Positions 1 through 64,000 of a stretch of DNA of 64,000 bases are shown in pieces; positions within the stretch are counted from its first letter, which is position 1, and every line of letters begins with the position of its first letter. The translations under genes and the position numbers were made by a program. The notes beneath the pieces were generated by a model. That model was not told the DNA's origin and ran no database searches. It was given only the letters and a program-made list of their open reading frames with translations. Source of the stretch: Dendrobates tinctorius (lineage: Eukaryota); NCBI RefSeq assembly GCF_039654945.1, contig NW_027362071.1:620001-684000 (forward strand). The letters are read 5' to 3'.

Positions 1-295
1 TCAAAAAACCGCAAGCGTGCACAAGACCGTGCGCACGCATGCGTTCCCATAGACTTCAATGTGTTGTTTTTGCGCATTCTGTGCGCAAGCGTTTTTTTGA
101 TGAGACAGGGCGGACCAAAAAATGCAACATGTTGCGTCTGGTGCGCCTGGCGCGAAAGACAAAAAAACGCATGCGCACGAAAACGCAAGTGTGCGCAAGA
201 CCATGCGCACATCATGTTAAACATAGGTGCACAGTGCGCATGCGCACGGGTGCGCACGATGCGCTGCGCACAAAAGCACTAATGTGAAACCAGCC
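1..295. mobile_element. Partial palindromic MITE (TGCGCA-rich), right end only
   Basis: Ends ...aatgtgaaaccagcc followed by TAA, like other GGC..GCC/TWA MITEs in this window. Confidence 0.55.
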
Positions 296-588
296 TAACA
301 TTGCTCATCATTAGGGCAGGTGCACAGGACTGTATTTTTGGTCCAAATGCGAACCGGCAAAACATCGGATCGTCCTCAGACAATGTTATGCTATGCATCA
401 TACTGATATCAGCATAATTTGATGGGGATATTGCCACTAATACCGAAACTTTACTGTGTGAACATGCCTTAATAATGCAAGGATATTTTCCATCTATGTA
501 AATTTCATGATGGTTCGTTATGCAATAACCCTACTCTTCAATACCCATAGTACGGTATCGAAACGGCGTCCAGATCTGGAGGACTCAC

Positions 589-720
589 CTTCATGATGAC
601 ATTCATCACTTCTGGCTTGGCACTTTTTGCCTCTCCGAAAGACTGGACGTTAAAAGAACAAATTCGAAAGGCGACAGCATCAGTGAAGCAGAGGGTGAAC
701 AGCAGAGCAACAAACTTCAT
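589..720 (-). CDS. DNASE1L3: Deoxyribonuclease 1-like 3, first coding exon (signal peptide + start of DNase I domain); rest of gene lies outside the window
   Basis: MKFVALLFTLCFTDAVAFRICSFNVQSFGEAKSAKPEVMNVIMK resembles the DNase I family N-terminus (RICSFNV.SFGE); donor AAG|GTGAGT at 588; head-to-head with ABHD6 as in other vertebrates. Confidence 0.92.
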
Positions 721-1268
721 GGTTCAGGATAAGACAAGATGTGTGTACAGCTCCTCGTCCCTACTAAACTGTGGTGTGAACAGGAACTACAAGTTCCTCA
801 ACTTTCACTCATTTCAAAAGTAACTTGTTTTGTTTGGCAGTTCGCTCTTGTCCCCATCAGTGCGCTAAGATCTCATATTTGTAGCGAGAGATTTATTAAG
901 TGATGAGTCTGGAACATATCTCCTAAATACGGAGAAAGTTATTAAAATTCATTGGCCTCAATAGAATGCAGGAAATGGACAGCAGGATTGTGCAAGAGCC
1001 GTGTGTCTCCACGAAGAAAAGCTTATAAAATAGCAATGTGTGGAAAATGGGGGAGATTTAATAAGAAAAATGACCACAATTTAGACTCAACTTGCCCCAA
1101 AAAATGCCGCATGTTTATTACATGCTGTAAAACTTTATTTTACAAGCATTTCACTAGAGACTAAAAAGTGTAAAAATAAAGTAGCAAGGATAAGTTATAT
1201 TTGCTAAAGCTCTGTCACGGTCACGTGTGTCTGGACGCAGCGAGTACCGCAAGGTGAACCCATATGAC

Positions 1269-1423
1269 ACACGTGACCCTGGATACACCACCTCCAGTGG
1301 GCGAATTTAAATAATAACACGTGCAGCTGGATACGCCACCTCCAACTGGCGAATTTAGATATTACACGTATATATAAAGTAGTCTGGAAACCCCGCCTCC
1401 AGTAAGGCGAATTTAAATAATAA
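1269..1423. repeat. Three ~50-bp tandem units (ctggatacnccacctcca..ggcgaatttaaata), probably inside an LTR-like element starting TGTCAC at 1213
   Basis: Direct repeats visible; element boundaries and TSD not established. Confidence 0.55.
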
Positions 1424-2519
1424 AGGGAAACCTGGGTAACATTAACAATGGTGGGCCCTGCAATAGGGAATAGGGAAGTGGCGACCTCCTGTACTCCCCT
1501 GAGCCAGTGTCCCTGCACTCCTAACGTTCCCTATGCCGGTTCCGCACCGGGCGACGCACAGGAACCTAAAAACCCTAGCTCGCCCTGGACCTAAACCCTC
1601 ACTAGGGAATTGGTCGGTGCAGAAACTAATCCCACCACTGCACTAAAACACACATGAGGGAAAATGACAATACAGGGGAAACACCACTTAGCTTTGCTCT
1701 GTTGCGTACGCTCCTAGCAACAGAGCCCACCACCTGTGTGCATCTTTTCCTCCACCCGGATCCATCACCATAACTGGATCCTTCACCATAGAGCAGCCTT
1801 GGAGCAGAGTCCACCACCAATTGCAGAAGTCCAGTAACAGAGTCCCAAAGATGAGTTCAGCTCCTGCCCAAAAAGTCAGCCATGCTTGAGTCCAGCTCTC
1901 AGCAACCAAGTCCCGAATGCTGAGTGCAACTCTCTCCATAGTCGCCACTCCACCAAGCCATGCAAGTACCTCCTGCTGACACCATAAACTGTGACTCCAC
2001 CACGCCATGCCAGCCCTTCTTGCAGACCACATAGCTGCCACTCGTCCCCTCTGGCTGGGCTGCGCAGGACTCATGTTCAGCTCCTTCTTTCACCCAGGCT
2101 TCCTTGTGAATGACTAACACACAATATCACCAACAGTCATCAAACACACCTGAACTCTTTTATAGAGCCTCACACCTGATTTATAATTACGTGCACTAAA
2201 CCAAAGAAACTAAAGTGCACTACCACTCACCACCACCGGGGCAACTTAGAATGAACGACACCACGTGTAATAATTTTAATGGCCACCGGGGGGAATCACA
2301 TCACTTTGGCACCTAGCCAAAGGAAAAAAACTTCACTTATCCATTTAATCTGTCAGATCCATGCTGGATCATGACAAGCTCCCAGAACATCTGTGAGCAT
2401 CCCAGAGTAAGGAAAGACCTCTTGCACACTTGAGAGGCATCAAATTTCCCAGTCCCCTGTCTGAAAATGTCCAGAAACAAGCTGCAGAATGAGGTTTCCT
2501 TATTCTTGGAAGTGGTCAA

Positions 2520-3995
2520 CATGGTGGAACACAACAGAACCAACATCAGCACGTGAATACAACACCAGAACCATCAGCCGTACAAGAATGCAGCACCAGA
2601 ATCAACATCAGTACATGAATACAGCACCAGAACCACCATAAGCACATTAATACAACACCAGAACCATCATCAGTATAGGAATACAGCACCACAACCATAA
2701 ATGGTACACAAATACAGCTCTAGAATCACCATCAGTAAAGGAATACATCTCCAGAATCACTATCAGTGCATGAATATAGTACCAAAACCACCATCAGAAC
2801 ATGAAGACTGCATGAAAGAACTATCATCATTACAGGAATACAGCACCAGAACAATCAGTACAGGAATATTGCACCAGAGACAACATCACTACATGACACA
2901 AATCAATAGAAGCATAGAGGGAGAACAAGTAATTAAGAATATAAAAATTGTAACATTTTATCAAATATACCAATAATATACGTAGAAAAAGTGCAGACAA
3001 ATGATGATGATAGGTCTGAAACAGACTGAAACTCAAAAACACAATACAAAAACTGTTAGCCCTAAGTAATAATTGAAGCCAGTAGCAAGTAGCTAGAAAA
3101 ATATCTAGGTATAATATCTAAATATCAGAATGTACAATACTCTTATGGTATATCTAACAAGTAGTTTCAAAAAGAATATATGGAAGTGTAATAGCTCCCA
3201 GTATAGCTGACACAGATATGATTATAACACCATATCTAAAATATATTGGTCAAAAGGTACCCTAAATGTTATCCTATCAGAGGAATTGTAACCGTCATAG
3301 TAGTGATGTACATATATAAATCACATATATAACACAGAATCATAATGGTAATTATCTGCATCCATAGTGTACAAATGGGCTATAGCACTAACACCACCAT
3401 CAGTACATGAAAACTGCACCAGAGAACTATCATCATTTCAGGAGTACAACACTAAAATAATCAGCACAGGAATATTATACCAGAGACAACATCAGTACAT
3501 GAGTACAGCACCATAACCATCATTAGTACAGAAATGCATCACCAGAACCAACAACAGTGCAAAGATATGACACCAGAACCACCATCAGTATTTGAATAGA
3601 ACACCAGAATTACTATCAGTATATGAATAATACATCATCAGTACAAAAATACAACACCAGAACCATCACCAGTACTGACATACAGCACCACAGCCAACAT
3701 CAATACTTGAGTACAGCACCAGAACTATCATAACTACAAGAATTCTTCACCAGAACCATAATCAGCAGATGAACACAGCACCAGAATTACTATCATAGTG
3801 ACATCTCTAAAACCATCATTAGTACATGAATACAGCAGGAAAACCACCACCTTCGGTACAGGAATAAATCACCGTAACCCCCATCACTACATGAATACAG
3901 CACCAGAAACACTACTAGTAAATGAATACAGCACCAGAACTATCACCAGTACATGAATACAGCACCAGAACTATCACCAGTACATGAATACAGCA
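2520..3995. repeat. Degenerate ~31-bp minisatellite (accagaaccaccatcagtacatgaatacagc), interrupted at ~2900-3390
   Basis: Repeated unit seen directly. Confidence 0.8.
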
Positions 3996-6133
3996 GAATA
4001 CTTAGTACAGTGACCAATTGCAAAGTCAGATCAGCCCCAGGCATATACAATTGAATTACATAAACTTGTAACTCTCAGTATTACCTTAACAATGATAAGG
4101 AGATACTGGGAGTAGCTGTTTTTACCAGCCATCATCAGACTGAGGAACATACAGAGGAACCACAATACTGATTAGACGCTGTCAGTAACACTCTTTTTAA
4201 CATATAAAAGTGTAGCTTAACATTTGGGAATTATTTTATATGTTTTAGGCAGATACTGTAGTTGGAGTCTCAAAAGACCTCTTAGAAGTGTGCAGCCTAG
4301 GAGACAGGAGCGTATGATTTTCTACTGCATCCATACTCTGCTGTCTGTGCTCCTTTCCCCTGACCTGCATACTCCTAAGACGTCTTTTGAGGTCTCAAGA
4401 GCCAGACCCTACGCCCCTGTCCAGAACTAAAAGGGTCTAAAACATAAAAATCTCCCAAAAGTTTAGTTACTCTTTAAAGTGCATTGACAGTGGCCAATAA
4501 TCAGGAACCAATTATTGGCCTAACGAAGCAGGCTGTCAATCAAATGACGCACGAGCAAAAGGATCATTTGATGGGTTAAATAATTTTTCAGCTTACTTTC
4601 GTTCTCTGAAAATGAAAATGCGGCCAGTCTGTCTTAGCAAGCTATTAAATGACCGCAGATAGGACTCATATAGGAATATGCAATTGGCCATATATGCCTC
4701 CAGAGATCCAGGAACTGATAGATGACGCCTTTTCTGATTGGAATTGTTCTTATCCCTTACTTCTTCATCTGGTCCTGATGCTAGGTGTTGTATTCAACCA
4801 TAGGGTGACTATTCAGACAGAGCTCTCTCGGCAGACCTCCCTCTGCACAAAAAAAAACCATCCTCACCCTGCCCCTCTTGTGATACATGGCCTCCACACT
4901 ACCCCCTCCCAAAAATTATTGCCTAAAAATTATTGCTCTTACACTGTACCCCTCATATAATATGACCATCACACCATCGTCACATATGAACCATAATGCC
5001 ACACAGTCCCTCCTTATGATTTATACCCACCACACCATATCCATTTCTAAACTATGGCCCCTACACCATCCCACCTTATGAATTATAGCCACCACACTGT
5101 CCCATCCCCCAAAAACTATGGCCACCACACTGTCCTTCCTTCTTATGAACAATAACCGTTCCCCCTTATGAAATGGTCTGCACGCTGTTTCTGTGTTATG
5201 AACTACGATGGCCTTCACACTGTCCTCATCTTCAGTGCCTCCCACATTGCACCCTCTCCATGCTGTCCCCTTACACTACCCCTCCCTTTGCAAACTGCGC
5301 ACCCATACTATGCCTTCCCACCTGTCACTCCTTCTGCATACTGTACCCTTCCCCTCGCACTATCCCTCCCTCTGCATACTGACCCCCTAAACTGTGCTCT
5401 CGCACTAGCCCTCTTTCTGTATACCGTCCCCCTCTCCTCACACCATCCCTCCTTCTATATAAAATTCTATAATGCTGTAGATATGCCCCTGGTCCAACCT
5501 GAAAGAGAAGAAAAACAAGTATTATTATACTCACCCGGGGGCAGTCCGATGCGGTTTGGTCCGATGGGTGTCGCTGGTCCGGGCCTGGGCCTCCCATCTT
5601 CATGCGATGTCATCATCCTGCTTGGTTCGTGCTCGCACTCCTGTGCAGGCATACTGATCTGTCCTGCCCTCTGACTGTTCCACTCCTGGTTTTTGCTTCC
5701 AAATACTGATGTAAAATACTGACCAAATCCTGAACGTGGCCTTATACTCATCTCCGGTGCTGGTGTCATTCCAGTGGTGTCGGCACTGGCTCTCCTGGGG
5801 CTCCCGTGACATTATGTCATGTGATGCCTGAGGCCAATCCATGCTGGTTTCACTCTCCTCTCCTTCGGGTGGTTCACCTATATCCGGAGGGAGTGAGAGA
5901 GCAGCTGTAGGGAACGCGATCCCCAGCAGAAGCAGCGCCGGAATGGCGCAGGCACGGGAGATGAGAACAGGTATTATTACTTTACAAGGGGGGAAACATA
6001 GGGATTCAGAAGGGGTTATCTGAGTAGTAGACAATCCCTTTAAATAAAATGCAAAACATAAGAAAAAATAAAACTCTGCAACTGAAAAGTACATTGCAAA
6101 TCCAGAATGGCTGTTTTTCATTTCCGTCGCCTG

Positions 6134-6169
<36 letters not shown>

Positions 6170-6439
6170 CATAAAATCATACAGGCCCCAATATGGTAGC
6201 GATAAAAACTGCAGCTTGTTCTGCAAAAAAAAACAACAACAAAAAAAAACACTCTACAAATCTGAAAAATAAAATAAAAAAGGTGCATATGAAAAAAATC
6301 AAAAGAGATGAACCCTGGTGGCTTCCATTCATAAAGTTATTTACATGCATAAAGCTTGCTCCCCTACATAGCAAATTGAGCTCTGCTACATCGTATGAGT
6401 CTGCACAGCCAGCCCAGTGCTGGGAGCCTGCTGCACTGA

Positions 6440-6700
6440 TCACACACCACGTGCACAGCCCAGGCTCCCCATGCAGTGCCCGCAGTGTCACTGCCATCTA
6501 GTGGCGGTCAGTGGAAATTTCGGTCGGCTCACTCACTGCTGTCGCTGCTCTTGTGATCTGAGCCTTTAATGAGAGTGCGGCAGTTCCGGGTCTGATCCAG
6601 CAGTGAGATCCCGGCACCAGCTGGAGGATCCTCCGGAGCCAGGGCCGGGTAGGTGATCGGCTCTCTCCTGATTGCTGTGTGTCATGTCAGTGTCACATTG
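6440..6700 (+). promoter_or_regulatory. ABHD6: Candidate ABHD6 promoter and non-coding first exon (donor CGG|GTAGGT at 6649), with CTCF-like motif at 6492-6505
   Basis: CpG-enriched patch; TGCCATCTAGTGGC is the reverse complement of a CTCF core; the ATG exon at 20117 has an acceptor, so an upstream exon must exist. Confidence 0.4.
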
Positions 6701-7526
6701 TGCTACATTGTATCCATCCTCCTCCTGCTGTCCCAGCCTCCTGTCCCAGCCTGCTGACCTGTTTTAGCAGGTCTCCGGGGTTTTCCTGCTCCATTATCCT
6801 GGTTGTGTAAAACCTCTGCTATCCGGCTGTCGCTTGTCCCAATTCGTGACGTATCGTGTACGGCTTCATGGTCACCAGAAAGGAACCTTTTTATTCTGCA
6901 TCCCATGCGCTCATCTATCCACAGCCGAAAAATAAGGAGAAATATCTGAATTTTAGGCTAAAATTTGGCTGAATATTGGGCATTTTATTAGCACTATTTT
7001 CTATTTTTTTTTCCATTTTTTCCCTCTTTTCTTTATATTGATAATAGATTTCTCTTTTCGCCTCCGTGGTCTAAAATGGGGAAAATTCAGCTCATGGATC
7101 TGCCGAGCCGTCTAATAGCGGAGCTTTATTTCTTCCGTATTGTTATACAGCATGTATCGGGCATCTGGTCAGAATCTCCCACTACTATGTGGCCCCCAGT
7201 ATATATATATTCTCCAGGGCCCCTTTTCACTTTCTATTTTTCCTCCTACCCTGAAAGAACTCTTTGTTATTTTTGGTCTCTAAGGTATTTGTTTTTTTTT
7301 GTAGTTTTTATCATCGTTTTTGGGGTCCATACGACTTTTTGATCCCTCTTTAATCTTTTTTTTTCTTGTATGGGGGGAGAGTTAATATTCGTAATTCTGC
7401 CATTTTTATTTTTTTTTTGTTTATCGTATGGAATAATATTGTCATATTTTATTAGTTTGGACCAGATATGTTGATTTTTATTTTATTCTTTAGATTTTAA
7501 TTTTTCAAGAAGAGAGGACGATACAA

Positions 7527-7566
<40 letters not shown>

Positions 7567-7614
7567 TCAACACACAGGGTGAACTTTTATATATCTATTT
7601 TTCTAAATATATAT

Positions 7615-8820
7615 TTATTATTATTATTTATTGTTATAGCGCCATTTATTCCATGGCGCTTTACATGTAAGGAGGGGTATACATAATAAAAACAAGTACA
7701 ATAATCTTAAACAATACAAGTCACAACTGGTACAGGAGGAGAGAGGACCCTGCCCGCGAGGGCTCACAATCTACAAGGGATGGGTGATAATACAGTAGGC
7801 GAGGGTAGAGCTGGTCATGCAGCGGTTTGGTGGATCGGTGGTTACTGCAGGTTGTAGGCTTGTCGGAAGAGGTGGGTCTTCAGGCTCTTTTTGAAGGTTT
7901 CCATGGTAGGTGAGAGTCTGATATGTTGTGGTAGAGAGTTCCAGAGTAGGGGTGATGCGCGAGAGAAATCTTGTATGCGATTGTGGGAAGAGGAGATAAG
8001 AGGGGAGTAGAGAAGGAGGTCTTGTGAGGATCGGAGGTTGCGTGCAGGAAAGTACCGGGAGACGAGGTCACAGATGTATGGAGGACTCAGGTTGTGAATG
8101 GCTTTGTATGTCATGGTTAGGGTTTTGAACTGGAGTCTTTGGGTAATGGGGAGCCAGTGCAGGGATTGACAGAGGGGAGAGGCCGGGGAATAGTAGGGGG
8201 ACAGGTGGATTAGTCGGGTAGCAGAGTTTAGAATAGATTGAAGGGGTGCGAGAGTGTTCGAGGGGAGGCCACAGAGCAGGAGGTTGCAGTAGTCAAGGCG
8301 GGAGATGATGAGGGCATGGACTAGGGTTTTTGCAGATTTTTGGTTGAGGAATGAACGGATTTGTGAAATATTTTTGAGTTGAAGTCAGCAGGAAGTGGAA
8401 AGGGTTTGGATATGTGGTTTGAAGGAGAGATCAGCGTCAAGGATTACTCCGAGGCAGCGAGCTTGTGGGACTGGGGAGAGTGGGCAGTCATTTACTGTAA
8501 TGGATAGGTTCGTTGGGGGGGGTCACATGAGATGGGGGAAAGATGATGAATTCTGTTTTGTCCATGTTAAGTTTCAGAAATCTAGCAGAGAAGAAGGATG
8601 AAATAGTGGACAGACATTGAGGGATTCTGGTTAGTAGGGAGGTGATATCTGGTCCAGAGATGTAGATCTGTGTGTCATCAGCATAGAGACGATACTGAAA
8701 GCCATGAGATTCTATGAGCTGTCCCAGGCCAAAGGTGTAAATGGAGAAAAGCCAGGGGTCCTAGAACTGAGCCTTGTGGGACTCCGACAGATAGGGGGCG
8801 AGGTGAGGAGGTGGTGTGTG
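7615..8820 (-). mobile_element. 5'-truncated L2/CR1-clade LINE (RT C-terminus, 3' UTR, (AAT)n tail)
   Basis: [10 protein letters not shown] and YADD motifs at ~8675-8785; L2-type C-terminus ...PLLWNSLP..IR.....FKKSLKTHLF (7842-8114); (TTA)n tail at ~7615. Confidence 0.9.
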
Positions 8821-9346
8821 AAATAAATATAAATATAAATATTAGTAAGATAAATATACAAAAGTTCACGCTCTGTTGAAACATTCCTAAGAAAAAAATA
8901 AAAATTATATATATATTACACACACACACCGTGTATATATATATATTTTTTTTAACGTCTCTACAAAAGGGGTGATATGAACTTTTGAATATTTATTTTA
9001 CTGATATATATTATTTTAATAACATTTGAGCAGAGGGGGGGGAAACAAACTTTTGTCTAATTTTAATATAAATTTAATTTATATTTAATTTTTTAATATA
9101 CATTTTTAATAAATATTGCTTTTTACATTTTAGATAAAGTCTTGAACCTGCAATCACTTATGTTAAACACTATTTTAATATTATATTGCAGTGTATTGTT
9201 AAAGGGAACCTCACTGGTGATTCATGCTGCCCGAAACACAGGCGGCACGTGTCAGAGTCTGGCTCTGTTAGTGCGGCTGTGTATTTTTTGGTCTGAAAGA
9301 CTGCAAAATTTCAGAGAAACACGCAGGCTTTGGGGCATACAGCTTA

Positions 9347-9572
9347 GGCCTGGATCACACTTCCGTTTTTTTAAATCCGTCCAAATCCGTCGTTTTCCGT
9401 TAAAAAACGGATCCGCCATGTTTTTGGCGGATCCGTTTTTTTTTCCCCATAGACTTGCATTAGCGGCTACCGCGGATCCGTAAAAAAAACGGATCCGGTA
9501 GCATCCGTTTGCGGCAAAAAACGGAAACGGATCCGTTTGGCAGACACAAAAAACGGATGTGTGAAACAGGCC
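9347..9572. mobile_element. Palindromic MITE with TTA target duplication (PIF/Harbinger-like)
   Basis: TTA-GGCCTG..CAGGCC-TTA; internal ggatccg inverted repeats. Confidence 0.75.
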
Positions 9573-10061
9573 TTAGATCACTAGATCAAGGCCAGTCTTT
9601 GAAAATGCTCTCCCTGTCCCGCTCCCCTTTATAGACAGGTCTCCTATTCCCTCACATAGTGAGACTTGTCAATATAGGGGCTCGCACACTGGGGGACACA
9701 GACAGAAGAGGAGGAGGTGCCGTCCAATAACTCATCATAATGCACTATTCCACCTGCTTTGGAGCTGGATGTGGCCCCCTTCTTGTCCCCTGTGCAGCTG
9801 CACAGGTTGAAAGAATGATGTGTCTGCCCCTGGGCTCGCAGTGGGGAGAAGACACCGGGAACGCGGCCTCGGACAAGTCATCTAAACACAAAGCATGTTT
9901 CTCTAAAGGGCTGCAGCAAGACTCCCGCTGTCAGGTTCCCTTTAAATTATCAATGAAGCAACCGGAATTGGAGCTTCAGGGGTGTACCAAGATGGCAAAA
10001 CTAGTGGCCTCCAGTGCTCCCTAGACTGCAATGCAAATACCATAGATACCCTATTTCCTAA

Positions 10062-10256
10062 GGCCGGAGTCACACTACAGCGAGATACGGCCGAGTCTCG
10101 CAGGTTAAAACCAAGCTCTGGCACCGGCACTCCGGAGCAGAGTGTGCAGCTCCATGTATTGCTGTGCGGCTGCACGCTCCGCTCCGGAGTGCCGACACCA
10201 GAGCTTGGTTTTAACCTGCGAGACTCGGCCGTATCTCGCTGTGTGTGATCCCGGCC
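10062..10256. mobile_element. Near-perfect hairpin MITE (PIF/Harbinger-like)
   Basis: Long inverted arms GGCCGG..CAGCGAGATACGGCCGAGTCTCGCAGGTTAAAACCAAGCTCTGG; TAA/TAT flanks. Confidence 0.8.
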
Positions 10257-10386
10257 TATTTTCCAACCGCTAAAATGCCTCTGTGACAATTAACAGCGGC
10301 ATCTAAGCGGTTAGACTACTGCGACTGGAGCTCGCTCTGATTGCAGCAGTTAAGAGTCAGGTGCCGGCTGATCAACATAACTGTAA

Positions 10387-10546
10387 GGCCACGTTCACAC
10401 GTTCAGTATTTTATATCAGTATTTGTAAGCCAAAATCAGGAGTGGAATAACCAGCAGAAAGGTACGACAGAAACACGTCACCACTTCTGTATTGATCACC
10501 CACTCATGGTTTTGGCTTACAAATACTGAACGGTGTGAACATCGCC
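10387..10546. mobile_element. MITE, family shared with 17012-17206 and partial 5675-5742
   Basis: GGCCACGTTCACACGTTCAGTATTT terminal repeat. Confidence 0.7.
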
Positions 10547-10944
10547 TATGAAGCAGGCTCAGTTTCTGACCCTACTCTGCACATGTCCAGTGAGCCCCGA
10601 CACTTGCGCAGGAGTACATATATAATAGTATTACTATATCTGTATTATTATACAAGATGAGTATTTGTTAACGGGCTGCAGGACAAATTAAGTGTTTACA
10701 GGCTTCATTCACGCTGCAGAGCTGTAATCACAGAGAGTGTAAAGACAGGGGCCGGAGCGAGCCACACAACCTCCCCACCACAGCGGCTAAGTGGAGGCCC
10801 TTCATGACAGTGGGTTGGAGGGAAGGGGTTAATGATTCCAGGGGGTGGAGGAGGTGGATAAAGGGGGGTATATTAGGAGGCTTAAGGGGCGGTTACCTTT
10901 AGTTCCCGCTCTGGAGCCACGAGGGATTGTCCCACTCCCCAAGC

Positions 10945-12780
10945 ATGGAGTCCATAACTTCGGTCCTGGAGAGGCTGCGGGCGGCAGCAGTGGCGCAGCC
11001 TGACTGTTGGCTGGGACAATAGGAGGCCGAGATCATCGGGGGAGGTGGCGGTTTGTCCGTTGTTGCTTCTCCCTGTGCAAGGAGGCGGGTCAGGCCTCCG
11101 GAGCGCCTGTCCCCGGATGCTGCGCCACACACCCAGCGCCGGTGTCGGAGCCCCTCTCGGGACCCTCTGGCTCGGGTGCCTGCCGGTAGGCGCGCTGGCA
11201 GGCCCGGGGCCTGGAGGAATCCACGGGCCGGCCTGAGTGCAGCGGCGGTTGGTAGGCCGTCTCCCAGGCCTGATCGGGAGGCGGGGCCTGCGCGTGCCGG
11301 GCCGGCGCGGACCGATGACGTCACGGCAGGCCGCCGTGGAGTCGGGTGGCCTGCCTCATCGGCGCATGGCGGCTTTGAGAGGGCCAGCGTGGGGGGACTA
11401 TCGGGCGGCAGCCCCCGGCGGTCGGGGCGGGCTAGTGTCCCCTGTGATGCGGGCCCCTTGACTGGACCAGCGGCGGGGGAGGAACAAGGACGGAGCAGCA
11501 GACAATCGGTGATGGGTGCGGGCGGTGGGTGGCCACAGGCGGCAGCCCCTGTGCCTGTGCAGCCCGCTGGCCTCAGCGGGGGTCGGAGCGTGGAAGATTC
11601 CAGGAGAGAGTGGCCCTGGAGTGCAGCGGTGTCAAGAGAGCCTGTTTCGGCGAGTATCGGACCTCTGGGGACAGAGGGTCTCACACGAAGCTCCAGTTTT
11701 GACGCTCAGCAGGACTCGGGAATGGCGGCTGGAGGATACACAGCGTCCACGCAGCCCGGTGAGTATGGCTCCTTGTCTTGTCTGTCATCATCCCTAGTGA
11801 GGTCCCCTGCGGTCGGGAGCGGATTAGGCGGCCAGCCCGGGGCGGTAGAACAAGTTGTGGGGGAACAGGGCCCGTCACCAATCGGGGGTCTTGGGGAGAT
11901 ATTAGCAACCATGCAGGATTTGTTGGCGCGGATGGAGGGAGTTAGAGAGCATTCGGCGCATTTAGCTGCCTGGGTGGGGTCGCAACAGCGAGGGGCTGGC
12001 CCGTCGAGGGCGGCTATCGGGGTCTCGGGGGGCCGAGCGGACCATGTGTCTGTTTCAGTTCAGACGGAGAAAGAGAAGGAATGTCGGATCCATTTAGATA
12101 ATAGAGCCCACGGGGAGGTGTATGTATGCTTTGAGGGCCCACTCGGAGCTCATCTAAAAAAGGAGGTGCGGGAAAAGATCTGGAAGGATGAGTATGTCGA
12201 GATTTTTTCCTTGTTACCGCTAGAAAAGTTCAATTTGGATAAGGGAAAGAAGGACGATAGCAAAAAAGAGGAGGAGGAAAAACGGAGATGGCGTTTGATT
12301 CCACAAACGTTCGCTAATTGGCTCCAGGCGTTTGCAATTCTGGCTAGCGTGATTGGTGAAAAGGCGCCTGAGTATTGTTCTCCTCATTTTTGTTATTTAG
12401 ATTCAATTTGGGAGGCGTATACGGGGGTCAGGCTTGGCTCCGTTACGACGAGCAGTTTAGACAGAGGAAGGCGATTCGTCCGGCGATTTGGTGGGATCAG
12501 AAGGACATAAGACTGTGGTTAAAGGTTATGACACAGACTAGGTTTGGCCATTCCTTTCCTGGGGGAAGGGGCGGGCTCTTCAAATGCGCAGGCGGTCAGT
12601 CGGGCACCCAGAAGCAGGGTCTCTGCTGGCAATTTAATGATGGGCAGTGTAAATTCGGAACAAGCTGCAAATTCAAGCACCTTTGCTCCCATTGCAATGG
12701 AACCTCGCATGGTGCTTCCAGATGCTTTAGGAAGCAGAAAGGAAAAGCAGAGAGTGGTAATTCCAAAGGGGCGACGCCAG
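10945..12780 (+). pseudogene. ORF1/gag-like of the YR retrotransposon (premature TAG at 11020, frameshift near 12420, C-terminal Cys/His zinc finger)
   Basis: ATG 10945 is in frame with ORF 11053-12510; EYVEIFSLL..WLQAF..YGGQAWLRYDEQFRQ; CWQFNDGQCKFGTSCKFKHLCSHC..H..C. Confidence 0.8.
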
Positions 12781-14358
12781 TGAAACTAGCCGCAATGGCC
12801 TCTTATCTAAATAGGTTTCCGGATGGTGTAAATGCGGAACTGTTGTTGTCTGGTTTCAGAGATGGTTTTAGAATTCCTGACCCTCCTTTTGAGATTCCAT
12901 GGGGGCGGAAGAATCTCAGGTCAGCTGACCTGTTTGGTGGGGTGGTGTCGGAAAAGTTGGCAAAGGAAGTTCAGTTGGGAAGGATGTCGGGGCCGTTTAA
13001 GGATCCTCCGTTTGGGGATTTGGTCGTTTTGCCCCTGGGGGTGGTGCCGAAGAAAGAGCCAAATAAGTTTAGGCTTATTCATCACTTGTCTTTCCCTCGT
13101 GGTAGGTTAGTGAATGATGCAATTGATCCGGAAATGTGCTCAGAGGTGTATACGTCTTTTGATGAGGTGGCAAAGTTGGTCCGGAGGTGTGGAAAGGGGG
13201 CACGTTTGGCGAAAACTGATATCGAGTCGGCGTTTCAGTTGCTCCCGGTTCATCCAGAGAGTGATAGGTTGTTGGGCTGTTTCTGGGAGGGGGAATTTTT
13301 TGTTGATAGGTGTTTGCCAATGGGTTGCTCGGTTTTTTGAGGCGTTCAGTTCTTTTCTCGAATGGGTTGTCCGGAACGTGTCGGGTTTTGATTCCGTGAT
13401 TCATTACCTAGATGATTTTTTGTGTGTCGGTCCGGGTGACTCAGGCTGCTGTGAGAGGCTGCTTAGGGCTGTGGAGTGGGTGGCTGAGCGTTTTGGCGTA
13501 CCGCTTGCTCCAGGAAAAACAGAGGGGCCTTTTACGTGCCTGTCTTTTTTGGGAATCATGATTGATTCGGTGGCTTGGGAGTTCCGTTTACCGGAGGATA
13601 AGGTGGAGGCGTTGCGGGTTGAGGTGTCTCGAGCTAGACTGGTGAAGAAATTGTCATTGAGAGAGGTTCAGTCACTACTTGGTAAATTGAATTTCGCTTG
13701 TTGCTTTATTCCAATGGGTAGGGTCTTTTCTCGGCGTTTGGCGAGCTCCACGGCGGGAGTGCGGGCCCCACATCATTTTGTTTGACTTACCAGTGAACAT
13801 AAGGCGGATTTGGAGGTGTGGGACAAGTTTTTGGAGCAATATAACGGACGATCGTCGCTCATGGAAGAGGCAGATTTAAAGGAGGAGTTGGACCTGCTTA
13901 CGGATGCATCGGGTGGAGTGGGTTTTGGGGCGTATTTTAAGGGCCAATGGTGCGCGGCTGCGTGGCCTGCTGAGTGGTTTCAGCTAGGCCTTGTTAAGAA
14001 TATAGCTTTGTTGGAGATTTTTCCCATCTTGGTGGCGGTGAACCTGTGGATGGAGGAGTTTCGGAATAAAAGAGTCCGTTTTAATTGTGACAACATGAGA
14101 GTGGTGTGCTCCATTAACAGCTTGACTGCGTCCTCTCCTCCGGTGATTCGAGTTCTGCGGCAGCTTGTTTTAACTTGTTTATTGCTCAATGCTCATGTGA
14201 CGGCTTCTCATGTGCCAGGTATTAGGAATTCCATTGCTGATTCTTTGTCTCGTTCGCAGTGGGAGCGTTTTCGGACCTTGGCCCCGGATGTGAAGGAAGC
14301 GTGCCTGGAGTGTCCAGCCGGGCTTTGGAAGGTGGTCTCAGGGATGCAGAACCCCTAA
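12780..14358 (+). pseudogene. Reverse transcriptase + RNase H of the YR retrotransposon (frameshift near 13335, in-frame TGA at 13783)
   Basis: KFRLIHHLS, KTDIESAF, LPMG, HYLDDF; RNase H TDASG.GFG, LEIFPI, CDN, HVPG..N..ADSLSR. Confidence 0.9.
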
Positions 14359-15225
14359 TACGGGCATCTCTGTCTTCTGGTACTTGGTCGAGCTACAAGT
14401 CAGTTTGAAGTTCTTGGGAAAACTGGTTGGGGACACGTTCCTATGGCACCTCTGGGGAGGATCAATTGGGCGCGTTGCTGGCGTGGTTGGGTTTTGGGGC
14501 GGAAGAAGGTTGGTCGGTGTCTAGGGTGGGGAAGGTTAGGGCCGGTTTAGCTTTTGGATTTAAATTGCGGGGTCAAATTGATTTGACCAAGTGTTTTTTG
14601 GTCAGCCAGGCCATCAAGGGGTTCAGACGCCGGCGTCCACTGTCATTTGGTATCCTTGAACGGTTGGGGGCGGTGTTGGTCGATGTTTGTGTGTCTCGGT
14701 TTGAGTGTTCTCTTTTTTGGGGGGGCTTTTTCCCTTGCCTTTTTTGGGGCATTGAGGGTGGGGGAGTTGGTATCTCCGGGACGGTATTCCGGTGGGGGTT
14801 TGTTGGATAGGGACGTATTGGTGGGTGACAGTGGTTTGGAGTTTTGGATAAGGAGGTCAAAAACGGACCAGGAAGGTAGGGGAAAAAGGGTGGTTTTGGG
14901 TGCAGTGCCAGGATCTATGATGTGCCCGGTGCGCTGCTTGCAGGATTACAGGTCATGGCAACAGAGGGGAGAGGGGCCATTGCTGCGTCATGCTGACGGT
15001 TCCTTCTTGTCAAAGTTTCAGTTTGTGGCGGTTTTTCGTAAAGGTCTGGACAGATTGGGTATTGATGGGTCTAGGTTCGCTTCTCACTCTTTCAAGATTG
15101 GGGCAGCTACGGAAGCGGCAGTTGGGGGTTTGGGTTCAAAGGTGATACAGTGGATTGGAAGGTGGGAATTGGGACTTTATAGGTCGTACGTTCGCACTGG
15201 GGCTTTGGGTGCGGAGCTACATTGA
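14344..15225 (+). pseudogene. Tyrosine recombinase of the YR retrotransposon (stop near 14407, frameshift near 14715)
   Basis: FFGALRVGELV, RRSKTDQ, SHSFKIGAAT, GRW...Y..YVR motifs; catalytic HxxR appears as HSFK. Confidence 0.88.
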
Positions 15226-15286
15226 AAAGAGAACGTTGGGTTATTTTGTTTGCGCGTTGGTTAATGGTGGTTTTTTGTCATTGCAG

Positions 15287-15934
15287 GTTGCACTCCTTTG
15301 CTGGTGTGGATCCTGGGCCATTCCTTTGTGTATTAGGGAGCTCGGCGTGCGGATGTTCAGCGAGAAGGGCGGCAGCTGGGTTTTTCGCGAAGTGTGGCGG
15401 TAATCAGGTGGTTGGGTTTTAGGGGTATGGGTTGCAACAGGGTCTTGCAGGAGGTACGTATTAGCGCTAGGCTTGACAAGGACCCTGATATTTTAGTTCT
15501 TCATGCAGGGGGAAATGATTTTGGGGTCCGTCCTTTTCGTGAATTGGTCAAGGATATTAAGCATGATCTTCTACGGTTGTGGTTGTCGTTTAAGGGGTCA
15601 ACTGTGGTATGGTCGGAGATTGTCCCGAGAAAGACTTGGCGGCATGCGAGATCATTTGTCAAGTTAAATAGGGCACGGATAAAGGTTAATAGGGCGGTGT
15701 CCAATTTCGTGGTTAGGAATGGGGGGGGTGGTTCGGCACTTTGACCTGGAGAGAGGGAGTGGGGAGTTTTGGCTGGCTGATGGTGTTCATCTGAATGATG
15801 TGGGCATGGATTTGTGGGCATTGGGCCTACAGGACGGTATTGAGAGGGCCATAGTTTTTCGGTGTGGGGGGGTCTCAGGCAATCGAGGTTTTCAATTGCC
15901 TTCGTTGTGGCGTTTGGGGGAAGGGGGTCCTTGA
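15287..15934 (+). pseudogene. SGNH/GDSL-like hydrolase ORF of the element (TAG near 15334, frameshift near 15725, no initiating ATG)
   Basis: Block I WILGHSFV, block III LHAGGND, block V DGVHL. Confidence 0.8.
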
Positions 15935-16497
15935 AGTTGGTGCTAAATTGGTTTTGGGGGATCTGTGGTAATATGGATTCCTCAATGTTATTATCTGTGG
16001 TTTGGGTCTGGTGACTGGTGATTTGGGGGGACTTCCGGCAGTGGTTGGTCGGATCCCCAGGGATTAAGTGGACAGTGCAACCCCGATGGGGTTTTGGTGC
16101 TCCCGAGCCAGTGGGGTAACGGCCGGGAGTAATTTATGGTATGCGTTTGTCCACAAAAAAGTATTCTTTACGTTTTGGTCACCAGATTTGGGAGCTTCAA
16201 GGACCCTCCCAAGGTTGCATTTATATTTACAAATGTTGTACGTTACTTAAATAAAAGGCTGCTGTGGCCATTATATTCCATTCTGGTTTCCTGGTGTTAT
16301 TTGGGGCTCAGGGGGGTGGGGAGTGGACTTGGGATCAGTGGTTGGAAGAGGCAACTCAGCTGCACATCGCCAACTCCAATGTCATGAGGCGCCCAATGTC
16401 CATGCAGCTTTACACTAAGGAGACATACGGACTTCATGTCCCGCTGCATTGTGCCTCCATACTGTGCTATATGACAGAGATATTCTCCCATAGTAAC

Positions 16498-16774
16498 TAG
16501 TGATGAGTGAGCGGCTGGGATAAGGTGTTATCTGAGCATGCCCGGGTGCTATCCAAGTGTCTTCGGCGTGCTCGAAAAATATGCTCGAGTGCCCGCGGCT
16601 GCATATCTCGCGGCTGTTCGACAGGCGATCCCTGCATGTGTTGCGCCTGTCGAACAGTCGCGAGACATGCAGCCACGGGGACTCGAATACATTATTCGAG
16701 CACGCCGAGGACACTCGGCTAGTGCACAAGCATGCTCAGATAACACCTTATCCCAGCACGTACGCTCATCACTA
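16498..16774. mobile_element. hAT-like MITE (TAGTGATGAG..CTCATCACTA); other copies 58636-58946, 61963-62252, partial ~32990-33216
   Basis: Long internal palindrome; imperfect 8-bp TSD (atagtaac/gtaataac). Confidence 0.8.
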
Positions 16775-17011
16775 GTAATAACATATTAATGTGGCGTCTG
16801 ATGGCACAATATTTTACATCTGAGGTAACCTCTGTGTGATATGGGATCATATGTAGGTACAGTCGGGCCCCATAAACATCTATTGTTTTCTTATTACACT
16901 TCCATCTGCCACAGTTTTTATTCAGACCCCCATTCATTTAGTTGGAGCCCACCATTATTTTTTTTTTCTAATTAATGTAAAGGGGGATTCTGTTGTGGAT
17001 ATCCACATTAA

Positions 17012-17206
17012 GGCCACGTTCACACGTTCAGTATTTGGTGAGGTTTTTACCTCCGTATTTGTAAGCCAAAACCAGGAGTGGGTGATAAATCCAGATGTGG
17101 TGACGTGTTCCTATTCTAGTTTTCCTCCGATTGTTCCACTCCTGGTTTTGACTTACAAATACGGAGGTAAAAAAACTCACCAAATAGTGAATGTGTGAAC
17201 GTGGCC
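17012..17206. mobile_element. PIF/Harbinger-like MITE
   Basis: TAA-GGCCACGTTCACAC..GTGTGAACGTGGCC-TAA. Confidence 0.8.
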
Positions 17207-17955
17207 TAAGGGAGAAAATCTAAATCCCCATATTGGAGCTTTAATCCTCTCTATGGCTTGTCTTACCGCCCCCAAAAATTGGAAAAATGGCAATAAAGGC
17301 TCAGCATTGGCACCTGCTTACTGATAATTAATGACCCTAGCGTCCATGGTCATGGCGAAGGGTGTGCAGACACACGTCTCGTCTCGATATATAGGGATGA
17401 CTTTAGCCCCTTCAGCGGATCCATCGTGTCCCTGATAATGTTCCTCCGGTGTATGGAGTGTGCACAGCCATTGGTGTTTTTCAGGGTCGGCTGGTATCTT
17501 GCACATGAAAAAGTCATCTCACATCGCATGGAAGTACAATTTACTCTTTGGATCTTCTCAGCAGGACATGCATGAAATTTATTGAAATCCCATATACATC
17601 ACTGGTCCTATAAACTTTCTATGGACTTTCTGTCAATAAATTGCATTGTTTGCTTCCCATACTCAGTAGATTAATGTCAGCCGAACCTGGCACCATTCAC
17701 ATTAGATGAAAATTGACCAAATCCTCCGATATCGACAGAACTGGCTAACCATGGGACGTACATGGGGGCATACTGAGTCTCTCTAGACTGATTTAGGTTT
17801 GGGGAAAAAGGAGGGTGATTTAAACTTTAAAAATGTTTTATTTATTTTTTTGTTTCTATTTTAATTTTTTTTAACATTTTTTTTAAATTTTCCTTAGGAA
17901 ACAAACTTCCAATCACTATTACTGCACTACAGCTTGGGCCTCATAGGAAGAATAA

Positions 17956-18084
17956 CATGGCAGACCCGCAAGCCATGGCAGACCCGCAAGCCATGGCAGA
18001 CCCGCAAGCCATGGCAGACCCGCAAGCGATGGCAGACCCGCAAGCCATGGCAGACCCGCAAGCCATGGCAGACCCGCAAGCCAT
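17956..18084. repeat. 18-bp minisatellite (catggcagacccgcaagc) x7
   Basis: Near-perfect tandem copies. Confidence 0.95.
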
Positions 18085-20138
18085 GTCAGCCCAATGATCG
18101 GATCCATCAGGTGGGGTGGGGAAGATGGTTTCCAGACTGACGGCCTTTCAAAAGCAAATCTACCAATTCACCCCCCTTTTTCACCAAATATAAATAGCAA
18201 AATAATAATAATAGAAAAAAAAAAATCACATTTCATAATGCTGCATGCATACTTGGCGTGAGTGCAAATTGTCAAAACATCGGCTCGCACTCGGACCAAT
18301 GTTATTCACAGAGGCCATGCACATGTCCGATTGTTTTTTCTTGGACCACTCGAGGGGAAAAAAAATAAAAAATAAATTGCAGCATGCTTCATTTGCTTTC
18401 TATAACCAGATTGCACTTGGTCTGTGAAAAAAAAAAATTAAATTAAAAAAAAAAAAAATCGGACTCTACCCGGACGACACCCAATTTTCATGGACTGACA
18501 AAATGGAGAAATGAAGAAAAAAAAAAATATGAATACCACAATTGTTTTTCTGTCACCGCTCTGCTCTCTCCCCCAAAATGTAATAACAAGTGATCAAAAT
18601 GTCATATGTACCCCCAAAATGGTATCGATAAAAATGCCAACTTGCCACATAAAAAAAACAAAAACAAGCCAAGTTTTCACCCAGGTCCAGGTCTCAGAAA
18701 ATGGCCACACAAACCAATTTTTTTTTTCTGATTTATTATTACCCACTCAAATATATATTAAGTTTTCGATCTCCAGATCTGACCCAGAAAATCACATTAC
18801 TACATTATTTTTAGTGCCCTATAATAATAAAAAACAGTATCAGAACTGCGTTCTGTATTTTCCCACCATTACGCTGCACTTGGAATATTTTTCAGTCTAT
18901 TATACGGGCAAATGGCGTCATTCAAAACGACACAACACCTCACCTGGGGGGAAAAAAAAAATTTGACTTTGGACGACTATGTTTACAGGAATATATGAAA
19001 AAAATTATGGCTTTTCGAAGAAGAGGAGGTTAAAAAAAAAAAAAAAAAAAAAAAGAAAGCGCAAAAGTGAAAAATTGAATCCTTAAGGGGTTAATGGATC
19101 TAAATTCACCTGACACTGGGGATTTTTTTTTTTTAATCAGTTCTTGCATAACAGTGAATCTGGAATAAAGGAAATTTATCTTTCGCCCATCTCATAGTAT
19201 CAGTTAATATACCGAGCAAAGGTGAGAGAGGGGCAAGGGTTGATGTACTTGAGTGAGTGCCGGGTCACTGCTGCGTTCACATCCACAGCTGCGTCCTTGC
19301 TGTAAGTTCTTCCACAGAGGGGCGATGCTGATGGCCTGGGGGGGAATCTTGGGATAAAAGCAGATGATTGGTGTGGGCTTGAGTTACATTGAATGGCCGT
19401 GAGATCTGCAGCTCTGGTAAACCCGGATAATGCTGATCACAAGGAGAAAACTGCTGACGGCTAGAGACTGACTGCGGCAAGAGCTGCACTCCCAGCCTGG
19501 CTCTATCGCTACGTGCCGTAGTCCGGGCCGATCATCCTGATCACTACTTAGCGCTATAATAGACGTGTATCTGCCGTACGCTGTATTAACGTATTCCTTA
19601 TATAATGGCGCGGCACAGGATGCATTTTTGGGGCATTTACTAACTCTGTTTGCTAATTCTCTCTCCGCAATTTTATTTTAGATTGATTTTTTTAATGTAA
19701 TGAATGGCGTTATATAAATTTGGCACATAGACGTATTTTTGCTTTACCATATATTGCGTAAGTTTTTTTTTTGTTTTTTTTTTTATTTTTATACATTTTT
19801 TTTCAGAATAATATTACAGAAAAGGAAAAAAGTCCAAATCCTTCAATACAAGAACATGTTTCAACTTAATGACGTTTTTAACCTTTTTAATACTATCAGC
19901 GGTGCCTTTCTAAATAGCAAGGCTATGAGAGGGTTAAAAAGTTTCGGCTTTTCAGGTGCAGGATCCGTCCTCGAGCGCAGGCGGTTTTATGACAGTTTAT
20001 AGGATCCGCTTCGTTCCATATATTTTTGCCCTGCACATAAAGGGAAGGGTGCTACAAAAATTTGCAAAGTATCGGAGAACCTGTTACTAAAATTTCCTCC
20101 TTTTTGTTTCTTACAGGAAAGAACTGACCAGGAGGAAC

Positions 20139-20257
20139 ATGGACCTGGATGTCCTGAACATGTTCCTGATTGCCGGAGGGACCTTGATCATCCCAATATT
20201 GGCGTTTGTGACCTCTTTCTTCCTTTGGCCAGCGGCACTCATCAAGATTTATTACTG
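20139..20257 (+). CDS. ABHD6: Monoacylglycerol lipase ABHD6, coding exon 1 (acceptor at 20117; transmembrane anchor)
   Basis: MDLDVLNMFLIAGGTLIIPILAFVTSFFLWPAALIKIYY(W); donor GTAAGA. Confidence 0.96.
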
Positions 20258-22700
20258 GTAAGACTCCATTTTTCTCCGAGTGATTGCCCACCTGTAGACA
20301 GGTAATTATTTTCAGGTCCTGCATTCCGCTTTGGATAAAAGGAAGCTGTCGCCACGTCTTATCCGTATAAAGCATTATATATGTACACGGGAAGAAGTAT
20401 CGTCCTTCCTTTGCTAAAAGTAGGGATTTTACAATTTGGATTGACTATCCGAGACAGATCGTGCCTGTTCCATTGATGTGGATCGTTATGTCTGCTGGAT
20501 ACGCCCAGGGGACACTTAAATAATTGACACATGGTGCGGGATTTTATAGCCAAATGTTTGTAAATGTAAGGGCTCGCGCAGATAATTGTCTTTAACCGGA
20601 CGAGTGCTCTCCATGGTTTTGACAGATCGAACTCGTAGGCCGGGGTCAGACTTGCGAAAAACTCCGACAAGTCTTGCATCTCAATACCCGGCACTGCCAC
20701 CAGCACTCGGATCGGAGCGTTCAGCTGCTTCTATACATCTATAGAAGGTTCACTTTATTTAAAAAAAAAAAAAAATGTGGTCTAAAGTCCCTTTTATAGA
20801 CAAATTTAGGCTGTGTTTGCACATTGTAACCATAGTGTGTTTGTTTTTTTGTTTTTTTTGCTGTAGCAAAGAAAAATTACTATCTCAATTGCGGGAAAAA
20901 AACACAGCACCACTGCTGTAACGTATGAACACAGCTTTAAAGCAGTGTCCCATAATCCTACTTGTGCCTTTTGTTTTGTAACATCAATGCCTTGAATGAG
21001 CTGCATTTTTTTTTTTTTTTTTTTTGTTGTTGTATGGAATAATGGTTTTTGAAGATGCACACGCCGAGTGCCACCCTTCTTATGATGTACCAAACAAGAG
21101 CTGGAGGGCATCACTAATACAAGACCAAAAAACAAGAATATACCTACTAATACCATACAAATAAAGCTGTATAGTTGAAGAAGTACTGCGAAGAAAACAA
21201 AACAGGATGAAGTGGTCAAGACGGCCAACTATCGCAAAACACGGTGTAGCATTAACCCCTCCCAGGATGAGCTTTTGCCAAACAATACAAATGACCCAAA
21301 ATAAGGTGGCTAAAAAGTCTCATACAACCAGGACCTGGGAAGAGTGTCGCCCACGTGGAGCAAATCCTGCCTGGGATACCGATGGTGCTGTGTGTGAAAG
21401 GAATGGAGGAGGCAAGGGCACAGGAATGCCCAGGTTGTATGAGACGTGACCACTTCATCCTATTTATCCTATTTTGTTTTCTTCGCAGTACTTCTTCAAC
21501 TATACAGCTTTATTTGTATGGTATTAGTAGGTATATTCTCATCTCTTCTATATGCTGTATTTGTTTGACTTTGTCCTGCTTAAATGATATGTTCTTGGTG
21601 TAGCCAGGAGGGAATGAGTTAGTAGGGGCTGGGCAAGGGCATGGCCCTATTGTGGGTCATTGTATGGTTGTTCTGTTTTCTTTGCATCATGCAATTTTAA
21701 TGCTTTTAATCTTGCAGTGTTGTGTTGTCACTTTTAATAAAGATTTTGATATTATCTATTTGGTGATCCCTGTGATTTGCATCCTACTTTTCTTGTTTTT
21801 TTTGGTCTTCTTATGATGTACTTTGCACAATCATAATTGTGCCTGATTGCATGGTTTTGCCTCCCTGTGACTCCACAGGACAAGCATGCGCTTTCTAGTG
21901 CAGCGATTTCTATTATCACAACTTGTGGAAATTGTAGTTTCTCACTTTGAAATGGTAGTCATGTGTTGCCCTGCAGGACTGCCCAGTCTACACAGTAAAG
22001 CCTCATTCACACATCAGGGATTTTTCTCCTACGAGAAAAGCGATCAGAATTTCGCTGATGAGAGAAAAAAAGTTTCCCCACCTTCTATTTTATATTGGAT
22101 GACATCTGAGTGCTGTCTGTCTTTTATATATATATATATATATATATAATATTTTTTTTTTTTTTTTTTTTTTTTTTTCCTGAACCCATAGACTTTCATT
22201 GTCGAGTTTGACCTGACATAGATTAATATTAGACATGTCTCCATGATTTTGCACAGACCATCTGGTCCCCAGAAAATCATGGACAAGTGAACACCGCCAT
22301 AGACTGTCTGTGAAATACTGATGTGTAAATGAGCCTTCCATCAAGTAAGTGTGAGCCGGAGACTAAAAAACACTTTACCATGTTTGGGTAATAGTGAGGG
22401 GGTACGAGGGTTTTCGGAAAAATGGATGATTGTAGGTGATGACATTCCGACTACCAACAGCCACCATAAAAGTTATAATGGGCGCTTCTTGCATACTGGT
22501 AATTAGTTCAGTGGTGGACATTCACATTTAAGTTTTTAAGAAAAATTCAAGTAGGCACAATATAGCAGTATTATGTGGACACTATATGGCAATTTTTATG
22601 TGCGCTATACCTTCTTTCTCCAAAAACCAATGGCTTTTAAAAAGCCTTTTCTGGGCCTTGCCATAAAAAGAGGCTAAAAATCCATTTGGATATATTGCAG

Positions 22701-22857
22701 GTACTGGCGCAGGGCGTTGGGGATGCAGCTCAAGTATGTCAGCTACGGGAACTACAAATTTTGTTACACATCCCGAGGACGACCGGGGCCAAAGCCATCC
22801 ATCCTCATGCTACACGGATTCTCTGCTCACAAGGATATGTGGCTGGCTATTGCCAAG
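22701..22857 (+). CDS. ABHD6: ABHD6 coding exon 2
   Basis: YWRRALGMQLKY..KPSILMLHGFSAHKDMWLAIAK; AG/GT boundaries. Confidence 0.96.
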
Positions 22858-23245
22858 GTGAGTAACCTCTTTTTCGTGTATACTTTGTCTCACTAGTCAA
22901 CCATAGGGTTTCTTAAGAAAGGTCTCATTTTGAATCCCTACTTTGGACACTAGCTTTCTCCATGGGAGTCAAGGAAACCACTGTCTCGGAAAGATACATG
23001 GCTCTTAGAGCAACAGCTTATATGCTATGGGAGCAACGGATTGGGCATGTTCAAATCCAACATGTCCGATCCCTCTTTATCGAGAGATATTTGACAGGCC
23101 ACCGTACACATGAGATTGTCAGATGCTTTCATTCATATTGGTATTTATGTTTTCATGGGTAAGTCCAGAATTGAGGCAGCTGTTATGCTTAAACATGTTT
23201 CAAAATTTTGCTTTAACTCCATAAATCTTTCTTCTTATCCCACAG

Positions 23246-23359
23246 TTCCTTCCGAAAAACCTGCACCTAGTTTGTGTGGATATGCCTGGTCATGAGGGAA
23301 CCACACGCTCGGCGTTAGATGACTACTCATTCAGTGGTCAGGTGAAAAGGATACACCAG
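23246..23359 (+). CDS. ABHD6: ABHD6 coding exon 3
   Basis: FLPKNLHLVCVDMPGHEGTTRSALDDYSFSGQVKRIHQ. Confidence 0.96.
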
Positions 23360-24594
23360 GTATATGTTGTATGTCATGAAGAATCCATTTTGTGTGCATC
23401 GTGTATATTGCCATCCATGGTATAAACGGAGTCCCCCAAAGTGCATATTTAAATGCTATAGTGAACTGGGCCCCTTAAAAAATGTAGGGGCGACACAGTT
23501 TGTCTCCCCTGTACTTCCTTTACCTGGGTAAAACATTTAAATCAGTAGTATGACCTCCAGTGATCAGCAAATTATTTCCGCTCTTATGTTATGTTGGTAG
23601 AAACTCATTATAGATTTATTAGTGTTATACTATACTTCGTTGACTATTCTTACAGAGCCCCTTTAATTTTGGTCTGAATATATGCTGTATGAAAAATAAA
23701 GCTATTTCAAACTTATATACTTATTATAATGTACAATAATCTGAATTTTCGGAGGACAGTTGACCCCCTAAGATTAGTCCAACCTTGACAGATGCTGGCT
23801 ATCCATGCAAAAGTGTTGCCGAACGTATTTTACAAATGTAAATGCAAAAGTGAAAGCCTAGATACAATCACATTAACAGCACTTTGATAAATTGCACTTG
23901 CGGATAAACACATGTCACACTCTCGTTTCGGAGATATGCCACTGCTCTCTAATTCTTTTCGAGATTAAAATCTTCCCTGTCATGCTGCGCGTAAGATGAT
24001 TACATTCCATCTGCTTCATCTTTTCACTTAATAGAAGGAATCAAAAAGCTAAGACAAAATCACAATGACTTAAAAATACAATAATCCCTATTGACCGTCC
24101 GATATAGCGTCCTTGTTATTACGTGACACGTGTTCCGCAATAAGTACTGTGAGATGAACCAGTATACATAGGAAAAGCAAATGGAAAGAAAGTTTTAAAA
24201 AAAAAAAAAAAGGTACTTTTAATAAATGGAGATTAAATCAGTGTTGAAAAAAAAACTTTTAGGGTGTGTGCGGATTTTGCTGCGGATCAGCAGCAGATTT
24301 GCCTCTGCGGATCCGCTGCAGAACTGCAAGCAAGATACAGTACAATGTTAACCAATGGATTTTAAAAACCGCAGTGCACATGCACAGTCCGCAACATGTC
24401 AATTCTTCGGATTCCGCAGCGGTTTGACACCTGTTCCATTGTACAGGTGTCAAAACGCAGGGGCAAATCCGCAGGTAAACCACAAGTCATTTTACTTGTG
24501 GACTTATCTGCACTGTGTGCACTCACCTATACTGTAAAGATTGGAGAAGAGGTGCTTGGCACACATTCTGGTCAATCTGTAAAAGGGTGCGACC

Positions 24595-25358
24595 TGTTAT
24601 GATTAAGTCACCGTAGGAGGCAAAAACAGAAATGCAAGCTAAGTCCAGAAAACCAGAGAGGTTGGCAGCTATCGGATTGCAGACCCCTGAACCTATCAAC
24701 ACAACTAGCAGTAGCCGTGGGGGGTTCCTACGATGCCCTAGACCCCTCGATCACAGCCGGAGGACTAGATAGCCTAAAGACAGAAAGGGAAATCTAAACT
24801 GCCCCAGAGCAGACCCCAAAGCAAAAGGCAGCCCCCCACATATAATGACGGTGAAGAAAGACTGAGCAAAGACGGGGCCCAAGCTAACTAGATAGGAAAG
24901 GACAGGAAGGCTGCTGTCTGCAATCCGTGAAAAACCCTATGAAAATAAGAGCCAACAGACTGACAGTGAAAAAGGGACTGAAGACGCTAGGCTTCAAAAA
25001 GACTATGTCAGTACTCAGGAATATTCTGAAGACAGAGCAACCGGCAAAAGGAGATTCAGCTCACCCCAGCAGGGAATGGCAGAATCCAGAAAAGCAAGGC
25101 AAACAAAAACAAAACACAAAGGCAAAGCAGAAAACTTAGCTTTAGAGGAGCAGGAATCAGACTGGTGTCCTAGAAGTCCACAGAGAAATCACCCGCAGGG
25201 CAGAAGGGCGTCGGCAGCCTTATATCCAGTCAGTGACTCCACTCAGCCAGTCATCATCATTAGGCTCTGGTGCCTGATAATCAGGCTCATTACCTTCCTT
25301 TACCAGAATAGGGAGTTCACCAGACCTTAGAGACGAAGGGGAAAATGAACTCGCAACA
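24595..25358. mobile_element. Solo LTR family B (TG..CA, 6-bp TSD gcgacc/gcggcc)
   Basis: TGTTATG..GCAACA ends; homologous to 48337-49132 in opposite orientation. Confidence 0.75.
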
Positions 25359-25992
25359 GCGGCCACACCGAACCGTTGAAAAATAAAATTGTGCAGCCCC
25401 TGGCTCGCTTCAGGTGGGTAAAGCTTCGTTAACACTGGTGCATTTGATAAAGCATCAAATGGCAACCAACGATGTGGCAACGCCTGAAGGAGTATCCCCA
25501 AAACCTTAGCAGTCACCAGGCTCGGACTGGCCCATAGGAGAACAGGAGAATCCTCTGGTGGGCCCCCATGCAGGAATGCACTCTCCATTCCACCTACATG
25601 AGATGTAGTTGGCACGATACATTTGTTTCACTCTGTACAGACAATGGCATCATCTCAACATTCCTTTAACATACTATCTCATTTATTATATAAAAACATA
25701 GAGAAGTTTGTGAATGAGGGTAATCTGATATTTGCATGCAGCTGTACAGTGGGCCACCAGAGTCAATGTTACTGGTGGGGCCTTAGAATTTCTTTTTAAT
25801 GGGAAAGGGGAGAGGATCTGCCTATATCCGCTGCTTCTTAGAATCTCTTGAACTGTCATCTATCTTGGCAATATAGCAATCTCTTCCCTGAATACAGGTT
25901 TTACCAGTTAATTGACAACTAATGCACCACTCCAGCATTTATTCTTGCACTGCAGTGGTGCAACTAATCTAAGTTCCCTGACCTTAGTCTTA

Positions 25993-26830
25993 GGCTGTGT
26001 GCCCACGTTGTGTTTTCTATGCGTTTCTGCCGCAGCAGAAACTTAAAAAAAAAAAAAAAAAGCTAATAAAACGCATTCCCATGCAATCCTATGGGATTCC
26101 GCAGTTGCTGTGCCCATGCTGCGGATTTTACCGCTGCAGAATCGCATAGCGGTAAAATCCGCAGCATGGTCGTTATTTCTGCAGAATCGCTGCAATTCCA
26201 CCGCCATAGGATTGCATTGAAACACTCACTTTACGCATGTGGCTATGCCCACCATGCGTAAAGTGAGCGCTTCATGTGCGGATGGTACCCAGGGTCTGGA
26301 GGAGATGAGACTCTCCTCCATACCCTGGGTACCATATTCCTATAAAATTAAAATTAAAAAAAAAAAAGGGATATAATCACCTTCTGATGGCCCCCGGAAT
26401 CCTCCCGCCTCTCAGCCACGCTGCCGGCAAGCTCCATTCCCATGGATGCATTGCGCGAATCATCTGAGATGACGTTGCGGTCTCGCGAGCGTGACGTCAC
26501 TAAGGTCCTTCGTGCAAAGCATCCCTGGAAACGGAGCTTGCCGGCAGCGTGGCTGAGTGGCGGGAGGATTCCGGGGGCCATCAGAAGGGTGAGTATATCA
26601 CTATTTTTAACATTCTATCTCTTACAATTGATGCTGCATAGGCAGCATCAATGGTAAAAAATTTGTCACACTTGTCAAGCACTATGCTTGACAAGTGTGA
26701 TCAACCTGTCAATCACTTTTGCAAGCGATGCTTGAAATCGCTTGGAAAGCGCACGCATTCTGCAAGCTAAAAACGCTTGCAAAATGCTTATATTTTGCGG
26801 GAAAAACGCATGTGACGTGGGAACTTGGCT
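25993..26830. mobile_element. Large non-autonomous TIR element, same family as 53282-54204
   Basis: TTA-GGCTGTGTGCCCAC start; internal palindrome; shared internal sequence. Confidence 0.7.
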
Positions 26831-27339
26831 GTATACTTACCAGCTGCCATGTTGCGTTGAGCTATTGTAGCCGCTCAAGTCCCGCGCTGCTATCTTGGGA
26901 CCATAACTTCTGACTGCGAGCTTGTGATCATTACCTCTGAACATCAGTCAATGTAAGGCCTCCTTCAGGGTCTCGGTTGTGACTTCTGGATCACCCAGCA
27001 AACACTGGAGTAATCCGGCAGGTCACAACCTGCAGAAGAGCAAACGGAGCGACGCCGATAAAAGATGAAGACAGCGACTGGTGAATATAATAATAGAAAA
27101 GGGAATTTAAAGTAATTGCACCACTCCAGCACTGCAAATAAAAAAGAAAAAAAAAAAACCACACTGGAGTGGTGCTTTAATCAGTCCTGGCAGAGAAAGA
27201 AGCCAATTTTTCCCATAAGATAAATTACAAAATTTCCTATTTTCTTGTGTACTATTGATTAATGAAATACAAATTAAAATGACAATTACTCTTTAAACGA
27301 AGAAAATCTGAAATGTCATCTCTTTCTTTAATTTGACAG

Positions 27340-27472
27340 TTTGTTGAAAGCATAAATTTGAATAGAAAGCCTTTCCATCTTGTCGGTACATCCATGGGGG
27401 GATGCGTTGCTGGGGTGTATGCTTCCGAATATCCCTCTGATATCTCCAGCTTGAGTCTTATTTGCCCTGCAG
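27340..27472 (+). CDS. ABHD6: ABHD6 coding exon 4 (catalytic Ser, GTSMGG)
   Basis: FVESINLNRKPFHLVGTSMGGCVAGVYASEYPSDISSLSLICPA. Confidence 0.96.
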
Positions 27473-28136
27473 GTAAATTCATGGGCTATATATTGTAAAT
27501 CCACAGTCATGGGTCTGTTTACTGTTCAGGCACTAACATTTGGCATAAATGTCTCCTTGGGAATGGCGCAGGTGGAACCACTGTATCGTATGTGCCTCTA
27601 AGATGGGAACAGTCAGCTATGAATATTATTAGTTTGGGCCGCACACATGCTGTGGCACAAACTGTTGCAGAGGGTGATACATGCCCATCATGGCATGTGT
27701 TATTACAGAGGGTTGACCATGTAGGTACCATGGTACACTGTTGTGGCGCCTAAAAGTTGGTTATCCAGCTTTCACTGTATGAATTTATGGCCAGTTTTAC
27801 ATTCTGGATGGAAATGCCAGGTCCACCATCTGGAACCCTCAACTATTGGGTTATTGAAGGTCCATTGACCCCCCCCCCCCAATTTCCAATTCCCACTCTA
27901 GAATTCTCTGCACACTTCATGCTTTTGTTGATTGGGAATCAATGATTGTAGATATCAAACTTTTCTCGATCTAGCATAAATCTAAGGGATCCTCACCTAT
28001 GTGGCGAACAGAAGTATGACTCCTCCTTTTCTCTACTATAGTAGTGACTGTCAAGAGACGCACATTTGTGTGACCACCTGTCTACTTTTTGCCTGGATGC
28101 GACAGCAGCCTTTCCAGATGGGTTGAGGGATCCTCT

Positions 28137-28365
28137 TTTTCCACATGGGCACAGTAGGTTGGGGACCTCCTTTTTTCCACATGGGTGCAGTGTGTTGGGG
28201 ACCTCCTTTTTTCCACATGGGTGCAGTGTGTTGGGGACTTCCTCTTTCCACATGGGTGCAGTGTGTTGGGGACCTTCTCTTTCCACATGGGTGCAGTGTG
28301 TTGGGGACCTCCTCTTTCCACATGGGCGCAGTAGGTTGGGGAGCCCCTTTTTTCCATATGGGTGC
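28137..28365. repeat. ~37-bp minisatellite (ccacatgggtgcagtgtgttggggacctcctttt)
   Basis: About six tandem units. Confidence 0.9.
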
Positions 28366-28564
28366 AGATCCCCAATGGTGAGACCTATAAGTGCATTTAT
28401 GGCATGTCCTCTAAGACTGGAATATATAAAACACTTTTTTAATTTTTAGAAGGACCTATTTAACCCATTTTAAAGTGTTTATTAAACTATTATGCATAAT
28501 CCTGACTTAAAATTGTCAGGGTCAAATTGATTGTTTATCCTGGGTTTTTTTTCCCCATAACTAG

Positions 28565-28722
28565 GTTTGCAGTATCCTACAGATAGTAAATTTTTAAAAC
28601 AGCTGCAAGATATAAAGGAATCTGGCAATGATGAGAAAATTCCCCTCATTCCGTCAACTGCGGAAGAAATGGAGCAAATGCTGAAGCTTTGTTCATACGT
28701 CCGCTTCAAGATCCCGCAGCAG
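28565..28722 (+). CDS. ABHD6: ABHD6 coding exon 5
   Basis: LQYPTDSKFL..KIPLIPSTAEEMEQMLKLCSYVRFKIPQQ; donor GTCAGA. Confidence 0.96.
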
Positions 28723-28732
28723 GTCAGAACTA

Positions 28733-28734
<2 letters not shown>

Positions 28735-28786
<52 letters not shown>
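28735..28786. repeat. (GT)n microsatellite
   Basis: Seen directly. Confidence 0.97.
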
Positions 28787-28795
<9 letters not shown>

Positions 28796-29068
28796 TGTTC
28801 AATATTTCTTGCATGACGCTATAGTATAATAAATTGGCTTTGATGTGCACGTTGCAACCAATCGTAGTGCCTCTTTCATTTTTCTAGAGCAACTTATGAA
28901 AATGAAAGCTGATCATTGATTGGGTAACAAACTGTTATCTTGGCTTCTCCTAAATTAGGCCTATTGTATCATAAAGGACAATGACAACCAATTACAGCTG
29001 CCATAGCAGCCAGCGTTTGTACAATTCTGAATGGTGGCTCGGCCTAGTTGCGAGGGGGATACTGCGTT

Positions 29069-29107
<39 letters not shown>

Positions 29108-30894
29108 GGCCAAACAGCTGGAACCGAAGTGTCGGCCATATTGGTTGTAACTAAGATTTCTGTTCTTGGGTGAAGTTCTGTCAGTTTCTCTCGACCATAT
29201 GTTCCAGCTCTATTGCTACGTTAGAAATCTGAGCACGGCCTCCAAGTCTGATAATGTGTGTTAGCTACTTCTGTATATGTGGCGGTACAAGAGCGGCTCT
29301 CTACAGAGCAGGGCACAGATGGCGCTTATTAGTAGGTTTGGCACACAGTCCTCTGTGGCCGCGACTTCTCTGCCCTACTAACCGTCTCCCTTGTGTATCT
29401 TGACATCACTGGTTAAATCCACATACTGTATTACAAAAATACATCTGTGACATTAAACTAGTAAATATAATATTTAAAGGGCACGTTCATTGCAGAACAT
29501 CCTTTTTGTCTGCCAGTGTTTTTTTTTTTTTTTTATAGTGTGTGGTTTTTTTTTTGTTTTTTTTTTTTTTTATTTTATACCGCTTTTTGGGTCAATACAA
29601 TACATTGTTCACTTTTCATTGCATTTTTTTCTTGAGGGAGGTGCAGCAATGATTTTACACTGCCAAAAAGGGCAACCGTATGTACCTGGCCAGGTCTCAG
29701 AACTAAAGCACTAACTGGGTGCAGTAAACCCATGTAATATAGATGGCGGCAACACAGGGGCAAAATACTGATGAGACCACCACTCTCACAACCTGCCAGT
29801 TCATGGAAGGGGTGATTGCTTAGTATTAAAATTGCACACAAAAAAGGCTTGTATAGGGCGCTGGTCGCACACAAGTAGTGCAGTGTCTGACTTACAGCCT
29901 ATTAGTGCAACCATACTATTAGATCAGGTGGGCGGCTCAGCACTATATCAGTGCACCCCATGAGGACAGACACCCTAGGTTACAAGGTCAACACTGATGG
30001 ACTTGGCTGCACCCTGAATAAAAATAATGTGCAAAAAAAATATATGTAATATATGAGATATTAGTCGATATTTTGGCCAAAATACAAAAGCTCGCAACCC
30101 GCCTCAAGGGTCCTCATACTTTCGAGTTTTTACACTAAAATTAAAAGCAAAACCACAAAAATAGGAATTAAATTTCCCCCCCAAAAAAAAATTCAAGAAT
30201 TTGCACAACAATAAAGGGAAACAGTATTTGCCTGGCCAGGTCTCGGAACTAATGCAATAAGCAACCACCCTCAAAATGAATTGGTAGGTTATGGTTGTCT
30301 TATCAGTATTGTGCTGTGTAAATTCTTGACTTTTGGTGGTAATTTTAATTCCCCCTTTCTTTTTTTGTTGTTTTTTTTTTTTTGTTTTTTTGGGGGGGGT
30401 TTATGGGTTGAATTAATTTCCTCCTTTCATAAATAGAACTTTTATGGACATGGTGATACTGAATATATTTATTTTCTTAAGCTGAGGGGTGATTCAAACT
30501 TGGGGTTTGGGTAGCGCCTAAACAGGTGCCCTCCCCCCATCTCATGAGATTTGAGTGATCTATTTAGAAATGTTATAAAAGCATTTTAGTTTGTGAAATC
30601 TGATGACAGATTCGCTTTAAAACATTCTGGAATATTGTTACCTAAGATTAAGGAGCCCATAATTAAGCTGTCCAGCTAATCACAAGCCTATAATCACTGA
30701 CAGGCCTTGGATGAAAGATCCGCCATCGTCATTTACAAATGGGCACGTTGCTAGCATGAAAACCCAATTACTGCCTCCCAGAATCGGTGGAAGTGTCACT
30801 AATTGTTAAAAGGAAGCGTAAAATATGTCCTGTAAAATGGTTTCCCTAGAAAATACTTGTGACTATGCCGGCACTAATCATTGTGTTAAGCATG

Positions 30895-32202
30895 TGTGGC
30901 GCCCCTGAGGCTCGGTCGCCACAGAGGTACTGCACCTTCTCCTAAGGTGTGGTGCCCCACCATCCAGGTAAGTTGGAGGCTCCTGACCACACTCCAACAC
31001 TCGCACCCCACACAACAGAGTAGTTCAGCAAAACCACATTGCGGCTCCCTGCTTAGAGAGAAGCAGAGCACCTTTGGTGGCTCCCTGCTTGGAACACTAA
31101 ATGTGCTGGGAGGTGGGTGGAGTTTAGAACACATAAAAGAGCGGGATGGTTTAGGATTACAGGTCAGTCAGAAGGGGAGTAGGAGAGAGGAAGCCACTCG
31201 GAGAGGAGCGGGGATCCCTGGAAGAAGGATGGAGGAAGGAGTGCTGCAGCTGCCTCAGTGACCTGAGCCAGCTGGCACGGGAAAGGAAAGAAGGAGAAAG
31301 ACATTGAGCTGAAGCCTGAGCTTCCATAGGAGAGAAAGACAAGTACGGAACGTAGGAGTAAAAGGGAACACAGAGTACGTGGGTTAGAGGAAGAACCCTG
31401 CCTAGAAGTTCTAAGCGCAATGGGGGGCCCGGTCCCCAAGGTTGTATGGACACTAATGGTTCTGCAGCAGACACCGGTGGAGTAGTGGGCTGTAAATGCA
31501 CTACTCCCATCTAAGACTTGGGGCACAACAGCAACACGGCTAGAGAGCCGGGACTCAGGAGTCCCCGAAGCAGGCTACAGCTGTCTGCCGTACAAGTAGA
31601 ATTCTTGGGAACATCTGTCAGGAGGCACTCCAGTGTAACTCAGTACTAGGAGATCTTCACACTTAAAGGCGCTATAGAGGAGACGTTCAGAAAAGGCACA
31701 TACTGTAAGTTGGCGGAGCGTGGAAGGGAGCATTCCATCTTGCCTGTAGGTTGACTGAGTCCCTGACCTGGAGGACACGGCACAGAAGCAGGCACTACAG
31801 ACTGTGAGTAAAGCTTTGGAACTACATGCCCTGGTGTCCTCCATTCCTTCCTGCATCCATCCGCCTGGCACTGCTACATCCCCTGTGCCAAACACTACAC
31901 CATCTAAGTGTCTTCACATCTATACTGCCCTGGGACAACAGCCCTGCCTGTGGAGGGCTATAACATCATTGCTGCACCACACCATCTGTCCCGGAGGATC
32001 TGTCTGCAGCGTTGGCTTAACACCTCCCTTTCCGAACACCACAGGTTGCGTCACGAACTATTCATCTAACTACATTCCACCATTCACAACATCCCCTATT
32101 AATTGGGCGCCCAGGGCCACGGTCCGGGTCACCGCTACTGTGACACATCCCGCTGATACCGGCCCGGTACTGAGTACCCCACAGCCCTGGGAAGGCGACC
32201 GA
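30895..32202. mobile_element. Solo LTR family A, copy 1 (4-bp TSD CATG)
   Basis: TGTGGCGCCCC..GGCGACCGA flanked by CATG; homologous to 38697-40009 and 47657-49703. Confidence 0.82.
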
Positions 32203-33621
32203 CATGGGTATGTTATAAAGATATCTCTACTGATGGTTGTGTAAAAAGTAGTTATGTCTTGACAAGAATGATGTACGGTAATTTTTTTTTTTTTTTCAAA
32301 TCTGCTATAGACAAAAAAACCTCCAGTTTGGACCTAGCAACTTTTTTTTTTTTTTTCCCTTTTAAATCAGATCCCTCACCAGATTTCACAATGACAACTG
32401 CATCTATTTTAAATAGATCTTTAAAACCTGATGAGGCTGGTGTAATTACTTTGAAAATTCCCATCAGAATGGTTGTATAATCCTTTTGGATAGTTTAAAG
32501 TCCACCTAGCCTGATTGACAGCTCCTCGTTGTCCCTCTTCGCTGAGGTCTCACATTGCTCAGTATAAGCTGCTGCTGCTATCAATCAGGATGGGATCATG
32601 GAGACTGAATACATTTGGACTCCTAAAATGCTCATTTTAATATCAGGATATCTTCTTTCTATTTAATTGAAGACCATGATGGGCCGCCCCGCTGGCACTC
32701 AGGAGCGGAGCGTTCAGCTTTATGTATTGCTATACGGCCGCACGCTCCAATCTGAGTGCCAGCGGAAGTGCCGGGTATTAACGTGCGAGACTCGTCCGAG
32801 TTTCTCGCATGTGTGATCCCGGCATTATAGATGGCATCAGGAGGAGCGTTGTATACAGATCTCCAAAGCATTAAGAGAGGACGAAAGTATCTAAAGTCTT
32901 ATGGATGGTGGAGAAAACAAATTCATTCTAGACAAGATGGAAAGCACAAGAAGAGTAAATAAATGCAGTTCTTGAGCTTTACAGCTTGAAAAATATGTTC
33001 GAGTCCCCCACGGCTGCATGTCTCGGCGCTGTTAGACAGACTGAACACATGCAGGGATTGCTTGTTTGGTAGGCTGTCCCTGCATGTAGTGCAGCTGTCT
33101 AACAGCCGAGATATACAACCATGGGGACTCTAATATATTTTTTGAACACGCCGAAGACACTTTGTCAGCACACGAGCATGCTCGGATAATACCTTATCTG
33201 AGCGTGTTTGCTCATCGTAACTAATGAACAAAGCCGCATCCTGGATATACACACAGCTCACATCCAGCCTTTATTCCTGGGAGTGACACTCCCACTAAGC
33301 GAGACATTTGTAACTTGTATCAGTCTGCAAACTCCATGTTAGGGGGTTACAAAATGAATGAAGGGATAAAGATTGCAGTCTGAAAAGTAAGTGCTGGTAA
33401 CTGCTGATATGTAAAAATAGTACCTTATTACACCGATTTTCTGCCTCCACGATCTCTTCATTGAAATAACTGCAAGCCTGAAAATGTTGTTTTAGATATG
33501 TGCTATGGCTTAGAATCCTAACACAAGCTGGATCCTTTCCTCATTTATGACATCCGTGTATCAGTATATTACCAAAATATATTTTAGATCTAATCCCAAT
33601 AATGTCTTTCTTTATTTTTAG

Positions 33622-33676
33622 GTCTTACAAGGACTTGTTGATGTTCGCATCCCTCACAATGATTTTTATAGAAAAT
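33622..33676 (+). CDS. ABHD6: ABHD6 coding exon 6
   Basis: VLQGLVDVRIPHNDFYRK; donor GTAAGT. Confidence 0.95.
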
Positions 33677-34125
33677 GTAAGTTATAGCAAACGCATATGA
33701 TATAACATTCTGCGGCGTAGAAACCTCCCTACTACTAATGTATGAACACGGCTGGAAATGAATGGGCATTTTATTACCGATTGGTATAACGATCTTCTTT
33801 ACCATTAATAATAGATGACTGCTTGGCAATGAATGGAAATGGTCTGACTGTAAAAAAAAAAATAAATCAGCAAATAAAATATATCAAGCATTGCCGACCA
33901 TAACGTATTTAGAGAAGTTTGCCAACCATGTCCATTTCTCTATTAAAGGCAATGTCTCCAATAGAGAAGCCCTTTTAAATATGGACACCATAAGGAGACC
34001 TCATTTGAGTCCCCTCTCGCATATATTATGTTTGATTTTTATGATTTATTTTTGTTATTAGTTCCCCCCCAAAAAAAATTCCCGTTTTATCCAGCAAATG
34101 ATAATGAATGAACTTCTTTGTTTAG

Positions 34126-34226
34126 TATTTTTAGATATGGTAGAAGAGAAATCGCGTCACACTCTACATGAGAGCATGCACAGAATCACTGCTCCCACCC
34201 AAATAATATGGGGCAGGCAGGACCAG
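34126..34226 (+). CDS. ABHD6: ABHD6 coding exon 7 (catalytic Asp, WGRQDQ)
   Basis: FLDMVEEKSRHTLHESMHRITAPTQIIWGRQDQ. Confidence 0.96.
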
Positions 34227-34544
34227 GTAAGTGGATTCTTTATTTTCTTTTGTATGATAAGTATTGAGAGAAAACACTGTAGTGATATTTTAGGATCAAA
34301 TTATTAAAAGGCAATCAAAACAGACATTTCTTAAACTGCTTAAAAACTCACTAAGGTTTATTACCGCTAGCCCTTGCCAGGAATGATCCGAGAACCATGT
34401 GGCGATCCCCTCTAAGTACTGGATATCTTCCCCCAAAAAAGAAATGGGAAGATAATTGAGAGAAACAAAAAATATTTTGTATTTGACCAGGATTGACGCG
34501 TCTCTTTCCCAGTACACACATGCAGGGAGAGACCTGTCACTCAT

Positions 34545-34900
34545 TGTACTTACAATTGCTCATTTTGCCTTTTTACCCAGCTAATTCTTCTCTTTTTCCA
34601 TTAGGTCTATGACCTCACATGATGAATAACTGACTAGCTGAATCCTTCTAAGCTCTATGTAGAAAGAGGAGGTCAAATTTCCCTGCATGAGTCATCACTG
34701 CAAAAGATCCTGGGAGGAGGGAACAGCTGGGTCAGGAGGTGAGGAAGGCGATGATTCATGCAGGGGGAAAAGAGACTTCCTGTTTCTACATACAACAAAG
34801 ACAAGAGAAGAATTAGCTGGGTAGAAAGGCAAAAAGAGCAATTGTAAGGACACAGTGCTGGTTAATATAATTGGAGTAAATTAACAGGATAGAAATTTTT
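34545..34900. mobile_element. Palindromic MITE related to 42665-43125
   Basis: Shared tgtacttacaattgctcatttt..cccagcta arms. Confidence 0.65.
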
Positions 34901-35321
34901 ATTTTAAAATGTCATTTAGAGAAGCCCTCCGATCTAACCTGCATGGCTGAAATCTTACAGCCAATGTCTGATACATGTTGTCCGTGGATTGGGCACATGG
35001 AGGTTCTGTTTTAAGAACCAAGTTGGCCGCAGAAATAAAAAGGTAATATTTATTAAAAAAATATAATGCAGGGATCTCAGTTAGTGACTCCATATTTTAT
35101 GTTGACCCCAGATTGGGAGGCATAAACCTGATGACCGATCCCCTTTAAATGAGGCCCATTTAAGTGAATGGCTCAGCCATAGAATAGTAAAACCTTCCGA
35201 GTCCATCATAGCAGGAGAGGACCCCACCTTTCACTACTAGAGGATTTTTATATGGACAGTAAATCTAAGCCTCACAGAAGTATTAGGCATTAATATATAT
35301 ATTTTTTTGGTCTTATTTTAG

Positions 35322-35498
35322 GTACTTGATGTTTCTGGAGCTGACGTCTTAGCTAATGCAATCCCCGGAAGCCAAGTGGAGATCCTGGAGAACTGCGGCC
35401 ATTCGGTAGTGATGGAGCGACCACGAAAATCAGCCAAGCTCATAGTGGACTTTTTATCTTCCTTGCAAACCACAGAGAACAATAAGAAGCATGATTAA
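35322..35498 (+). CDS. ABHD6: ABHD6 coding exon 8 (catalytic His, CGHSV; stop). Spliced CDS is 1014 nt = 337 aa
   Basis: VLDVSGADVLANAIPGSQVEILENCGHSVVMERPRKSAKLIVDFLSSLQTTENNKKHD*. Confidence 0.96.
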   Translation, partial: VLDVSGADVLANAIPGSQVEILENCGHSVVMERPRKSAKLIVDFLSSLQTTENNKKHD

Positions 35499-36551
35499 AG
35501 ATTCAGGACGGCTCCGGACTCTCTGGTCCTCTCTATTACTGTATTTCTCTGAGCTTCTCGGGGGATCTGTAGACCTTCTAGGAAAGTAGCTTAGTTCCTT
35601 GTGAACAGAAGACTGTGTCTGAATACAGATGACTTCCAGTGCAGCGGAGTCTTTAGAACAACGCATTGCACATAATGGGTACTGCAGCGGCGGCACTATT
35701 GTTGTAAATGGTCCCCAGTGGCACTGTAATAGTTAAAGCCCGCATTTGGACTGATGCACTGACCCGAAACCATACTCCAAAATCATAGATGAATTAATAA
35801 TATAGCAAAATGCAAGTAAGTTCGGTAAGCTTATTTATCGTGATAGGCGGTAAGACAATGTCACTCTGACGGTATGAGCCATTTCTATGGTCGGAACATG
35901 CAAATTAATATTGCACTGCCGGAGAAACCGTAATATCTGGGCATTGTGCCTTCCAAGCAGGTTACATTCTATGCGGGTCGGCTTTGACACCGTTCCCCTG
36001 ACTGAGGATTCTGCTGCTATAGAATAAGCACTGCATGGCTATATTCAGAAATTTCACCCAAAACCTTTTCCTGAGCCTCTGCCCCGTGTTACTAATATTA
36101 CCACTACTACCCCAATAGTAAAAATGCCAAAGAAGCAAGAAATTGAGACCATCATTCAGGGCTTAATAGGTGCAAACTGCATTGCCCCAAAAATTCGGCC
36201 TTTCCATTTAATGCTTATTTTGCATGATCTCTGTTGCTATAGGTTATAGCACATTGGCAGTGACAAATAATTATATTAAAGGTCCAAAAGTAGAAAAATA
36301 AGGCTTTTTTTTTTTTTTTTTTTTCTGTAACACAGCACCACCGTTGTCTTTAGGCTGTACTTGGTATTACAGCGCTGAGCGATCCACTTTAATGGAAATA
36401 GGGGTGGTGCTGCAGCAATATTTTTCTAATTCTGGCTATAAAATACTAAGGTTTTCTTTGCTAATTTGCCATAGGGGCAATATTTTAAGGATTTCTGGCT
36501 CATTTCTGTATTTCTTTACCCATGGACCAGTATGCAATTCAAATTTGTGTT

Positions 36552-36557
36552 AATAAA
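36552..36557 (+). terminator. ABHD6: Likely ABHD6 polyadenylation signal
   Basis: AATAAA followed by a GT/T-rich downstream element. Confidence 0.6.
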
Positions 36558-38089
36558 TATACATATTGTTATTACTTGTGTTTATTTTTTTTACTCTTTA
36601 TTACTTTAAAGGGACCATAAAAAAGGTCAAGAAAATTATATTTAGTTCAGATATGAAATAAGATGGAGATATATATATCTATTATATATATATATATATA
36701 TATTTTTTTTTCATATTTTATCCTCCACCTAAAAGTGTCTTGCTCTGTGAGCGGAATATTATGTCATTTGTGAAGGCAAGGTGTGCAATCCGTGTCTTCC
36801 CATGCTAAGAGCGGACGCTGCGGAGCCGTGCGCTGCTGTGTGCAGCAATATACATCTATAATAGAAATAGGAAAGAACACGGAACAGGGAAGATTGAGAA
36901 ATGTAATAGTCGTGTAGATTTCATGACCCTTGCCCTAGTGCGACGGTGATAAACTCGGCTGACTCTGCCGCATTACTGACCTGTTGCCCAGATTCCTGCA
37001 CTTTGTCCTGGTGACATTCACAGATCGGAACCATAAAACTCCAGCGCTGATCTTATACACGACTCAAGGCTCGTTCACATTAGACGATCTGCGTAGTTCA
37101 ATGACCGCCGATTGGCTTAATGTTTGTGGTCGACCTGTATAATAATCAGCACGACTACCGGTCGGCTTTTATGCCGCATTCACACAAACGTGATGCACAG
37201 ACCAGCCACGGGTGTCCTGCCCCAAACTTATCAGAAGGGCAGGAGACCCGTGGACAACCAATGCTCAGACTGTGACACATGGATGTGCGAATGTCGTCTT
37301 GCGCTGTGCATACAAAGATCACTAATGGATGGGTCAGCGCACGTAGGCTGCCATTGTTCTTGGCAGCACATGTTCGGTTTTTCTCAAGACTAGAGTGTTG
37401 ACTTATTAGCTGTTCTGGGCACTGTTCCGGTTGATCTCCAGGAGTTATTGACCTGCTGGATCTCTCCAGTGTTTGCCGGGTGATCTGGAAGTCACAACTA
37501 AGTCTATGAGAGTCAGAATGAGGTCCTCATTGACTTACACTGAGAGCTTGTGGCCCGCGCCAGTTGCAAGATTTCGTCACAGGACCAGAGAGGCGCTGGG
37601 AAGAGCTGAAGACTTCAGGTGTTAAGAATAATATTGGGTGCAGGGGCCTTAGATTAGCAGCACCACTCCAGGGCTAAAATAAAAAAAAACAAAACACTGG
37701 AGTGGTGCTTTAGCATGGACGCCAACCATCTGTGGTCACCTTTAGCTGTGTTGTACCAAGTGCACATACCTGATTTGCTGCTCCATTAAAATTAAAGACT
37801 CTGAATCCATATTCTTGTAGTTATTGGTGGAATCCCTGGCTCAAACCCCCAGCGATTTGCAAATATGTTGTGATCTTGGTATAAACTCTTTAAAGTGAAG
37901 TTTACATGAGTGTATTTTCGGTCTGTGCACTGTAGATATGCAACATACAGATCAATGTAAAGCAATGTGGTAGTTCATATAAATCCATTTTTACAGATGA
38001 CCGGCCACGATAAGGTCTCTGCGAGAGGCGGGCCTGCCGAAGCCAGCGCGTATGTCAGCAGAACGTGTCTCTGAGGATACAAGGAAGGG

Positions 38090-38696
38090 CTCCAGAATAA
38101 GGAGCATTTTAAAGGAAAGGGTCCCAGGCCAGGATGGGATTCATTATACCAAAAAGGAGCCCAGGATTGGGGTCACTATAGCAGGACGTGGCCCAGCATG
38201 GGTGACAATATACCAGGATGGGGGACTTTATGCTAGAAAGGGGCTCAGGATGGGGAACACTGTTACAGTAAGGGACATATGATTGATAGTAAGGGCCCCA
38301 GAACGGGACATTATACTAGGTAGGGGTTCAGAATGAGGGGGATATATCAAGAAGGGGCCCTAGATGGTGGACATTATACAAGGAATGGGCCCAGGATGGG
38401 GGACGTTATACCTGGAAGGAGCACAGGATGTGGGATGTCATACCAGGAAGGAGCACAGGATGTGGGACATTATCTCGGGAAGGGGCCTAGGATGAGAGAG
38501 ATTATTACAGGATGGGAGCCATGACGGCAGAGATTACAGCAAACAGCTAGGACGGGCAAGATTATTACATGGGAGGTGAAAACAAGCATGTCATTATAAG
38601 ATCTAGAATGCTAAGAGAGTCCAAACATCTGACCAACATGCAGGTGGGGGCCCAGGTCCAAATTTTTCACTGGGGTCCATTGGACTCTAGTTATGC
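38090..38696. repeat. Minisatellite (ccaggatggggga..) inside a hAT-like non-autonomous element; related array at 45200-46420
   Basis: Repeat units; end ..ctagttatgc|LTR|cactg. Confidence 0.6.
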
Positions 38697-40009
38697 TGTG
38701 GCACCCCTGAGGCTCAGTTGCCACAGAGGTACTGCACCTCCTCCTGAGGTGTGGTCCCCCACCATCCAGGTAAGTTGGAGGCTCCTGACCACACTCCAAC
38801 ACTTGCATCCCACACAACACAGTAGTTCAGCAAAGCCACATTGCGGCTCCCTGCTTGGAGTGTAGCAGAGCACCCTTGGTTGCTCCCTGCTTGGAACACG
38901 AAACGTGCTGGGAGGCGGGTGGAGTTAGAATACATAAAAGAGCGGGAAGGGTTAGGACAGGCAGTCAGTCAGTCGGAGAGTCACTCAGAGAGGAGTGAGG
39001 ACAGAAGATCCCTGAGAGAGGGATGGAGGAAGGAGGTGCTGCAGCTGCCTTAGTGACCTTGGTCTGAAGGCACGGGAAAGGAAAGAAGGAGAAAGACATT
39101 GAACTGAAACCTGATCTTCCATGAGGAGAGATTAGTACGGAACGAAGGAGTAAAGGGGAACAGAGGACGTGGGTTAGAGGAAAACCCTGCCTAGAAGTTA
39201 TAAGTGCAAGGCCGGGGCCCGGTTCCCGAGGTTGTATGGACACTAATGGTTCTACAGCAGACACCGGTGGAGTAGTGGGCTGTAAATGCACTACTCCCAT
39301 CTAAGACTTGGGAGCACAACAGCAACTTGGATAGAGAGCCGGGACTCAGGAGTAAGGAGTCCCCGAAGCAGGCTACAGCTGTCTGCCATACGAGTAGAGT
39401 TCCTGGGAACATCTGTCAGGAGGCACTCCAGTGTAACTCAGTACTGGGACTACTTCACACTTAAAGGCGCTATAGAGAAGACGTTCAGAAATGCACATGT
39501 TGGCGGAGCGTTGGAAGGGAGCATTCCATCTGACCTGGAGGTTGATTGAGCCTCTGACCCGGAGGACACAGTACAGAGGCAGGCACCTGTGTGTACTACA
39601 GACTGTGAGTAAAGCTTTGGAACTACAAGCCCTGGTGTCCTCCATTGATTCTTGCGCCAACACACCCAGCACTGCTACATCTGGGTACCCGCTACTACAC
39701 CGCTTGTGCCTCTCCTTTACCCCTACATCTACACTGCCCTGGGGTTACAGCTCCACCTGTGGGGAGCTTCACCATCTTGGCTGCAACACACCACCAGCCC
39801 CAGCAGATCTGCATGCAGCGTCGGCCTAACATCTCACTTGCCGAATACCACAGGTGGCGTCACGAACTATTCCATTAACTACATTCTACCATTCAATCTT
39901 CCCCGTTAATTGGGCGCTCAGGGCCACGGACCGGGTCACCGCTGCTGTGACACATCCCGCTGACACCGGCGCGGTACCGAGTACCCCACGGCCCTGGGAG
40001 GGCGACCCA
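38697..40009. mobile_element. Solo LTR family A, copy 2 (TG..CA, 4-bp TSD ATGC)
   Basis: ATGC-TGTGGC..GGCGACCCA-ATGC. Confidence 0.85.
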
Positions 40010-40802
40010 ATGCCACTGCCCATCCGTATGGCATGTGTTTTCAATTAATCCATTATAAAGATGAAACCCAAAAAACTGACATTTTTCTTGATATTTTATC
40101 AACATACAAGTCATTCACTGACCACCAAATGGTCCTTTTTTTTCTGTTCAATTGTCCACAAAGACACGTCTGATTTTAATCCAATTTGTAGATCAAATTC
40201 GCCCATTCAAGTGAGTGGGTCCGTGAAATCCTTAGCCAGAAAACCTGTCAATGCCGTCCATGTGTCATCTTAATCCCCTCTGTTTTTTACCGTTTAATGG
40301 GTAGGAAAAGCTTTTTGGATTTTTTTTTTTATAAAAAATACCATACTTATGGTAAAAATGGACACACGGACCAAAAATGGATGAAAATTGGATCCAACAC
40401 CCTGATGAAGATAGGTCTGGGACTCAAAAAGCAATGGATGTCAGAATGAGCCGCTTCAGAGCTGTAGGAAAACAGCTGATGTGATGGATGAGGAAGTGAC
40501 TGATGGGCTCTTCTTTTCACACAGAGGTAGCGCTTCTGCCTTGTTTCTGAGGGTTCCTTTCTGTGAACATACTTTCTGTCCAAATACTGTGCATGTAAAA
40601 TCCTGACCTCACACAGACGGCATTAGGACCAGTGTTATTTAATTGGGCTGATCAGATGATTGATCAGTGTGAAAAAAGCCTCATCCGTTTTTCGGATAAG
40701 ATTCACCTATTCATTTTATGGGTGCCGAAAAAAAAAATCTAATGCCAGATAAATCATGCCTACAGCATTTAAGTTTTTCACGGCTACATTACAATTACTA
40801 AA

Positions 40803-41203
40803 GAGCTTGTCCACTACTCAGACAACCCTTTCTGAATCCCTATGTTTTCCTCCCAGTAAAATAATAACATTTATATTCACCTCCGGTAACAGCGCCATTC
40901 CAGTGGTGTCGGCACTGGTTCTCTCAATGTCAAGCGATCTCTGAGCTGGCGTCACTCTCTTCTCCTACAGATGTAATTGACATCCAGAAGAAGTGAGGGA
41001 GCAGCTGCAGCTTTCATTTCTTCCGGATGTCTGTGCATAGGAGAGGAGAGTGAGGCCAGTGCGGAGATCCCTAGACATTGGGAGAACCAGTGCTGACACC
41101 ACTGGAATGGCGCTGGTACCGGAGGTGAATATAAATGTTATTTTACTGGTGAGGGGGCACGTATGTATTCAGAAAGGGTTGTCCGAATAGTGGACGACCC
41201 CTT
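40803..41203. mobile_element. Palindromic MITE (T2/Kolobok-like); partial copy ~5750-6042
   Basis: ttgtccactactcagacaaccctttctgaat / attcagaaagggttgtccgaatagtggac arms. Confidence 0.65.
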
Positions 41204-41655
41204 TGACATAGGAAACTGGTTTTGGTCTTATAAATTCTATTATCTGCTGGTATAAAAATGGATTCTATACGGATGTAAAATCAGACATACAGATCATAAA
41301 ATGGGTGAAAAATCTTTTTTGCTTCTGGATGAAAATTGGACTTTTTTTTTTTATTACACTCGCATGATCCTTATAAAATGAATCCCATCCAATCCATTTT
41401 TTTGCACAGACGTCTGTTTTTCACGGGACTCCGATCTTTTGACATTAGTTACCAGCCAATATATGGCCATTTGTTTCCGATGTCTACGGCCAACGTTTCC
41501 TCTAAGCGGCCCTATCATGCCGATCTTTATGGCAATCCCCGATATTAATTCCATTTTTCTTCTTTTTTTTTTTAAGATCAGGGTTGAAAATAATCTCTTA
41601 AGTCCCAGCTCAGGAATAGAGAAGTCATTGTGGGATCGGGTGCCACATTGTGGAC

Positions 41656-41683
41656 ATGGGCTGCGGGCCATCAGCTGTCACTG
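41656..41683 (+). CDS. Putative novel microprotein, coding exon 1 (exon 41577-41683): MGCGPSAVT
   Basis: Polypyrimidine acceptor at 41576; in-frame TAG at 41617; gacATGG Kozak context; donor CTG|GTGAGA. Confidence 0.55.
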
Positions 41684-41766
41684 GTGAGACGGGCTGGAGA
41701 CATATTTTCTTATATACCGGTACTTATTTTACAATGACGAGCGTCTGGGACTTTTGTTTCTTTCAG

Positions 41767-41788
41767 TTGCAAGAGAAGCTGGAGACTG
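41767..41788 (+). CDS. Putative novel microprotein, 22-nt exon: (V)AREAGD(W)
   Basis: cttttgtttctttcag| ... |gtaaga; phase 1 to 2, open. Confidence 0.55.
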
Positions 41789-42568
41789 GTAAGATCTGAT
41801 ATTTTATTACTTTACATTATACCATACTATTCATATTCCTTTTCTTCTGTTACTAGCATCACTGCAGTATATACAAAGTATAATTCTTTCATTATAAGTG
41901 TGGACACTATAATTACAGTTTTTATGTCGCATGTGATATGTGTTACGTGGATCCATCATAAAAGTATACACACACCTAATTCATTATGGCATTTGCACTT
42001 TCTTTTGTCTAGTTTTTATTGTTTTTTTGCTTCTTTTTTTATTTGAACATTATTCTCCTTTTAATTGGCTTTTTTTTTAAGTTTATTTTCTTTGTGTTCC
42101 TATGTTTGTTTGTGTTTTTTCACTCTCACCACTGTCAGTGGGTTTCACAGTCTCCAGAAGTTTTTGGCTAATTCGACTTTTCAAAAAGTTAAAACATTTT
42201 TGCACAAGTTTACTCTCATCGTGATTTTTTCTTTTTTTTGCAATAGAGAATTATGAGTGCAGCTCTGGAGTACGATAAGCTATAAGGTTATGTGCACACG
42301 ACATTTTTATAAGGTTGGAAATGCCTGAAAAAAAAAACTGTCAACCTTTCAAAGGAATAAAAATGTAAACGTTCAGGAAAAAGACGCTTCAGGGAAAAAA
42401 AAAAATCCAGAGGTTCCTGATTTGTCTTCTGCTGGAAAAACTCATCGGGTTCTGCTGAGAATAAAAGACGTTGTGTGCACAAAGCCTAAATAGGGATCAC
42501 TAATGTAAGATTGATGTATTAATTGATCATGGAGTGACAATATTTCTTTTTATTCTCTTTACATTTAG

Positions 42569-42586
42569 GGATGACAGTGAAGGCAG
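42569..42586 (+). CDS. Putative novel microprotein, 18-nt exon: DDSEG(R)
   Basis: tttctttttattctctttacatttag| ... CAG|gtaggc; phase 2 to 2, open. Confidence 0.5.
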
Positions 42587-42664
42587 GTAGGCTCCGATAT
42601 TATTTATGTACTCATGGAGTAATGGGCCATAATACTGTATATAGGGTTATTCTCATTTCATTAA

Positions 42665-43125
42665 AGAAGCCCTCCTCCTCCTCCAATCAAAGATTTTATC
42701 TCTTAATATATTGCAGTCAGCATATGATATTGCACTGTGTACTTACAATTGCTCATTTTTCCTTTCTACCCAGCTATTTCTTCTCTTTTCCATTAGATCT
42801 ATGACATAGTAACTGTCTAGCTGAATCCTTCTAAGCTGTGTGTAGAAACAGGAGGTCAGTTTTCCCTGCATGAGTCATGAGTCACTGCAAAAGTCTCTGA
42901 CAGGGAGGAGAAGGGAGCAGCTGGGTCAGGAGTTAAGGAGGAGGATGATAAATGCAGGGACAAGAGACTTCCTGTTTCTACATAAAGCAGAGAAAAGAGA
43001 AGAATTATCTGAGGTAGAAAGGGAAAATGAGCAACTGTAAGTACACAGTGCTATATAGTGTGATGATTGCAATATATTAAGAGGCTAAAAACTTTGATGG
43101 AAGGAGGAGGAGGAGATGGGCTTCT
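42665..43125. mobile_element. T2/Kolobok-like MITE with TTAA TSD
   Basis: TTAA-AGAAGCCC..GGGCTTCT-TTAA with long inverted arms. Confidence 0.8.
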
Positions 43126-44579
43126 TTAAGTGACGGCTGTGCTGTAGTAAAACAATAAAGGGGTCACAGTGCTGCGCTACCTACACTGTGAGGATCTTTG
43201 GGGGACCCTGAGGTCAGAGCGCCACCAATCAGTTCCAAGGGTGAAGTACACAGCCAGGCTGATGTCACAGAGATATGTGCGGTATCGCTGTCACGTGGCT
43301 GTCGGGTGAGATCACATAACAGGCACCTGACCCCGCGGTCAGGACTATCAGACTGGACTTCGCACCATTACAGGATCCCGGACATCACCGTGATTTGCTG
43401 ATTGAAATTTTCTCTTTTGTTTTTTTTTTTTGTCCCTTTTACTTTTTCACTTTTAAAATAGGAATTGATGTATAAAAAATACGCCATTTCCATTTTTGCA
43501 AGCTTTGCTCTGTGCGCAGGAATCAGCAAATTTGCCACGTTTGAAGCATTAAGATGTAGCAACTCTGTAGTCCAAAGCTAGATTTAGGAAAATATTAATT
43601 ATTCTATAAGGTCTCCAAAAAGATCTTACTTCTGTCCACATAATCCTCTGCTCCATGTTACTGCTATTAGCCCAGGAACAAGGGTATGTAGGATTTACAT
43701 TGGCACATCACCATCTAGTGGTTAAGTGATGTACCTGCATAGATAGATCTAATACTTGTGCTGATATAGGTGGGGATTTTTTTTCTCTTTTATTTTGTCC
43801 TTTTTTTATTGAAATACATATTTTCTGGGCTCAGCAATCACTTTTGCAATTGGGTTTCATAAACATTTTTGCACCGTTTGACTTCTGCAGCCTCTGTGCT
43901 GCACTGTCTTTTGCTGGCTGCGGAATGTGTTATCTGAGAATCTGTCAGTGAGCTCCTTCTACAGTAATGGTCTAATGGAGGCGTTGGTTACTCTTTTATC
44001 TATTTTTTTTCTTTTCTGGGGTCTTCTCACCTGATTTATGACAACAGACCACTGAAACGGATTGTCCAGGAGTTTTAAATTGATGACCTATCCTTAGGAT
44101 CCTTCTGATTGGTGGAGCAGTGACACCTTGTGCCGCCGCCGATCAGCTGTCGCCGATGCCAGCGGCATCCAGAAGTGCTCAGTTGCGGAGCAGTACAGCA
44201 CACCTCCATTAACCGTATAGTGTCCGCGGCCGGGAGCTGAACATCCGCCACCTATTCAAGTCAGCAGCTGATTGGCCGATTTGCTGACTGTCTCGCCCCC
44301 ATTTATAAGATCGGCCATCAATGTAAAGGTCCCAGACAACCCCTTTAAAGTTTAATGTGCAGGGAAACCAAGAGCCTGTAAAGGCCAGACCGTGCAAAAA
44401 TTTTAATTAAACCTTGTTGCAAAAATTAATTTTAGCCCCAAATACATGAATTTAAGTAAAGGAAACACAATGTCCCCAAAAGTGAATAACCTGAGAACAA
44501 TTTTTTGCATTTACACTGAAAATATCTTATTGTTTGTGATTGGATCGTTTAGCTTTTTATCTTTCTGAAAATGATTCAG

Positions 44580-44651
44580 GCCCCCAACTCAGACCACCCA
44601 TGTATCCCAGGAAGCAGAAGTGGATGACGAGGTGCAGGAAGAGGGGAATAG
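44580..44651 (+). CDS. Putative novel microprotein, 72-nt exon: PPTQTTHVSQEAEVDDEVQEEGN
   Basis: ttcag| ... TAG|gtaaga; phase 2 to 2, open, purine-rich exon-like composition. Confidence 0.5.
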
Positions 44652-45199
44652 GTAAGACAGGTCTTGGGAAGATTTTCTATGGTCTTTGTCTAATAATAAT
44701 GTACTGCTACTTGTTTCTGAACTATTGGATGTGGATTCCAGATTAATGGATTATATTGGATATAATAAAATAATTACCTAGTATCTTATATTGTGCGATG
44801 TCGTCATAGGCTGGGGGTCCGCAGAGACCCAAGTCATATGGCCGAAAATCACTGAATTATGCTGCGATGTAGCAGCGGCATATAGCAATGTTTGGCCGCA
44901 CGACCTGTGTATATCCCAAGCTTAAAAAGTCACAAGAATACAAACCAGACATATTGGGCTCTGTTCACATCTCTTCCTGTGACATAAGGCTCCGATTTAT
45001 TCCCCTGTAAAGCTATGGCATGTGTCACCCATATGCCCCGATTAAAAATAAAAAAAGGTACATTGTGGAGTTAAAGGCGTTGTCCAGCCCACTGCAAATG
45101 TAACACATATGCCCAACGGGGTATCTAGAATCATCCCATGGACCCCGATGTAAAATTTGGGCATGGGCCTTGATAGCGTTCTAGACCCAGGTAATAATG

Positions 45200-46420
45200 T
45201 CCCCATTATGGCACCTTCCTGTATTAATATCCCCCGTCCTGGGCCTTTCATCCCCTTTCTGAAATAATGTCCCCCATCCTGGCCCCTTCCTGTAATAATG
45301 TCCCCGAACCTGGGCCCCTTTCGGTAATAATGTCCCCCATCCTGTAACTACGTCTCTCATCCTAGGTCCCTTCTTGGTATAATGACTCCCATTCTATTAT
45401 AATGTCCCCTATCCTGGACCGCTTCCTGTAATAAAGTCCCCTGTCCTCGTCTTTTCTGCCCCTTTCTGAAATAATGTCCCTGAACCTGGGCCCCTTTCGG
45501 TAATAATGTCCCCCATCCTGTAACTACGTCTCTCATCCTAGGTCCCTTCTTGGTATAATGACTACCATTCTATTATAATGTCCCCTATCCTGGACCACTT
45601 CCAGTAATAAAGTCCCCTGTCCTCGTCTTTTCTGCCCCTTTCTGAAATAATGTCCCCCATCCTAGCCCCTCCCCGTAATAATGTCCCCGAACCTGGGCCC
45701 CTTTCGGTAATAATGTCCCCCATCCTGTAACTACGTCTCTCATCCTAGGTCCCTTCTTGGTATAATGACTACCATTCTATTATAATGTCCCCTATCCTGG
45801 ACCACTTCCTGTAATAAAGTCCCCTGTCCTCGTCTTTTCTGCCCCTTTCTGTAATAACGTCCCCCATCCTGGTCTCTTCCTGTAACAATATACACCATCC
45901 TGGTATAATTTCCCCCATCATGGGCCCATTCTTTGTATAATGTCCCCCATGCTATAACAATATCCCCCATCATGGTCCCTTTCCTGATGAAATGTCCCCC
46001 ATCCTGGGCCACTTGCTGGTGAAATGTCCCCTATCCTGAGACCCTTCCTGGAATAATGTCCCCCATCCTGGTCTCTTTCAGTAACAATATATGCCATCCT
46101 GGTATAATTTCCCCCATCATGGTTCCCTTTCTTGTGAAATGTCCCCCACCCTGAGACCTTTCCTGGAATACTGTCCCCCATCCTGAGACCTTTCCTGGAA
46201 TAATGTCCCCCATCCTGGGACACTTCCTGCAATATTGTCCCCCATCCTGGGACACTTCCTGGTATAATGTCCCCCATCCTGGTCTCTTTCAGTAACAATA
46301 TACACCATCCTGGTATAATTTCCCCCATCATGGGCCCCTTTTTTTGTATAATGTCCCCCATGCCATGACAATGTTTCCCATCCTGGGACATTTCCTGGTG
46401 AAATGTTTCCCATCCTTTAA
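45200..46420. repeat. Complex minisatellite (aatgtcccccatcctgg..) with higher-order duplications
   Basis: Repeated units seen directly. Confidence 0.9.
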
Positions 46421-47073
46421 CCCTTTCTTGTAAAATGCTCGTTCTGACGTTCTTTTCCAACACTATAAAAGAACCCTGATTCTTCTGACTTTTCTCGGCT
46501 CCCACAACGTACGGTGTCCTCTTCTGTAGCGTGTAGCTGTTATGGTCGCACCTTCTTCTCCCGCGATCATCACGTCTCTGCATATGGGACATGTAGAGAA
46601 AAACAGCTATGTGCACAAAGCCTTAAAGGGGCATAACCATCCTGCACATTTATAGGATAAGATGAATGCATGATGGATGAGGGTCTCCCTGGTGGGCCCT
46701 GCCTCTATATCAGGATTGGGTCCCCAGCGTGCTCCGCTGTCAGAGGAAAGGTGAATGTGTCTGTTCATTCATTTTTATAAGCGTTCCAAACATTCCATGC
46801 ACACTAGGGCACAATCCCCTGTACATTCCACTATTGTACCTAGACTCGGATTAACAATGTATTGTTCTTGTCTTTATTATACATGCCAGCAATAGGACCA
46901 GCGGTAAGAAAGGGGTCCACGTAGAGTCAGCACTACTGTATAACCTGGGCTTTACATATCATTCCCTTTTCATCACTTATCATTAACATGCAATTATTTA
47001 TCTGATTTAAATTCTACTTTTACCCCAGAATCTGGAGTTGTTTTTCTTTTGTTCCTGCATCTTTCCGTTCCAG

Positions 47074-47107
47074 ATATAGGGATCCTCATTCCTTTATAAG
47101 TTTCTAG
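47074..47107 (+). CDS. Putative novel microprotein, candidate last coding exon (R)YRDPHSFISF*; alternative terminal exon at 50287-50311
   Basis: Strong polypyrimidine acceptor ..ctttccgttccag; phase 2 compatible. Confidence 0.35.
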
Positions 47108-47656
47108 ACTTGTTAGCCAAGGGGGTGTGGTCCTCAAGAAAACTCCCATAGAGAAGAGTTGAGGACCATGCCCATTTGGCCAGCAGGACAAAAGAGAAAG
47201 TTAACTGCTATACATGGCTCTCCCCGACACTCTCATTTATAATGAATGGAGTGGAGCCCTGGCATGCACGAGACCGCTCCATTGGGGAAGGGGCTGCAGA
47301 GCCCCTTTTGTCAGGATTGCTGGGGGTCCTAGTGGTCAGACCTCAGGGATCATCATATTACCCTCTATCACATGTAAAGGGAATATGTAAGCAGGTTAAG
47401 CTATACAGGGCAGAGCTCCGGATCCCAGTGAGGTGTCACTTACTGGACTGCCTGGTGCAGTTTTTAAACAATCCTTGTTTTCTCTGCTGCAGATCTAGCA
47501 GAGCTCAGAATGCTGAGCTGTGTATACCCCTTCCCACACCATTGATTGGCAGATTTGTGTGTACATTGTCAGCAAGCTGCCAGTCAGTGATGGGGGTGGG
47601 GTTACATACATTAGCAGGACTGCCTGGCAGAGACACCTAGCCCTGCAGTGAGAATC

Positions 47657-49703
47657 TGGGTCGCCCGCCAGGGCCGTGGGGTACTCGGTACCGGGCCCGT
47701 GGGTTTCAATGGGAGTTGTCACAGGGGCGGTGATCCGGTCCGTGGCCCTGGGCGCCCATGTAAAAGGAATGGTGTTAAGCATGGCTGATTAAAGTTTATA
47801 AGTGGATGATTTGTGACGCCACCTGTGGTGTTCGGCAATGAAGGTGTTAAGCCGGCGCTGCAGACAGATCCTCTGGGACAGATGGTGTGGTGCAGCAATG
47901 ATGTTGTAGCCCTCCACAGGCAGGGCTGTAGTCCCAGGGCAGTGTAGATGAAGAGCCAGTGAGGAGAGCGTAATGGTGCGGTGTTAAGCACAGAGATGTA
48001 GCAGTGCTGAGTGGGTTGGCGCAGGAATAAGCGGAGGACACCAGGGCATGTAGTTCCAAAGCTTTACTCACAGTCTGTTGTGCATACAGGTGCCCGCATC
48101 AGTGCCGTGTCCTCCAGGTCAGGGGCTCAGCCAACCTCCAGGCAAGATGAAGTACTCCGTTCCAACACTCCGCCAACATATGCCTTTCCTGAACGTCTCC
48201 TTTCTAGCGCTTGAAATGAAGTACTTGTGGTTGTGTGTTAAACCCAAGTTCCTCCTGTCAGATGTTCCTATGAACTCTACTTGTACGGCAGACAGCTGTA
48301 GCCTGCTTCGGGGACTCCTTGCTACCAAGTCCCGGCTGTTGTGAGTTCATTTTCCCCTTCATTACTGAGGCCCGAGGAACTCCCTCTTCTGGTAAAGAAA
48401 GGTAGTGAGCCTGATTATCAAACACCTGAGGCTGATGATGATGACTGGCTGAGTGGAGTTACTGACTGGATATAAGGCTGCCGACGCCCTTCTGCCCTGC
48501 GGGTGATTTCTCTGTGGGATCCTTGGAGACCAGTCTGAATTCCTGCTCCTCTAAAGCTAAGTTTGCTGCTCGGCCTTTTGCATTTGTGCTTTGACTTTGT
48601 TTTGCTTTGTTTTTCTGGATTTCTGCCATTCCCTGCTGGGGTGTGCTGAATTCCTTTAGCTCTGTCTTCTGAAAATACCTGAGTGCTGATTTAGTTTTTG
48701 AAGCCTAGCTGCTTCAGGGCCTTTTTCATATCAGCTTGTTGGCTTATGTCTTTGATAGGGTTTTGGCAGATTGCAGACAGCAGCCTTCCTTTCCTTTCCT
48801 ATCTAGGTAGTTTTGGGCCCCGTCTTTGCTCAGTCTATCTTTCTGTCTGTGTTAGTGTTTTCATCTTGCTTCACCGTCATTATATGTTGGGGGCTGCCTA
48901 TTGCTTTGGGGTCTGCTCTGGGGCAGTTTAGATTTCCCCTTTCTTTCTTTAGGCCTAATTAATTCTCCGGCTGTGATCGAGGGGTCTAGGGCATCGTAGG
49001 AACCCCCCACGGCTACTGCTAGTTGTGTTGATAGGTTCAGGGGTCTGCAATCTGATAGTTGCCAACTTCTCTGGTTTTCTGGACTTAGCTTGTATTTCTG
49101 CTTTTGCCTCCTACGGTGACTCATTCATAACACCCGGCTCACTATCGTTGCTGTTGTGCCCCCAAGTCTTGTGTGGGAATAAAGTGGTGACAACTTCTAT
49201 TCCTCCTGTGTCTGCTGCAGGACCATTAGTATCCGTACAACCTCGGGGACCGGACCCCGGCCATGCACTTAGAACTTGAGGAAGGGCTCTGCTCTAACCC
49301 TAATCCTTAGTTCTCTTCTTCTCCTTACGTTCCGCACCAAACTATCTCCCTTTTGGAGAATCAGGCTTTCTATATCTCTTTCCTGTGCCAGCAGCTCCAG
49401 GTCACAGGAGACTGCTGCAGCACCTCCTTCCATCCATCCCACTCCGGGGATCTCCACTCACAGACTGACCTAGTCCTAATATCTTCCCACTCTCTGGTGC
49501 AGACTAAGCTCCACCCACCTCCCAGCACTCTTCGTGTTCCAAGCAGGGAGCCACCAAAGGGTGCTTTGCTACACTACTATGATGTGTGGGATGCAGGTGT
49601 TGGAGCGAGGTCAGGTGTCTCTACCTTACCTGGATGGTGGGGTACCACGCCTCAGGAGGAGGTGCAGTACCTCTGTGGCAACTGAACCCTCAGGGGCGCC
49701 ACA
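47657..49703. mobile_element. Solo LTR family A, copy 3 (inverted relative to copies 1 and 2), interrupted by an LTR-B insertion
   Basis: TGGGTCGCC..GGCGCCACA; flanks aatc/aacc. Confidence 0.82.
48337..49132. mobile_element. Solo LTR family B nested in LTR-A, perfect 6-bp TSD CCCGGC
   Basis: CCCGGC-TGTTGTG..CATAACA-CCCGGC; homologous to 24595-25358. Confidence 0.85.
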
Positions 49704-51893
49704 AACCTCCTGCTGATAAAACACTGATTGTAGTGAAGCTACAGTAATCCAATAAGTGATAGATCACTGTAATCAGGCTCTATGCCACTACATCACGCTG
49801 CTATCAGATTAAATACCAAAAACCTGCTAACAGATTCTCTTTAACCCTTCATCAGAAACTACACTATTGTATCTGGTAGTTTGGTGCAATATATCAGTAT
49901 GGATACATACAGAGCATTCTCCAGGCTGGATACAGCTGTATCCACTTCTTCGTGACCGTACAGACTGAATCAAGTGAATTAAGCCAAGTATTGCCCATAC
50001 AGTGGGGTTGGGGGCCCAGATCTGCACAAGGGCCCACCGGGGGATTGCCCTGTTACCCTGTGGGCCAGTCCGAGCCTGTGTGTCCACACCTCAGCCCCGT
50101 GCTCGCTGTCTGCTCTGCGGTCAATTTGAGTATATATGTTTATTAGAGAAGTCATGGCGGAGGCTTTTACAGATGCTGGTCGTTAGACACTCTTGGGTCA
50201 CAATTAGAGTGGATCGGTTCATTAAAACCTGGGGAATGAGGAGGAGCCATAGACCCTGGAGAGCAGAGATCACTGCCTTTCTCTAGTTCACAGCCGGGAT
50301 CAGCCCCGTAGCCTTTATTGAATGACATGATTACCATGATGCCGGAGGAGGAAGCTGCTGGATTTATCTAGACCCCAATACAGACCTAGTACTGAAAACT
50401 GTCATTATAGCAGTAGTTATTGATGGAGCAGCCACAGTTAGGGCTCATTCAGACACATACGATTTTAGCGTACGAGCGCTATCCGTGATTTTCACAATTA
50501 GCAATCGTACCTGTGATAGTCTATGGGGCCAACTTGTTCCTTTGACCGAGAAGTCCACAGAAAATTGGGAGACATGTCAGATTTTGATCCAAGGGTCGGA
50601 TGAAAAAAAAAAATAAAATTAAAAAAAAAAAAAAAATTGAGAATTCAAGTCTATGGGTCCATGAAAAAAATCCAGTGACATCTCAGTGCGGTCCAATTTT
50701 CACGGACTGTCAGAATGGAGAAGGTGGAGTAAAATTTGTTTGTAAATGTCATCACATACAAGAAAATGGGATGACACTCGTATCACACAGTGATCAGAAT
50801 AATTGAACCATTTTTCTCGTACGTGAAAAAAAAATCATACATCTGAACGAGCCCTTATAGTGACATAGTCCAAAAAATGTTAGAAGGGTTATTCTCATAT
50901 TCGATCTTCGGGAGCACGCCGCTCCCCAGCCTCCTGGCTTCCTCCTTGCCTGGGACTGGTGATTGACAGCTCTATAGCAAAAAAAAGTTTGCAAATACCG
51001 CACTTCTCGCATAAAACACTGGCCACCACTGGAAGACAACAGAGGTGGCTGATAGCCTAGACAACAAGGAGTAAACTATAGAATTTAAATTCCCTCTGTT
51101 CTGGGACCGAGAGGATTTTTAATAAGTGGTAAATTACTTGTTTTTACAAACACTTTGCGATTTTACTCATTTAGTGTGAATAACCCTTTAGCATGTTTTA
51201 TTATTAGCATCTTTATTATTAGCGTTATTAGTCCTGTTTTTATTATTATATTTATTATTATTATTTTGCAGACAAAACAGAAACTTAGATGTAAATACAT
51301 GAAAATATTTGAAGAAGCCGAAAGGACCGGAGTTTAACGCGCTTTTTATGACGAGCAATGGACTAACGAAAGCTAAAGATTCATTTTATTTATTCTTAAC
51401 ATCAATAATAAAAAAAACAACAAAAAACACAATTTCTTAGTAGAATCATTGCTGCGTTAATCAGTTTTACTCATTTTGGACGTCTAAAGAGGGACACAAT
51501 TTGCTGCTGCGATTATCCTAAGTGTAATGGTGCAACAGGGTTCCTAAACAATGAAAATCAGTAACGGGGATCCCAATGTCGAAGTCGTTCTGCAACTTTA
51601 CGCACTTCTTGCAATTATTCCCTGGAAAGCTTAAAGAGTAATTTGCTATACAGCAAACAGCTTGCAAGAACACGCTCTTTGCCTAAGAAGCCAACCACCA
51701 AAGTGGCTGGTTACCTTGGCAATATTACAGTGGAGCAGGGAGCCATCAGATACATGTACCATCATGCAGTCTGCGTAGAGAATGAAGGCCAACAAGGATC
51801 TTTACACCACGTGATATTTACAGGTCACGGCACTAGGCGGCAGAGACTGTGGTGCAGGACGCACAGGCAAGGGGTGTTTGTTGGGGTAATATG

Positions 51894-52910
51894 CAGTGGG
51901 TATGGAAAGTATTCAGACCCCTTTAAAATTTGTCACTATTTCATTGCAGCCATTTGGTAAATTCAAAAAAGTTCATTTTTTTCTCATTAATGTACACTCT
52001 GCACCCCATCTTGACTGAAAAAAGAACAGAAATGTAGATTTATTTTGTAAATTTATTAAAAAAGAAAAACTGAAATATCACATGGTCATAAGTATTCAGA
52101 CCCTTTGCTCAGTATTCAGTAGAAGCTCCCTTTTGAGCTCGCACAGCCATGAGTCTTCTTGAGAATGATGAAACAAGTTTTTCACCCCTGGATTTGGGGA
52201 TCCTCTGCCATTCTTCCTTGCAGATCCTCTCCAGTTCCGTCAGGTTGGATGGTGAACGTTGGTGGACAGCCATTTTCAGGTCTCTCCAGAGATGCTCAAT
52301 TGGGTTTAGTTCAGGGCTCTGGCTGGGTCAGTCAAGAATGGTCACAGAGTTGTTCTGAAGCCACTCCTTTGTTATTTTAGCTGTGTGCTTAGGGTCATTG
52401 TCTTGTTGGAAGGTGAACCTTCAGCCAAGTCTGAGGTCCAGAGCTCTCTGGAAGAGGTTTTCATCCAGGATCTCTCTGTACTTGGCCACATTCGTGTTTC
52501 CTTCAATTACAACCAGTCGTCCTGTCCCTGCAGCTGAAAAACACCCCCATAGCATGATGCTGCCACCACCATGTTTCACTGTTGGGATTGTATTGGGCAG
52601 GTGATGGGCAGTGCCTGGTTTTCTCCACACATACTGCTTAGAATTATCACCAAAAGGTTCTATCTTCGCCTCATCAGACCAGAGAATCTTATTTCTCATA
52701 GTTTGGGAGCCCTTCATGTGTTTTTTTTTTTTAAGCAAACTCTATGTGGGCTTTCATATGTCTGGCACTGAGGAGAGGCTCTTCAGTCCAGATCCGGTGC
52801 AGAGTGTACATTAATGAGAAGAAAATGAACTTTTTTGAGTTTACCTAATGGCTGCAATGAAACAACTAGTGAAAAATTTAAAGGAGTCTGAATACTTTCC
52901 GTACCCACTG
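51894..52910 (-). mobile_element. Internally deleted Tc1-like DNA transposon
   Basis: TIRs CAGTGGGTAYGGAAAGTATTCAGAC; transposase remnants WSDE, TVKHGGGSIMLWGCF, FQQDNDPKH, SPELNPIEHLW. Confidence 0.92.
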
Positions 52911-53200
52911 TGCTGTGGGGACATCACTCTGAGTGTTGGAGATTGTACTGTGGGTCATCATACTGTGTGTGGGGAAATGTACTGTATGTGTGGGAGATTG
53001 TACTGTGAGGACATTATAATGTGTATGGGGAAAATGTTCTTTGGGGACATCACACTGTATGTGAGAATGTACTGTGGGGGCATCATACTGTGTGTGGGGG
53101 GGATTGTACTGTGGGGGCATCATACTGTGTGTGGGGGATATCCTGTGAAGGATTTATATTATGTGTGGGGGAATACACTGTAGGGACACCATACTGTGTG
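52911..53200. repeat. Degenerate minisatellite (tactgtgtgtgggg..)
   Basis: Seen directly. Confidence 0.75.
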
Positions 53201-53281
53201 GGAACACTAACAGGCTTTACTGGGATCAATATTTTGATGTGTTCATATATAAAGGACCCAGTGAGGTTAAGGCTTCTTTTA

Positions 53282-54204
53282 GGCTGTGTGCCCACAATGC
53301 GATTTTTAAGCGTTTTTGCCGCGATTTTCAGCGTGAAAATGCAGTGAAAACGTTTAAAAATTGTGTACACAACGCCCCCCATGCATTCCTATGGCATTCC
53401 GCACATGCTGTGCTGATGCTGCGCTTTTTTCCACGGTGGAATCGCATCGCGGAAAAAATCGCAGCATGCTCATTCTTTTGTGCGGAATCGCAAAGAATTG
53501 CCGCGATTCCGCACCCATAGGAATGCATGAGAATCGCTTACTTCCCGCATGTGGCTATGTCCACCATGCGGGAAGTTAAGCGTCTCATGTGCGGTTGGTA
53601 CCCACGGTGTGGAGGAGAGGAGACTGTCCTCCAGGCCCTGGGTACCAGACCCCTGTAAAAAAAAGAATAAAAAATAAAAAATCGTGATATATTTACCTTC
53701 CGACGTCCCGCGCTGCATTCCCGGCCTAGCGTTCCCAGTAATGCCTTGCGGCAAGGTCCTGTGATGACGTGGTCTCGCGTGACTCTAGTGGTCTCATGAG
53801 ATCACTATAGCAACGCGAGACCAACGTCATCACAGGTCTCGCAAGGCATCGCTGGGAACGCTGAGGCCCGGGAATGCAGCGCGGGACGTCGGAAGGTAAA
53901 TATACCCCGATTTTTTTATTTTTTTTATCATTTTTAACATTCTATCTTTTACTACTGATGCCGCATAGGCAGCCTCAGTAGTAAAAAGCTGGTCACACTT
54001 GTCAAACACTATGTTTGACGAGTGTGACCAACCTGTCAATCACTTTCCAAACGATGCTTCAAATCGCTTGGAAAGTGCTTGAGAAAATCGCGGCAAAATC
54101 GCAAACAGAATCGCGGTGAAATCGCGCAGAAAAAAACCGCTCGATTTCTGGGAAGGAGTCCGGTTTTCATTGTGCGTTTTAAAACGCTACGTGGGCACAT
54201 AGCC
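53282..54204. mobile_element. Non-autonomous PIF/Harbinger-like element with TTA TSD
   Basis: TTA-GGCTGTGTGCCCAC..GTGGGCACATAGCC-TTA; internal hairpin ~53660-53940. Confidence 0.8.
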
Positions 54205-54739
54205 TTACACTTGCTGTGTTTTTGCTGACCGTTTTTGCGGCCCCAATAGATTTCTATGGTGCCGCAAAAACGGTAGCTTGTTTTGGCGGTACGCCGTATA
54301 TTTTTCCCACCAATTTGTCAAAACAGGGAAAAATGGCGATCCGTCCATGAAGGATTTTTGCAGGAGACCGTGAAAATCACGGCAGTACGGACCGCAAAAA
54401 CAGGCAGCAAAAAACACGGGAAGTGTAAGAGAAGCCTAAGGAAGTGGCTTACTGTAAAATAAAAATTGCCACAGCATGGTATGTCCGCCACGTTATCAGT
54501 CCCGCTTTCTTCTTGCAAACTTTGGAGGGCTGTCCTGTGTGTTGACTACAAAGCAGCTCAACTATGAGGGGCCCCTTTTGTTCTGGAGTAAATTCAAGAG
54601 GCCAATATTTACAAATTTGTAAATAATAATGCAAAAATGTGCAAAAATTACCAAATCTGAGAAACCTGTTCTAAAGTAATATACATCTATTTCTCTCTCA
54701 AGCCGTAATAAATATATTTATTGATACTGTATCCACATA

Positions 54740-55105
54740 GTGGGCGCGCTGCTGAATATTACGCGCTATGTTCTCTCTCTCTATGACTTCCGCTACTTAC
54801 TCTCTTTGTCCACTAGATGGCGGAATACTAGTACAGTCTTTGGCTGTTGTGTTTAGGAACGTTAAGAATAATGTTTCAGTTCCCGGGAGGAAAAGTTACA
54901 CAGCGCACAGAAGAGAAGAGGATAAGCCCTTATTATGATGTCTCCACTTTAGGCGCCATTTTGGCTGAGGCGAATAATTACTCGTCAATGCGTTTTGGTC
55001 TTCTCAAATATGGCCGCCAACCTAAAGTATTGCTTGTACCGTCTTGTAGGGAAACACATGAGGTTACAGAGGCTTGTGGGGGTTCGTTGCTCTGGGAATA
55101 TGCCG
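54740..55105 (+). promoter_or_regulatory. RPP14: Candidate RPP14/HTD2 promoter and first exon (donor CCG|GTGAGT at 55106)
   Basis: ETS-like ACTTCCG ~54786; CTCF-like CCACTAGATGGCG 54810; YY1-like CGCCATTTT 54954; consensus donor. Confidence 0.6.
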
Positions 55106-57472
55106 GTGAGTGTTGTGTTACTCGTAGCTTCAGCTCTATAGAGGAGACTCCAATTACTTATTAATGTAAGTGGTCACTCAGGTGCTTGTGCTCCATTACT
55201 GCTGCTGTCTGAGGTGCTACTCCTAGTTAAAGGGGTTGTTCCAAGACCTCTGCCTGGTCCTAATGCCATACTGCGGCGTGTCAGTGTCATGGTGGTGGGG
55301 TCTTCTGCTCCGTGCCCCCCACTATGTGTCCAATAGAGAGCTGCACTGTTAGACATGCTGCGTCATGTGAATGGACTCCATTCCCTTTAAGAGCACAATC
55401 CCTTTAATATCTGTTATGGGCCCCGCACCGATCAGCTGTGATGACACAAAGATCCTATAAGGGCCGGACTGATCGTTTCCGGTTAATTTGAAGTCACTTT
55501 TTCTTTATCTTGTGGTTTTTCATTACTTTTTTTTTAGTCCAAATGTTTTAAAAAGCCACCGTCTGTTCGCGAGTCACGCGCAGAATCAGAAGGGCTTTTA
55601 TTTTTGTCTTTAACCTAAGTTTAAAGTTTCAAACGGACATAAAATCATTCCCGGGGGGGGGAAATACTTGGAGTACATTGTGGGGAAAAAAAAGTCGCAT
55701 TTGATGAATCGTCAGAAAACGTGGGAGATGAAAGCCTCGGCCGCAAAGACGGAAATAAGACGGGCGAGCACAAAGTTACTTTAAAGAAGGCGTAAATTAA
55801 TAGAAAAATGCCAAAACCTAAAGGCAAAAATGGATCGAGCCTATAGAGTACGAGCTGGGACGCCCACTGTGCACTTGCCGTTTTTGGTACTGCAGCTCAT
55901 ACTTTCTGATATTGATGACATGTGAGTGAGTGCGGGGGGCTCTAGGAAAGTTTAAAGGGAGTGTGGCAGATAAAACAAAACAAAAAAACACTATTTACTT
56001 GCATGTCTAATGGTACACCGCGCTTTATACATTCAACTGGATACAGGAAAAAATGATCACTTTTTTATTCGGTCGTCCATGACAGCACCACCTGAGAGAG
56101 GGGATCCGCCCTCCAGGAACAGGAAATCCTACAGATACATAAGGGCGGCACCTCTCCGCATCAGTTGGTTTCCCTACAGATCATGCCATCATGGATGAGG
56201 AATCCCCAGGCCGGCTGTCCGACTCAGGTAGCGGGGGGTCTCCTACCTCGGGCAGTGCGGAGTCCCCTGGAAGCGCCACGGTGACTTACACCGGGTTTCA
56301 CGTCAGTGTGCGGGGCAGGTGGGAGCAGGGCCCGGCGGATGCCCGTCTCCTGAGCCGGCGCCGGCGGGTAAGTATGGCCTCCCCCCCCCCGGATCCCGGT
56401 CCTTGTTCCGGCTGGTGCAGTCTCCCCTCGCCTGGATCGCGGTCGGGGGCGCGCGGCTGCGCCTCGGTGGCGTTGTGCGTCGGCGCCGCCATGGCACTGG
56501 TGGCCTGCGTGTCCTCATGCGTGCCCGGGCCGGAGGTGACGCAGGGGGGCGGGGCTGGTGGGAGACTCGTGCGAGACTTGTCCGAGTTTCTCGCATGAGT
56601 ATGAGCCCTTAAAGGGTAACCCCTAGTAGAGAGTATTTGGTAACCCCTAGTAGGGAGAACGGCTAATAATTAGGGCTCTTCCAGTCTGATGTTGGATCGC
56701 AATGCTCGGAGCGAGCGTGACCGCTTCATATACTTTTTTGCCACTGTCCCGATTGGGTCAGGAGATGTGCGCCAGCCCGTGACCGATTATCACAGACACC
56801 TGAAAGAGCCCTCATAGCGATATGTCACAAATCATTGGCGTAGTTCATTATCAAAGTGTTCATTGGAGCCCAGACCGAGGTCACCAAAGCAAAAACGCAC
56901 GTCGGAGGTGGTCATTCAGGAGCTCATTGGTCAGTAGCAGGGTGTGTGTTATAGATGTGCGGCACTTAGGGGACTTCCAGTTTTGGAAACCTCCTGTTCC
57001 CATAAACAGATTAATGCACCCCTCCAAAAAAAAAAAAATTAAAACCACCTTCGCCCTCACCATCCCCAGGTCCAGTGCTGAGTCCCATCGCCTCTGTCAT
57101 GTCAACAGCGCTGCAACCCAATAACTTAGCTGATCAGCTCATTATGTCATCTCGGGCAGAGCCGCTAAGATCACCGATTAGCTGCACCGCTGTCTATTAG
57201 ACATCAGCACTGCAGGCAATAACAGACACAAGGAGCAGCGGGGGAGACTCGGCATTGGACCTGGGGAGGGTGAGTAAAAGTAGTGTGATTTTTTTTTTTT
57301 TTTAAACAAAGGTTTTTTGAATCTGGAAGAATACCCCTTTAATGCTGCTTATATATTCTGCGTGCTCGATCCTTTACCTTTTATGGATGCATGTAATAAT
57401 CATGCTTGAACAGAAGATGTCACCCATATCCTTTCATCCTTTTCTTCTCTTCTTTAAGCTGAATGTATAAGC

Positions 57473-57564
57473 ATGGAAGATAGACCCAAACCTGCAGAAG
57501 CCACCACGTACCAGAGGATCGTGCAGAAGAACTTCTCCGAGTATCACTACTTGAAGACTCAGCT
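57473..57564 (+). CDS. RPP14: Ribonuclease P protein subunit p14, coding exon 1 (acceptor at 57459)
   Basis: MEDRPKPAEATTYQRIVQKNFSEYHYLKTQ(L); donor GTAAGT. Confidence 0.9.
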
Positions 57565-57632
57565 GTAAGTATCTATAAAGTCTACTACATGAACGGTGCC
57601 GCCGCGTATAACTGACTGTGTATTATCTACAG

Positions 57633-57717
57633 CGTCTTTCAAGACAAGACTCCCAAGATTTCTGCAGCTCAGTTCAAGTCATTGATTCTCTCGGCCTTGA
57701 AGGATTTGCACGGAGAG
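57633..57717 (+). CDS. RPP14: RPP14 coding exon 2
   Basis: VFQDKTPKISAAQFKSLILSALKDLHGE. Confidence 0.93.
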
Positions 57718-58529
57718 GTAATATATAAAAAACTATTATTTCTGACGAACTAGCATCAGTCTATAGAAAAAAAGGATTGGGCATGCTGAATTTCTACATG
57801 CCTCATCCTAAGTTCTCAGCTGTGTCTGGCAGCGGCTTATTCTTCTCTCTCCATTCAGACAATACAGGGCTTCAGGCTACGTTCACACTGAGTTTTTGAG
57901 GCGTTCGAAACTTGAGTTTTTCTAACAGAAACCTTTTCAATAAACGCCTTTTTTTCCTGATTTTTTTTTTTTTTTTTCCATTCCGTGAGCATTTGACGAA
58001 GCCCATTTATTGTGTTAAGATCCGCTCTAAAGACATGCCATACATTTAAAAAAAAAAAAAAAAAAATTCACCAGTTTTCTCAAAACTTTTTCAGGCAAAA
58101 AAATATAAAAAAAACTCCTCATATTAGCATCAGAGTGGATTTCGGATAGAAATGAATATCAAGAATTTTTCAACCATTTTTAGGTGGTTTTTAAGGGGGA
58201 TTTTAGAACGGATCCGCTTTAAAAAACAAAACTGTGTGAACACGCTCTTCTTTTCACACTGTACGGTCACTTGTATCCATGCATTATATAGGACATCCAG
58301 TTATTCCAGGAGGTAGTGAGATGGATTGTCCTCCTCCCACCCACACTACCCCCAAAAATATAAAAATGGGTTGCAAGCAAAAAATAGAAGGCGGTGACTA
58401 CAGTTTTTACAGGTGGGGCACAAAGATGCAAATGGAAACCCATTTTGACTGATACTTTTAAGAACCCGGATTATGATTGTTGTACACAGATAAAAAGATT
58501 AAAAATGCACATTGTGTCCTTGTTCTCAG

Positions 58530-58606
58530 GTGGGAGCTTCCTTCCCGTTGGACCTGTTAAAATTTGATGAAAAGACCCTGTGTGCCATACTGAGGATCAA
58601 GAGCAG
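58530..58606 (+). CDS. RPP14: RPP14 coding exon 3
   Basis: VGASFPLDLLKFDEKTLCAILRIKS. Confidence 0.93.
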
Positions 58607-58635
58607 GTAAATAGCTGTGGTCAATATGTAAAATC

Positions 58636-58946
58636 TAGTGATGAGTGAACGTGCTGGGATAAGGTGTTATCTGAGCATGCTCGGGTGCTAACTGAGTGTC
58701 TCCAGCGTGCTCGAATAATATGTTCTAGTCCCCGCAGCTGCATGTCTCACAGTTTTTCGACAGCCGTAACACATGAGGGAATGTCCTGTTTGTCAGACAA
58801 TCCCTGCATGTGTTGCAGCTGTCTAACAGCTGTGAGACATGCAGCCGCGGGGACTAGAACATATTATTCGAGCACGCCGGAGACACTCGATTAGCACCCG
58901 AGCATGCTCAGATAACACCTAATCCCAGCACGTACACTCATCACTA
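58636..58946. mobile_element. hAT-like MITE
   Basis: TAGTGATGAG..CTCATCACTA; 8-bp TSD gtaaaatc/gtaaaatg. Confidence 0.85.
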
Positions 58947-59529
58947 GTAAAATGTAATCGGTGTAAGTCAAACCGTAATTAGTTGATTTCCTGTCTGTAT
59001 ATGGAAGACGCTAATTATTTACATAGACGTCATAGAACAGAATTTTGGTTCACTGGTTATTTCCTTCCAAAATGCAAAATTAAGCATGGAGAGGAGAGGA
59101 AGTATCTCGGGGTGAGTGGAGAAAGCAGACTATAAACAAGGAGGAAAGCACAAGAAGCGGAAATTAGGGCAGGATAGAAGCTGTGCTGATATAAGAGCAG
59201 TGAAACCATCATCTCCCCAGGTACACACAGAGCTCACATCCAGCCTGTATTACTGGGAGAGGCGCTCCCACAAGAGAAACATCTGAATCTTGGATCAGTC
59301 ATAAAAATGAATACAGGAATGAATCTTGCAGACTTAAACTTAACACAATTTTATTATCTAAAAGGTAACGACTTACATGTGAAATTCATTTTCCGTGTTA
59401 AAGGTTTCTCTGGCCTTCAGTGTCCTACAATGCAGCTGTCCACACAGGCGTGTGTATAAAAGTTGTATTATAATCTGCATTTTGTATTTTTTTTAATCCG
59501 TATTTGTTGAATGTGATCTTTTCTTCCAG

Positions 59530-59608
59530 TGGCCTCGTGAAGCTGTGGACCTCTCTGACCCTGCTGGGACAATACCAGGGCCTGCAGTGCAGCGTTCGTG
59601 TGTTACAG
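59530..59608 (+). CDS. RPP14: RPP14 coding exon 4
   Basis: GLVKLWTSLTLLGQYQGLQCSVRVLQ. Confidence 0.93.
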
Positions 59609-60156
59609 GTAAATTCCCATGGAACGTGGATCTGGTGACCGTGTCTGCACCAGCGATGCATGACCGCGACAAACTGACACAGGGACGACTTGTTTTTGTA
59701 GTCTTGCTGCATAGCTGAGCAACGGCATCCGGCAGGCATTAAATAGCTTGTGTACACAGGCCGGCGCACACAGAGCAGCAATAAATCGCTCAGTGCCCAT
59801 AGGCTGTCATTGCTCTCGGTAGCACAGGTTCTATTTACACCTCCGAGAACCATTGACTTTTGTGTAGCACAAAAAGATCATTTCACCTGACAATTGAGCA
59901 TTTCGCGCCTTCGGCGCTGTGTGCAGCTCGTCTGCCTCGCGGCCGGTGGCAGGAGCAGCCTGCTATGGACACGCTCATGAGTCTGGGGGGTAAAACCTGC
60001 ACTCCATGCGTATGAAAGATGGTTCTTGTGCATCAGCTCAGGGGTCAATATTGTGTCTGTGGAGCACATAGACATCACAGTGACCGAACATTCGCTCCTC
60101 TGTGTGCCATTTTCTTTGTGGACCCGTTCACTAGATGGAGCAAGCTTGGTCTGTAA

Positions 60157-60573
60157 GGCTAGTTTCACACTAGCGCTTTTGAGCGCAGCGACGGCCTGCG
60201 CACGGCTGCCGCTAAGCCCCGCCTCCACCGGTAGCTCCGCCTACCGGCGCATGACGCTGCATGCGTCCCCTATCTTTATCACTGGGTGCGCAGTATGCGT
60301 TTGCGGCGCATGCGTCCTTTTGACGGTGCACCGACCTGCGCCAAACGCAACCTGCTGCAGTTTGGTTGCGCTCAGCACACCGTCAAAAAGGCGCAAGCGC
60401 CGCCAACCGCATACTGCGCACGGCCTGCGCCCCCAGTGATAAAGATAGGGGACGCATGCAGCGTCTTGCGCCGGTAGGCGGGGCTACCGGCGGAGGCGCG
60501 GCAGGGGGCGGGGCTTAGCGGCGGCCGTGCGCAGGCCGTCGCTGCGCTCAAAAGCACTAGTGTGAAACTAGCC
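60157..60573. mobile_element. GC-rich near-perfect foldback MITE
   Basis: GGCTAGTTTCACACTAG..CTAGTGTGAAACTAGCC; TAA/TTA flanks. Confidence 0.85.
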
Positions 60574-60839
60574 TTAATCAAACCAACCACGGACATATCT
60601 CCATTTTTTTTTTGCACACCAAAAGGCTTATTGACTAAAATGGGGACTCATACTGTCCGCCAAAGATAAAACACTGATGTGTGAACGGGGCCCAAGTGTG
60701 AACACATAGATAGTGACTAAATTGGAGCACAAGCCCAATCTACAGAGGATTCTACATAACGTGCGAACCCATACATGAAATAAGTCCTTGGTGACGACAC
60801 AGAGCAATAGACTAACCTCTTCTGTCCCTTCTCCATCAG

Positions 60840-60896
60840 ACATCACCTTTCCTGTTGGCGTTGGCCGGTAACAGCAGAGAACTAGTCCTGGACTAG
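60840..60896 (+). CDS. RPP14: RPP14 last coding exon (spliced CDS 390 nt = 129 aa)
   Basis: TSPFLLALAGNSRELVLD*; branch point ACTAAC at 60811 and polypyrimidine acceptor. Confidence 0.94.
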   Translation, partial: TSPFLLALAGNSRELVLD

Positions 60897-60908
60897 ACGT
60901 TCCTCACG

Positions 60909-61400
60909 ATGCTCCATCACTTGGTCACTGGTGGAAGATCTTTGGCCAGCTCCTCCAACCTTTCCGTGTTGAGCGGCTTCAGTAATCTCATCCGGAGGCT
61001 GTCGCACCTGCAGGTGGGAGACAGCGCCGAGATCTCCAGGACCTTCACTCAGAAGGACGTTAACCTCTTCTCGGAGCTGACGGGTGACACCAATCCCCTG
61101 CACCTCGATGAGGCTTTTGCTAAGAACACAAGGTTTGAAAAACCCGTGGTACATGGGGTGCTCCTCAACGGCCTGGTGTCCGCCGTGTTGGGCACGAAGC
61201 TGCCAGGGGACGGCTGTGTGCTCCTTTCCCAGGACATTCGCTTCCCGGCACCTCTCCACGCTGGGGAGGAAGTCTTAGCAAGAGCTCAAGTGAAGGCGCT
61301 AAAGAGATCACTGGCGTTCATCAGTGTATCTTGTGTAGCCGCTAATGGTGGCCGGACCGTCATGGAAGGGACGGTGAAAGTTCTAATTCCTGGCGACTGA
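60909..61400 (+). CDS. HTD2: Mitochondrial hydroxyacyl-thioester dehydratase type 2 (MaoC/hot-dog fold), second cistron in the RPP14 terminal exon
   Basis: 163-aa ORF with GDTNPLH and VHGVL hydratase motifs and a presequence-like N-terminus; starts 12 nt after the RPP14 stop. Confidence 0.95.
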
Positions 61401-61962
61401 GCAGCTTTTCCAAGCGTATGAGACTTCGTATGATATTCTTTAATTTTAAGATTTTGATCGATGTCCTTGGTTGGCGCAGAATATCGGCGTCTAATATAAT
61501 AATCGTTTTGGTTATTTTTAATTGCGTAGTAAACAATTACTGTCGCAATTCCTGGTGGGAACGAGGGTTTTCAGACCTGACCTATATGGCTATACACTGC
61601 CATTATATTGGATCGTGAGGCTTGTGGCTGTAATACAGAGGAAAGAAATTACAGCCGCAGTAATGTAGTGGGAACCTTTCCCTTGCAGCTGCCGCATGGG
61701 GCAGAGTTCACACCAACATCTGACAGCCAATGGCCACCTGCTCAAGGGCACCCATCCATATGCGGCGGCATCAAAACTCAGCCTTACGCGCACAAATGGC
61801 AGGTTGAGCTGTGAGGATCAAGACACAACAGGAGACACAGAACCAGGGAGGGTAGACAAGCACAGGAGCCGAAGAGTCAGTAAGGGGAGAGCAGCAGCGT
61901 TTGGAGTGTGAACTAATACAGAAGAAAGTTTGGAATGCTTTCAGCAGATGAAGGGTTAACAA

Positions 61963-62252
61963 TAGTGATGAGCAAACGTGCTGGGATAAGGTGTTAACTG
62001 AGCATGCTCGGGTGTTACCGGAGTGTCGTGGGCTTGCTCACATAATGTGTTCGAGAACCTGCAGCTGTGTGTTTTGCGGCTGCTAGACAGCCGCATCACG
62101 TGGGGATTCCCTAACAAACAGGCCATCCCCCACATGTGCTGCAGCTGTCTTAACAGTTGTAAGCATGCAACCACCGAGACTCGGAACGTAATTTTCGAGC
62201 ATGGAGAAGATACTCGGGGATAACACCTTATTAGAACGGTCCCTCATCACTA
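61963..62252. mobile_element. hAT-like MITE at the centre of a larger inverted repeat
   Basis: TAGTGATGAG..CTCATCACTA. Confidence 0.75.
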
Positions 62253-63339
62253 TTGTTAACCCTTCGTCCGCTGATAGCGTTCCAAACTTTCCCCTGGATT
62301 AGCTCACATTACAATCGCTGCTGCTCTCCCTGGAAACGACTCTTCAGTCGACTAATGGAAGCCACCGGCAGCAGAGAGGAAGAGGCGCGCTGGGTGCGAT
62401 ACATTCTGCTGCAGGAGTGACGGTAATGTGAACAGTCTCTAGAGAGGAGTTCGCTATGCTTACAGCAGGCGAAGAGTTGGCTGCAGGTCCGAGCCAGGAA
62501 GCAGCTGGAGATTGTAACAGAAAACATGAGTTTGAGGAGATGATACCAGAGCAGTGAACTGCTGGAACAAACGCCAGGCTCACACAATACAGACACACGT
62601 GTGCGTCCGAGCCACGTTTACATGGCCTTGTGTAACGTCAGTGGAGTTCACCAGACAACTTCAGTATCGGCAGCCATAGGGCCTGCGAGCGGAGACAGGT
62701 ACGGAACCGATCACACACAGAAAGCGGACAGCATGGCTTGTTATCCCGGATCACAGTAATAGCTGCATAAAATAATCTTTATTTTGCCCATTTTCAAACT
62801 TGTTCTGTGACCTCTGCTCCAACGCTGCTCCCCCAGTGGTCTTAGTTCTTCTTCTTCGGTCTAGATTGACAAATGACCGCTGCAGTCGTGATACTTTGTT
62901 CCTTACCTTTGCGACTAGTGATTGCCTGCAGCGGTCACATGCCCATCTGGCTGGGAAAAGAAAAAAAAAAAAAGGACTGGGCATATTAAAAATGTCAACA
63001 TGCCTGATCCTTTCTAAGGCTGCTGCCAGAGGGTGTCCAGCAGCTGGAAGCTCCTCGCAGGCAGAGCTGGGACTTCAATTCCTGGGCTGCAATGCAGTTT
63101 TTTTTTTATTTATTAACATGACACCAGGCTGCCATCTATCAGTTGGATCACTCATGTGCCACCAAAGCTTTTTTTTTATTGCTACTGCATCTGTAAAAGA
63201 CCAGTGTTTGTAGAAATAAAACTAAACAACACCGCTCCAGCAGCTCCTTACAATAACCGCTATAGAGATGATGTGACTGGTGCTGACACCATTCCTCCAC
63301 AGTCAGTGCCATCTGACACCTTACCCCATAGTCAGTGCC

Positions 63340-63579
63340 ACTCTGCGCCCCCTGCTGTTTCCCCTCCCGCACGTCTCCTCCGCACTGACACTCGCTCCGC
63401 CCCTCACTGTCCTTTATCCCTTATTACCACGCCCCTCCGCATACACCACGCCCCGTCCCGATGACAGGACCACTTTTCCCCGCCCACTTTGACACCGCCG
63501 CCCCGCCCAGCGCTCCCGGCCCCGCCCCTCTGCTCTGCCGGGCCTGCGCTCAGTCAGTAGTCCGCCTGCCGCCGCCGGG
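63340..63579 (+). promoter_or_regulatory. PXK: PXK CpG-island promoter and 5' UTR with GC boxes
   Basis: High CpG; CCCCGCCC motifs at ~63501 and ~63520. Confidence 0.7.
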
Positions 63580-63681
63580 ATGGCGTTCATGGAGAAACCG
63601 GCGGCCAACAAGCTCCTCCTGGACGACACGGTGCCGCTCACCGCCGCCATAGAGGCCAGCCAGAGCCTGCAGTCACACACG
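63580..63681 (+). CDS. PXK: PX domain-containing kinase-like protein, first coding exon
   Basis: MAFMEKPAANKLLLDDTVPLTAAIEASQSLQSHT; donor ACG|GTGCGT; synteny with RPP14/HTD2. Confidence 0.95.
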
Positions 63682-64000
63682 GTGCGTGTATGCGGCGTGT
63701 CCCCCCTCCGGTGTACGGACCGTGTGTACATGCTGACATGTGACCTGGATATAGGACGGGTCAGCGCCGTGTGACGTCACAGCACGGGCTATACTGGCCG
63801 CTCACCTGTGTGCGGTAATGAGGCCGGACTATCGGACGTCAGCAGAGCGCAGCGCCGCACTGTGGCCCCCGGGCTGTCCCAGGTGGCCCCTCTGCACTTT
63901 CCAAGATCTGGGCTATGAGTTATTCTTCTTCTCTGGTGCTCAGGGTTGTATCAGGGTGGGGGGTTCTGCGAGCGATCGTGGTTATCGTTACCATTTTGGG

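Follow-up and report, generated by a model that had tools for sequence, protein, structure and literature searches.

Tyrosine-recombinase retrotransposons with an SGNH hydrolase frame have been described in Xenopus, where the Ngaro-like elements DIRS-53_XT and DIRS-54_XT encode gag-like, reverse transcriptase/RNase H (RT/RNase H), tyrosine recombinase (YR) and SGNH products in that order and lack a methyltransferase (PMC9210276), in line with the premise of the original prediction that some amphibian Ngaro elements carry such a frame. The Xenopus hydrolase is described there as 'with no proven function' and the four ORFs as overlapping, and neither 'splic' nor 'intron' occurs anywhere in the text of that paper. 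In the non-LTR element ZfL2-1, an SGNH esterase is a fixed part of an unspliced ORF1 protein that also contains a coiled coil, and a membrane role in assembly or transport has already been proposed for it (PMC3905857, PDB 4C1B). The bdelloid Vesta LTR elements, which encode an integrase, carry a GDSL esterase as ORF3 in the env-like last position, and ORF3s are, as a rule, expressed through spliced messages; a Gag fusion does not figure in the account of Vesta that we draw on (PMC5408684). Finally, in the retrovirus MLV, a donor within gag (SD') is spliced to a downstream acceptor, fusing the N-terminal part of Gag in frame to a distant domain, the C-terminus of integrase, and both P50 RNA and protein have been demonstrated (PMC10496198).

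The window analyzed here is a stretch of 64,000 nt from Dendrobates tinctorius (GCF_039654945.1, NW_027362071.1, 620,001-684,000), and coordinates count from its first letter. Within it lies an amphibian retrotransposon of the tyrosine-recombinase kind, present as a decayed copy, in which an SGNH esterase forms a fourth frame; neither a second copy nor an intron-less copy was found within the 64 kb. The features of the element are as follows.

10945-11758, + strand: N-terminal part of ORF1, predicted to be the coding part of exon 1, interrupted by a stop at 11020
11756-11766, + strand: predicted splice donor (exon end 11758, phase 1), from GT ranking and the footprint in relatives
11759-15286, + strand: predicted intron of the esterase mRNA, 3528 nt, containing gag core, RT, RNase H and recombinase
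12112-12770, + strand: ORF1 region with the gag-like core and a CCCH zinc finger; frame change near 12417
12770-14358, + strand: RT and RNase H, broken (Pfam RVT_1 in pieces, E 0.006-0.039)
14236-14259, + strand: second candidate acceptor, inside the end of RNase H
14260-15225, + strand: tyrosine recombinase frame, broken, with a stop at 15223
15232-15286, + strand: esterase acceptor (AG-free zone, branch motif at 15261-15265, pyrimidine tract, CAG)
15287-15934, + strand: SGNH hydrolase, predicted exon 2, without ATG, with a stop at 15334 and a frame change near 15725 (Pfam Lipase_GDSL_2, E 9.9e-5)
15905-16215, + strand: long 3' stem, closed by the inverted repeat 15925-15936/16195-16206
16250-16255, + strand: AATAAA, candidate polyadenylation signal

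The order gag-like ORF1, RT/RNase H and tyrosine recombinase is present, with Pfam matches that are weak in this broken copy, whereas its matches to relatives are strong. The gag-like core is supported by a zf-CCCH match (E 2.6e-4), 56 ORF1 relatives and tblastn; the RT/RNase H region is 69% identical to relative P0013, which itself matches RVT_1 at E 1e-6; and the recombinase relative P0032 matches Phage_integrase (E 4.7e-4). An SGNH hydrolase ORF follows the recombinase, as in the amphibian Ngaro-like forms. No methyltransferase was found after RNase H, whose frame ends at 14358, overlapping the start of the recombinase in a piece that gives no Pfam match. Split direct repeats (A1 ... B1 A2 B2) were not detected in 10500-16600, a difference from DIRS-53_XT/DIRS-54_XT; they are also missing in many Xenopus copies and in the DIRS-54_XT consensus (PMC9210276). 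The earlier label of a Ngaro-type element thus holds for the coding layout but not for the repeats, and because this copy lacks them we describe it as Ngaro-like in coding layout only and do not file it as a member. A DIRS-like retrotransposon was also considered and rejected, as neither terminal inverted repeats with an internal complementary region nor a methyltransferase was found in the element. The stops anticipated at 11020 and 15334 are both there, but the decay of the copy had been understated: further frame changes lie near 12417, 12770, 13335, 14640-14720 and 15725, and further stops at 13783 and 14406. The 3' stem is more stable than shuffled sequence (z −4.72, 0/100), in a region picked after the repeat had been noticed.

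The fourth frame carries the Ser, Gly, Asn and His blocks, which are invariant columns in alignment A1, and the flavodoxin-like fold that define SGNH hydrolases. The model of relative P0018 adopts the SGNH fold (pLDDT 89.3) and gave 148 PDB matches at E<=0.001, those listed being of GDSL/SGNH type or designed scaffolds, with the ZfL2-1 structure 4C1B at rank 7 (E 4.8e-8, 19% identity); an atlas search with the whole length of P0092 brought up clusters of SGNH type, from chordates and molluscs. The N-terminal part of ORF1 consists of a short helical head, which is also conserved in relatives, an Arg/Ser/Pro-rich motif and a long disordered linker. In the model of P0093, helices span residues 3-17 and 19-31 and are followed by a low-confidence linker; residues 1-60 of this protein gave no usable match in the atlas, and a predicted two-copy complex of head residues 1-55, run without an alignment, scored 0.05. 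An unspliced ORF1 protein of the ZfL2-1 type, with coiled coil and esterase upstream of pol, was rejected as a description of this element: here the head is two short helices, the esterase lies behind the recombinase, and a predicted splice would join it to the head and its long linker.

As originally described, the SGNH frame is devoid of ATG codons between 15200 and 15420, and stops at 15223 and 15262 block it upstream. The first strand (residues 10-16 in P0018) is integral to the fold, so that starting at the Met adjoining block I in some copies would cut it. The acceptor proposed at 15286/15287 has 10/12 pyrimidines and a 53-nt zone free of AG; its branch motif, TTAAT, places the A at −22 and is set apart from the T run by a G-rich stretch. 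A loose rule finds sixteen pyrimidine-rich AG sites across the element, and by that rule alone this acceptor is ordinary; it is among the 3 of 150 YAG sites that pass a stricter rule, picked after the sites were known. Conservation of splice sites across species was read as protein-level codon footprints. All six Logan read-through SGNH ORFs fit the codons NYA|GNN, the footprint of a pyrimidine tract with a phase-1 YAG, and residue −1 varies among them (P, T, I, L, S; A in this copy). Their expected pyrimidine content before the junction is 0.79 versus 0.43 (0/100000 draws), and in the frames of the element itself 24 of 3282 positions show a footprint of this kind. One further T-rich read-through, P0173, has Glu-Gly at the junction and does not fit NYA|GNN.

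Each of these six ORF calls begins at a Met that precedes block I, as expected if the esterase were translated alone and the splice-like sites were incidental; initiation would then be at an upstream Met or a near-cognate codon, and the transcript could be internal or full-length. Gazolla et al. likewise list the esterase as its own fourth ORF, using an ATG-only ORF finder (PMC9210276). However, the Met codons lie in T-rich sequence that is not conserved, 5, 8, 13, 20, 23 and 35 codons upstream of the junction, and the conserved ATG of its own that would have spoken against splicing was not found in the six. In this copy an ATG is lacking and the frame is stopped 8 codons upstream, and separate translation leaves the donor footprint (below) unexplained; we regard it as very improbable. 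Fusion of the esterase to the recombinase, by stop readthrough or frameshift, would account for the single frame shared by the end of the recombinase and SGNH in this copy and for the recombinase His motif found upstream of SGNH in 9 of 142 hits, and frameshifting is favored for the recombinase itself by Poulter and Butler (quoted in PMC13003380). Against it, the stops at 15223 and 15262 intervene, and none of the six Logan read-through ORFs has recombinase sequence upstream. None of the nine joined hits keeps the terminal tyrosine motif, which identifies them as truncated models; the YR-SGNH readthrough that would also have counted against splicing was not found, and we give this explanation hardly any credence.

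At the other end of the predicted intron, the sole ATG in 10870-11030 is at 10945, and 10945-11758 comprises 814 nt, or 271 codons plus one nucleotide. The donor is thus in phase 1, matching the acceptor as had been claimed. The intron starts at 11759 with GTGAGTAT, the sole GTRAG[T] site in 10880-16300, and the donor at 11758/11759 ranks first of the 430 GT sites in the element, with 10/11 consensus matches against 9 for the runner-up. In unspliced ORF1 it reads Gln-Pro-Gly-Glu-Tyr, and the QPGE-type footprint in unspliced relatives sits within a divergent linker. Of 10 informative Logan ORF1 proteins, 8 have the motif Q[PL][GS][EK] at 116-166 residues ahead of the gag anchor (128 in this copy), a count that includes a broadening made after inspection of the data (plain QPGE, 7/10) and relatives that are not independent. 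The motif has no occurrence in 2238 other upstream residues, and shuffles reached at most 3/10 in 20000. The motif is missing in P0041 and P0072, and P0079 has QLGE at ~87 residues from the anchor, outside the 116-166 band. The substitutions fit GTRAG (Ser-Lys in P0053, Gly-Lys in P0155), while the conservation of Gln-Pro exceeds the strict needs of a donor.

Gene models supply further examples of the predicted product: 32 of the 142 SGNH hits join the ORF1 head to SGNH without gag core or pol, and they are scattered over a quick SGNH tree (137 rows, used for spread only). Fusion model P0099 matches unspliced P0059 as far as QPG and no further; among the best 30 fusion/unspliced pairs, a clear same-family break at the motif is seen for P0099, P0006, P0007, P0103 and P0092, and most other pairs are low-complexity matches. 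All 14 long hits are NCBI gene models; Logan proteins, among which a fusion would have implied a spliced contig, are absent from them. Gene finders rely on the same GT-AG signals, and such models do not count as independent evidence from RNA; those for Pristimantis (P0006-P0008) were obtained by projecting annotations of other frogs, with no RNA-seq of the species used (PMC13621697). The junction residue is G/E/D/A/V in 23/32 fusion models versus 17-19/32 at three nearby positions, a weakly discriminating difference. Other parts of the element are spliced to SGNH in 22 of the 142 hits, indicating that predictors do not invariably pick the ORF1 donor. A second lineage has models that enter SGNH from the recombinase start (P0132, P0149, P0156, P0159, P0168, P0169 and P0203), and P0096 joins only 16 ORF1 residues to SGNH. 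Together with the excess conservation of Gln-Pro, these would suit a genuine acceptor served by a different donor, such as one close to the 5' end or at the start of the recombinase, with QPGE kept for protein reasons. Yet a non-coding upstream donor still leaves SGNH without an ATG, the Gly-Glu substitutions obey the nucleotide rule, and this copy offers no better donor than that in ORF1; such an arrangement appears most unlikely.

With footprints at both sites in unspliced relatives and many gene models, the spliced ORF1-N/SGNH route originally predicted is supported, and judged from sequence, splicing from the ORF1 donor to the esterase acceptor probably occurs in cells of active relatives. 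A single transcript would there have two uses. Unspliced, it would yield full-length Gag-like ORF1, RT/RNase H and recombinase and serve as the genome; spliced from the mid-ORF1 donor to the acceptor just ahead of the first strand of the esterase, it would encode the esterase placed behind the helical head, basic motif and disordered linker of ORF1. We found no published description of this route. It is a new form of a strategy already known, with MLV P50 as its nearest counterpart: at the sequence level, and by analogy only, a gag-internal donor and an in-frame downstream acceptor are present here too, whereas the partner is a whole enzyme domain, seemingly without another route of translation. 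The comparison first drawn with retroviral env splicing is apt as to splicing, but env is not the nearest analog, since a long piece of ORF1 is retained in the product.

The ORF1 head could quite possibly bring the esterase to the site where Gag gathers, with the enzyme acting on or binding membranes during particle assembly or transport. Alternatively, splicing might mainly hold transposition down, most transcripts losing gag core, pol and recombinase, with the fusion secondary or a dominant Gag inhibitor; a near-perfect ORF1 donor would reduce genome-length RNA, and truncated Gag inhibitors are known from Ty1 (PMC4599808). The Ser, Asn and His blocks are, however, all kept in 25/32 fusion models and 104/142 hits, which points to selection on enzyme function, and we consider a mainly limiting role unlikely. 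That explanation concerns the purpose of the splice and is compatible with its occurrence.

A second acceptor candidate, at 14259/14260 (branch A at −19, 10/12 pyrimidines, CAG), lies six codons past the stop that opens the recombinase frame, is in phase 1 in that frame and would link it to the ORF1 donor in this copy. We tentatively suggest, as a possibility we hold with some doubt, that one ORF1 donor serves both acceptors (14259/14260 and 15286/15287), making recombinase and esterase alike ORF1-N fusions with the targeting head of Gag, in place of the recombinase frameshifting favored by Poulter and Butler, and that frogs have since turned the spliced ORF1-N/SGNH form into a family of host genes, the active sites of which are partly degenerate.

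The papers we draw on leave open how downstream frames are expressed in tyrosine-recombinase retrotransposons and what function the amphibian hydrolase has; exact, testable junctions are now given. The hydrolase product is redefined as a Gag-N fusion, and this is the protein to express and assay. The arrangement suggests convergence, the ORF1-esterase design of non-LTR elements having been reached by another route, and it accounts for a group of frog gene models labelled 'uncharacterized' as products of the element. Should the second acceptor be genuine, the enzyme that integrates these elements would likewise have been mis-defined.

The four frames of the element, in the order ORF1, RT/RNase H, recombinase and SGNH, are present as one decayed copy within the 64-kb window, and among named relatives, gene models from poison frogs come nearest (gag core, 84%). 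The Ngaro-type label of the original prediction holds for the coding layout, which is that of amphibian Ngaro-like elements, but a search of the element found no split direct repeats, so it is not classed as a Ngaro-like member. GATAAA and TATATT motifs at 10857–10874, ~70–90 bases 5′ of the ORF1 ATG, form a candidate promoter, and the 3′ non-coding region (15905–16215) is predicted to fold into a long branched stem (z −4.72) that may be part of the replication signals. The minus strand at 7842–8992 holds pieces with a YADD-type motif that resemble a non-LTR element's RT end. Repeats in the window are:

2464–4032, tandem array, period ~31 bases
17957–18092, tandem array, period ~18 bases
28139–28349, tandem array, period ~35 bases
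45215–46437, tandem array, periods ~32–207 bases
16496–16787, palindromic MITE-like repeat copy, directly 3′ of the element
58623–58950, palindromic MITE-like repeat copy
61955–62105, palindromic MITE-like repeat copy

A splice from ORF1 to the SGNH frame had been proposed to join ORF1-N (head plus linker) to the esterase, and recomputation returned the same donor, acceptor, intron length and phases. ORF1 from its ATG at 10945 to 11758 comprises 271 codons and one base, placing the donor in phase 1; the intron (3528 nt) opens at 11759 with GTGAGTAT and closes with the acceptor AG at 15286, also phase 1. The donor is the sole GTRAG[T] within the element and scores best among its 430 GT sites (against an 11-letter consensus). 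A loose rule finds 16 pyrimidine-rich AG sites in the element; a stricter one, fixed after the sites were seen (at least 9/12 pyrimidines, at least 20 AG-free bases and a branch motif), passes 3 of 150 sites, namely 13105, 14259 and 15286. The SGNH frame lacks an ATG across 15200–15420 and is closed upstream by stops at 15223 and 15262.

Splice sites in relatives were inferred from codon constraints in their proteins. The lgn-labelled proteins, presumably unspliced ORF calls from assembled contigs, read straight across both splice sites, in keeping with such an origin. Among 56 ORF1 matches, 19 were lgn, and 10 were scored after removing seven that start too far downstream and two that fail the anchor pattern. 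Q[PL][GS][EK] lies 116–166 residues ahead of the gag anchor in eight of these ten (128 in the window) and nowhere else in the 2238 upstream residues; 20000 shuffles gave at most 3/10, a statistic that ignores relatedness and protein-level constraint. Plain QPGE, the window's own motif, occurs in 7/10; the two proteins that lack even the wider motif read GSGE and SGGE. Two unscored proteins carry QPGE inside the 116–166 band (P0059) and QLGE ~87 residues from the anchor (P0079). The departures Ser-Lys (P0053) and Gly-Lys (P0155) are both compatible with N|GT RAG, and for 11 of 17 cases chosen by hand the residue after the motif allows a codon beginning with T. T content is 0.32 just past the window's donor (11759–11818) versus 0.13 before it, and relatives shift correspondingly past the motif to F/L/I/Y/C/N/S/V residues.

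At the acceptor, 13 near-length SGNH matches include eight lgn proteins, six of which reach upstream of block I, the first SGNH block. NYA|GNN fits all six read-through ORFs, in five of them at the same position as in the window and in the sixth one codon upstream; a footprint of this type occurs at 24 of 3282 positions across the element's three frames. The −1 residues are P, T, I, L, S and T (A in the window), and such variation within a fixed codon class is the pattern that selection on a nucleotide signal would leave. The F/C/S/L/V/H tract ahead of the junction has an expected pyrimidine content of 0.79, versus 0.43 for the enzyme body (0/100000 draws). The start Met of these ORFs lies 5–35 codons upstream, at no conserved position.

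Joined products appear among gene models, which are predictions: those of Pristimantis are projected annotation with no RNA-seq from the species (PMC13621697, in part), and those of Hyla sarda come from NCBI annotation using brain RNA-seq (PMC12405506, in part). Five of 14 long SGNH matches (P0005–P0008, P0014) consist of ORF1-N and SGNH only; none of the 14 is an lgn fusion. A profile search gave 3214 representatives at E ≤ 0.001, of which 150 were listed, and among the matches listed 142 of 169 SGNH proteins have block I and fewer than 900 residues. An ORF1 head joined to SGNH without core domains was found in 32 of these 142, the others carrying core pieces (22), other long (47) or short (41) upstream parts; among the 32, P0155 is a misclassified multi-piece protein, P0183 carries a segment from the recombinase start, and six belong to a host-like family. 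P0099 matches the unspliced P0059 through QPG and thereafter continues as SGNH, and the structure model of P0093 comprises helices 3–17 and 19–31, a low-confidence linker and the esterase. The pair of splice sites is a real feature, and its reading as a splice that makes an ORF1-N/SGNH fusion is supported and likely.

The host-like family (P0005, P0014, P0102, P0161, P0198, P0219, P0114) keeps head and linker between Phyllobates and Hyla, lacks the catalytic His or Asn in four proteins and is possibly a domesticated spliced product. Separately, P0084–P0087, P0090, P0108, P0142 and P0170 are giants of 1188–3112 residues with 2–6 related SGNH domains in tandem, possibly host genes assembled from the element's esterase.

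The esterase of the relative P0018 has a modelled fold (pLDDT 89.3) matching GDSL/SGNH structures, among them 4C1B, the ZfL2-1 esterase. Of the 142 proteins among the matches listed, 104 have the Ser, Asn and His blocks together; the SGNH frame is thus under selection and must have some way of being translated. Readthrough from the recombinase is supported by no match: the recombinase His motif lies upstream of SGNH in 9/142 among the matches listed, with the terminal tyrosine motif in 0/9. Initiation at a Met adjoining block I could draw on the 20 of 139 proteins (among the matches listed) with a Met within four residues, but would, on the modelled fold, delete its first strand. In a second lineage (models P0132, P0149, P0156, P0159, P0168, P0169, P0203) the recombinase first helix runs into SGNH, leaving at TW..Y then G/D, which suggests an additional donor at the recombinase start.

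Besides the proposed ORF1-to-SGNH splice, a strong candidate acceptor 14259/14260 (14236–14260), in the RNase H end and six codons past the stop opening the recombinase frame, is phase 1 in that frame, so splicing to it from the ORF1 donor would fuse ORF1-N in frame with the recombinase. A split N|TG codon requires L, V or M, found at the matching position in 12 of 19 sequences (window counted) compared with 18% over the residues after it; among these 12, P0138 fits by chance, and four others begin inside the segment. P0123 joins ORF1-N straight to the recombinase at this site. Against this, conservation of the RNase H motif may by itself have produced the site, its support comes from gene models alone, and 7/19 have a Met 17 residues further on that is a possible own start; frameshifting was proposed by Poulter and Butler 2015, as quoted in PMC13003380. 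We give a recombinase made as an ORF1-N fusion slightly less than an even chance.

Literature searches found no published description of splicing in Ngaro-like elements: "splic" and "intron" are absent from the full text of PMC9210276, the accessible part of PMC13003380 does not mention SGNH, hydrolase or esterase, and the accessible parts of PMC6681497, PMC7192593 and PMC8547959 do not describe the ORF1-N/SGNH route. The strategy itself is known, from MLV P50, the product of a gag-internal donor (PMC10496198, in part), and the spliced ORF3s of LTR elements (PMC5408684, in part); its predicted use in Ngaro-like elements would be new as far as the literature found. Most likely the RNA has two uses, the unspliced form doubling as genome and Gag/pol mRNA and the spliced form encoding ORF1-N/esterase. 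The head common to Gag and fusion would plausibly carry the enzyme to Gag assemblies, where, by analogy with the ZfL2-1 esterase and its binding to phospholipids and liposomes (PMC3905857, in part), it may have a membrane role.
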